A stretch of 64,000 nt of DNA from Octopus vulgaris (taxonomy: Eukaryota), in NCBI GenBank assembly GCA_951406725.2, contig OX597818.1, positions 84,940,001 through 85,004,000 on the forward strand, given 5' to 3'. A model generated the notes under the pieces. That model saw nothing but the letters and a program-made list of their open reading frames with translations, was not told the DNA's origin and did not search any database. This document shows positions 1-64,000 of this stretch, one piece after another. Made by a program: the position numbers and the translations under genes. The number at the start of each line of letters is the position of its first letter. Positions within the stretch are counted from its first letter, which is position 1.

Positions 1-487
1 TTAGGATAAGACTTGTTTCATTATATATCGTGAAATGTGCGCAGCTGCAACAGTGATAATAACGATCAATATATGTACTTGAAATATCTTTAAATTGAAA
101 TAACCACGTGTATAACATTTATAATGTATACGCAAAAGTAAACCAGCGCTAGCTGTAATATTTTGTTGCGTAGAGACTTCTCAAGAACACAGTCTTCCTT
201 AGGACGTCGTCAGAGTATCGTCAGTCGACAGTATTTCGACTTGATTTGGCCACCTCAATGACGAGCATGCCTAGATATCACGAATTAGGTCCAAATATTC
301 ATTCCGATATAGAAATCGGCAAACAAAACATTCGCTGATTTGTTCGAATGAACAAATTATATCAATACACGCACTTGAAACAGTATTTGTTCTGCATGTA
401 AGAGCTCCTATTTTATTATGCCGGCTACAGCCTAATGATACCAGCTGCCAATAACAGTTTTTGTGGGTTGCGCCGAGTTGTGCCGAT

Positions 488-517
488 ATAATAATAATAA
501 TATTGATAATAATAATG

Positions 518-584
<67 letters not shown>

Positions 585-699
585 TATTATTAATAATAAC
601 AACAACAACAACAATAATAATAATAATAACAACAACAACAACAGCAACAACAACAGCAATAATAATAATAATAATAATAATAACAACAACAACAACAAC

Positions 700-761
<62 letters not shown>

Positions 762-773
762 TGATGATGATGA
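488..773. repeat. Compound (AAT)n/(AAC)n/(GAT)n microsatellite, representative of dozens of (TA)n, (CA)n, (TATG)n, (TAGA)n and triplet arrays in the window
   Basis: Directly visible; explains the poly-N/I/L ORFs. Confidence 0.98.
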
Positions 774-986
774 TCCACGGATGGAATTTATAAATATTTT
801 AATGCATCATTACGCGCCATATCGCCCGAAGAAATGATTGCATGAATATGATCCACCCGATGTCCATGGATACTACGGACTGTCCTGTAACCATTCCAGG
901 AGTACTAACTATGATCTCAAGAAACATGCGATTTGTGGAAACTCGCGTAGCGAAGCATTAAAATATTTATAAATTCCCTCCATGGA
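774..986. mobile_element. Small MITE-like element with ~43-bp terminal inverted repeats
   Basis: 774-816 tccacggatggaatttataaatattttaatgcatcattacgcg versus reverse complement of 944-986 tccatggagggaatttataaatattttaatgcttcgctacgcg; no TSD readable because the flanks are simple repeats. Confidence 0.6.
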
Positions 987-999
987 ATATTATTAGTAT

Positions 1000-1053
<54 letters not shown>

Positions 1054-1220
1054 CATGCTTCAAATTACTCCTATAAATACAAACTCGCAACGATCTCAAT
1101 GCTTTCCTACGATTTCCACGAACTCAACGATTCCTCTCGTCTCAGCCAATATGCTACTCTTTATAAGAGTTCGACTAGTCCATTCTTCCAATTCCACAGG
1201 GTGTCAATGACTCTCGCCAT

Positions 1221-1261
<41 letters not shown>

Positions 1262-2282
1262 ATATACAAATCTAAAACACCACTATTTTTAATATCGTAT
1301 ACGATTAATATTCGTTTTGTATAGTCATAATAGCCAAATTTGTTTTTGTACATTCTCAACTTCATTTGCTTCCATTTCTAATATCTGTATTATTTGCCCA
1401 TAAAACGAAAAATAGCATTTTTGTGGTAGCTGTCACTGATCAAGTATTGATTGTTGATAGACAATAATTAGATTAGGTCACACGTATCATTTCTTTCGCT
1501 TCCACTCAACTCCAGTAACATATCTAGAAGTCTACATTGTATTATCCATTCATGTTAAGTCATTGGGTGCAAAATATACTAAAGGCAGAAAATTCTAAGA
1601 GAGCTTGATTTGAAATCACGACGTAAATGTGATTAACTTAATATTACCAAACATTTTATCTAGCACAATATCTGTTTTGGCATTTCAAGGCACTGTCACA
1701 ACTTCGTCACCTCCCTCGTTTTGTCAGAGTCGTTGAAAAACGATATTTACGCGCTAAACTTTACCGCCAAAATCTATAAAGTAGAATGATGACCGAAATA
1801 AATTTGGCTTCGTATTTCAATGAGTGAAATAGATAACATGTTAAAACATGCGGTTGGGAGTTTATTATTACATCGTTGCCTTGTACATAAACACAGACAC
1901 ATATGCACGCACACACACACATACACACACACATATGCACGCATACACACACACTCTCACACACACACAAGAAAATAAAGAAAGATAAACGGAAAGACAG
2001 ACTGACAAGAAAGCGTGTACATGTGTCACCATTTACAGTGACATACAAAAGGTGTCTATAGTACTTAGAGTGAATATGAGAGTACATAAGCCCTCAAATA
2101 GTGGCTATCTGCCCTCTCCTACTCTCAGTAAACATTCACACTGTGTCAGTGATAACATAACTATATTGCAATAATCTAATTTTAGATGTTGCTCATGTTA
2201 CTGTTAAAGTTGCTGTTGTTGTTGTTGTCGTTGATGATATCATCGTTGTTTCTTATTGTTCTTATTTTTATTATTCTCGTTA

Positions 2283-3072
2283 AAGCCGCGAGATGGCAGA
2301 ATTGTTAGCACACCGGAAAAAAATGATTAACAGCATTTCTTCCGGCTTTACGTTCTTACTTCAAATTCCGTGGAGGTTAGCTTTACCTTTCATCCCTTCG
2401 GTATCGATAAATATCAGTTGAACACTGACCTCAATCTAATCCACTAACACCCCCCCTCCATCCTCCAAATTTTCATGCTTTGTACCTTTAGTAGAAAGGA
2501 TTATTATTATTAAGGTTGCAAGCTGGCAGAATTGTTTTCGCGTTGGACAAAATGCTTAGCAGTATTTCGCCCGTCGCTACGTTCTGAGTTCAAAATTCTG
2601 CCGAGATCGACTTTTATTTTTTTGAGGTCGATAAATTATGTACCAGTGGAGTACTGGGGTTGATGTAATCGATTTACACCACCACCCCTACACACAGTAT
2701 AGTAGAACGGGTTATTACTATTATTATTATAGGTTGTTGATTGGCAGAATTGTTAGAGCACTTTACGTTCTTCCATCACTTTACGTTCTGAGTTCAAATT
2801 CCCCCAAGACTTTTCCACTAAGACTCTCAAAGTGGATAAAAAAGAGTACCAGTTGGGCACTGGGGTTGATATGATCGATTTAATCCCTTCTACAAACAGA
2901 AACTTGCTAGCTTTGTGATAAAAATTTGAAACCATTAAATGCGGTGAGCTGACAAAATCGTTAAGATGCCGGGCAAAATGTTTAGCGGCATTTCGTCCAT
3001 CTTTACGTTTTGAGTTCAAATTCTGCCGAAATGTGCATTGCCTTTCATCCTTTTGGAATTGATAAAATAAGT
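2283..3072 (+). mobile_element. Four head-to-tail copies of tRNA-derived SINE family A (Meta-domain-like core)
   Basis: Repeated ggcgagctggcagaatcgttagca head, gagttcaaattcc B-box and core gcctttcatcctttcggggtcgataaaataagtaccag. Confidence 0.85.
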
Positions 3073-3079
3073 AAAGGGT

Positions 3080-3406
3080 AAAGACCCCCTTCGGTCGTGA
3101 ATGACCATGGGATTGCACCTAGAACGTTACCCTCCTAGACACAAATCCGGGCAAGGTTGTTTATGGAAGACCAGCAGTCGCCCATGCATACCAGCTTCCC
3201 CTCTCCACGCCACCAGTGTTATCCAAGGGAAAGACAAAGGCTGATACAGCTTGGCACCAGTGACGTCGCAACTCATTTCTACAGCTGAGTGAACTGGAGC
3301 AACGTGAAATAAAGTGCCTTGCTCAAGAACACAACACGCAGCCCGGTCCGGGATTCGAGCTCACAACCTCATGATCGTAAGCTCGACGCTCTAACCACTG
3401 AGCCAT
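3080..3406 (-). mobile_element. tRNA-derived SINE family C (CORE-like), inserted into a family A SINE
   Basis: Minus strand starts ggctcagtggttagagcg (A box), has a B-box-like gagctcgaatccc, then cttgagcaaggcacttt; a second copy lies at 60408-60730. Confidence 0.85.
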
Positions 3407-3646
3407 TACCAGTCTAGTAATCGGGTTGATGTAGTAGATTTGCCCCTCTTCTCAAAAGCTGGAAAAGTTTATTTACTAATTCTGTTGTGTCTGGGGAGAG
3501 TCATTTTCTTTTTGTGCCTTATAATGTAACACTCTCACCGGTAAAATTTCCACTTACTTCTTATTTTTATTTTCCTAAAATTTTTGTTGCGTCTTGCAAC
3601 CTTTTCAATTATCTAAATAACTTTACACCGAATCAGTCTATTAAAC

Positions 3647-4160
3647 CAGTGGTTCTCAATCATTTCTTATCTCTGGACCCCTTTGATTACTATTTTATTC
3701 TGAACCCGCCCCACCACAGCCATTCGATGTTTAAAAACTAGTTTTATAGAAACTTCTTTCAAAATTCATATTTTTCACACATTAACTTGTTTAGGTTCAA
3801 CTATGTAAAATGTTAGAGAAACCTAACTATTTCTTATTTCTTTACTGCCCACAAGGGGCTAAACACAGAGAGGACAAACAAGGACAGACAAACGGATTAA
3901 GTCGATTTTATCGCCCCCAGTGCGTAACTGGTACTTATTTAATCGACCCCGAAAGGATGAAAGGCAAAGTCGACCTCATCGGAATTTGAACTCAGAGCGT
4001 AGCGGCAGACGAAATACCGCTAAGCATTTCGCCCGGCGTGCTAACATTTCTGCCAGCTCGCAATCTAACTGTTTCTAATAATATGTACCAATACATACAA
4101 CTAAAGCAAAATATTTTCAGGGGCCCTCAAAATACTATTGCGGATCTCCAGTTTACTATT
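3647..4160. mobile_element. hAT-type MITE, interrupted by a minus-strand family A SINE (~3833-4060)
   Basis: Begins cagtggttctcaa and aligns with the intact copy at 52301-52635; ctaact(a/g)tttct is repeated on both sides of the SINE. Confidence 0.8.
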
Positions 4161-4867
4161 CTGTTGCGTTTAAATATTTTAGAACCGTATTCACTAGTGA
4201 TGGGAAGTAAGAAACCGAACTGGATGCTAGAATTGCAGGTGTTGGCACAATAATGGGCCCGTTTCAGCATTCGGTTTTAGGTACATATGCTACACTCACT
4301 GTCTTCAGGTCGGTCCATTATACCTTAAATTTACTTAATTCACATGTTCATACGCAAAAATTATACATAAGACCTCTTATTTTTCTTATATTTGTTGGGT
4401 AATTCGACCTTGTTATGCAGTGACTTAGAATAGGGCGAGATTATCTTAGTTGAAACATATTTGGTCATAGATTTCATAACTTAGGATGAAGCACGGTAAC
4501 AACACAATTCTAAGATATGATCGAATTGCTGTGTCGAAGGCTATAAAGGGACAGCGGGTCAAGGTTTACAATAGATATGTGGTGTGGGCGAATAAGAGAG
4601 GTGGGTAGATAGATGGAGAGGAAATACGCAGTTTAATCGATACAGGTAGAGACAGATGGAAGGAGAGAGAGAGAGAGAGAGAAAATGAGTGGGAGCGAGA
4701 GCAATATAGCTTAAAAAGGAGAGAGAGATACAGAGAGAAAAGAGAGAGAAAAACATGAAGAAGTTCAAGTGTGAATCTTATCTGTAAGTGGTTGATAAGA
4801 AGAATTTAAGGACACCGTTAGAAGAAAGGAGTAGGAAGAGATGAGAAGAGCAGGAAGAAGAGGAAGA

Positions 4868-4911
<44 letters not shown>

Positions 4912-5373
4912 GTGAAGGCGGAGGATATTATCAGCAACAACAACAACGATAACAGTAAATGTATTTATGTGACATTGAACTAAAAAGTTACTTCATGAGG
5001 CTGATTTTATCACCCTCGTACATGCACGCAATATATCGTTACACCACAAACACACACACACACGCATATACACACACACGCACATATATATATAGAAATA
5101 TATATATATAAGGAAGAAAAAGAAATTAACATATTGTGGGAGTTAGAAGTATTTATTCGCAAACTGATTTTCAACTCCATATGATTCGTTGATTGCTAGA
5201 CCAGAATAGTCGCTTAATTCATCATGTCACGACTCCTGTGTGTGTATATATATATATATTATTATTATATTATTATATTATATTTTACACACACACACAT
5301 ACACACATACATATAGAAATGTATGTATGTATGTATGTATGTATGTATGTATGTATGTATGTATGTATGTATG

Positions 5374-5429
<56 letters not shown>

Positions 5430-6380
5430 CAGCAAAAATAAATATAAATGCAGTGCTAAAAAGTGGAGAAGCATTGTACGAGTTGGGAGTGAGGTCCTCA
5501 AGAAGCACTCTCTGCCTGATGATCTCCTATACGGCCCCAAAGCAGCTGGGCTCTCTTACCTCAGAGAAGACCTGAATGGAAAGCACTCAGCATACAAAAT
5601 AAAAAGACTATGCATAGCTATGTTGCCCGGCAGCTTGAAGAAGACAGTACAATTGACACGAAGTGCATCCTCTCTTGGACACAAGACCTCTACATCACAT
5701 CACATATTGAAGGCTATGCGTTTGCAATCCAGGAACAGGAGATTGCCACAAAGTACCTGGTGAACAAGAGTGACAGTGACGCACTTGTAATCCCAAAGAG
5801 CAACCGCATGTGTTGGTTATGTCATGTTCCTGTGGAAGACATCACGCAGCTGTCTTAAAATGTCGTCACGATTCTACCTCCCTATGAGGCACGATGTTGT
5901 TGCTAAAACAATTTATAATTCCATTCGCAAAAAAGACAGTCCTAAAATAAACTTAGAAAATCCCTCTGCTATGGAATACATTCATAAACACCAACTTAAG
6001 GAATACTAGTAGAATATTTCCATCAAACTTCTGTCAAATGTAAACATAACAGGCCGGATATTGCTGTTTGAGATAAAAGGGCAAAGGTATGTACAATCAT
6101 AAATGTCAGCTGCCCTGCAGATATAAATATTTCTTTGAAAATCAAAGTGAAATAGGATATCTATGGACAACTGCTTCCAAACCTCCAGCTTCTATATCCA
6201 GGCTATGAATTCATATTCATATCAATAATAATTGGAGCACTAGGTTTTGTTAGTAAATGCTTTGAAGAGAATCTGGATAAACTGGGATTTTCAGAAAGAG
6301 AGATCGATCGGCTAATTCGTACACTACAAGTGAGTGAAACAGTAAGAATAAGCAAGACTTTTCTCAAATTCCAAATGTGA
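5430..6380 (+). pseudogene. Degenerate 3' part of an RLE-type non-LTR retrotransposon
   Basis: Broken frames give IEGYAFAIQEQEIATKY, CWLCHVPVEDITQ (zinc-knuckle remnant), RHDVVAK, HNRPDI and IIIGALG. Confidence 0.85.
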
Positions 6381-6677
6381 ATTTGTCTGTCTTAACTACA
6401 TCTCAAAGATGGAGCCTTGCATCTTTCTTGGAAACATATCTACATTGTGTGTGTATGTGTGTGTATGTGAATGTGTGTGTGTGTGCGTGCATGCCCGCTT
6501 CAGTGAGTGCATAAGAACGCGCACTGGCACAAATATCGATAAAATTCAGGAAACCCATGTGAATGTTAAGCAAAAAAAAAATAGTGGACGGGAGGAGTTT
6601 CCAAAATGGCCAGATCTCAAAAGGAAAAGAGTACATACATACACGTACAGACACACTCGCACATGTATACATACATT

Positions 6678-6726
<49 letters not shown>

Positions 6727-6761
6727 ACACGCATACATCCTTATATACATACATACATACA

Positions 6762-6821
<60 letters not shown>

Positions 6822-6829
6822 TTCTCCCT

Positions 6830-6860
<31 letters not shown>

Positions 6861-7316
6861 CATACATATGTATGTATATATACATACTTATACAAAACAC
6901 ACATATACAAACACACACACACACACATATAGATAAATAGATATATAGATAGATTTGATTGTATATATACAATACACAGAATCACGTGTATGTATGTGTA
7001 AGTGTGTGTGTGTTTGTATATGTGTGTTTGTGTGTGTGTGTGCGTAAGTGTGTGTTTGTGCGTTTAAAGCTCTCATAGAATTCTAGAATTCTCTGCCTGT
7101 TGTATATTTTGCACTGAATGAACCAACAAGAATGGATAATATAACGCAGAACTCCAGACATGTTATTGGAGTTGAGTGAATGCAAAAGAAATGTTACGTG
7201 TGACCTAGTCATATTACTGTCTATCATCGATCAATACTTGATCAGTGATAGACATGACGCTATCATCGACTGTATAGGTATGCATGTGTATGAGTGTACA
7301 TACATACATACCTGCA

Positions 7317-7433
<117 letters not shown>

Positions 7434-7731
7434 CATTATTATTATTATTATTAATATTACTATTATTACCATTATTATTATTATTACTATTATTACTACT
7501 GCTGCTACTGCTACTACTACTACTATTACTACTACTACTACTACTATTTTGCATGAAGTTATGTATGTATTTAGGTATGTAGGTAGGCTTCTTTCGTTTT
7601 CTATATTCTTTGAATTTTTAATCTAAGGAAAAGGTCGTGGTGGGGCGGATTCTATCTGGGAAACAAGTCTCCATCTCTGGAATGTTATAAATGTATGTAG
7701 GTACGCGTAGGCATATACATACATACATACA

Positions 7732-7783
<52 letters not shown>

Positions 7784-8469
7784 CACGCGCGCATTGGCAT
7801 TCCTATGCATCTGTATGCATGTGGATGGCTGTGAATGAATGTAAGCATGTATGTACACACTTATGCATATATGCATGAATGCATGTATGCATGTATGTAT
7901 GTATGTATGCGCACATATAAAGATTTATATATCGCCTGACGTTCACAATTTCGTTTGCCTGTTGGAAGCTCTCATCTAAGGCAACAGAAGGGGAAAAGCA
8001 TAAACCTCTCAACTTCTACATCTCTCCAAACTGCTACTAAACCACCCAACAACTTCCATTAAGTAAGAACTTAACTACCATTCTCATATATAGCACAGAG
8101 AAATAGAATCCACCAAGGGAATTATGTTAGCCTGCTAGAAATAACAACCCATTCTCTTAAGTCATATGATTTATAAAAAGAGAACATATTGGTTAATTAA
8201 ATGTTACGTAAATTGTATCTGATGAAATACTATAGCTACCGAAGAGGTGATTTGCACAATTATATAACGTTTCAACGGTTATTATGCAATTATGACGCAA
8301 TTCGTTGAAATGCAAGTATGTCCTATAAAGCACTGAATACCATGTTTGTTTTCTAGTAGTGCCATTTCTAAATATCCCGGGACATAGCTGACTAGAAGCT
8401 AAAGAACAATAGATCGCCACTGTAAGAGGAATCTGCACAGCTTGTCGGGAGAGTTAATATTAAATTGGT

Positions 8470-8915
8470 GGAAGGTGGTGAACTGACGCAATTGTTAGCA
8501 CGTCGAGCATAATGTTTGGTGGTATTTCGTCCGTCTTTACGTTCTAAGTTCAAATTCCGCCGAGGTCGACTGTGCCTTTCATCCTTTCGGAGTCAATAAA
8601 CTAAGTACCTGTTGAATACTGGGATCGATGTCATTAAGTTACCCCCTCCCCGAAATTGGTGGCCTTGTGCCAAAATTTGAAACCAATATTAACTTGGTAG
8701 AAGGCGGTGAACTGGTAGAATCGTTAGCACGCCGGGAAAATGCTTAGCGACATTTCGTTCGTCTTTACGTTCTGAGTTCAAATTGCGCTGAGGTCGACTT
8801 TGTCTCTCATCTTTTCGGTGTCTTTAAAATAAGAACCGGTTCAACACTAGTGTCGATGGGATCGACTTATCCCCTTCCCCAAAATTGCTGGCCTTGTAAC
8901 AAAATTAGAAATTAA
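8470..8915 (+). mobile_element. Two tandem family A SINEs
   Basis: Same head, B-box and core as 2283-3072. Confidence 0.85.
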
Positions 8916-9663
8916 TATTAACTTGGTGGCGAGAGGAGCAGAGATGAATGAGTGTTCAGCGTTGAAGTGACGTGAAACCAACAAGACCCGAAGAGATACA
9001 ATGGCCGATGTCGTCGCAGTAGAAAAGACAGAATAAGGAAGTGTAATATATTCAAGATAGAGAGTCTAGTGTAATGGTCGGCAATATTATGCTCGTCAAT
9101 CGAGTGAGATTTTGTTTGTTTGGATGAGAACTTGGATGTCTGAGTGTGTTGCAGCAACCCCGTCAACATTGTAGGAGTTGTATTTCATTTTGGATTGTTT
9201 TTCATATTTGCCAGGGGTTGGTGTTTCTGGCGATCTTTGGTTCTTGCCACGTGATGCTGATGTTTATTAAAAAGTGAAGGACAATGTTTTCTTGAATTGT
9301 GTAGTGATTATTATGACCGTCTTACGGAAAGAGGCAAGATTGTCACGACGCCATTATGGGATATGTTAACGATTTCTTTTCAAAGAATCAGTGCTGTTGT
9401 GGCTTGAGGCGTCTAAAGTGCATGTGGATAAGGCTGTAGCGCAAACGTTGAAAGAAGAATAAAAGGTTGTACCGTTTGCAGAGAATGAAATGTTGTCGAT
9501 GGTGGTGGACAAAGAATCATGCACACCTATATGTGTATGTCTCTGTATGTGTGCTTGTGCGTGCGTGAGAGTGTGTATGTGTGTGTTAATACACACATAT
9601 AAACACATGTACCATCATATATACGCTTTCTGTCCTCTTTTCGCATCCCATTAACTCCGTTCT

Positions 9664-9750
<87 letters not shown>

Positions 9751-9881
9751 ATAAAGAAGCACAAAGATATGTATGTGTATAATATAAGGATAGGTTAGAA
9801 TTGTTAACATACTAATGACTCCTGCCATTAAAAACCACAGTTACTTTTCATGTAACACACACACACACGCGCGTATATATG

Positions 9882-9976
<95 letters not shown>

Positions 9977-9979
<3 letters not shown>

Positions 9980-10478
9980 GTGTCCCTAAAGTTGCTATGC
10001 AGTTAGTCTGGAAACAAATCTATAATACGGTTGATGAAGAATATGTAAGAAGTCCAAAGAAATCAATTCGCCGTCATAGTTCAGAAATTGGTATCAAAGG
10101 AACACTACTTAAAATATTTACAAAACTTAATATGAAACCTTACATTCCGTGCTTCTAGAGGATGATACTAATCTCAGGTCTCAATTTTGTGAACAATTTG
10201 TAAGCCAGAAGAAGCCAAAAGGTACTGAAGATTTTCAGCAGTTCATTATTGATGCATTTGCTAACCTTGATCAAGACTTGTGTACCAGAGTTTGCCACAG
10301 TGAGATTTCACGTTGTCAAGAATGCATTGAGGCTTACAATTTAAGCATTTATCATAACTGTAGTAAATGAAATAGATTGCCTGTATTGTTACGATATTTT
10401 CTGATGTAATACCTATTTTTTAATCTTTTTAGTCTAACCATGATATTTCTTCATTGCAAATTACTGTATAGTAGGGAC

Positions 10479-10483
<5 letters not shown>
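9977..10483 (+). mobile_element. Internally deleted Tc1/mariner-superfamily element inside (TA)n
   Basis: Termini ggtgtcccta / tagggacacc; peptides RSPKKSIRR...MKPY and DLCTRVCHSEISRCQECIEA resemble transposase N- and C-terminal parts with the catalytic core deleted. Confidence 0.75.
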
Positions 10484-10566
<83 letters not shown>

Positions 10567-10620
10567 TGTATGTATGTATGTATGCATGCATGTATGTATG
10601 TATGTATGTATGTGTGTATG

Positions 10621-10663
<43 letters not shown>

Positions 10664-10665
<2 letters not shown>

Positions 10666-10905
10666 CAAAATTAAGGAACGGCCATAATAGGCCGTTCAAC
10701 CCACTAGAAATAGCAGCTAAGGCTTCAACTGCAAAAAAGTATTAATTCCGTAAACAAGGAGAAAATTTTTTAAACATTTACAAATTTTTAAAAATTTTTT
10801 TAATTTTCTCCTTGTTTACGGAATTAATACTTTTTTGCGGTTGAAGCCTTAGCTGCTATTTCTAGTGGGTTGAACGACCTATTATGGCCGTTCCTTAATT
10901 TTGCT
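10664..10905. repeat. Near-perfect long inverted repeat (104-bp arms, 34-bp AT-rich spacer)
   Basis: 10664-10767 is the reverse complement of 10802-10905, with two mismatches by eye. Confidence 0.95.
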
Positions 10906-11000
10906 GTTGAATTTATTAATAGTCTTTGACTATTTCCTTTTTCCCACTAGACCGCTGGTGGCAAATAATTTCTGCTGAATTTTTTGCTACCCTATATTGA

Positions 11001-11061
<61 letters not shown>

Positions 11062-11248
11062 TGTATGTATGTATGTATGTATGTATGTATATATGTATGT
11101 ATTACAGGTTTCTACGCAGTTTCCATTTATCAAAGCGATAATAGATTACACCAATCGCTCCAGGTGCTGCGCATTGGGTCTGAGCTAGAATCCACGTTGC
11201 TGTGAAATGAATGAACACGTTAACCACATAGCCATGTCTGCGCCTAGC

Positions 11249-11351
<103 letters not shown>

Positions 11352-11740
11352 CTTTTATCTTTTACTTGTTTCAGTCATTAGACTGTGGCCAAGTCTTGAA
11401 GAATTTTTAGTCGAACGAATCAGATCCATACTTTTTCTTTTAGTCTTGTAGTTATTCTACTTATTCTACTTATTACCGAATCGCTCCGTAACGGGGGCAT
11501 AAACAAAGCAACACCAGTAATCAACTGGTGGTGAGGAGTAATCGTAGGCACAAGAGTCACTCACCTGCATACACACGCACACACACACACGACGGGTTTC
11601 TTTGAGTCTGCGTCTCCCAAATTCACTTACAAAGCTTTGGTCGGCCCAAGTATATAGTAAAAGACACTTACCCAAGGTGTCACGCAATCGGACTGAACCA
11701 TGTGGTTAAGAAGTAAACCTTTTACAATACAGCCACGCCT
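11352..11740 (-). mobile_element. tRNA-derived SINE family B (fragments also at ~11100-11245, 13560-13770 and 18180-18340)
   Basis: Minus strand ggcgtggctgt...ggttcagtcc...accttggg(c/t)aagtgtctt, internal CA/TG tract, tail atgactgaaacaagtaaaaga. Confidence 0.85.
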
Positions 11741-11805
11741 TCATATTGATATGCATTATATCATATTACATACAGACGTCCCACTGTCCTCTTATTTGTT
11801 TATAT

Positions 11806-12306
11806 CAGGTGTCACCAAACTTTTTTCACGACGGGCCAGATAACTGAGAGAATGACAAACGCGAGCCGCATAACCATTTTGCTTAATACAATACAGTGAA
11901 TACACAAAAAATAAAGACAACCAACGTATTTACTTACTAGAAGTCATCGAAGAAAGCCACGTTAGCAATAAGATAGTTATATTGAATCCCAGTGCACACA
12001 TATACAAATCTCACAAACTAATCAGCAAAAGAGGTTAGCGAGATTTGTGAAAACGGTGTTTAGTTTTTGAGATATCATCAAAAATTGCCCTGGAATTGCT
12101 GCATCCAACCAAGAGAATTGCTTTCAAATGTTTATCAGTCAAACTCGTTCGATGTGTTGATTTCACATACTTTAGTTTTGTAAACGTTTGCTCACAGACA
12201 TAAGTTGTTTCAAACACTGATGCCATACCAGAGGCAAATGAAAAGGTACGGTGCGGCGGCAGACAGAATGAACTGACCTCGCAGGCCGTAGTTTGGTGCC
12301 CTCCTG
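11806..12306 (-). mobile_element. Deleted hAT (Charlie/GTF2IRD2-like) element keeping the transposase C-terminus
   Basis: TIRs caggtgtcaccaaac / gtttggtgccctcctg; 8-bp TSD gtttatat / gttgatat (7 of 8); ORF 12035-12226 FETTYVCEQTFTKLKYVKSTHRTSLTD resembles the hAT dimerisation region. Confidence 0.85.
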
Positions 12307-12315
12307 GTTGATATA

Positions 12316-13257
12316 CCGTAAATTCTCGAGTATAGTCCGCCCTTGGATATAATACACAGGGGATTTTTAGGGGGCTGTACTTCTGAAAAACCTAAACCTT
12401 GTGTATCATACGCACCCCTTCTCTAACTTGAGTCAAGAAGGTGTATAAAACATCCTTGGCTTGTAAAATGTATACGGTAACGTCCTTTATTATTATTGTA
12501 TATATAACAATGCAAACGTGTAGCTTTTTTGTGCATTTTGTTTGGAGAAAATAAAGAAATAACAATGATAACGTCAGTGAAAAATAAAAATATTAAGTAA
12601 ATTGCCTTTACATATTTATTACGATTAGTTACAAAAGCAAAAGCAAAAACATTTATTCAAATCCTTCAAATTCAACGTCACTTTCAGCATCAAATAACTG
12701 TTCCATTTGTTCCTCCGTGAACATGTTAGCATCATTGTAGTGTAAATCTCCGTCATCGTCAGATTCATAGTCAACATCGGAAGATTCACTTTCATTTATT
12801 TCATCTTTCCATACAACGTCATCCTGAGTACCATCCAGTGCAGACAATATACAACATTTGATAAAACTTTTCACAATAATCTGGGGATCAATTTCTTTCC
12901 ATGCATACACGATCCATTTGCATATCAAAGTCAGGTCGGGAGCGCGAAATATGTTTGTAAATATGCTTGCAAATTGTTTTCGTTGCATGTTATTCTGTGT
13001 TCTGAATACTTTTATTTTAATAAATGTTGCTTACTGCAAGTTATGGATTATTCTTTTATGACTTTATTGCTTTCAGTCTTAGCTTAAGGTATTTTCGTGT
13101 CCGACATCACAAAATGCGTCTGAATAAACATTGCCGGACAGCAAATAGAGACTCGGACATTCCTTAGCAAATATTTTTCATTTTTAATCTAGTACGCACT
13201 AGGGATTTTGACCTTTAAATTTTGGGGAAAAAATGCGGATTATACACCAGGATTTAC
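12316..13257 (-). mobile_element. Deleted pogo/Tigger-like element
   Basis: TA|ccgtaaattctcgagtatagtccgc versus gcggattatacaccaggatttac; ORF 12653-12988 WIVYAWKEIDPQIIVKSFIKCCILSALDGTQDD plus acidic tail, typical of pogo transposase C-termini. Confidence 0.85.
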
Positions 13258-13298
<41 letters not shown>

Positions 13299-13518
13299 TA
13301 TGTGTGTGTGTATTATGTGTAAGATAAAAGAGATGACAAAACAATACACGATTATCTTATGAACAGCTGTGTTCGCTATCAGATGCAGGGGACTCATATC
13401 TGAGTGCCCGAGTAATATGTACGTATGTATATATGAATATATGTGTGTGTGTGTGTATGTAAATGTGCGTAGTTAAAGAAGAATATGTGAATGCATGTAC
13501 ACGCAGACACACATACAC

Positions 13519-13558
<40 letters not shown>

Positions 13559-14974
13559 GACGGGCTTCTTTCAGTTTCCACCTACTTTTTATCTTTTACT
13601 TGTTTCCGTCTTTGGACTGCGGCCATGCTGGGGCACCGCTTTGAATATTTTGCTCAAGTAAATCGGCTCCTGTCTTTTACTTATTCTATCAGACATTTTT
13701 ACTGAACTGCTATGTTATGGGGAAGTAAACAAGCAAACACCGGTCATTAGGCTGAAACGGAAGACAAACACTTGCACAGGGACGTGCGTGCACGCACTCA
13801 CACACATCCTATATATATATATATAGTTGATAAAAGAAACGGAAGATAGATTTAATAGGAATCTTTTTTCAACACAACACTCGTTTCGACGCGTCTTGCA
13901 TTTAACCCATAGGGATAAGACATCGTGCATCTAGTTGTGTTGCATCGATCAGAGCAAGCAGTGTCACTTCTGGTGTTTGGTGTTGAAAAAGATATAGTGA
14001 GTTATCCTTGGCATATTGTTCTGGTTTGTTGTATATTGGTACACACACAAAGAGTAGGATAAGTTTGGGGTTGTACTGGCGAATAGGGCTGGCTGCAGTT
14101 GACCATGAATATATTACATAAATTTAGATCATAATTGATAGAGAATAAAATCTGTCGAAGAAAGTTAAGGTTAAGAAGGATGGGTATAGACTCATGATCA
14201 TGAACACATATATAGACGTGGATGTCCTCATTTCGAACATTCAACGACAATAGGAGTCTTCAAAGACAGTTGCTCCCATAAATTCCAAAATAAAATTTTG
14301 GATTTACGGAGTGTCAAAGTTGGGAGCAAAAACAGAACAGTGGAGACATACAAAGAAACCGAACGAAAATAAACATGGAGAGTCGTTAAACAGTTGGTGA
14401 TGTCCTGTACCCGTATATGCGCATGTAATATATATGTATATATATTATTTATATTATTTAATTGAACACCATTTCCAAGTAATTCTATCTTAACCTTTTG
14501 GATGTGATTCTACTCTTTACTGTTTTCTTCCACCATCCTTCTCTAATTCCCTTTTCTTCCTCTTCACCTTTTCCTATCTATCTCTCTCCTCTCTTTCTCT
14601 TTTTGCTCTCTTATTGCACACACGTGATCATCATCCATCTTTTCCTCACGTGACCATCTTTCTTTTCCTACACGGACGTTCAAAGGACTGGACGTTTGCT
14701 TTCTCTCTTCTATCTTTTCTCTTTCCCAAAAAGATATTTCTTCTAGCGTTTACTATTTTCCTCTCGTTCTGCTCTAACGACCCTCCATGTTTGTTTTCGT
14801 TAACCCCACTGTCCCTCCTAACAACCCCACACACACCTCCCTAATCCCTCCCCCTCAGACCTCCACCAGCCCCACCACCCTCCTACTCTTACTCCCATTC
14901 CACCCACCCCTTCTCCACTTCCGTCTGTTGTTACCATTGCCCCTGATCTTCCCCTCTCTGCGGCGGAGCGCTTC

Positions 14975-17040
14975 GTCCTCGGTAGGGGTCCAGACGCGTG
15001 CTGATGTCCACAGCTTTGTGCGCCGCGTCAGGTTGGGTGCGTTTTTCCGCGACTCACCACCCGCATCCAACGATGAGGACTGCTTCACTGACCTGGGCCG
15101 CCGACCATCCCTGTGGACGCCTGCCCCCGGCCAGTTCCTAGCAGTGGGTCTTTTCGCGGGCGCCTGTCAGCGTGCGTTGGAGCGGTTCAACTTCTCCAGG
15201 AGCCACCGCCGCATCAACATCTCCCCGGCCGAGCTCTCGGCTCTTCGTTCCCTCCAACAAAGGTGGAGCTGTGGTGGTGTGGCGCGCGGACCTCTACAGG
15301 GCCGAGGCGCTCCGCCAACTCAATGACACCTCCTTCTACTCCCTTTGTCCTCTAACCCCACGCGTAGCTACCAACATACGGTATTCTCTACTGTCCACGA
15401 CCTCATCTCGTCCTCCCGTCTCCCCCACACCGCATCCAACCTCATTGTGCGAACCCCACGCACCCCCACCATTTACCTCCTCCACAAAATCCACAAACCT
15501 AACAACCCTGGCCGCCCCATCATCTCCACCTGTAACTGCCCCACGGAGCTCATCTCAAAATACCTCGACCGTGTCCTTGCCCCCCTAGTGGCATCTCTTC
15601 CCTCCAACATCCACGACACCAACCATGCTCTCCGGCTTTTCAACTCTTTCTCCTTTCCTCCCGGCTCCTCCAAAATACTTTTTACAATGGACATCCAAAG
15701 CCTCTATGCCGTCATCCCTCACCACGAAGGACTGCGGGCACTTCAACACTTTCTCGACCTCCGCCCCAACCCCGAACCCGACACCTCCACACTCATTCGT
15801 CTGGCCGAACTTGTCCTTTCTCTTAACTGCTTCTCGTTCGCGGGCGAGTTCTACCAACAGTTCTCGGGAGTGGCCATGGGAACGCGAATGGGCCCCAACT
15901 ATGCGAACCTGTTCGTTGGCTATGTTGAGGCCCAAATATTCTCTAGTTTCACTGGTCCCACTCCCGAACTATACGGTCGTTACATTGAAGACATTATCGG
16001 TGCCACCTCACTCTCTCGTGAACATCTAGATTCCTTCCTCTCTTTCGTTCAATCCTTCCATCCTGCCCTCCACTTCACCTCCACTATCTCCAACACCTCT
16101 GTCTCCTACCTCGACATTTCGGTCAGCATTCATCACTCCACTCTTACCACCTCCATTCACTACAAACACACAGACTCACACTCATACCTAAACTTCTCTT
16201 CCTCCCACCCCAAACACACCAAGCTTTCCATCCCGTATTCCCAATTCCTCCGTCTACGCAGGCTCTGTAGTGACGACCATGACTTTGAGACTCAGTCTCA
16301 ACTCATGGCTCGCCACTTCATCCAACGTGGATACCCCCTCACCACTATCCACACCGCCCTTGCCAGAGCACGTTCCGTAGACCGTGCATCTGCTCTCTCC
16401 CCCCGAACCCGCCCTTTAGTCTCCCGCCTCCCATTTCCCTTCACTTACAACCCCACGACCCTACCTCTCCAACGCACCATTCTTCGAGCTTTCCGGCATC
16501 TCCAATCCGACCCGTCCACTTCACACCTCTTCCCAAACCGACCCCTCCCCTCCTTCAAACGAGCCCATAACCTACGAGACCTCTTGGTCCACAGCTCCTT
16601 CCCTGACCCTACCTCCCAACCTGGCTCGTTCCCCTGCTCCCGCCCACGTTGCTGCACTTGCCCTTACCTCTCCAACACCACCCTCCACACTGGCACCCAT
16701 CATCGACCCTATCACATCATCAACTCCTTCACCTGCACCTCCAGCAATATCATCTATTGCATCTCCTGCTCTCTCTGCCATTCCCTGTACATCGGACAAA
16801 CGGGACGCCGCTTGGCTGACCGGTTCGCGGAACACCTCCGTGACATCCGCCTTGCCAACGACACACCGGTCTCACGCCATTTCCGCTCCACCGGTCACTC
16901 CTTGCAACATCTGTCTGTGTTCGGATTGTCCTTGCACAGAGACCTTCCGGATTCCCGTTTGCGCCGTGAACAGAAATTAATCTTCTCTCTTCGCTCTTTC
17001 ACGCCATTTGGTCTCAACTCTCCCCCTTCTCATCTAACCT
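14975..17040 (+). pseudogene. Penelope-like RT/GIY-YIG endonuclease, disrupted
   Basis: NKGGAVVVW (DKG motif), KIHKPNNPGRPII, MDIQSLY, GVAMG, RYIED (YIDD altered), YLDI, CSRPRCCTC, NIIYCISC..YIGQTGRRLADRFAEH; frameshifts near 15255-15345; loss of the stop near 17035 extends the 814-aa ORF into low-complexity DNA. Confidence 0.92.
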
Positions 17041-17933
17041 CCCCCGACTCCTACTTCTCTTCAGTCCTTCATCTTTTCACCCTACTCTCTTTCCCTCTTC
17101 TTTCCTCTTTCCTCTTCCCTCTTCCCCTTCTCTCTTTCTCTCTGCTCCCTCACTCCCCTTCTCTCCCCTTCTTTCCCATCCCCCCTCCTCTCCCCTCCTT
17201 TCCCATCCCCTCCTCTTCTCCTCTCCTTCCTTATCCCCCTCTCCCTCCTCTCCCCCTTCCTCTCCCCCTTCCTCTCCCCCTTCCTCTCCTCTCCTTCCTT
17301 CTTCCCCCTCCCTCTTTCCTCTCCTCTCCTTTCTTCTTTCCCCCTCACCCCCTCATCTCATCTCTCCTCCCTCCTCCTCCCTCCTCCTCCTTTCTCCCCC
17401 TCATCTCCTCTCTCCCCTCTCCTTCCTCATCCCCTCTCCCCCTATCTCCTCTCTTCCCTCCTCCCTCCTCCCTCTCTCTTCTCTCCCCTTTCACTCTCCC
17501 CACAACCCCCACTCTACCCCAACCTGCAGCCGAACCCACACCCCTACCTCCCCCTTTCACTCTCCCCACAACCCCCACTTTACCCCAACCCACAGCCGAA
17601 CCCACAACCCACATGGGCTTTCCCCACCTCCCACCACACTACACTACACTACACCATACGACACTACATTACACTACACCATACGACATTACACATCACA
17701 TCATACATACACCCATCCAGACCTTTCATACGCACATACATACTCTCTCATACACACACGCACCCTTATGTTGGGGTGAGGTCATTTGACCTTGTTATCT
17801 CCCCTTCTATCCCTCTTGCGTCTAACGTCTGATCTCTGACTTCTGGCCGAAATCAGACCGCCATGTTGATTCGTTAGCTCCTGCACGCATCTTTTTTCTC
17901 TCCTTGTTTCTCTCCGTGTTTCTTTTCTGTGTA

Positions 17934-17971
17934 TCTTTCTGTTGAAGAGTGTAGGCTCGAAACGTAAAAGA
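17934..17971 (+). ncRNA. Minimal type I hammerhead-ribozyme-like motif with variant core
   Basis: TCTTT-CTGTTGA-A-GAG-tgtagg-CTC-GAAA-CGTA-AAAGA: stem I TCTTT/AAAGA, stem II GAG/CTC, palindromic ACGT in place of stem III; lies in the Penelope 3' terminus. Confidence 0.65.
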
Positions 17972-18479
17972 CTTGTTTTATTTCTATTCCTGAGCGCCAT
18001 ACTAATACAATTGTTTGTTTGTACTCCACCTGCCTTCGCCTTTTGTTAATTTTCGTAAAGCTTCCTGTTTTATATATACATATATATATATATATAAATA
18101 ATATATATATATTATTTAATTGAACACCACGCATCCATTTCCAAGTATGTGTATGCGTATATATATAAACACACACATATAAGACGGGCTTCTTTCAATT
18201 TCCATCTCCCAAATCCACTCACAAGGCTAAGCTAACCCCGTGGCCATAGTAGAAGACACTTGCCAATGGTGACATGCAGAAGGTCTGAACTCGTAACCTT
18301 GTGGTTTGGAAGCAAACATTTTACCACACATCCACGCCTGCACACACGCACACACACACAAACACACATAATTACATCGATACACACACGTGCAGAGCGA
18401 GACACATTATTTGCGTGTAAGTGCGTGTATGTATGAATGTATGTGTATACGTATGTATATATTAGTGTAGTTGTCTGTA

Positions 18480-18539
<60 letters not shown>

Positions 18540-19964
18540 TATGTGTGTTTGGCTACGTAATATTGCAGTACATCTGTATTGACGTGTACGTAGTGTAGTG
18601 TAGCTGGGTGCTTGTGAGTCATAGTTAAGCCGATGAAATGCGTTCTCACGTGGATTATCCATATAGTTCTATTGTTAGACATAAGCGAGAAGACGGGGAG
18701 TTAGGAACGATGTATGACACTGGCGATGTGGAAGGAGTTACGAGTTACACAAGTAAATATGTTGGTGATGGTGGAGGGGGGGGTTAAGCGGGGTACGTTT
18801 GTGCGTGGATGCCGATGTATTTATACATGAGTATGTGATTTGTGCTTATGCACACGCCTAACCTGCCGATATATGTATATATATATACGCACACAGACAC
18901 AGGTGTATGTAACCATAAGTACGAATAGATACACACATATCTACACACACACACACATCTGCATATATTTAGGCATATATACGTATACATGTGTGTATAT
19001 ATATATATATATATAGATATACATATATATATATATATAGCTCCATACATACGCATTCGCAAAGATATATGTATCTATGAATTTATACTGGCATACATTG
19101 AATATAATGTGTTATATGCGTGCGTGTGTGTGTGTGTGTACATGAATGAAAGGATATATTCTTGTATATGTGTAATGAGATATGTATATATCTATATGTA
19201 AGTTTTATTAAATAGACTCAAGTATTGAGACTGGGTGTGTGTTTGTGGATGAACAGTACATATGTCTACCAGCGAAGCTTTTTGTAAACATACATCTAGC
19301 ATCACTCTGTAAACATACCTTTGATTAAACAAGGAATTTCTCTTCAGAATAGACCAGAGAATAACCCGACTAGTTTCGTCCCGTCACCGTTGGTTTATCA
19401 ACACTGTCAATCCCAAGGGAGAGAAAGAAAGCAAGGAAGAGAAAGAGAGAGAGAGAGAGTAAACGAGAGACAGAGGAAAAAAAGAGAGAGAGAAAAAGAG
19501 AGAGGAAAAAAAGAGAGAGAGGGAGGCTTATTAAAAGTTAAATCGACAAACAGGCCTCGATTTCGCTCACTTGCATTGCAGTACATTCGCTGGTAGCGTG
19601 TGTGTTAATTAGATAAAACATAACGTGATATGAGGATAAATTGCCAACAATTGTACGTTCTGTGCAGGTGTGTGTGTTTGTGTATAAATGTATGTATGGG
19701 ACATTGCTTGACATAGCTTATTGCTTTATTGTTCGTTCGTCACTTTTAGTTGTTACGGTACGGTCAATTATTACCGTCCGGTTATCTGTTCACAAGTGTG
19801 TGTTTTTATGTGTGTATGTGTGTTTATGTGTACGTGTGTTTATGTGTGTGTGTGAGTGTGTGTTTGTGTGTGTATACATTCGCATGTCACTCTATCCATC
19901 TAAACACGCACCTACACGTGAAGTCATACTCGTATGTACATTCAGTTACAAACGCGCATACATA

Positions 19965-21247
19965 CGAGGGGCGTTCAATAAGTAATGCCCCTGACCCACT
20001 TCCCATAGCAGTAGAGCAACGAAACTTGGCACAGTTATTAGTCTTTTTCTACATAGGAACCACCCAGAGTTACGCATTTCTCCCATTGTTTGATGCAGCT
20101 CTGGAGACCATTTTTGTAGAAGACCCCAGCTTGGTCCTCTAACCTGAACGTGACTTCAGAAATCAAGGCTGCATCATCTGGGAAACGCTTTCCTTTCAAA
20201 AACAACTTCATGACTGGGAAGAGGTGAAAATCAGAGGGTGCAAGGTCAGGAAAGTAGGGGGATGGGGGAGGAGTTAATAGCCATACGCCTGTGCTTCTGA
20301 TCTGGCGACAAGCGAGTTGTGGACCGGAGCGTTGTCCTGCAGGAGGAGGATGTCTTTGCTGATCTTGCCCCGCCTCTTGATTTTGATAACTTCTCTTAAT
20401 TTCCTCAAAAGTGAAGCATAATAGGCTCCTGCAATTGTGGTACCCTTTGCCAGGAAATCTGTCATCACTACTCCGTCCTGGTCCCAGAAGATTGTGAGCA
20501 TGACCTTGCCAGCGGAGGGCTGCACCCTTGCCTTCTTTGGAGGGGGTGAGTCACGGTGCTTCCACTGCATTGACTGGGCTTTGGTCTCTGGATCATCGTG
20601 ATGGACCCAGGTTTCATCCTGTGTAATCAGTCTTTTGAAAAATTTTGACTCATCTTCTTGGCACATCTCCAAATTCACCCTCGAGCACTCGACGCGTTCT
20701 TGCTTCTGGAAAGGCGTGAGCAACCTGGGAACCCATCTGGCAGACACCTTTTGCAGATGCAAATGGTCATGAATGATAGTTTCCACAGACCCGGTACTAA
20801 TCTTGACCTCATGGGCTATTTGGCGAATAATTATGCGTCGATCTTCCAAAATGGCAGCCTCAACTTGACGGACAGATGCCTCATCAATGGCAAAAGGGTC
20901 GATCAGATCTGGGAGCTGCTTCCACAGAGTTCCGACCATGTTTGAATTCACGATGCCAGCGTTTTACAAAGTCATATGATGGGGCATCATCACCATAAGT
21001 TACTTTCATTTCATCAAAAGTCTCACGTGGTGTGCGTCCTTTCAAATACAAAAAACGGATCACTGCTCGACACTCAACAGGCTCCATTTCACACTTGACT
21101 CGTTTCAAACACCTGTAAATCAGAAACCACAATTAATTCAGAGCTGTAATTTGCTCTATAGAGATATAAATAATTGCACATACAAAATTTCAGCTAGATC
21201 CAACAACTGCAAGTGGGTCAGAGGCATTACTTATTGAACGTCCCTCG
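19965..21247 (-). mobile_element. Full-length mariner element (1283 bp) with TA target duplication
   Basis: TA|cgaggggcgttcaataagtaatgcccctgacccactt ... aagtgggtcagaggcattacttattgaacgtccctcg|TA. Confidence 0.95.
20038..21087 (-). pseudogene. Mariner DD34D-type transposase with frameshifts and a stop
   Basis: MEPVECRAVIRFL HTH, WVPRLL, QDETW, QDNAPVH, PDLAPSDFHLF, GSYVEKD*; split over several frames. Confidence 0.92.
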
Positions 21248-21305
21248 TATATAGACACGAACATATACGTATTTTTACACACGCATGTACGTGTGTGCCC
21301 GAGTG

Positions 21306-21404
<99 letters not shown>

Positions 21405-21407
21405 CAA

Positions 21408-21622
21408 AGGCGGTGAGCTGGCAGAAACGTTAGCACACCGTAGTCGTATTTCGTCCGCCGTTACGTTCTGAGTTCAAATTCCGCCGAGGTCGACTTTACC
21501 TTTCATCCTTTCGGGGTCGATAAATAAAGTACCAGTTACGCACTGGGGTCGATGTAATCGACTTAATCCATTTTTCTGTTCTTGTTTGTCCCCTCTATGT
21601 TTAGCCCTTTGTGGGCAGTAAA
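21408..21622 (+). mobile_element. Family A SINE
   Basis: ggcggtgagctggcagaaacgttagca ... core ... tttagccctttgtgggcagtaaa. Confidence 0.85.
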
Positions 21623-21806
21623 TATATATATATATATATATATGCATGTCATTGTTCACACGAAACAGTTCTCAAGATAAGAATATTACTTCATTCTTTC
21701 TGTTTATTTGTATTCAAGTTGAACATACATATTGAGTGTACTGGTGTTTATCTGCCTTTTTACTTGTATATATACATTTATAGAGAGTTAGGGACAGACA
21801 GACAGG

Positions 21807-21876
<70 letters not shown>

Positions 21877-22344
21877 TTTATAAAGACATAACATAACGTC
21901 AAACGATTACACAAATGTTTCAAAATCAATACGTATACCAATGATTTATTCTGAGAAAATAGTATAAAGTTTCATTGCGTCTTTTGTAGGGGATCAAGTA
22001 GAGCAAGATTTAGGTTTAAAGCCTAAGAATATGTTTTAAATTTTCTAGTGAGCTAATCTTATACTAATCCCGAGGCTTCGAGTCCTTAAAAAACATATGC
22101 AATTCTATTCCATTTTTATCTGTAATTTGGGTGTTTAATGTTATTTAAAACTATTAAGCCATCGTCACGATACAAACCTCATGAAGTAAGGAAATTCAGT
22201 TTTTAGTTGACGTATGATATAGAGCCTTATTAGATCTGTTACTTTAACCGAGTTACTAGAGCCCACGCTAACTTCAAAGGCCATACTACAGGGTTTTTTA
22301 GCCTACAGTCACAGATGACGCATACATACATGCACGCATACTCG

Positions 22345-22389
<45 letters not shown>

Positions 22390-22450
22390 GTGATTATGTA
22401 TATGCAAACATAGCTGTATATAAAAGTATATATGAATATAAATATATACG

Positions 22451-22494
<44 letters not shown>

Positions 22495-22514
22495 CGGACA
22501 GACAGACAGACAGG

Positions 22515-22602
<88 letters not shown>

Positions 22603-23217
22603 GAAGATGCATACGTACATATTTGTGTATGTCTATACAGATGTATATAGAGTCTATTTCTGTGTGAAAGTGTGTACATTCTTGCATTAGTGTTGTAAGA
22701 GACGTAATGCTTCATGTGACATCAGAACATCCTATTCGTCAAACATTGTCTTCAGTGTTCCTATGTATTTCTCCCTTCCCATTTTGTATTCTTTGACGGC
22801 AACTACCACCTCAGCCATCACCCCAACAGACACTTCCACTTTCCTCAACCACCTCAACCTATATCTATCACGTCCTGCTCTGCCTCACAGCTATAATCCG
22901 TCTCTTTCTCGCCTTTCTACTAATCATATCATTATGGTAATCTACCAGTTTATTTTCTACACTCATTTATCATTTTGACATGCACACTCGCTTATACTGT
23001 CTATCATTTCGTCTCTCTCTATCCCTCTCTCTCCCTTACTCTCTCTTTCTCTCTCTCACTCTCTAAGACCTGTGTGTGTGTATGTGTGTGTCACAGACGC
23101 ATACGTGTAAAGCCACATATTTATACATATGCATATCAAATATATGTATGTATATTTACACATATATATATGTGTATGTATATATACATACATATGTATA
23201 TATACATATATATATAT

Positions 23218-23259
<42 letters not shown>

Positions 23260-23519
23260 ATGTATGTATGTAGTCATATAGTTCTAGATATAATCAGCTC
23301 AGTGTATTTAAATGTTTTCCGCAATAAACATAGACTTCATTTAAATGGCTCCGATAAAGTTATTAATTGCCGCACGTACACTCACCCCTGTGCAAGCTTA
23401 TTATGGCACAAACGGTTGTAGGCTAATGAAAGTCATTACGTAACTCCTGTTCCTTTGTCTCAACTTAATTGATGTTACGTTCTTTATTCTCCTGACGCTT
23501 TACTATAATACGTAAGCAT

Positions 23520-24140
23520 ATTCTTTTCTACTCTAGGCACAAGGTCTGAAATTTTGGGGGAGGGACCCAGTCGATTAGATCGAACCCAGTACGCAACTGG
23601 TACTTAATTTATCGACCCCGAAAGGATGAAAGCAAAGTCGACTTGGCGGAATTTGAACTCAGAACGGAAAGACAGACGAAATGCCGATAAGCATTTCGCC
23701 CGGCGTGCTAACGTTTCTTATTTCCTTATTGCCCAGAAGGGGCTAAACATAGTGGGGACAAACAAGGACAGACAAAGGGATTAAGTCGAATACATCGACC
23801 CCAGTGCGTAACTGGTACTTAATTTATCGACCCCGACAGGACGAAAGGCAAAGTCGACCTGCGCAGAATTTGAACTCAGAACGTAGCGGCAGACGAAATA
23901 CCTATTTCTATTTTTTTACTACCCACAAGGGGCTAAACACAGAGAGGACAAGCAAGGACAGACAAACGGATTAAGTTGATTATATAGACCCCAGTGCGTA
24001 ACTGGTACTTATTTAATCGACCTCGAGAGGATGAAAGGCAAAGTCGACCTCGGCGGAATTTGAACTTAGAACGTAGCGGCAGACGAAATACCGCTAAGCT
24101 TTTCGTCTGGCATGCTAACGATTCTGCCAGCTCACCGCCT
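23520..24140 (-). mobile_element. Three tandem family A SINEs
   Basis: Three successive reverse-complement copies of core and head. Confidence 0.85.
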
Positions 24141-24143
24141 AAC

Positions 24144-27341
<3,198 letters not shown>

Positions 27342-27368
27342 TAATAATAATAATAATAATAATAATAA

Positions 27369-27924
27369 ATGCCCTGATGCAGTACCAGGCAGTGGCTCTC
27401 ATGGCTTCTGATCTTAACTGATTGGAAGTGTTATCATGTACATTGTTTTGTCTTGGTATAAAAGATGGGCTACAGCAAATATTCTGCTCAATACCACAGA
27501 TTTGCTTGTCAGTTGTTTGACCTTAACCAGTTGAGCATGTCCCTTAGTGGCTGACGATATGTGCATCTCTGATCACGAGCAGAAGTAGTGGGGGAGCATC
27601 ATAGCCATGTGTTGAGAGGGATTCTTTGGGGTTTGAATAGTTCACCTCTGGAAACATGGGTGGTTCTTTCAACATCCTTAAACAACCCTTATTCAGGGAC
27701 CTTTTGAGCGGGATGGGCTACTCAACCTGAAGAAAATTCTAACTGGGCCCCACCTGCAAGGTCATGTGCTGTTTATCTTGATATGAGATCACCATGTCGC
27801 GCACATATGGTTGTGATGCATGTGCCTGGTGTACCTTTATCAGACGGGTAGTCATGATGGGTATATTGGGCTTCGTATATTTTACCCCAGTGTCACTTTG
27901 ATGGCATGAACTGCTCTCTCACTC
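27369..27924. mobile_element. ~556-bp non-coding interspersed element, copy 1
   Basis: atgccctgatgcagtacc...ctgctctctcactc, near-identical to 30473-31028 and 31409-31989; flanked by (AAT)n. Confidence 0.9.
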
Positions 27925-28026
<102 letters not shown>

Positions 28027-28045
28027 GATACCAATAATAATAATA

Positions 28046-28089
<44 letters not shown>

Positions 28090-28090
<1 letters not shown>

Positions 28091-28545
28091 TGGGACCTCC
28101 CTATTCAACGGACAAGAAATTAGAAAAATAATAGACCGGACAATTACAGATAAGGAAAAGCAAAGTTGCTTTACTTATCGACTCATCATGCTTGTCTGAT
28201 TCCAGGATCGTGAAGCTTGAGAGGACGAATAAGAAATAATAATACAACCTCTTAAAATTTAAAATAGGAAGAGTCTGGAGCATGAGGAGAGTAAAGGTCG
28301 TGCCTATAATAATTGGTGCGGTTGTAACAGTAAGCAAAGATATAGACAAATGGTTGAAGGAGAATGGAATAGAATGCCCAGTAGACCTCCTACAGAATGT
28401 CTCTTAGAGACAGCAAGGATTATCAGGAGAGTTCTAAGCACTTGGAACACAGCTGGAAACTTGTAGGTACTTAAGGTAACAGATAGTAACCCGCTACCCA
28501 CATAAATCCTACCATAAATAAGACCGAACCTGAATCAAACCAAAA
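28090..28545 (+). pseudogene. Short degenerate RLE LINE 3' fragment
   Basis: WDLPIQ..NNRPD, VVPIIIGA and LETARIIRRVL in broken frames; ends in aataataa. Confidence 0.7.
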
Positions 28546-28574
28546 TAATAATAACGATAATGATAATACTAACA

Positions 28575-29240
28575 ATCCTTTCTACTAAAGGCACAAAACC
28601 TGAAATTTTGGTGGAAGGAACTAGTCGATCACGTTCGATCCCCAGTGTTTCACTGGTACTTAATTTATCGACCCCGAAAGATAAAAGACATAGTCGACAT
28701 CGGCAGAATTTGAACTCAATGATAATCCTTTCTACTCTAGGTACAAGGACCGAAATTTGGGGGGAGGGGGTCAGTCGATTAGATCGAACCCAGTATGCAG
28801 CTGGTACTTAATTTATCGACCCCGTAAGGATGAGAGGCAAAGTCGACGTCGGCGGAATTTGATATAATCAACTTAATCCGTTTGGCTGTCCTTGTTTGTC
28901 CTCTTTGTGTTTAGCCCCTTGTGTGTAGTAAAGAAATAGGTATTTCCGCCATCTTTACGTTCTGTGTTCAAATTCCACCGAGCTCGACTTTGCCTTTTAT
29001 CCTTTCGGGGTCGATTAAATAAGTATGACTTAAACACACACTAGGATCGATGTAATCGAGTTAATCCCCTCCCCACAAGTTGCCCTAGTAGCAAAAAATT
29101 TGAAACTCTACTTCTAAGTTCATATTCGCCTTTCATCCTTTCGGTCTCATGAATTAAATACCAGTGAAACACTGGAGTCGATGTAATCGACTAGTGCCCA
29201 CTACCCAAATTTCAGACTTTGTGCCTGTAGTAGAAAGGAT
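28575..29240. mobile_element. Cluster of family A SINE fragments in both orientations
   Basis: Two minus-strand cores followed by plus-strand cores. Confidence 0.75.
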
Positions 29241-29329
29241 TATTATTGTTGTTGTTGTTGTTGTTGTGGTTGTTGTTACTGCTGTTGGTGGTGATGGTGG
29301 TGGTGGTGGTGGTGGTGTTATTATAAGAT

Positions 29330-29566
29330 GTTTACTTCTCAAGCATATGGTTCTGGGCTCAGTCACCTTGGGTAGTGTATATTATATAGCTTCGGCCCTA
29401 CCAAAGCCTTGTGAGTGGATTTGGTAGACGGCAACTAAAAGAAATCCGTCGTACATATTCGCGTGTGTGTGTGCGCACGCACATACGCAAGCGTGCGTGC
29501 GTGTGCATGAGTGTCTTTCTCTGTGTGTGTATATCACACACACACACACACACTCACACACACACA

Positions 29567-29622
<56 letters not shown>

Positions 29623-29820
29623 CACACACACACCGCTTCACAACCGACATTGGTGTGTTTAGGTCCCCGTAACCTAGCGGTTCGGAAAAAGAAACCGATA
29701 AAATAAGTACCAGGCTTTCCAAAAAGGAACATAAGTACTGGAGTCGATTAGTTCGACTAAAATTCCTCAAGGCGGTGCCCCAGCATGGCCGCAGTCTAAT
29801 GACTGAAACAAGTGAAAGAT
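29330..29820 (+). mobile_element. Family B SINE with internal TG/CA tract
   Basis: caccttgggtagtg...ccaaagccttgtgagtggatttggtagacgg...ccagcatggccgcagtctaatgactgaaacaag. Confidence 0.85.
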
Positions 29821-30386
29821 AGATAAAAGATATTAATTAATACTTTCGTGTAGGACAGATCCGGACATCGGCTAACTTCATCACGAAAATCGCCCTCGCT
29901 GCCTTCTTTTCCTCGAGAAGAGCAGGCAGTTTTCCTTTGTCTAGTAGCTATGTTGAAAGAGATTGTAAAGTTGGACGAAGTTGAAAAGACTGAAGACACA
30001 CTTTTCACTTCTGCCAAACCCTCGTCAACATTTCATATTCCATTTGAAAAGGAAGGTGAAGGTTGAGAATAAACTGGCTGAAAGTTGAGTGAATATGGCA
30101 AAGATGGCCTGAATGGGCATACTTTAAGATGGCACTTGTGCGCTGAGAGTACAGAGAAGAGAGAATTGTTTGCATCATACACCATGTAAGTAGGGTGATT
30201 AGAGATCTACTGAGTTCATTAGTCATCCCCTTTGCGGTGCTCCGCCCTACTGGGGAATTTTATCAATATTATTTTATTGTTAATTGTTATTGCTTCTATA
30301 GTGTGTACGTGTCTTATATAAATTCTCATTGTCCTTTGTTTTGGATTATCATTTAGTTTTTGTGTGGCCTTTTAGGCTAATAAAGA

Positions 30387-30472
<86 letters not shown>

Positions 30473-30474
<2 letters not shown>

Positions 30475-31028
30475 GCCCTGATGCAGTACCAGGCAGTGGC
30501 TCTCATGGCTTCTGATCTTAACTGATTGGAAGTGTTATCATGTACATTGTTTTGTCTTGGTATAAAAGATGGGCTACAGCAAATATTCTGCTCACTACCA
30601 CAGATTTGCTTGTCAGTTGTTTGACCTTAACCAGTTGAGCATATCCCTTAGTGGCTGACGATATGTGCATCTCTGATCACGAGCAGAAGTAGTGGGGGAG
30701 CATCATAGCCATGTGTTGAGAGGGATTCTTTGGGGTTTGAATAGTTCACCTCTGGAAACATGGGTGGTTCTTTCAACATCCTTAAACAACCCTTATTCAG
30801 GGACCGTTTGAGCGGGATGGGCTACTCAACCTGAAGAAAATTCTAACTGGGCCCCACCTGCAAGGTCATGTGGTGTTTATCTTGATATGAGATCACCATG
30901 TCGCGCACATATGGTTGTGATGCATGTGCCTGGTGTACCTTTATCAGACGGGTAGTCATGATGGGTATATTGGGCTTCATATATTTTACCCCATTGTCAC
31001 TTTGATGGCATGAACTGCTCTCTCACTC
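30473..31028. mobile_element. ~556-bp element, copy 2
   Basis: Near-identical to 27369-27924; (AAT)n flanks. Confidence 0.9.
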
Positions 31029-31166
31029 AATAATAATAATAAGAAGAAGAAGAAGAAGAAGACGAAGAAGAAGAAGAAGAAGAAGAAGAAGAAGAATAAC
31101 AATAACAATAACAATAACAATAACAATAATAATAACAATAACAATAACAATAACAATAACAATAAA

Positions 31167-31198
<32 letters not shown>

Positions 31199-31208
31199 TA
31201 ATAATAAC

Positions 31209-31252
<44 letters not shown>

Positions 31253-31275
31253 TAATAATGATGATGATAATGATA

Positions 31276-32063
<788 letters not shown>

Positions 32064-32112
32064 ATAATAATGTTATTATTATCATTATTATTATTATTAT
32101 TATTAATAATTA

Positions 32113-32522
32113 GGCGTCGAGCTGGCAGAATCGTTAAGCACGCCGAGTAAAATGCTTAGCGGTATTTCGTCTGCCGCTACGTTCTGAGTTCAAATTCCGC
32201 CGAGGTCGACTTTGCCTTTCATCCTTTCGGGGTCGATTAAATAAGAACCAGTTACCCACTGGGATCGATGTGATCGACTTAATCCCTTTGTCTGTCCTTG
32301 TTTGTCCTCTCTGTGTTTGTCCCTACCCTTGTGGGTAGTAAAGAAATAGAAATAGGTATTTCGTCTGTCGCTACGTTTTGAGTTCAAATCCCGCCGAGGT
32401 TGACTTTGCCTTTCATCCTTTCGGGGGTCGATAAATTAAGTACCAGTTGCGTACTGAAGTCAATCTCATTGACTGGACCACTCCCCCTAAATTTCAGACC
32501 TTATGCCTACAGCAGAAAGGAT
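32113..32522 (+). mobile_element. Two tandem family A SINEs
   Basis: Head, B-box and core repeated. Confidence 0.85.
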
Positions 32523-32935
32523 TATTTTTATTCTTTTTATGTTTTAATTTTCTTCCTCGTATTTCCCTTCCCCTCGTTGATGTTTTAGTTTTTTATTTAA
32601 TGTCGTTACTACACACACAACGTCTAATCAATCTCCTGATTCTTCGTTGTATTTTCACACGAACATTACTTACTTATCATTACTTACTTATAAACCCACC
32701 TGATCGCTAAAACCTGTTTCCTACTTCCACGATCTTCGTTATCTCCCACCGGACTATACTTCAACCGCTACCAACTACTACCACAATCACCAATCACCAC
32801 GGCCATTAACCCCACTAGCACCGAGGTCTAGATTTTCTCTGCAACAACTATCCGCACACACACACAGTACATTAAAATAGCATGTAAGAGAGAGAGTATG
32901 TGGGAAAGAAAAGGAAAGAGAAAGAGAGAGAGAGT

Positions 32936-33060
<125 letters not shown>

Positions 33061-33169
33061 GTGTGTGTGTACGTGTGGAAAAACGTCTGTTAAGTATTTT
33101 TTCCGTGCATAGATGCTTTTGTGCAGTTGTGGATGAGCGTGTGAAGAGACATTACTCAAGAGAATGACT

Positions 33170-34509
<1,340 letters not shown>

Positions 34510-34634
34510 TGTATGTATGTATGTAGGAAGACACACAAATGCACACATACTCGTACATAGACGTACCTTGTCTCTGGACAATGCTCAGATTGTTCTTTTC
34601 CCTGAAGCATGTTAAATCAACTGTGAAATTTTCA

Positions 34635-34673
<39 letters not shown>

Positions 34674-35192
34674 TGTCTGTCTGTATGTATGTATGTATGT
34701 ATGTATGTATGTATGTATGTATGTATGTATGTATATGTATCTATGTATGTATATACGTACATGTGTGTGTGTGTGTGTGTGGTTGCGTGTGTGTGCGTAG
34801 GTATATGCACACAAACACTCGCATCTCTGAAACAAAGATCAAATTGTTCTTTTCCCTAAAGCATGCTAACTCGTGTGTAAAATTCTCAATTTATAAATAT
34901 GTCGGTGTGTACGTGTGTATGTATGTACATATGTATATACTTTGCTTGTATGTATATATGATATTGTGATTGTACATACACACACGTGTGTATGTGTGCG
35001 TGCGTGCATGTGTGCGCATGCGTGTGTATGCGTGCTTATTAAATAACATATAGAATAAATTCTTGATTTATTGAAATTATCTCCATTTCCAGAGAGAGTA
35101 AAACAATAGCCCCGTGGCAATTGGAGCCAACATAAAATGGAGAAGGGTGATAAAAAATATCAAGTATGAAGAATGCTTGAAAATTTACTCAC

Positions 35193-35216
35193 CATTTCTG
35201 AAAACACTTTCATTGT
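35193..35216 (-). CDS. Candidate 24-nt microexon of an unidentified host gene
   Basis: Minus strand tactaat...tattttctttccttcag|ACAATGAAAGTGTTTTCAGAAATG|gtgagt in apparently non-repetitive sequence; splice signals only. Confidence 0.3.
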
Positions 35217-35304
35217 CTGAAGGAAAGAAAATAGTTCTGCACTCGTTTCTGCATTAGTAGACGTCATCATCACAACATGCTCCGTACCTTGACTCTAACA
35301 AAAC

Positions 35305-35727
35305 AGGTTGTGTGGTAAGAAGCTTGCTTCGCAACCACATGGTTCCGGGTTCAGTATCTTCTACTATAGTCTCGGGCTGACGAATTTCTTGTGAGCGGAT
35401 TTGGAAGACAGAAGCTGAAAGAAGACTGTCGTGTGTGTGTGTGTATGTGTGTGTGTGTATGCGTGTGTGTGTGTGTCTGTGTATGTGTCTGTGTGTGAGT
35501 GTGTGTGTGTATGTGCATGTGTGTGTATGTGTGTGTGTCCTCCTCCACCAGTTGATAACCAGTGTTGGTGTGTTTATGTCTTGTAACTTAGTAGTTCGGG
35601 AGAAGAAACCGATAGAATAAGTACCAGGCTTTGAAAGGAAACTTTAAAAAGGTACTGAGTCGTTTCTTTCGACTAAAATTCGTCAGGGTGGAGGCCCAGC
35701 ATGGCCGCATTCTGATAACGGAAACGA
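35305..35727 (+). mobile_element. Family B SINE
   Basis: tgtgtggtaagaagcttgcttcgcaaccacatggttccgggttcagt ... ccagcatggccgca. Confidence 0.85.
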
Positions 35728-36207
35728 GTGTATGTGTGTGACTATATATACTCATGGCTGTATATGTATGCAAGTGTAAACATCGGAACATATAAAGCGG
35801 TTAATGGGTGAAATGTTGTATGCAGGTGTGTCCATTGCTGCACGACGATGAAATAGCCCTGTATCTGTCTGTGTGTAAATATCAACTGTCTGTGGTCGTG
35901 TGTATGCATGTATATCTGTCACGGCGGAAGTTGGAGCAAAGATGCACCCGAATAATCGACGTCAGATTTAAATATACAGATTGATGAGTAGATGTGTCTG
36001 GGCAAGTATACTTGTGGAGATATATGTATTCGAGCCTATGCTTCTGTAGACGTAAATGTTTTAATGTGCGTGTGTGAGAGAGTGCGTGTGTGAGGGAGTG
36101 CGTGTGTGCATGACTGCGTGGATGACGGCATGTGCTACCATGTGTGTGTCCACTTGTACATACTCAAAGACTATTTTGTGTATATCCATACATATATTTC
36201 GCTGTGG

Positions 36208-36259
<52 letters not shown>

Positions 36260-36306
36260 GTATGTATATGTATATGTAGGTATGTATGTATGTATGTATG
36301 TAAGTA

Positions 36307-36358
<52 letters not shown>

Positions 36359-36444
36359 GAGATAGGGGGAGTGAGAAAGAGGGAGAGAGAATAAACATCC
36401 GTTCAGTCTCATATGCGACATATATATATATATATATATATATA

Positions 36445-36613
36445 GGCATGTCTGTGTGGTAAGTAGCTTTCTTACCAACCACATGGTTCCGGGTTCAGTC
36501 CCACTGCCTGGCAAGTGTCTTCTACTATAGCCACGAGCCGACCAAAGCCTTGTGAGTGCATTTAGTAAACGGAAACTGAAAGAAGCCCGTCGTACATTCA
36601 TGTGTGTGCGTGT

Positions 36614-36691
<78 letters not shown>

Positions 36692-36885
36692 ATGTTTGTA
36701 CCCTCAACATCACTTGACAACCGATGTTGGTGTATTTTCGTCCCCGAACTTAGCGGTTCGGCAAAAGGGAACGATAGAATAAGTACTAGGCTTACAAAGA
36801 ATAAGTCCTGGAGTCGATTTGTTCGACTAAAGACGGTGCTCGAGCATGGCCGCACTCAAATGACTGAAACACATAAAAGAATAGA
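36445..36885 (+). mobile_element. Family B SINE
   Basis: Head, internal (TG)n and tail gcatggccgcactcaaatgactgaaac. Confidence 0.88.
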
Positions 36886-37149
36886 AGAATAACAGAATAT
36901 ATATATATATATATATATATATCGGAGATGTACTTGCATAGCAAGTGACCTGATCTGAGATCGTGTGCTGAAAGAAAAACAAAAGAAACACACAAAAAAC
37001 CGTTAGATTCACTTCAACATTTAAATTTATGCCAAAATATTTTCGTCGCTTTGAGACCGCGGCCTGTTCATTGACAAAATTCCGTGCTGCATCTGATGCA
37101 GTTTTGCATGTTTTTAAATGACTTATAAACACCTTCCACACTGCAACTG

Positions 37150-37234
<85 letters not shown>

Positions 37235-37235
37235 G

Positions 37236-37760
37236 AGAGTAGCGAGTTTTTTTAGAAATTTCACTACCAGTGACCTTGCATGTATAAAAGAGTCAATAGA
37301 CAACATATTCTCAATATAAAATAGTCTACATTTAAACACAAGAGAAGCTGCCTTAAACAAGAAGCTTTACACGCTAGAAGAAGCAGTCAAACGACCAAAA
37401 CCACATTGAGAGCAATTTCGAAGGGAGTGAAAAATAAAAATGTTTACCTCATCAGTGACCGCGCCATAACATTAACATATAATTTAGAGATAAATCACAC
37501 GCCGCTCATCATTGTATATTATAATTCTTCAAATTCACCGCGCAAGCGCAGTTTCAGTCGGCAGCAAATGAAAAATGCGGAACTAATCTTCTGAAAATAT
37601 AAGGTAGCAAGTTTTTTTAGAAATTTCACTACCAGTGGCTTGGCATGTATAAAAAGTCAATAGACAACATATTCTCAATATAAAATAGTATACATTCTAG
37701 CGTGTAAAGCCGCCTGTTAAAGGCAGCTTCTCTTGTGTTTAAAAGTACACTATTTTATAT
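37236..37760. repeat. Combined direct (~90 bp) and inverted (~66 bp) local duplication
   Basis: ~37240-37332 is repeated at ~37604-37696; ~37314-37379 recurs inverted at ~37694-37760. Confidence 0.85.
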
Positions 37761-39732
37761 GTATATATGAAACAGAAACAGTATTAACTTAAAATGGGTA
37801 TATGTATATCGCAATTTGTGCAAACACATCGAGGAAAGGCAAATTAACTCTCGGTATTCGCCTGGAGATAATTTATCAATATCTCTTAGGGACGTACAGT
37901 GTTTCAGCAGTTCCACTTTCACTAGGGAAAGAAAGTGAGGGTGCAGAAAGAAGTGCTCTCTTTCACTCAAATTATGAAAAGCTGGGTAACTGCAGGAAAA
38001 ATGGTTAGCGTGAATGAAACTACTTTAAGCATTTACCTGTGTAGACTGAAGAGCAACGCAGTCGAGGGAAGGCCTGTGCCCATGGTAGCCAATGTGGTCG
38101 TGCATATTTGGTTTTCTTTGACTGGGCCTACAGGTAAGATCCTCTCTATTAGGAGGCCTGCACTATCTTTATATTCATATATTTTGTATACTATGTATAC
38201 CTTTATCGTATTTCTCATTCTCCCGCTTATTCCCATCCCACATACACAAATTTTACCTTATCCTTGTAATATACCAGTCGTCGAACATCCCTGTGCCAAA
38301 TAGAATAACTCATTATTATATTTGTGATAAGGCAGCGAGCTGGCTGAAAAGTTAGCCCGGTTCCATAATCTAAAAACCAATTATATTATTATTGGTGATG
38401 GTGGTGGTGATGGTGGTGGTGGTGGTGGTGGGGAATCTGCTGGTGTTGATCATCGTCAAGTTAGTAGTATCGGAGGTAGTGATGATGGTAGTAGTGTGAA
38501 GGTGGTAGTAGTGTGAAGGTGGTAGTTTTGTTACCACTACAACTATTGCTGCTGCTGCTGCTGCTGCTACTACTACTACTACTACTACTACTATTACTAC
38601 CACCACTACTACTACTGTTATTACTACTTCTACATATGTTGCTCCCTTAATTCTGTTGTCGTCATGGTGATATTCACTCAATGGTTACTGTTTATTTTTC
38701 AGTTAATTTCAGTCAAGAAATTAACATTCTTAAGAGAATGAGAGAATGAGAGAAAGAGAGAGTGAGACAGAGACAGAGAGAGAGACAGAAAGAGACAGAG
38801 AATATCTTTTTCTTAATATCAAAAACTAAAAAACCCCAATCACAAATAACTCAGCTCACACAAGTCTGTCTCTTTCACGACCAAAGCTCCGATCAATGCA
38901 CCTGTCTATACAATGTGACTATTGATTTCATGTGGTTAGCAATTTTTATGTGGGCAAATAAATTTCCAAATTACATTAGTCGTATGCTATGATGTTTTGT
39001 ATATATTTTCCTGTTTTTTGTTTGGCTTTTTCTGTTTCTTTTTCATTTTCATTTTCTTTGTCCTTGTAGTAATTTTGATGTGGTATGTATTTTCTTTTTT
39101 TTCTATCACATGGTTTTTATACATGTATTTCTGGTCGTTACAGAGAAAGTTCCTGTTTGTTTGTTATTTTGATTCTATTTTATTTTATTTTATTTTTATC
39201 TGCTGTATATATTTTCTCTCTGACTGATTTATCACCTCCAGGCTTAACGAACAAACATTTTATACGAGTATGTGTATGTGTATTTGTATATATGTAAGTG
39301 AGAATGTGCATGTGTGTGTGTGTGTGTGTGTGTATGTGTGTGTGTGTGTGAATGTGTGCGTATGTGAGTCGGTGATAGGGTGAATATACATTTAAATCAA
39401 TATGTATGCATATATACACACCAAAATGTATATTATACATACAGTTATATATCTATTTTCATTCATTCATATGCATACAAAGGGATACATTTATGTATGC
39501 ATGTATGTATATATACAAATATTTTGCACGTAGGTATGTGTATTTGAGTTTGTTTTTATGTGTTTCAGTGTATACCTTTTTTGTATGCGCTTATGTATAC
39601 ATGTATGTATTCGTGTGTTTGTATATATGCATGCTTATACATACATGACTACATAATTATTTGGGAATATACAGACTTACAAAATACATATGCGTATATA
39701 TGTGTGTGTATATATGTGTGGATATATATGTG

Positions 39733-39783
<51 letters not shown>

Positions 39784-40207
39784 GTATGTGTTCTTGTGTG
39801 TGTAAATGTTGGTGTGTATATAGATATACATGAGTGTGTGTACGCTTATATGTGTTTGTAAGAACGTGTGCATTTCTATGCATGTATGTACACACGTGTG
39901 TATATAATATGTATGAGTTGTTTAATATATAATTCGAAGAGGAGCATTCTTTTTTAGTGTGTCTCCGATTCGCTCGCTTTTTTTTATTGTAATATTTGTT
40001 TCCCAGATGGCGCTAAAGTGGAGATGGTGTGGGATACTGCTAATTTTTTTATTGGGAGATGTTCTTTATTTATTTGCTTGTTTATTTGACTAGTTGTTTG
40101 TTTTACTTAAACGTCTAATCAGAGTTACGAACGAATATGTTCACAGCGATATGTTTTATGGTATGTACGTATGTATGTATGTATGTATGTATGTATGTAT
40201 GTATGTA

Positions 40208-40282
<75 letters not shown>

Positions 40283-40559
40283 AGGAGCGGGAAGGGGAAG
40301 GAAAGTGTACGTCTAACATCATGTATATTATCAACTAGTTGATCATTAGTTTTATGATCACCGATATGATTTATCTATATCATCATCACCATTATCCTTA
40401 ACAGCATCGTATTCATCAACATCATCACCATTATCATCATCATCACCACAATCATCATACACATGATCATGACGATGATCCTTCATGTGATTGTTGTAGC
40501 TGCTAGAAATAGCACATTACTGTCTTCAATAATTTTTTAAATGTCGACGCTAAACCAAC

Positions 40560-41210
40560 AATTTTAAGGAGCAATTTTAAAAGGCATCGACCTCCGTACT
40601 TGACTGGTACTTTATTGTACTGATTCTGAAATAATAAAAGGTAAAGTCGTCCTTTGATGGAATTTGAAATCAGAACGTAAAGAATTAAAAGAAATTCTGT
40701 TATCATTTTGTCTGACGATCTGAAGATTCTGCCAACTAACCGTTTTGAAATTGCTTTAAAATTTTGGCACAAGGTCAACAATTTTAGGGGAGGTATTAAG
40801 TCGATTACATTGACACCTGTATTCAACAGGTTCTTACTTTATCGAACCCGAAAGGATGAAAGACAAAGTCAATTTCCACGGAATTTGAACTCAGAACATA
40901 AAGACGGACGAAATGCCCCCAAGCATTTTGCCTGGCGTGGTAATGATTCTCCCAGCTCACTGCTTCTCACTCACCGTTTTAATATTGTCTTAATCCTTAC
41001 TAATATTTGGCATAAAGCCAACAATATGGAGGAAGGGAATCAGTCGATTATATCCACCCCAGTACTTGAGTGGTACTTTGTTTTATCGACCCCAAAAGAA
41101 TGAAAGGCAAAGTTGACCTTGGTGGGTTTTGAACTCAGAATATAAAGAACCGCGAAGAAAGGGCACTAAGAATTTTATACAGAGTGCTAACGATTCTGCA
41201 AGCTCGCTAC
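40560..41210 (-). mobile_element. Three degenerate tandem family A SINEs
   Basis: Reverse-complement cores and heads. Confidence 0.75.
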
Positions 41211-42155
41211 CTTTAATGTCTTGACAAAGGAAAGGATATAGTAAGTAGCGTAGTCAGTCCTACATGACCATATGAAAAGACAGGTGGGTCACAGTTAAAA
41301 TGTCTTCAGTCAGAATACCACTTCATAAAGGCTGAACTGGCACTAAATAACAATATTCAGGATCGTACTCATCATCATCATCATCCTCATCAACAGCATC
41401 ATCATCATCATCATTTTCATTATCCCCACCACCAATAACAACAACAACACTATCATCATTATTCATTAATACCACCATCATAATTAACTTCATCATCAAC
41501 ATCAACATCACTACAACTGATAGTATAATTACATCGCCATCGTCGTCAGTCATCATTACCGCCATCACTACGATCATCATCACTACCATCACCATTATTA
41601 CCGTCATTACCATCATCATCATAATCATCATGACCATTACCATCATCATCATCACCATCATCACTATCATCATCATCATCATTATAGTACCATCAAGGAT
41701 GTCATAATCATCGTTATAACTTATGTAAACAGCAGAAGTAGCCGCAGTAGCAACAGTCGTAGCAGCTGAGGTGGCGGCTGCGGTGACTGCAGTAACTCCA
41801 GCAGCACTTTGAAAATGATGCGGTTTCCTACAAACTTGCAATGATGTATAAATCTCCTTTCGATACATTATTGAACTGTCCAGGAAACCAGATTGATCTA
41901 AAAGAGACGTACACATATTCCAAGTTCTGGTATTTTTGTACGATTCAGAAAGAATTTTCACTTTTAGATTATTAATCATACCCTTCAAACACACCTGGTT
42001 CTCCTAGCAGTCGCAGCTATTACAAAGGGGATAATTACTTAACCGTGTTACTCACAAAGTCTAGGGGCCCAGTTCTAATCTATGCTTGTTGGGCCTTGCT
42101 GTCAATAAATAAGCACAACGTGCATTGATTTACTTATCAATATAATTGTGAGCTA

Positions 42156-42940
42156 AGACGGCGATCTGGCAGAAACGTTAGCACGCCGGGAGTTCAAATT
42201 CCGCCGAAGTCGACTTTGCCTTTCGCCCTTTCGGCGTCGATAAATTAAGTATCAGTTGCGTACTGGGGTCGATGTAATCGACTGGCTCCCACCCGCAAAA
42301 TTTCGGGCCTTGTACCTAGAGTAGAAAAGAATATAATCGTGAGCTTTAAGGCAGCGAACTTGTAGAATCGTTAGCACGCTGGACAAAACGCTTAGCGGCA
42401 TTTCGTCCGTCTTTATGGTCTGAGTTCAAATTCCACCGTGGTTGATTTTTGCCTTTCATCCTTTCGGGGTTGATAAAATAAGTACCAGTTAAGTCTTTGG
42501 GTCGATCTAATCAAGTTACCTCCACCCTCAAATTGCTGACCTTGTACCAAACTTTGAAACTCAGTATAATCGCAAGTTCAAGGCGGTGAGCTAGCAGAAT
42601 CATTACCGCGCCGGATAATATACTGAACGACATTTCATCCGTTTTTACATTCTGAGTTCATATTCAGCCGAGGTCGACTTTGCCTTTCATCCTTTCGAGG
42701 TCGATAAAATAAGTACCAGTTCAGAACTAGAGACGACACAATCGTCTTACCCCTTCACCCGAAATTGCTGGCCTTGTGCCAAAATTTGAAACTAATAAAA
42801 TCTCAACCTGGCAGGATCCTTAGCGCACCGGACAAAACGATTAGCGGCACAGCGTCCTTTTTAACGTTCTGAGTTCAAATTCCACCGAAGTTGACTTTTC
42901 CTGTCATCCTTTCGGGGCCAGTGACATAAGTACCAGTTGA
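42156..42940 (+). mobile_element. Four head-to-tail family A SINEs
   Basis: Four successive head + B-box + core units; several junctions share a tataat(t/c)g-like spacer. Confidence 0.85.
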
Positions 42941-43149
42941 GCAATACAATAGTTTATTGTAACACTTAGTGACAACTACATTGTTGAAGAGGTGCTTGTT
43001 CAAGGAAAATGACCGCGTGATTTTATACTGACGTGTTTATACATTTGATAACAAAATAATATAATTTCTCGGAATAAATGTCTAATTAAGGCCCTGAATC
43101 GGTTGAGTTGTCACAGTGTTGGATAGAATGCTAGGCCGGATGGGTTTAA

Positions 43150-44251
43150 GGGTGTCGCAAAGGCCTGGTTGGAGACCCAAACTTCCGAGTTCTTTTACAG
43201 GGTTTCGAAAAACTGAAGGACTGTTACAATAACTGCGTGAATCTGAAAGGAGAATATCTATAATAGTAAAAGTGAAATTTTGTCTGTCAGTCCGTCCAGG
43301 ACGCGAAATGTTTTCCTACGAGAGTTCCGGACCCCAGTTATGAACTCATTTGCATTCAGCGAATCAGAGCTCAACTATCAAACTGATTTATGAGCGCATA
43401 ATAAGTGATGGGAGATAAGATAAGGTCACTTGGGTAAGGAATGACCATGTTTATTTTCTCTTTTGATAATGCTTGTTGTTCTTGTTCTTGTTTCAAACAT
43501 GGCTGCCTCTACGAAGTTATTTGTGTTGTTGTTTACTTTGTAAAACAGTAAGGGGAGAGGGATGCTAGCACATCACCTTCCACCCACATTTTCCCAATCC
43601 ACATCTTTATCATATGGGGCCCTAACAAAATCCGATAATAGGTATCGATGCAAATCTATATAATTGTCTCCTAAATTCAGACATAACTTGGCGATCGGTC
43701 GACTTACAACACCTTTCTTCGTCTTGAGTTTACTTGCTAGAGTGTGTTTGCGACAACAAGGTCAAGGTAAGCTCTGATTGGCAGTATGCAAATGAGTTCA
43801 TTACCGGGCTCCGGAAGTTTCGTGGGAAAAATTTTTGCGTCCTGGACACCTGTATCTCAGTCTACATTTATTCTAAATAAACATATTACACCTTTTTGGA
43901 ATCAGGATGATCCCGAGATTGAAAATCTGCCCTTCATTGGGTTCTTGAACATTCAGCATTGGAATGAAGCCTGGATGAGGATATGTTATATGCTAACAGT
44001 TGAAAATTCAAAGTTTAAAAAAAGCTCCAAAAATTTGTGAACTTACAGGTTTTTCATTTAAACTGAATTTAAAGTAATACGATATTGGTAGGGTACCAAT
44101 AAATGCTCTGTTATTATTGCTCTCGCAAGATCTAACTTAAATGTCCGCACGGAATGCGATTTTTAAGCTAGTGTGTAATAAAATCAAAAATTAAACTGAT
44201 TCTCCTGTATTTTCTTTTAGCTAAATCTAGGAACTTTTCAGCACGACCTTG
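43150..44251 (+). mobile_element. Mariner 3'-end remnant split by a Helitron
   Basis: KAWLETQTSEFF/QGFEKLKDCYNNCVNLKGE before 43257; after 44171 the frame finishes YV* and runs to a mariner-like end ggaacttttcagcacgaccttg|TA. Confidence 0.75.
43257..44171 (+). mobile_element. Non-autonomous Helitron (915 bp)
   Basis: A|TCtataatagtaaaagtgaaa 5' end; hairpin cgca-cggaa-tgcg (44146-44158) then CTAG|T; no TSD; removal restores GGA GAA TAT GTG TAA of the mariner. Confidence 0.8.
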
Positions 44252-44884
44252 TACGTCATAGAAAACGGGTAACTGGCCCTACGAATCCCCGGCCTTGGCT
44301 GTCCAGAAATTGATGACTTTGTTGCAATCAATTCAAGCCAGGCCGCTGGCTTGAGGATAACTTCCTTTCCTCCTCCCTCCAATCTTGGAAGCTCTGTAAT
44401 GTGTCATAAGCACTGCCTTCTCTGCTGACTGAAAGACATATTAAAAATAAACTCCCTCACGATCTATAAACGTCACGTGTTAATGTTGATTGTTTCACGA
44501 TAAATTAATTCATATTTCATTAGTTGCATATTGCAAATATTTCATTATTCACATATAACCAACAAATAAAATTTCTTCAGCTATATTTCAACTAAATCGT
44601 TATTGAGTCCATGACTCCAAGAAAAATACATATTTTATATTTTATATTTCTTACATGTTTCAGTCACTGGACAGCGGTCATAGCGGCATCACTTTGAAAG
44701 ATTTTAGTCGAATAAATTGACCCCCAGGACTCATTTATTTATTTATTTTAGTCTGGTACTTATTCGGTCGGTCTCTTCTACTGAACCGCTAAGTTATGAA
44801 GATGTAAACAAACCGATTGTAAAGCGGTGCTTTGGAGACACAGACACAAAGACGCATACATACATACATACAAACATACATACA

Positions 44885-44914
<30 letters not shown>

Positions 44915-44915
<1 letters not shown>

Positions 44916-45345
44916 CAGGGAAAAAGAGAATACCTACACTGAACTATTGAGAAATCTGCAGTTACTCTATCCAGATTACAAGTTTGGGTTTATACCTGTA
45001 ATTATTGGAGCCCTGGGATATGTAACACTGCTTAAATACCAATCGTGAGAAATTAGGCTTCTCAAAACCAGAAAGGAGAAAGCTAATTTGAAGACTAAAG
45101 ATCCAATCCCTCACTGGAACTGTAAATATCTGTAAAACTTTCCAGAAATGTATCTTTTAAATACATATGAGCATGTTTAGATATGCAACTATATGCATGA
45201 GAATATATACATAAAACAAAACATACAAATATGCACGTATACATACATACAAAAATATCCTGTTGATGTTGTTGAAATTCCATTGGATCTAAGTTAGAAA
45301 CTGGCTCTTTCTCTACTGGCAAGAAATCTTGAAATAAAATTACAT
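44915..45345 (+). pseudogene. RLE LINE 3' fragment related to 5430-6380, within (CATA)n
   Basis: KENTYTELLRNLQLLYPDYKFGFIPVIIGALG; catacata flanks. Confidence 0.8.
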
Positions 45346-46267
45346 GCATACATACATCTTACACATACACGACAGATTTCTATTCAGTTCCCGCCTACCA
45401 AATTCATTCCCGTGGCATCAGTCGAATCAAGGTAATATAAGACGATACATAATGAAGTTACTGTGAACCCGAAGCCAACTGGTTGCAAAGCTCCTTAACC
45501 ACAAAGTCATGCCTGCGCCTATAGATACAGTTCCTTCCATAACTACAACTAAATAGATTTTGTTTTACTTCGATTCTTCCCTGTTAATATTTTAGTTGAC
45601 TGGTTGACGATGACATGTTCAGCCACGATGTTAGTAACACACTACATGACGGTGAATTCAAGATTAAGGTGCATATTACTTAGATCCTAAAGAAAAAATG
45701 TCTTCTGTAATAAGATCAGAAGAATACTCGGGTCTCTATCAAGGCTGACAGTTGTGATAGTTGTAACATTAATGATGGAGAAGGCATATTCATCGTATAT
45801 AAAAAGCTACATTGTTGAAATATAGATAATAGAAACAAATTCACATTTTGAGTTCAAGAAAAGTCTTGCATATATTTACTGTTCCATTTGCAGAAAATAT
45901 TTCTAACGTGCGAGTTAGTTAGTTGATTGCCTCTTCTGGTAATCCTAGCTTATCCAGATTGTCACTTAGTACCTAATGGACCAATTATTAGTAGTATAAA
46001 TGTAAATTTATAATCTGAATATAAAAGCCGGAGCTTTCTGAGTGGCTGTCTATAGTTATCCTCTTTCTCTTTGATTTTCTAAGATATTCATATCAGTAGG
46101 ACAGCTGACCTCTGTAACGATACATACGCTTTTTGTCTATCCCAAACAATAATATCCAACCTCTTATGTTTGCGTTATGTATGCATTTATGTACGAATGT
46201 ATGTACATACACAGGATGGCCGCAGTCTGATGACTGAAACAAGTAAAAGAATAAAAGAATGTGTGTG

Positions 46268-46315
<48 letters not shown>

Positions 46316-46699
46316 TTCTTTTATTCTTTGTATGTATGCATGTATGTATGTATGTATATCATATTTGTAAGTATGAATGATTGTATGTAGTTACGTTTGT
46401 ACACGTGTGTGTGTGTGTATGCTTATGTGTATGCATGCATACACACATCCACTGATGTATTTATGTACATACGTATACACATTCAGATGTACGTACATAT
46501 GTATATGCGCATGTGTAAATGTAACAATGTATGTATGAATGCATGTATGTATGTATGAATGTATGCATGTGTGTTTGTATGTATATATATATGAGTTCCA
46601 ATCGTAATTACATTTTTTAAGACAATTCATTATTATTTCAGAAAAACATGAAGGAAGGAAGGAAACTAAGAAGAAATAATGGTATTTTCTACTTCTTTT

Positions 46700-47247
46700 T
46701 ATCTATTCTGACCATAATGCTGTTACTAGTCGTGGTGAAGATGGTGGTTCTTGAGATGGTAATGTCAGCAATTTTTGGTGATAGTGGGGGAGACAGGTGG
46801 AGGGTGTGGTGGTGTGGTGTAGTGACGGTAGTAGTGACGGTAGTGGAGGAAAGGATAGTGGTGATGCTGATAGTGGTAGTGGTGAAGATAATGCTGGGGG
46901 TAAATGGCATTGGTAGTGGTGGTGGTGGTGGTGGTGGTGGTAGTAATAGAAATGGAGATTGTGGTTGTAACAATGGCGGCGTAGCTTTGTTGTTGATGTT
47001 CGCGTGGTAGTGGTGGTGAGGGTAGTGGTGGTGGAGGAGGTGGTCGTCGTCGTCATTGTGCTGGCGCTGATACTGGTGGTGATGGTATTAAGGAAATGTT
47101 GGTAACAATGATGGTGATGATGTCGTTCTTTATGTTGTTGTTGCTTGTGGTGGTGGTGGTGGTGGTGGTGGTGGTGGGGACGGCGTTGACGTCGATGATG
47201 GTCGTAATTATTGCTAGTTGCTGACTGTGAAAGAAAAACAATGGACT

Positions 47248-47291
<44 letters not shown>

Positions 47292-47627
47292 CGAGAGAGA
47301 GAGGAGGAGAGAGAAAAAAAGAGAGTGAGACAGAGAGTAAGATAGAGAGATGGAGAACAGAGGTAGAATGAGGTACAGACAAAGAGTGAGAGAGAGAGAG
47401 AAAGAGAGACTAGGAAGTGGGGAGTGTAGGTGATGGCAGCAAAAGAGAAAGAAATGAGACAAATTTAGTTTTGCGATGAAATATTTCACCAACTGACAAG
47501 AAGACAATATAGAGGAAATGATATATTTACTTTAATTAAACAATAGTCTTAACCACCATCATATCACCGACACAGTGACGGCACCGGTAGCAGCAGTAGC
47601 ACCAGGAGCAGCAGCAGAAGCAGCGGC

Positions 47628-47671
<44 letters not shown>

Positions 47672-47805
47672 GAGGAGGAGGAGGAGGAGGAGGAGGAGGG
47701 GTGGAGGTGGAGGAGGTGGAGGTGGAGGAGGTGGAGGTGGAGGAGGTGGAGGTGGAGGAGGAGGAAGGGAGTATAGGTGGGGAGGAATGATAGTTGGAGT
47801 GTCCT

Positions 47806-47858
<53 letters not shown>

Positions 47859-48550
47859 TCAGCAGCAGCAGCAGCAGCAATAGTACTAGTGGCGATGGTA
47901 GCAACTGTAGTTGTAGTAGCAGTGACAAAAATGTACAAATTGATAAAAAAAAAAAAGAAGACAAATCTGCAGATAAATAAACATTAAAAAAAATGAAATG
48001 AATAACAAAAAAAAAAGATACTTCAATAAAATTTATCCGAAAAATACTAGTATAGAGATGGAGGGAAAGTGAGTGGGGGAGAATGAGAGAAGAAAAAGAG
48101 TGGGGGGAAGCGAGGAAGGTAGAGATGAAATATTTCTAGTTGTAAATAAGTAATTAAAATCGTAAAAGATTTGCGGGGAGAAGTCGGTGTTATTGTGTTT
48201 GTTTTTAATGTTTTTAGAAAATATTTTTCTTTGTTTTCCTTACTACTTTACTATCGATGATGATGATGATGATGATGATGACGACGGCGATGATGAGATT
48301 CGTAACGATGGTAATGTTAATGATGATGACGGTTTTCGGTGATGGTAGTGGCAATGGTGCGTGGTGGTAGCGGTCACAATGATGGTAGGCGAAATCACGA
48401 GTTCTTGTGGTTGCGGTGATGGTCATCGAAGTGTTAGTACTAATGTCGGGGCCCATGATGATGATGATGGTGGTTGTGGTGGTGATGGTGGTGGCGATAA
48501 AGGAGGTGGACAGTATGAGGAGGGAGAGCATCATTACCACCACCACCACC

Positions 48551-48598
<48 letters not shown>

Positions 48599-48960
48599 TT
48601 CATCATCATCATCTTCCATCATCATCATCATCAATTATCCGCTATTTGATTGTTATTGCTGCAGCTACTGTTGTTGAAACTATTGTTATTACCACTCTTA
48701 CTACTACTACTATTACTACTACTACTACTACTACAACTACTACTACTAACACTACCACCACCACAAGCATTACTACTGCTGCTGCTGTTGCTCCTGTTGT
48801 TGCTTTTGTTGATTACCATTGTTGTTCTGTTTATGATTACGTTTTTGTTTTTCTTGTTATTGTTGTTATCGTTATGATGATGCTTGTTTTTGGTGTTAGT
48901 ATTGTTGTTGGTGGTGGTATTGTTATTGCTGTTGTTTTTGTTTATGTTGTTGTTGTTAAT
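46700..48960. repeat. Long mosaic of degenerate triplet repeats (GGT, GAT, AGT, GGA, CAT, ACT, GTT)
   Basis: Directly visible; similar tracts at 38390-38630, 41370-41800 and 54325-54660. Confidence 0.9.
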
Positions 48961-49143
48961 TCTACTTCTGATTCTTTTCGAAAAATGGAGGATACTCTAG
49001 AATTGTCAAGAATTAGAAAGGTTTCTTAGGGAAAGCTTAAAACTTTAAAAATAATAGAAATATTAAAATTACTAAGTCTCTCTTAATAATAATGTTTTGT
49101 TTTCATACTTTAATTTTCTAATGCCTATCTATCTCTCTGTCTG

Positions 49144-49215
<72 letters not shown>

Positions 49216-49349
49216 ATCTATCTATCTATCTATCTATCTACCTATCTATCTATCTATTTATCTATCTATTTGTTTATCTACTTAGCAATCTATCTCCGTC
49301 TATCTATCTGTTTATCTTTCTATCAACCTATCTGTCTGTTTGTCTGTTT

Positions 49350-49388
<39 letters not shown>

Positions 49389-49553
49389 ATCAACAATTTT
49401 GATTGAGTCAGGGAAGGAGGAGAGAGACAGACAGACAGAGATCGACAGAGAGAGAGAGATAGATATCGTGTGATAGACAGAGAATACGAGTAAGATATGG
49501 AAACAGGAAAAGAGAGGGGGAGACGCAACAAGAGAGAAAGAGAGAGGCGGAGA

Positions 49554-49938
49554 AAGGCAGCTGCGGTTTCAGCAACGCATTGTGAAATGCAGAAAGCAGG
49601 CTGAGGCGAGTAAGACAACTTAGTCATCCATTGCAACCGTCTCAATCCCCAAACGTCTTGACTGGGTCTTGCCACTGGATTTCTGATGGTCAAGAACGTA
49701 AGGGTGAGGCTAATTGCCAACTCGTTTTCACTCTAAACCAGTGGTTCTCAACAATTTTTTAACTATGGACTTCTTTCTTGCTATTTTATTCTGGCCTATA
49801 GACATTCGATGTTTAAAAAGTAGCTTTATAGAAATTGCTTTCACATTCCTATTTCGTTTTTTTTTCACACATTAACTTGTGTGGGTTGAACTATATAAAA
49901 TGTTAGAGAAAGAAACCGAACTGTTTCTTACAATATAT
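49554..49938 (+). repeat. Local ~385-bp duplicate of 52116-52503, including the MITE insertion junction
   Basis: aaggcagctgcgg...ttttcactctaaac|cag(t/g)ggttctcaac...cttacaatata is shared by both copies. Confidence 0.9.
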
Positions 49939-50728
49939 GGGGACAGGAAAAGAGAGGAGGGGCAAGAAGTCAAACAGACAGATACATAAGGGGAGTAAGA
50001 AGAGCAAGAGAGAGAGGCGCATGGAGAGAGAGAGGAAGAAGAAATGAGAGAGGGCGAGCCAACAAGAGGGGGAGCTAACAAGAGGAAGAGGGAGAGCCAA
50101 CAAGAGAAAATAAGAGGGATAACCAACAAGAGGGAGAGGGAGAGTTCTGATACCTTGACTGAGACAAGGAAATAAATAGGAACACGGAGCAAGAGAGAGA
50201 GATGGGGAAAACAACAAGAGAGAGAGAAAGTGGTAGCCAGAAAGAGACAGGACCAAAGACAAAAAAAAGAGAGAAGGAAGGAGAGTGAAATGCACTAAAA
50301 CAGAGAGGAAGTTGACTTCCCCCTTCCTCACTTCTCCATAAAACAATATTCCCACCTGAATTCTGAGCAATTTGCTGTTTTCTCTATCTGTTTCACTATT
50401 TCTATTTCTCTCCCAATCTGCTTATGTCCATCTTCTGATGAAGGACTAACATATGAAGCGTCAGTAAACATTTCCTTTCTATTAAAGCGTAAATCTAATA
50501 CTTTATTGGTTAAACATTATTCCTTCTGAGTTGTCGTTTCATTGTTAATTGATTGTAAACATTAGAAGCACGTTGTATTCATAATGTGATACAATTATGT
50601 GCATATATGTTCGAGTGTGTGTGTGTGCGTGTGTGTATGTGTGTGAGTGTGTATGCATGTATATAATATAAACATATATGTCTATACACACACAGACATA
50701 TATATATGTATATATATATGCATATATA

Positions 50729-50762
<34 letters not shown>

Positions 50763-50784
50763 GTGGTAAGAACTGATAGATCGT

Positions 50785-50950
50785 TAGCCAGTACACACAC
50801 TTTTTTTTCTCCCGTTTTTTTCTGCGTCCCTATCTGTAGAAGAGCGTAGGTTCGAAACGTAAAAGACTTTTTCTATTCCTGAGCGTTATACTAATACATC
50901 TGTTTGTTTTGTACACCACCTGTCTTCGTCTTTTCTTTTTTTCGTAAACT
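50785..50950 (+). mobile_element. Solo Penelope 3'-terminal fragment with hammerhead-like motif (50829-50867)
   Basis: ctgtagaagagcgtaggttcgaaacgtaaaagac...cctgagcg...caccacctgtcttcgtc matches 17880-18060. Confidence 0.85.
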
Positions 50951-50954
50951 CTTA

Positions 50955-51097
<143 letters not shown>

Positions 51098-51197
51098 TGT
51101 ATATATTTTGCTTAAGCATTGCGAGATCAATAACTCAATGTAGAGCTCAATATACGTATTTGTTTCAGAACGAAGTGTTGGCTTATTATGTGTGTGT

Positions 51198-51271
<74 letters not shown>

Positions 51272-51584
51272 TTGTGTGTGTGTGTGTGAATTTGAAGACA
51301 GATTTATTGAATAGAGGGCGAAATGTGTTTATATGATCTTCATACTTTCTCTAATGTTATTCTCTATGTAGCAGATGAAAAACAACTACAGTTAGGTTCA
51401 CACTTAAGCCATGATGACATTTTAACAATAATTACAAAGTTTCCAACACAAAGTTTCAATTTGCGTGTATTTTCTGCTTGTAGATGTATAGGTGTAAATA
51501 TGGTTGTGAAGGCCCTGTGTATGACTTCAGCCTGCATCTAGAAGTGGGGCCCTGATTCTGAAGTTCCAATGTTTGGAGTAATTC

Positions 51585-51746
51585 TTTTATTTGTTCCAGT
51601 CATTTGACTGCACCTATGATGGAGCACCGCCTTAATTCAATCCCAGTGCTTATTCTATCGTTTTCGTTTGTCAAACCACTAAGTTACAGTGACCGACAAC
51701 AGTTGTCAAGCGATGTAGCGGGGACGAACACACACACATGAATATG

Positions 51747-51778
<32 letters not shown>

Positions 51779-51940
51779 CGACCGGCTTCTTTCAGTTTTG
51801 TCAACAAAATCCACTCACAAAGCTTTGGTTGGCCCCAGGCTATGGCAGAAGACACATACCCAGCGTACCACGCAATGGGACTGAACCCAGAACCATGTGG
51901 CTGGGAAGCAAGTTTCTTACCACACAATCAAGACTGCGCC
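51585..51940 (-). mobile_element. Family B SINE
   Basis: Reverse complement of head, core and tail. Confidence 0.85.
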
Positions 51941-52300
51941 TATTGCATTGCTTCTTAGCCACTACGGTTCCAAGGTCTACTTTGACGCGGAGCAGAAGCA
52001 CAAGTCAGGCTCATAGCTGTTGGCTAATTAGAATGGTATGGCTTGCCAACCAATATATGTAAAGACTGGATCCGGCGAATTCTCTAGAAGAAACCTTTGC
52101 GGTTCAACGGAGAGGAAGGCAGCTGCGGCTGCAGCAACGCATTGTGAAATGCAGAAAGCAAGATGAGGCGAGTAAGACAACTCAGTCATTCATTGCAACC
52201 GTCTCCATCCCCAAACGTCTTGACTGGGTCTTGCCACTGGATTTCAAATGGTCAAGAGCGTAAGAGTGAGGCTAATTGCCAACTCGTTTTCACTCTAAAC

Positions 52301-52635
52301 CAGGGGTTCTCAACCATTTTTTAACTATGGACCACTTCCTTGCTATTTTATTTTGGCGAACCCCTATAGACATTCGATGTTTAAAAAGTAGTTTTATAGA
52401 AATTGCTTTCAAATTCCTATGTCGTTTTTTCACACATTAACTTGTGTGGGTTGAACTATATAAAATGTTAGAGAAAGAAACCGAACTGTTTCTTACAATA
52501 TATACATTTCAATTAAAATTTTTTCAGAGTCCCTCAAAAATACTATTCTGGGTCTCCAAACTACTATTTTGTGTGAACCCCCAAAATCTTATGTGGAACT
52601 TCAGGAATCATACGGACACCGGGTGAGAACTACTG
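52301..52635. mobile_element. Complete hAT-type MITE with perfect 8-bp TSD
   Basis: ctctaaac|caggggttctcaacc ... gggtgagaactactg|ctctaaac. Confidence 0.92.
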
Positions 52636-53092
52636 CTCTAAACAATGACTCTGTGCAAGTCATCAGTCGTTCTTAAGGATGACTAGATGCTCCTTGTTGT
52701 TCCGAGGGACGAACATGGTGTGAGAATGTGTGTGTGTCTGAGTGTGTGGGTATGAGTGCGTGTGAGTTAGTACAATCATGAATGTGTGTCTATGAGAATA
52801 TATTTGAAAATATATGTATGAGGGAGGTATATGTGAGAGAGAGTTTATCATAGTATTTGTGTGGTATGTGTGTATATATATGTGTGTGAGTGTGTGATTG
52901 TATTATGAGTGTGACTGTATATGCGAGTGCCTGTATAAGTGTGAATGAGAGTGTGTGAATGTATGTATGATTGAGAGGACATCTGTGTTTTTTCATGCGA
53001 CTGAAAAGAGTCTCCTAAAGCTATGCCAAAATAGATTATTAGGACGCCCACATATACAAATACACTTACATACACACATATATATGAATGTA

Positions 53093-53128
<36 letters not shown>

Positions 53129-53249
53129 TGTGTGTGGATAGATACATACATACATGCATACTTACATACATATGCATACATTCATTCATACATACATATA
53201 TACGTGTATAATTGTCTCTATACACATACACGCACAGACACGCATACAC

Positions 53250-53282
<33 letters not shown>

Positions 53283-53776
53283 ACGGGAAGCTTTATGAAA
53301 ATAAACGAAAGACGAAGGCAGGTGGAATACAAACTAAAAATTGTATTAGTATGGTGCTCAGGAATATAAATAAAACAAGTCTTTTACGTTTCGAGCCTAC
53401 GCTCTTCAACAGAAAGATACACAGAAAAGAAACACGGAAAGAAACAAGGAGAGAAAAAAAATGCGTGCAGAAGCTAGCGAATCAACATGGCGATCTGATT
53501 CCGGCCAGAAGTCAAAGATCAAACGTGAGACGCAAGAGCGAAAATAGGGGAGATAACAGGGTCAAATGACCAACGCCTCAACATAAGGGTGTGTGTGTGT
53601 ATGAGAGAGTATGTAATGCATATGAGAGGTCTGGACGTGTGTTTGTATGTATGATGTGATGTGTAATGTCGTATGGTGTAGTGTAGAGAGAGGAGATGAG
53701 GGGTGAGGGGATGGGGAGGAGGGGGAGGTAAGAGTGAGAGAGGGGAGAGGAGAGATGAGGGGGAGAGGGGAGGGGG
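53283..53776 (-). mobile_element. 5'-truncated Penelope 3' end with hammerhead-like motif (53380-53417)
   Basis: Reverse complement of ~17665-18070. Confidence 0.9.
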
Positions 53777-53856
53777 AATATACAATATATATTATATAAC
53801 GTAATATACATACATATGTATATTATTGTCTCTATACATATATATATTTGTATGTG

Positions 53857-53892
<36 letters not shown>

Positions 53893-54006
53893 GATGTATG
53901 TATGTATGTATATGCGTTTCTTCGTGGTTTCAATCATCTCTTTTTTTACTCAATATAAACAGAATAGATGAGTGTTGTCAGGCAAATATATCTACGCGGG
54001 CGTGTA

Positions 54007-54096
<90 letters not shown>

Positions 54097-54342
54097 TGTG
54101 TGTGTGAGTTTTGTATAGACAGGGCAAAGATGGTGGGTCACAATGTTAGGGCAAGCAAGTTCAAAGAAGGAAGTCTAAGACACTTTTATATAGATAGAAA
54201 GAGATAACCAACGGCGGACCGTCATAACGGGTTAAGGGACAGGGAAGACATAGGGAAAGAGATGGACAAGGCGTAGATGGTTGAAATGCGTTTGTGAAAA
54301 ACAGAGAAAGGACAAAAATCGTAGCTGATGTTGATGATGATA

Positions 54343-54394
<52 letters not shown>

Positions 54395-54906
54395 GGAGGA
54401 GGAGGAGGAGGGGGAGGAGGAGGTCGAGGTCGACGACGACGACGACGATGACGGCGAAGAAGACGACGATGACGGCGAAGAAGACGACGATGACGGCGAA
54501 GAAGACGACGGTGACGAAGACGACGGCGACGATGGCGACGATGATGATGGTAGATAGTGGTGGGAGGATGGTGGTAAAAGTGGGGGTGGGGGTGCTGGTG
54601 ATGATGATGAAAACGACGTCGGAGATAATGATAATGATGACGACGCAAAGAGTGATGGCGGCGGCACGGCTGTGGCAACGTGGTAGATGATGATAGGCGG
54701 TAGGAAGAAAAGGAAGAGGAGGACGACAAGACCATCTGAGATGACGACCACAACAGGAATACAAATAAAAAGAAATGCGGAAAACTAGAACAGAAACAAC
54801 ACAACAAACGGAAACCAACAAAACACAGCATGCGGAAAAATATACGATAACACAACAAACGGCAAACAGGACAAAAACAAGAGACACGGGTGTGTGTATA
54901 TATACA

Positions 54907-55064
54907 GGCGCAGGCGTAGCTGTGTGGTAAGAAGTCTGCTTACCAAACACATGGTTCTAGGTTCAGTCCCACTTCCTGGCACCTTGGGCAAGTGTCTTCT
55001 ACTATAACCTCGGACTGACCAAAGCCTTGTGACTTTGATACAAGAAAAATGAAAGAAGCCCGTC

Positions 55065-55110
<46 letters not shown>

Positions 55111-55330
55111 ATGTGTGTTTATGTATGTCTTTGTGTCTATGTTTGCCCCCCCCCCCCCATCATTTGACAACCGATGTTAGTGTGTTTACGTCCCCGTAAC
55201 TTAGCAGTTCAGCAAAAGTGAATGATAGAAGTACTAAGCTTACAAAGAATAAATCCTGAAGCCAATTTGCTCGACTAAGGGCGGTGCTCCAGCGTGGCTT
55301 CAGGCAAATGACTGAAGGAATTAAATGAAT
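54907..55330 (+). mobile_element. Family B SINE, full length
   Basis: ggcgcaggcgtagctgtgtggtaagaag...ggttcagtccc...caccttgggcaagtg...atgactgaag. Confidence 0.88.
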
Positions 55331-55410
55331 AAAAGAACATATGCGTATGCATATTCAACCATATTCAACTTTTCCCTTTTTTCTTCTCTATGCTCCTCTT
55401 TATGTATTCT

Positions 55411-55508
55411 GCACTCTGATGAAGCTTCATGTTTCAGATCGGTTTTATTACCAAACAATATTGGCAATACCAAACAACATTGGAAGCAGAAACAGCTGTT
55501 AGATGGGA
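55411..55508 (+). ncRNA. Hammerhead-like motif with canonical core and long stem II insert, probably decayed
   Basis: CTGATGA (55416-55422) A GCTTC ... GAAGC A GAAAC AGCT GTT; stem I pairs poorly. Confidence 0.4.
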
Positions 55509-55769
55509 TGTAGTCTATCTGTATTGAATTAATAAATAATGATTGATGTAAGTTAATTGTTGTTCATCAATATTTCTCCATCTGTTTTCTTTAAATTATG
55601 ATTCTTGATAAACTCATGTTTATCTTTGTCGTTACCTGTAATTTATGAGCATGATATACTTGCATATGTATGCTCATGATTAAACATAGGTAATATACCG
55701 GTAGTGTAAAGGATACTTCTATCCCTTAGACGGTTATTTTAACCTCTAACTCAGCTAACCTATATATAT

Positions 55770-57125
55770 AGGGAGAATTCACACAAAAAAATGAAGACGA
55801 AGACAGGTGGTGTAGACAACAAACAGATGTATTAGGTTAACGCTCAGAAAGTGAAAAAGTCTTTAACGTTTCGAGCCTACGCTCTTCCACAGAAAGAAAC
55901 AAGGAGAGAAAATAAAGAATGTGTAGTGGCTAGCGATCTACCACGGCGAATGCCGGACAGAGAGGTCACACAAGAGAGCTAGGAAGAAGAAGAGATAACA
56001 GAGTAGTGGTGATCCCAAAACGAAGGTGTGCGTGCGTGTGTATAAGAGAGTATGTACGTGCGTGTGGAAGAGGGCTGGTGACCTTGATGTGTGCGTGTGT
56101 GTTTTGTAAGTGTGTGGATGTGGGGCTGGGAAGTGGTCAGTGCTAGTGTGTGCGTGGTGGTGTTATGTGATGTGATGTGGTGTTGTGTCGTGTATGGTGT
56201 AGTGATGTGTGGTGTGGTGTGATGGTGTTGGGAGGTGGGAGAGGTGAAAGTGGAGAAAACAAGGGTGGGGTGTGGGTTAGGCTGAGGGTGAGGGTACAGG
56301 TGGGGTATGTGGGAGTGTGTGTTAAGGATGGGGTGGGATGGAGTGGATAGGGAAGGTGGGTTGGTTTGTGTAGGGGTGAGGTGGGGTGGGATTACGATGG
56401 AGGGATAACGATGAAGGGGGAAGGGAGAAGGTGTATAGGAGTGAAGAGAAGTAGAAGTCGGAGCAAGAGAGGAGAGGTGGGTGGGAGGAAGTAGATGCAA
56501 GCGGGAGAGAGGAGAGGGGAGGACAGTTGAGCCCATGTGCCGCAAAGGAGCTCAGAGAGAAAGTTAATCCCTGTTCACGTCGCAAACGGAGTCCGCATGG
56601 CCCCTGTGCAAGGACAATCCAAACACAGGCAGGTGTTGCAAAGAGTGGCCGGTAGAGCGGAAATGGCGCGAGACCGGGGTTTCATTACCCAGTCGGATGT
56701 CTCGGAGGTGTTCCGCGAACCGGTCAGCCAGGCGGCGTTCCGTTTGCTCGATGTATAAATAAGGGCAGAGAGAACAGGAGATGCAGTAGATAACATTGGT
56801 AGAAGTGCAGGTGAAGGAGTCGGTGATGTGATAGGATCGATGATAGTGAGGAGGGTGGTGTGGGAGAGGTAAGGGCAAATGCGGCAGCGTGGGCGGGAGC
56901 AGGGGTACGAGCCAGGTTGGGAGGTTGGTTTAGGGAAGAAGCTGTGGACCAAGAGGTCTCGTCGGTTGTGGTCTCGTTTGAAGGAGGGGAGGGGTCGGTT
57001 AGGGAAGATGTGCGAAGTGGAGGGGTCGGACTGGAGTCACCGGAAGGTCGGTGAATGGTGCGTTGGAGAGGTAGGGTGGTGGGGTGGTAGGCGAGGGGAA
57101 ACGGGAGACGGCGGAGCGGGTGCGT
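55770..57125 (-). mobile_element. Second Penelope-like copy: GIY-YIG remnant, C-rich tract and terminus with hammerhead-like motif (55860-55897)
   Basis: PCSRPRCRICPY and FTCTSTNVIYCISCSLCPYLYIEQTERRLADRFAEH; homologous to 16400-18060. Confidence 0.9.
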
Positions 57126-57150
57126 AAGGAGAGAGCATATGCACATTTAC

Positions 57151-58097
57151 TCTTTTATTCGGTTCAGCCATGCGGCCGTGGTCATGCTGGAGTACCACCA
57201 TGGTCTTTCTAACTTCTTCAATCTGGGTGTTTCCCATCATCACTCCTATATGTGCCTTTGTCCCAGATGTTGGTACATTTGGTGTATAAGGGAGTTTGAT
57301 TCTGCTACCCTCATCTCTACTTCATGTCGGGCATGGTTCCTCCGGTATTGTGGAGAGGAGGATGTCCAGCTCCTTTTTGAAGACATCTACTTCCACCTCA
57401 TGCAAATTTCTTAATTTTTGTGGCTAAGCATTGAAGAGCTGTGGGTCTTTGAACCTTAGATTATTGCAGTACCTGGTCTTGAATTTAGATGGAGTGGATT
57501 GTACCTTTCGTACAATACAATGGCGGCCAGTTCTGGCATTTGTATAACACTCAATGCCAAAGTTAGGTACTAGCATATGTATATTGTTGCATATCTCTCA
57601 TGCCTTCGCTCTAGGGAGTAAAGCTGTAGTTTTCTCAACCTATTCCTGTAGCTCATCCGTTGCACTGTTTCAGTCTTTTTAGTGTAGTGGCGTTGGACTA
57701 CTACAAGCTCCGCTCTTAGTTTGGCACTGTGTGGTGACCATAACTGGAAGCAGTAGTCCAGGCGGCTGAGAACAGAGGTTCTCCACAGGGTCAACATAAT
57801 TTCTTGGTCTCTTGTCTTGAAGGACCTCAGTATCCATCCTCAATGTTGATGTATTCGATGGCTCGCGCCCCCTTTCTTAGAGTTGCAATATCAAAGAATT
57901 CAGTCGGATTCTTTATCTGCATGTGTCCTAGTCGGGAAGTGAAGACGCTTTTAAATTGTTCACTGAGTATCTCATTTATCCTTCCTGGGTCCGCCATGAT
58001 TCTCTTGGAACAATACTCCATATTCCATATTGTATTATGGCTGTTTCCTTTGAGAATTTATCGAAAGCTCTGGGATTTGTTTTATGCTTACCACAGT

Positions 58098-58163
<66 letters not shown>

Positions 58164-58578
58164 TCTTTCCCTTTCGTGAGAGAGTTTAAGAGCGTCCGTG
58201 TTAAGATAGACTTCTCTCTATCTTTCAGTTGCCTATTCAACCGCTTTGAGATCTTTGACCTGCATCTCATGAGGATTTTCTGTCCCTGTGAATCTTGTTT
58301 GACAGTGTGCTGGCCTTTCTTTCTGGAATATATTTAGTGCATATAGTTTGCACAGTTGACATAAACTGCCTGAGTTTCAGATCAATGCCTTGCATGCACA
58401 GAATGTTGGACCAGTTTCGTTTGTGGATCTCTTTGCGGATTGATTCCCATTTAGACTTATGGAAATTTGGATTGGATAAGGCTTTAGTACTCCTTATAGG
58501 GTAGATACCAATAGTTCGCGCAGGACCATACATAGTTAGTACAACAATGTTGTGATCTGAGAGGCCTTTGGTGCCCAT
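57151..58578 (-). pseudogene. APE-type LINE remnant with internal deletions and 3' tail
   Basis: LSDHNIV (APE end), INEILSEQFKSVFT, SRLDYCFQLWSP, YSLERRHERY; tail at 57151-57199. Confidence 0.85.
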
Positions 58579-58581
58579 TAT

Positions 58582-58632
<51 letters not shown>

Positions 58633-58808
58633 ACTGGCTTCGTTCAGTTACCGTCTACCAAATACAGGATTTGGTCGGCCCGAGGCTATAGTAGAAGACA
58701 TTTTTGCTCAAGGTGCTACGCAGTGGGACTGAATCTGGAACCATGTGGTTGATAAGCAAGCTACTTACCACACAGCCACTCCTGCGCCTATCTATCTATC
58801 AATCTATC

Positions 58809-58870
<62 letters not shown>

Positions 58871-59458
58871 GATATGTAGAAAATTACAAACTGAGACAAG
58901 AACGCATAGGAACTTAGAAGACGATACAACAAACACAGACAGGACATTCGAAGCCCTCAGTCTTCAGTCAAGAACCGGATCATCGTAGTAATTTCGGGTA
59001 TATATATATAAGCACACACACATGCACACGCACACATACACACATATATCTATATCACAGGGAATAGGGGCTCACGGTAAGCTCTCCACCGGGTGTCCGA
59101 CTATCATGGAAGACAGTAGTAGAGTTTAGGGAATCCTTCTCAAAACACAGGAATCACAATGATGGAGAGTATATGATAATTAACCGAAATTCAGACAAAT
59201 AGTAAATGAAATATTTATTCCATTTCTCGACTGCTGTTTCCTAATCTGTTGCATCAGCGACGCTAATGCATCCCGCACACACACACACACACACACACAC
59301 ATATCTCTTTTATCTCTTTTACTTGTTTCAGTCATTTGACTGCGGCCATGCTGGAGCACCGCCTTTAGACGAGCAAATCGATCCCAGGGCTTATTCTTTG
59401 GAAGCCTAGTACTTATCCTGTCGGTCTCTTTTGCCGAAATTATATATACGTGTGTGTA

Positions 59459-59544
<86 letters not shown>

Positions 59545-59825
59545 TGTGTGTGTGTAGCTACCTGGGATGTTAAATTTATTCGTACTTATTTGTATTTGAT
59601 TGTTTGATATGGTTTACCAAATTCGTTTAACACAGTAATTTACAGATACGTGTCTGGATTTATTAATCCCCTTTATTTCTTCTTCTTCTTCTTTCTTCTT
59701 CTTCTTCTTCTTCTTCTTCTTCTTCTTCTTCTTCTTCTTCTTCTTCTTCTTCTTCTGCTTCTGCTTCTTCTTCTTCTCCTCCTACTTCTCCTCCTCCTCG
59801 TCTTCCTCCTCCTCCTTCTTTTTCT

Positions 59826-60009
59826 TCTGGCAGAATCCTTAGCACGCCGAGCAGCATTTCGACCGTCTTTACGTTCCGTGTTCAAAGTCCGCCGCAGTCG
59901 ACTTTGCCCTTCATCCTTTCAGGGTCGATGAAATAAGTTGAGTAGTGGGGTCGATGTAATCGACTATCACCTCCCCCAAACTTCAGGCCCTGTGCCTACA
60001 GTAGAAAGG

Positions 60010-60010
<1 letters not shown>
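59826..60010 (+). mobile_element. Family A SINE (others at ~61870-62010 plus strand, ~62190-62360 minus strand)
   Basis: ctggcagaatccttagcacgccg ... core ... gtagaaagga. Confidence 0.8.
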
Positions 60011-60077
<67 letters not shown>

Positions 60078-60082
60078 CATCA

Positions 60083-60123
<41 letters not shown>

Positions 60124-60318
60124 AGCAAGAATGGCTATTGTTCAATGACTGAGGCAAAATAAAACATAAAGACATACATACATACATACATACATGCATG
60201 CATGCATACATACACATACACAGAACACACACACATAAATATATATATACATATGTATATATATTTATGTATATGCGTGTGTGTGTGTACGGACAGACAG
60301 ACAAGCAGACAGATAAAC

Positions 60319-60407
<89 letters not shown>

Positions 60408-60730
60408 CCCCTTTTGGTCATGAATGACTATGGTATTGCACCTAGAAAGTTACCCTCCGAGGCACATATACGGGCAAGGTTGTTTTTATGGAAGACCAGC
60501 AGTCGCTCATGGTTATCAGCCTCCCTTCTCCACGCCACCGATGTTATCCAAGGGAAAGGCAAAGGGCGATTCAGCCTGGCACCATTGACGTCGCAACTCA
60601 TTTCTACAGCTAAGTGAACTGGAGCAACGTGAAATAAAGTGTTTTGCTCAAGAACACAACACACAGCCCGGTCCGGGAAATGAACTCACTATTTCATGAT
60701 TATGAGTCCGACTCTCTATCCACTGAGCCA
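60408..60730 (-). mobile_element. Family C SINE
   Basis: Aligns with 3080-3406. Confidence 0.88.
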
Positions 60731-61186
60731 TAACACATTTAACTCCTTGTTCAGTGTACCTTATATAAAAAAAAAATTAATTGAAAAAATTTATTATAGA
60801 GTATGATTTTAACAATATGCGGCTGCTATTTCTAGTATGTCTAATATCCATAAGACACTCCATCGTTGGTTTGAATTACAAATCATTATGGTTGTTTGTC
60901 TTTGCATCCACATTGTTTAAATAGTTGCGTGGGGTGTTTTTATGCCGTCTAAGCGGTACGGCTATCAAAGACTAATTTGTTTTGAGGAAAATATACAGTA
61001 AATATCTTCCATTCAATTGTAGATAAATCCTTAAACAATCTAGAAGAGTAATTGTCAGAATATATTTAATGCAATTGTCTTAGTCATATAACACTCTTTC
61101 GTTTGTCCGCTATTCGTGAACATGCGAAACTTTTATAGTCCGAAGTAATTTCTGAAAAGACGCAATGACATACGCATACTCAGTTA

Positions 61187-61218
<32 letters not shown>

Positions 61219-62100
61219 ATACTTGTGTGCGTATCTGTCGTCGTGTGTGTGTGTGTGTGTAAGCGAATAAGTATGTATCTATCGTCGTGTGTGTGTGTGT
61301 ATAAGTAAATGAGTGTGGCTCTATCGCCGTGTCGGTCTTCGTGCATGCTTGTGTGTATACTTGTATATATGTTTGCGTGTGCATGCGTGCGTGTATATTT
61401 GCATGTGTGTGTATGTGTGTGCGTGTGTGCTTGCGAGTGTGAGTGTGTGTTGCGTGTGTGTGTGTGTATGTCTTTGCCTTACTGTTTAAGGTGAAGCTCA
61501 TTACTAAATCTACAAATACATACTCACACCCTCTGTCTGTCCGTCTCTCTCTCCCTATCTCTTTCTCTCTCACTCTTCACTGTCTTCCTCTCTCTCTCTC
61601 ACTGCGACCAACTTTGTAATTCTAGCTTTTTGTTTTAGTTCCTGACATTGTTTACTTGGCTCGTTTCCTCTCATTGTTGTCTGTTCCATTTTGATGACAC
61701 AGTACAGTAGTAGTAGTAGTAGTAGTGGTGGTGGTGGTGGTGGTGGTGGTGGTGGTGGCGGCGGCGGTGACGGCGGTGGTGGTGGCCCTCGTCATAGTCT
61801 TGGTGATGGGGGGGGGGGGTGATGGTGGTGGCGGTGATGGTGGTGGCAGTGCTGATAGCGGCGGTAATGGACTTTGCCTTTCATCCTTTCGGGGTCGATA
61901 AATTAAGTACCAGTTCCGCACTGGGGTCGATGTAATCGACTTAATCCATTTGTCTGTCATTGTTTGTCCCCTCTATGTTTAGCCCCTTGTGGGTAATAAA
62001 GAAATAGGTAATGATGACGGCGTTGGTGATGAGGATAGCAGTGGTGGTGGTGGTGGTGGTGATGGTGATAGTGGTGATGGTAGCAGTGGTGATGGTAGTA

Positions 62101-64000
<1,900 letters not shown>

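What the first reader, a model, noticed from the sequence alone, without database searches (positions are those of the whole stretch)
17934..17971. Penelope termini carry a minimal hammerhead motif with a fixed non-canonical core (CUG-U-N-GA)
Seen: four related motifs at 17934-17971(+), 50829-50867(+), 53380-53417(-) and 55860-55897(-), with consensus TCTTT CTGTNGA A GAG ygtagg CTC GAAA CGTW AAAGA. The 50829 copy has a decayed stem I and TTC for CTC. Core position 7 varies (T, A, T, G) and the cleavage-site base varies only between A and T, as hammerhead rules allow. Position 6, normally an invariant A, is T in all four. Established: Penelope-like elements carry minimal type I hammerheads in their pseudo-LTRs, with a palindrome (here ACGT) in place of stem III that favours dimeric folding. 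Inference: the A6U core was inherited through replicating elements rather than arising by decay, so it could be a variant ribozyme or a non-catalytic RT-recognition structure. I cannot tell whether this variant has been described.
Basis: partly seen in the sequence, partly recalled or inferred. Interest (0 to 1): 0.75.

Follow-up and report, generated by a model that had tools for sequence, protein, structure and literature searches.

The report
U6-core hammerhead of a Penelope lineage
A jumping-gene family with more than 16,000 copies in this animal genome carries a small self-cutting-RNA motif in which one normally fixed core letter is changed (A to U) throughout the lineage while the rest of the motif stays conserved, so it is likely a slowed-down ribozyme; cutting is untested.

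Summary
Confirmed and extended. The four motifs are real (0 in 100 shuffles). They are minimal type I hammerheads in the pseudo-LTR of a Neptune/Nematis-type Penelope-like element (RT plus GIY-YIG, 15327-17789). Genome-wide, position 6 is U in 16,253 of 16,881 pattern matches, in 74 of 78 copies picked by their tail alone and in 30 of 30 best-ORF copies. U6 runs through subfamilies of about 16% to 2% divergence. Among four flank-defined clusters, 51 of 146 flank columns vary but only 3 of 38 motif columns: N7, N17 and the outer stem I pair. A sister family keeps canonical A6 (4,756 vs 88). So U6 is inherited, not decay, and the fold looks constrained; that U6 itself is selected is not shown. 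U6 is predicted to zip the monomer shut. No cleavage evidence was obtained. I found natural A6C, not A6U, in print, but could not read Lunse 2017. The scan noted an A6C Penelope family in another genome. New variant of a known kind.

The parts
17934..17971 (+). Minimal type I hammerhead with U6 core: stem I 17934-38/17967-71, core CUGUUGA 17939-45 (U6 = 17942, N7 = 17943), bulged A 17946, stem II 17947-50/17955-58 with GUAG loop, G12-A14 17959-61, ACGU palindrome 17962-65, N17 17966; predicted cut 17966/17967
14991..18071 (+). 5'-truncated Penelope-like element ending in (TA)n about 105 nt after the predicted cut site
   Evidence: 86% protein identity over 14991-17018 to a long-ORF copy; 3' end read and compared
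15327..17789 (+). Open frame (820 codons, stop to stop): RT, C-X4-C-X2-C linker, GIY-YIG endonuclease with CxxC between the two motifs, then low-complexity sequence
   Evidence: PF00078 E 6e-7; weak TIGR01453 match E 0.007, below its cut-off; 771 homologues at E<=1e-30, some carrying PF01541
50774..50952 (+). Short 3'-end copy (A7 subfamily) holding the motif at 50829-50866, partly decayed
53251..53685 (-). 3'-end copy, 90% identical to the 17670-18100 end, holding the motif at 53380-53417
55761..57144 (-). Older truncated copy (G7/U17 subfamily) with a broken endonuclease fragment at 56517-57110 and the motif at 55860-55897

Best explanation
The motif is the minimal hammerhead in the pseudo-LTR of a Penelope-like retrotransposon lineage that has carried U instead of A at core position 6 through all its sampled subfamilies, and it is likely a throttled ribozyme that would cut slowly, only as a dimer and likely only with help from the element's protein. 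Shown: the position at both ends of long-ORF elements, family-wide U6, conservation of every other core and stem position while N7 and N17 vary, and an A6 sister family. Inferred: transcripts of a tandem copy hold two motifs about 4.5 kb apart that pair through the ACGU palindrome; U6 removes the A6 contacts and is predicted to zip U4-G5-U6 onto A15.1-C-G, hiding the palindrome. Slow cutting would suit the element, because copies end about 105 nt downstream of the cut site and most read through the motif, so the RNA must be uncut or re-ligated there when it is copied. Whether U6 was favoured or only tolerated is open.
For: U6 in 16,253 of 16,881 matches, 74 of 78 tail-selected copies, 30 of 30 best-ORF copies. 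Same-strand motif at both ends in 6 of 8 long-ORF copies, unit 4,467-4,529 nt. Among four flank-defined clusters 3 of 38 motif columns vary (N7, N17, outer stem I pair) against 51 of 146 flank columns, Fisher p 6e-4; chance of no change in the other 10 core columns 0.014. N7 and N17 are the positions that the hammerhead consensus leaves free (PMC7151607, introduction), and N7 takes all four bases, which a plain hairpin pairing U7 with A14 would not favour. One stem I pair is compensated, C-G in 9 rows and G-C in 7 of 19. Predicted G5-C15.2 pairing above 0.5 in 28 of 37 distinct U6 motifs against 1 of 33 A6 motifs of the same lineage. A natural A6C core still cuts, slowly and best with Mn2+ (PMC3088659 section 8; PMC7151607). 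A Poseidon hammerhead cuts only with its protein (PMC11167929, passages).
Against: No cleavage was observed. All single mutants of the CUGA region were low in activity in one deep scan (PMC9901934, passage), and canonical minimal hammerheads are already weak (PMC4209133), so a U6 form may be dead. Hammerhead mutants did not impair insertion in vitro and no RNA ends were found at the cut site for PAc (PMC11167929). U6 staying unchanged has a chance of about 0.65 at the flank rate, so it is not itself evidence of selection. Position 6 departs from T about twice as often as U4 (628 vs 309), and in the oldest subfamily C6 (13 of 100) and A6 (7 of 100) exceed the local decay rate (5.2 and 3.0 expected). 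The A6 sister has repeated U4C and G17 copies that group on the tree. 5' truncation points do not pile up at the cut site (4 of 30 loci). Flanks are T-rich and may mutate faster, and most rows of the constraint test were picked by the motif. The folding model also disfavours the dimer fold of the canonical sister, so its energies are a weak guide.
Confidence: 0.5

Rival explanations
1. A catalytically dead hammerhead kept as an RNA structure that the element's RT-endonuclease binds or uses to position the start of reverse transcription about 105 nt downstream.
For: Position-6 mutants are weak in published scans (PMC9901934, PMC3088659). Cleavage is not needed for insertion in vitro and the PAc protein acts on its hammerhead (PMC11167929). 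Naiads thrive without canonical hammerheads (PMC8557442). U4C and G17 sub-groups occur in the sister family. No pile-up of 5' ends at the cut site.
Against: G12, G8, G5, A9, A13, A14 and C3 are unchanged in all subfamily consensuses while about 35% of flank columns changed; the free positions are the ones a catalytic core leaves free. Binding could explain this only if the protein reads the folded core.
Confidence: 0.28
2. U6 is neutral in the ribonucleoprotein: it drifted to fixation in one master element and the ribozyme cuts as well as its A6 relatives.
For: Persistence of U6 is within chance (about 0.65); position 6 is more variable than U4; C6 and A6 are in excess in the oldest subfamily.
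Against: A6 is present in 56 of 56 published family representatives (PMC4209133, Fig. S3 text) and in 98% of the sister family; A6C lowers the Mg2+ rate strongly (PMC7151607).
Confidence: 0.12
3. The 38-nt block is kept for a DNA-level role, such as part of the internal promoter of the pseudo-LTR, and its hammerhead ancestry no longer matters.
For: Pseudo-LTRs hold promoters (PMC6765202, passage); stem and loop II letters are frozen rather than covarying inside the U6 lineage.
Against: The conserved block ends at the stem I arms, a stem I pair is compensated against the sisters, and the variable positions match hammerhead rules.
Confidence: 0.07
4. Independent post-insertion decay of A6, or an assembly artefact.
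For: None found.
Against: 96% T6 genome-wide, T6 in the youngest copies; no other letter listed at 17942 in contigs of 8 runs carrying four organism labels.
Confidence: 0.01

Closest known systems
Minimal hammerheads (min-HHR) in pseudo-LTRs of metazoan Penelope-like elements (Cervera and De la Pena 2014, PMC4209133; parts 1-2 of 4 of the text and parts 1-2 of 3 of the supplement PDF read)
   Same: Type I layout, no helix III, palindromic 15.2-16.2, extra nucleotide between A9 and G10.1, G10.1-C11.1 pair, short stem I in U-rich context, place in both pseudo-LTRs, thousands of solo truncated copies.
   Different: Core is CUG-U-N-GA. All 56 representatives in Fig. S3 have A6; the core variant named in the text I read is U3-A8. 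Their descriptor fixes the core, so such a family would be missed.
Bcep176 C6 hammerhead (Perreault 2011, PMC3088659, section 8 and passages; Naghdi 2020, PMC7151607, parts 1-2 of 4)
   Same: Natural change at core position 6.
   Different: A6C in one phage locus, with measured slow, Mn2+-favoured cleavage; here A6U in a minimal hammerhead, in more than 16,000 copies of an autonomous retroelement, activity unmeasured.
Poseidon PAc hammerhead of Anolis (Frangieh 2024, PMC11167929, passages)
   Same: Minimal pseudo-LTR hammerhead in an EN+ Penelope-like element, with reverse transcription starting inside the element RNA.
   Different: Poseidon clade, hammerhead overlapping the ORF start, shown to be protein-assisted; no position-6 change is mentioned in the passages read.
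Neptune/Nematis EN+ Penelope-like elements (Craig 2021, PMC8557442, introduction and passages)
   Same: RT followed by a Zn-finger-like linker and C-terminal GIY-YIG; partial tandems; (TA)n targets.
   Different: I did not build an RT tree with reference elements, so Neptune versus Nematis is not decided.

Membership tests
Penelope-like element, EN+ | RT followed by C-terminal GIY-YIG endonuclease with two cysteines between the motifs | tested here: met
   PF00078; translation shows CxxC between the GIY- and YIG-like motifs and two downstream histidines; Pfam did not call the endonuclease in this copy, TIGR01453 only weakly
Penelope-like element, EN+ | Pseudo-LTRs from partial head-to-tail tandems | tested here: met
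   6 of 8 long-ORF copies repeat the 3' end upstream, unit about 4.5 kb
Neptune/Nematis clades | CX2-5CxxC linker between RT and endonuclease; microsatellite targets | tested here: met
   C-X4-C-X2-C in the ORF; 3' ends run into (TA)n
Neptune clade | RT phylogeny with reference Neptune elements | not tested
   No named reference proteins were in hand
Minimal type I hammerhead | Stems I and II, bulge after A9, G10.1-C11.1, palindromic 15.2-16.2, NUH site | tested here: met
Minimal type I hammerhead | Core C3 U4 G5 A6 N7 G8 A9 | tested here: not met
   Position 6 is U in 96.3% of 16,881 matches; the other core positions are canonical
Minimal type I hammerhead | Site-specific self-cleavage as a dimer | not testable with these tools
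   Only assembled contigs were served; truncation points gave no signal
Rfam hammerhead families | Covariance-model match | tested here: inconclusive
   No hammerhead match at E<=10 for 17900-18000, but none either for the canonical A6 sister, so Rfam does not see this minimal form

The most novel reading that the evidence does not exclude
U6 is a selected safety catch: one base both removes a core contact and zips the monomer so that the dimerisation palindrome is hidden, N7 retunes the lock from subfamily to subfamily, and the element's protein releases it or simply binds the locked form. An autonomous retroelement lineage would then have turned its hammerhead into a protein-gated switch or a pseudo-ribozyme, and core-fixed searches would have missed a whole class of position-6 variants in Penelope-like elements.
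Probability: 0.25. Interest if true: 0.75.

Novelty: new variant of a known kind. Interest (0 to 1): 0.52.

Why it matters
What the hammerheads of Penelope-like elements do is still open: they are almost universal in the group, yet weak in vitro and not needed for insertion in the one reconstituted system. Here one genome holds a very successful lineage with a core change expected to cripple cleavage, an A6 sister family, and 188 natural A6 copies inside the U6 lineage. These are matched natural pairs for asking whether cutting, folding or protein binding is what selection keeps. The family is also invisible to searches that fix CUGANGA, so published counts of minimal hammerheads may be too low.

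Tried and rejected
Rfam on the whole window (best 150 of 333 rows seen) gave microsatellite-driven miRNA-type matches and no hammerhead; local scans were blank for both the U6 motif and the A6 sister. A second apparent U6 family was dropped: my descriptor found no stem I and no RT match in its loci. No ORF was found for the 3-nt-loop A6 sister, whose sampled copies are short, so the relationship rests on about 170 nt of flanks and the direction A to U rests on parsimony with published families, not on a rooted RT tree. RNA evidence: no RNA holder listed on record; runs guessed to be RNA were contigs only and cannot show ends. Truncation test, hand-counted from the first 100 rows of each listing: 4 of 30 young U6 loci start at 0 to +2 from the cut site and 6 upstream; 3 of 36 sister loci at the site and 2 upstream; no pile-up, weak test, biased by TA microhomology. 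Folding z-scores of the window motifs are unremarkable (-1.4 to +0.2). The seven-subfamily test (49 of 133 vs 0 of 34) split groups partly by N7 and N17, so I rely on the four flank-defined clusters. Lunse 2017 (about 150,000 short-stem-III variants, as I recall) and Arkhipova 2017 are not held; either may list U6 cores. The A6U search gave one twister paper, the CUGUUGA search two unrelated papers (listings only); searches gave no report of the variant in listings. In the Craig 2021 supplement I saw only 4 rows.

Full report
Observation. Stem II is four pairs with a GUAG loop. The window is part of a 2.8-Gb animal genome; I did not test which species.

Context. The motif at 17934-17971 lies about 900 nt after the endonuclease region of an open frame at 15327-17789. 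The frame encodes RT (PF00078), a C-X4-C-X2-C linker and a GIY-YIG-type domain. Craig 2021 (PMC8557442, introduction) gives that linker as the mark of the Neptune and Nematis clades. The element ends in (TA)n about 105 nt after the predicted cut site. The other three motifs are in truncated 3' ends of the same family. Of 8 long-ORF copies re-fetched with wider flanks, 6 carry the motif on the same strand at both ends, 4,467-4,529 nt apart, and the upstream repeat reaches well upstream of the motif. This is the pseudo-LTR position described by Cervera and De la Pena 2014 (PMC4209133).

Position 6 across the genome. A 27-letter pattern with positions 6 and 7 free has 16,881 exact matches and 0 for the reversed control. 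Of these 188 have A6 and 440 have C6 or G6 (86 C and 14 G in the first 100, hand count), leaving 16,253 T6 (96.3%). To avoid picking copies by the motif, I took the first 100 of 20,661 matches to a tail pattern. 98 were recovered, 78 still held the motif, and 74 of the 78 had T6 (3 A, 1 C). All 30 loci fetched for the best protein matches had T6. Contigs of 8 public runs with four organism labels list variants at N7 but none at position 6; these tables are not complete (T>G at N7 is not listed), so this is supporting only.

History. A tree on flanks alone (209 rows, FastTree, many open forks) shows a ladder of subfamilies from about 16% to 2% divergence. N7 runs U, C/G, A, C, U and N17 moves between A and U, while U6 stays. 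A6 copies, which I oversampled on purpose, are spread through the age classes and carry the N7 of their class, as back-mutations would. In the oldest class, however, C6 (13 of 100) and A6 (7 of 100) exceed the decay rate of other T columns (5.2 and 3.0 per 100; p 0.002 and 0.03), and genome-wide position 6 departs from T twice as often as U4 (628 vs 309). Sequence context could cause this, or position 6 was loosely held among source elements. A sister family with the same stem II and a 3-nt loop has A6 in 4,756 matches and another base in 88; it differs from the U6 lineage at 40-54% of flank columns. An unrelated A6 family is also common. Loose patterns give 27,187 U6-type and 24,210 A6-type matches against about 1,700-1,800 for reversed controls. 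All 56 published family representatives have A6 (PMC4209133, Fig. S3 text). A6 is therefore the likely ancestral state; this is parsimony, not a rooted tree.

Constraint. Among four clusters defined on flank columns only, 51 of 146 flank columns differ between consensuses, against 3 of 38 motif columns (Fisher p 6e-4). The three are N7, N17 and the outermost stem I base, whose change adds a fifth pair. The chance that the other ten core columns all stay fixed at the flank rate is 0.014. Caveats: most rows were picked by the motif, flanks are T-rich, and columns are not independent. The tail-selected set shows the same picture: N7 and N17 vary, the other core positions differ in at most 5 of 78 copies. 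Covariation is limited to one stem I pair between the U6 lineage and its sisters (8 cells of 171, in effect one event, on 20 hand-picked rows). That U6 itself never changed has a chance near 0.65, so U6 is shown to be tolerated, not shown to be favoured.

Mechanism. Folding predicts that U6 lets U4-G5-U6 pair with A15.1-C-G, hiding the ACGU palindrome: pairing probability above 0.5 in 28 of 37 distinct U6 motifs and 1 of 33 A6 motifs of the same lineage. In natural pairs differing only at position 6, the double-hammerhead fold costs 5.7 against 0.9 kcal/mol with U7, 4.3 against 3.1 with G7 and 1.3 against 0.9 with A7. The same model gives 11.3 for the canonical sister, so these energies are only a lead. 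Published work says position-6 changes slow cleavage: A6C below 0.1 per minute (PMC3088659), strongly reduced in Mg2+ but little in Mn2+ (PMC7151607), and low activity for single mutants of the CUGA turn (PMC9901934). A Poseidon hammerhead cuts only with its protein, and its mutants still insert in vitro (PMC11167929). Since copies end about 105 nt after the cut site and 78 of 98 tail-selected copies read through the motif, their template was uncut or re-ligated there (inference). A slow, dimer- and protein-dependent ribozyme fits these facts best (0.5). A dead fold kept for protein binding is the main rival (0.28); repeated U4C and G17 copies in the sister family and the lack of 5' ends at the cut site (4 of 30) favour it.

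Comparison and novelty. It works like a Penelope minimal hammerhead and meets every structural feature except A6, so I file it as a variant, not as a canonical member. Searches showed no report of a U6 core in such elements, but Lunse 2017, the most relevant survey, was not available, so novelty in print is not secure. Earlier notes of this scan describe an A6C core in a Penelope family of another genome; I did not check them, and they are not independent support. Interest 0.52: a clean, large natural experiment on an open question, without a demonstrated function.

Noticed in passing
L125, L161, L351-L379 (motif near locus centre): The A6 sister family (stem II with 3-nt loop, at least 4,756 copies) occurs as short copies, many starting about 85 nt upstream of the core, with no ORF found; it may be a non-autonomous SINE-like derivative.
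   Followed up: partly
L015, L044, L106, L117, L178, L191 (U4C); L150, L174, L175, L177, L178 (G17): Groups of sister-family copies share other core-breaking changes, U4C or G17, suggesting that such variants were copied.
   Followed up: partly
window 17943 and homologous sites: N7 changes at least three times between flank-defined clusters, more than the average flank column; unexplained.
   Followed up: partly
L123:1500 and L124-L148: A second very common minimal hammerhead family with canonical A6, a longer stem II and a 5-bp stem I, often in inverted pairs; parent element not identified.
   Followed up: no
L102-L113, position about 5000: A ~125-nt repeat with hammerhead core words but no type I stem I and a second CUGAUGA-like word upstream; it may be the permuted hammerhead that other notes on this genome describe.
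   Followed up: no
L187:1500(-): A U6-lineage copy carrying the sister family's loop II, with a sister copy about 200 nt away; possibly gene conversion or template switching.
   Followed up: no
window 24295-27193(+): Broken frames that look like a non-LTR retrotransposon RT region; no Pfam match for the two pieces scanned.
   Followed up: no
window 20274-20963(-): Mariner-type transposase fragment, PF01359 E 6e-24.
   Followed up: no
window 4262-4308(-), 50436-50470(+), 55415-55450(+): Isolated CUGANGA words with partial hammerhead-like context; none passed my descriptor.
   Followed up: partly

What the first reader, a model, noticed from the sequence alone, without database searches (positions are those of the whole stretch)
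43257..44171. Helitron inserted precisely at A|T in a mariner, carrying mirrored octamer/CCAAT cassettes
Seen: 5' TC end, 3' short hairpin plus CTAG, A|T target and no TSD; excision restores the mariner end G-E-Y-V-stop. Inside is a 78-bp imperfect inverted repeat (43294-43371 versus 43770-43847). Its best-preserved part is a perfect 15-mer ATGCAAATGAGTTCA (POU octamer plus an AGTTCA half-site) next to ctctgatt(g/c)g, a CCAAT-like box. A third ATGCAAAT lies at 43648-43655 and a YY1-like AACATGGCTGCC near 43496. Established: these termini are Helitron hallmarks, and Helitrons can capture sequence and spread regulatory sites. Inference: a mobile, symmetric promoter or enhancer module, or a captured TIR element whose motifs were preferentially kept.
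Basis: partly seen in the sequence, partly recalled or inferred. Interest (0 to 1): 0.7.

Follow-up and report, generated by a model that had tools for sequence, protein, structure and literature searches.

The report
Three nested transposons, not a module
This is a stack of three decaying jumping-gene fragments, one inside another, and the mirrored "regulatory" motifs are the matching ends of the innermost one, a Mutator-type transposon remnant, where they likely once drove its own transposase gene; they decay at the background rate, so this locus is ordinary.

Summary
The Helitron ends, the A|T site and the mariner-type host are real, and empty copies of both exist. A deletion series links it to a five-exon MULE/SWIM transposase elsewhere in the genome; the window copy keeps that gene's stop codon. 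Octamer and CCAAT are the ancestral TIR sequence, about 50-65 bp before the transposase ATG. The "YY1" site is the antisense of the catalytic-glutamate codons plus a private substitution. In 36 copies picked without regard to the motifs, the 15-mers decay at 7.2% against 7.4% background (p=0.90), and the window's left CCAAT is broken. The nest is explained by a strong target preference, GTCC(G/C)GGAC, which the Helitron family carries; two other Helitron copies were hit independently at the same site. Side findings, both outside the window: the parent gene appears to be under purifying selection (dN/dS about 0.07-0.14), and its nearest relatives are from a sea urchin and a mantis shrimp. Verdict: ordinary nested transposons from a new Mutator family; regulatory-module reading not supported.

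The parts
43141..43256 (+). Outer host, 5' part: mariner-type MITE, left TIR lost in this copy; frameshifted last codons ending G-E-Y
   Evidence: 19 sibling copies of about 225 bp; 3109 first-look candidates
43257..43293 (+). Non-autonomous Helitron, 5' end: TC start and short GTCY microsatellite
   Evidence: A|TC in 16 of 21 copies with a recognisable 5' end (29 examined)
43294..43302 (.). Left copy of the 9-bp target duplication (GTCCAGGAC); the single site in empty Helitrons reads GTCCGGGAC by majority
43303..43376 (-). Mutator MITE TIR, the parent's 3' arm; holds the 16-bp run 43340-43355 with the octamer (43348-43355) and the broken CCAAT (43360-43364)
43498..43530 (-). 33-bp piece matching the transposase codons around the catalytic glutamate (29 of 33 identical to the parent); its antisense gives the 'YY1-like' site, whose A at 43497 is private to this copy
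43648..43655 (+). Third ATGCAAAT, majority sequence of the family interior; decay 14 of 288 letters, not different from background (p=0.11)
43730..43749 (-). Last codons and TAA stop (43730-43732) of the transposase; deletion junction at about 43750
43765..43838 (-). Mutator MITE TIR, the parent's 5' arm, with octamer (43786-43793) and intact CCAAT (43777-43781); the ATG that follows in longer relatives is deleted here
43839..43847 (.). Right copy of the 9-bp target duplication (GTCCTGGAC)
43848..44171 (+). Helitron body and 3' end: hairpin 44136-44167, CTAG 44168-44171; lacks about 38 bp present in siblings
   Evidence: 1408 first-look candidates; CTAG|T in 10 of 22 copies with a recognisable 3' end
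44172..44253 (+). Outer host, 3' part, with right TIR and terminal TA (44230-44253)

Best explanation
The stretch is a nest of three non-autonomous DNA transposons: a mariner-type MITE, a Helitron inserted at its A|T, and a Mutator (MULE) deletion derivative inserted into the Helitron with a 9-bp duplication, whose mirrored octamer and CCAAT motifs are its two terminal inverted repeats and likely served as the promoter of the parent transposase gene. Shown: the three families, their empty sites, the duplication length, the target consensus GTCC(G/C)GGAC, the deletion series to a MULE/SWIM gene, the position of the motifs before that gene's ATG, and background decay of the motifs. Inferred: the order of insertion (from the nesting), that the transposase itself chose this site because the Helitron carries the preferred target, that the TIR worked as a promoter, and that the window copy is now neutral.
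For: TSD: identity of the flanks is 0.74 for length 9 against 0.14-0.40 for lengths 2-13 (30 clean-ended of 44 copies) and 0.72 against 0.12-0.34 for lengths 5-12 (48 of 63 paired elements); exact non-consensus pairs such as TTACGGCTC and CGCCGGCAG occur. Target: 49 of 80 flanks chosen only by a TIR word give G27 T22 C33 C41 S40 G44 G31 A18 C32 of 49, with flat positions further out; empty Helitrons carry the same 9-mer. Independent hits: window, L122 (same MITE family) and L112/L156 (sister family) sit at the same Helitron site and share 0 derived substitutions in the MITE (31 and 39 each) or Helitron parts. Parent: elements of 1.0-2.2 kb with the same TIRs and 9-bp TSDs bridge the MITE to a 563-aa frame with MULE and SWIM matches; 31 of 58 homologues carry PF10551. 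Decay: both 15-mers 77 of 1065 letters (7.2%) against 918 of 12435 (7.4%), Fisher p=0.90, 36 copies. Maize MuDR TIRs hold the gene promoters (PMC3440606, passages).
Against: The parent's Pfam scores fall just under the cut-offs (MULE 26.3 against 27.6 bits; SWIM 14.8 against 19.6). No intact autonomous copy with both TIRs was found. The TSD search let the ends slide by up to 10 bases, which inflates the match at length 9. Octamers decay slightly less than background (right 5.0%, p=0.16; third 4.9%, p=0.11), and in the similarity-selected set the 15-mers were at 7.1% against 8.9% for the rest of the TIR (43 copies, some truncated). A family average cannot exclude co-option of single copies. Promoter activity was not tested, and the conserved parent gene has lost its own octamer and CCAAT.
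Confidence: 0.9

Rival explanations
1. The Helitron captured the TIR element and spreads it as a composite, symmetric promoter/enhancer module.
For: Three composites exist; the motifs match known factor sites (recalled); the window and L122 have the MITE in the same orientation.
Against: A 9-bp duplication marks insertion by the MITE's own transposase; composites share no derived changes and one holds a different sister family; a genome-wide junction pattern found 2 composites in 3 hits; motifs decay at background rate.
Confidence: 0.03
2. The history is as in the best explanation, but this particular copy was later co-opted as an enhancer or promoter.
For: Both 15-mers are intact here, as in only 5 of 36 unbiased copies; the junction is also present in a related organism (run X3, record 18); maize Mu ends can act as outward promoters (10.1101/2023.06.05.543741, title and search listing).
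Against: 5 of 36 is near the 10% expected from background decay; the left CCAAT is broken; this copy is 6.5% from the family majority, above the mean of 5.8%; the 20 of 52 long frames of the window scanned gave only transposon domains or sub-threshold matches.
Confidence: 0.06
3. The octamer/CCAAT-like words are only transposase-binding or structural TIR sequence and never acted as a promoter.
For: They lie wholly inside the TIR; the conserved parent gene has lost both words.
Against: Their order and spacing, octamer at about 47-55, CCAAT at about 59-64 and ATG at about 112-115 of the element, fit a proximal promoter; precedent in MuDR. This rival concerns only the promoter step and does not change the nest.
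Confidence: 0.3

Closest known systems
Mutator-like elements (maize MuDR/Mu; Aedes Muta1) and their non-autonomous derivatives
   Same: 9-bp TSD, long TIRs, DDE transposase with SWIM finger, families that share TIRs but differ inside (PMC5225508, passages); promoters inside TIRs (PMC3440606, passages); palindromic GC-rich target tendency in Mu (10.64898/2026.05.18.725947, passages).
   Different: TIRs are 74 bp; the target preference is sharp and lies inside the duplication, whereas Muta1 shows little or none and Mu only a statistical tendency.
Canonical non-autonomous Helitrons (Helitron1 type; features recalled)
   Same: 5' TC, 3' hairpin and CTAG, A|T target, no duplication, 367-422 bp in 9 complete copies.
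   Different: The hairpin abuts CTAG; the internal cargo was inserted by another transposase, not captured; no RepHel partner was sought.
Mariner-derived MITEs (TIR and TA features recalled)
   Same: About 26-bp TIRs, TA flanks, a C-terminal peptide with the C-V-x-x-x-G-x-Y pattern also seen in 7 transposase-bearing mariners of this genome.
   Different: No transposase-bearing copy with these TIRs among 30 of 150 loci examined; direct peptide match not significant (E=0.91).
Drosophila P element target motif
   Same: Core GTCCGGAC (PMC2577343, passages) resembles GTCC(G/C)GGAC.
   Different: P makes an 8-bp duplication and has another transposase; here the duplication is 9 bp and the parent is MULE-type, so the likeness is convergent.

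Membership tests
Mutator/MULE | 8-11 bp (usually 9 bp) target-site duplication | tested here: met
Mutator/MULE | Long terminal inverted repeats shared by autonomous and non-autonomous members | tested here: met
   74-bp TIRs, 71 of 74 alike in the family majority; shared by at least five interior types and by the parent's left end
Mutator/MULE | Parent encodes a MULE DDE transposase with D, D, H, E residues and a SWIM finger | tested here: met
   PF10551 E=1e-5 (1.3 bits under cut-off), SWIM E=0.021; 31 of 58 homologues carry PF10551; FIDA, TDDS, CVFH and YAE motifs align with them (residue roles recalled)
Mutator/MULE | Intact autonomous element with both TIRs | tested here: not met
   The parent locus has only the left TIR in 10 kb and a shortened C-terminus; not required for a derivative
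Mutator/MULE | Transposition by the cognate transposase | not testable with these tools
   needs an assay
Merlin (other 8-9 bp TSD family) | IS1595-type transposase flanked by these TIRs | tested here: not met
   0 of 30 loci examined (of 150 hits) hold the TIR or interiors
Helitron (canonical) | 5' TC and A|T insertion without duplication | tested here: met
   A|TC 16 of 21; empty host A|T 16 of 19
Helitron (canonical) | 3' hairpin followed by CTRR | tested here: met
   CTAG|T 10 of 22, most others one-letter variants; hairpin folds
Helitron (canonical) | RepHel partner with matching ends | not tested
   no search made
Tc1/mariner MITE | Short TIRs and TA flanks | tested here: met
Tc1/mariner MITE | Descent from a mariner transposase gene | tested here: inconclusive
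   pattern likeness only; no parent among 30 loci
Co-opted cis-regulatory module | Motifs conserved above background | tested here: not met
   7.2% against 7.4%, p=0.90
Co-opted cis-regulatory module | Open chromatin or transcription start | not testable with these tools
   only contigs were available

The most novel reading that the evidence does not exclude
A Mutator family entered the octopus lineage by horizontal transfer among marine invertebrates, inserted with unusually sharp 9-bp palindromic specificity (GTCCSGGAC), scattered about a thousand octamer/CCAAT-bearing ends, and left one immobilised copy that was domesticated as a host gene with its catalytic residues kept.
Probability: 0.4. 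Interest if true: 0.5.

Novelty: new member of a known kind. Interest (0 to 1): 0.27.

Why it matters
The locus itself is ordinary and shows how a transposon's ends plus a palindromic target duplication can mimic a designed, symmetric enhancer. Two by-products matter to transposon specialists: an animal MULE with a sharp target consensus (useful for classifying unassigned 9-bp-TSD MITEs and for studying target recognition), and a candidate domesticated MULE gene shared by octopus species whose closest relatives are in other phyla. Neither was found in print by my searches, but octopus Mutator families are already counted in a repeat library whose sequences I could not see (PMC13282606).

Tried and rejected
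Parent search by Pfam: 60 of 66 PF10551 hits read as 10-kb stretches showed no flanking TIR pair (one had a tandem array of TIR pieces 4.5 kb away); the true parent was not among these hits. Merlin: 0 of 30 loci. The 5.5-kb element in L156 is a sister MITE swollen by other insertions, not an autonomous copy. Fourteen loci lacking a near partner TIR gave no parent at first reading; L256 among them proved to be the parent later. Mariner parent: none among 30 loci. Expression: no RNA holder listed for the window stretch; contigs of runs guessed to be RNA matched family copies only in short pieces; neither is evidence either way. The first decay test used copies selected by likeness and was replaced by the unbiased one. 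The careful tree did not finish; the quick tree was used. Earlier findings: four look-ups, nothing returned. PMC3879986 (passages) and PMC10294476 (passages) added nothing specific.

Full report
Observation. The window lies in a 2.8-Gb animal genome; the nearest named homologue of a gene from it is from Octopus bimaculoides at 96% identity, so an octopus is likely. Searching the genome with the 915 bases split them into parts: 39 other places scored matched only query 32-64 to 567-596, none the whole (2642 candidates, 40 scored).

Three layers. Outer: 43141-43256 plus 44172-44253 belong to a family of about 225 bp with about 26-bp TIRs and TA flanks (19 copies read); 16 of 19 have the empty A|T site, 2 have A|C and 1 G|T. 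It keeps only frameshifted last codons; a mariner parent was not found, so mariner descent rests on TIR, TA and peptide pattern. Middle: 43257-43302 plus 43848-44171 belong to a Helitron family (29 copies read); A|TC in 16 of 21 and CTAG|T in 10 of 22 copies with recognisable ends; 9 complete copies are 367-422 bp, and the window copy without the insert is 370 bp. Inner: 43303-43838.

The inner element. Its flanks are GTCCAGGAC and GTCCTGGAC. Of 30 loci (window included, two being duplicates), 21 have flanks within 2 mismatches of 9. Length 9 stands out in two sets (0.74 against at most 0.40, 30 of 44 copies; 0.72 against at most 0.34, 48 of 63); the end search was allowed to slide, which favours 9, but exact non-consensus pairs confirm duplication. 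Because the target is palindromic, the duplication extends the apparent inverted repeat by 9 bp. An exact 24-letter TIR word occurs 188 times (control 0); 4 of 96 elements among the first 100 listed have both arms exact, which suggests roughly a thousand elements (inference). Of 80 of these places fetched, 63 have a partner TIR within 3.8 kb, at 260-1133 bp, with several interior types.

Why it sits in the Helitron. In 49 of 80 flanks with an exact start, and with no duplication required, the nine bases read G27 T22 C33 C41 (C14+G26) G44 G31 A18 C32; positions further out are flat. Empty Helitrons carry GTCCGGGAC by majority at that spot. Among 11 other junction loci, two are composites: L122 (same family) and L112/L156 (sister family); a genome-wide pattern found 2 composites in 3 hits and missed the third, so the count is a lower bound. 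Window and L122 share 0 of 31 and 39 non-CpG derived changes in the MITE (mean of all pairs 1.2), and the three Helitron parts share none. One sister element sits in another element's TIR at a similar 9-mer (L181). A related organism has the mariner-Helitron-TIR junction (run X3, 140 bases, 8 differences), so the nest predates that split. All three families are about 6-7% from their majority sequence, close in age; a paper reports TIR and Helitron expansions in Octopus vulgaris at distance 0.09 (PMC13282606, passages and one supplement table).

Parent. One TIR locus continued into a coding remnant. Searching with it gave 19 other places among 20 candidates; most are longer elements with both TIRs, and the 7 tested are 1.0-2.2 kb with duplications within 2 mismatches. 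One place holds a 563-aa frame (L419) with MULE and SWIM matches just under the Pfam cut-offs. The O. bimaculoides protein maps to five exons there, starting 70 bases inside a left TIR; 31 of its 58 homologues carry PF10551. The window MITE is a deletion product in minus orientation: bases 450-529 match the 5' end and 1-447 the 3' end of the longer elements, and 43730-43749 hold the last codons and stop.

The motifs. Octamer and CCAAT are family-majority sequence in both arms; in longer relatives they lie at about 47-55 and 59-64, with the ATG at about 112-115. MuDR TIRs hold that element's promoters (PMC3440606, passages), so a promoter role for the transposase is likely, though untested. The mirror image is simply TIR symmetry. 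The 'YY1' site is the antisense of a 33-bp piece matching the codons N-N-T-N-N-Y-A-E-x-A-M of the transposase (29 of 33); the family reads ACCATGG and the A at 43497 is private. Decay in 36 family copies selected only on a TIR word outside the motifs: both 15-mers 7.2%, interior 7.4% (p=0.90); no single motif differs (p 0.11-0.82); both 15-mers are intact in 5 of 36, against 10% expected. Against my reading: octamers run slightly low (about 5%), and the earlier biased set gave 7.1% for 15-mers against 8.9% for the rest of the TIR.

Side findings. The parent locus lacks a right TIR in 10 kb, and shares its shortened C-terminus with the O. bimaculoides protein (94% identical over 553 aa). Against run X3 it differs at 12 of 983 bases; of the 10 listed, 8 are silent (dN/dS about 0.07, or 0.14 if both unlisted ones change a residue; p=0.0002-0.001). 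Contigs of runs guessed to be RNA cover much of the frame with 0-3 differences, a weak hint only. Next homologues are from a sea urchin (76%), a mantis shrimp (73%) and a ribbon worm (63%); in a quick tree of 30 of the 58 homologues (chosen among those with named animal hosts) plus the parent, these group with the octopus pair (SH-aLRT 97-99) while three snail proteins fall elsewhere. No clade test, root or host-gene control was run, so horizontal transfer is a lead.

Comparison and verdict. Muta1 makes 8-9 bp duplications with little or no sequence preference (PMC5225508, passages); maize Mu has a statistical palindromic tendency (10.64898/2026.05.18.725947, passages); the P element prefers GTCCGGAC with 8 bp (PMC2577343, passages). 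The inner element is a new member of the Mutator kind with a sharper target than those two MULEs. The finding is ordinary nested transposon debris; the regulatory-module reading fails its own test. Interest 0.27, most of it from the parent gene and the target specificity.

Noticed in passing
L256:346-7828 (G000:C28, about 2267945-2275430); L419:49-1737: Five-exon MULE/SWIM gene with a left TIR only, catalytic motifs kept, 94-96% identical to O. bimaculoides LOC106873077, dN/dS about 0.07-0.14 against run X3: candidate domesticated transposase.
   Followed up: partly
P0002, P0003, P0004: Closest homologues of the parent are from a sea urchin, a mantis shrimp and a ribbon worm, not molluscs: candidate horizontal transfer.
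   Followed up: partly
window 43498-43530 and longer relatives (L412): A 33-bp duplicate of the catalytic-glutamate codons lies after the stop codon in the element's 3' region; how it arose is unexplained (filler DNA is a guess).
   Followed up: partly
L181:1790-1860: A sister element inserted into another element's TIR at a 9-mer resembling the target consensus (self-insertion).
   Followed up: partly
L229:338-728: Tandem array of about 120-bp units, each holding the first 39 bases of the TIR joined to mariner-like sequence.
   Followed up: no
L158:4209-4416: Three tandem copies of TIR plus target plus flank beside a full MITE.
   Followed up: no
window 42150-42946: Four tandem copies of a roughly 230-bp repeat (spacing 193-232), by recall a SINE; the same repeat sits inside sister family B and beside many MITE copies.
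   Followed up: no
window 20277-20963 (-), 25163-25633 (+), 15327-17786 (+): A mariner transposase fragment (PF01359, E=6e-24) and two reverse-transcriptase fragments; the window appears to be mostly repeats.
   Followed up: no
G000: At least 150 Merlin/IS1595-type transposase matches, several with open frames of about 300 aa.
   Followed up: no
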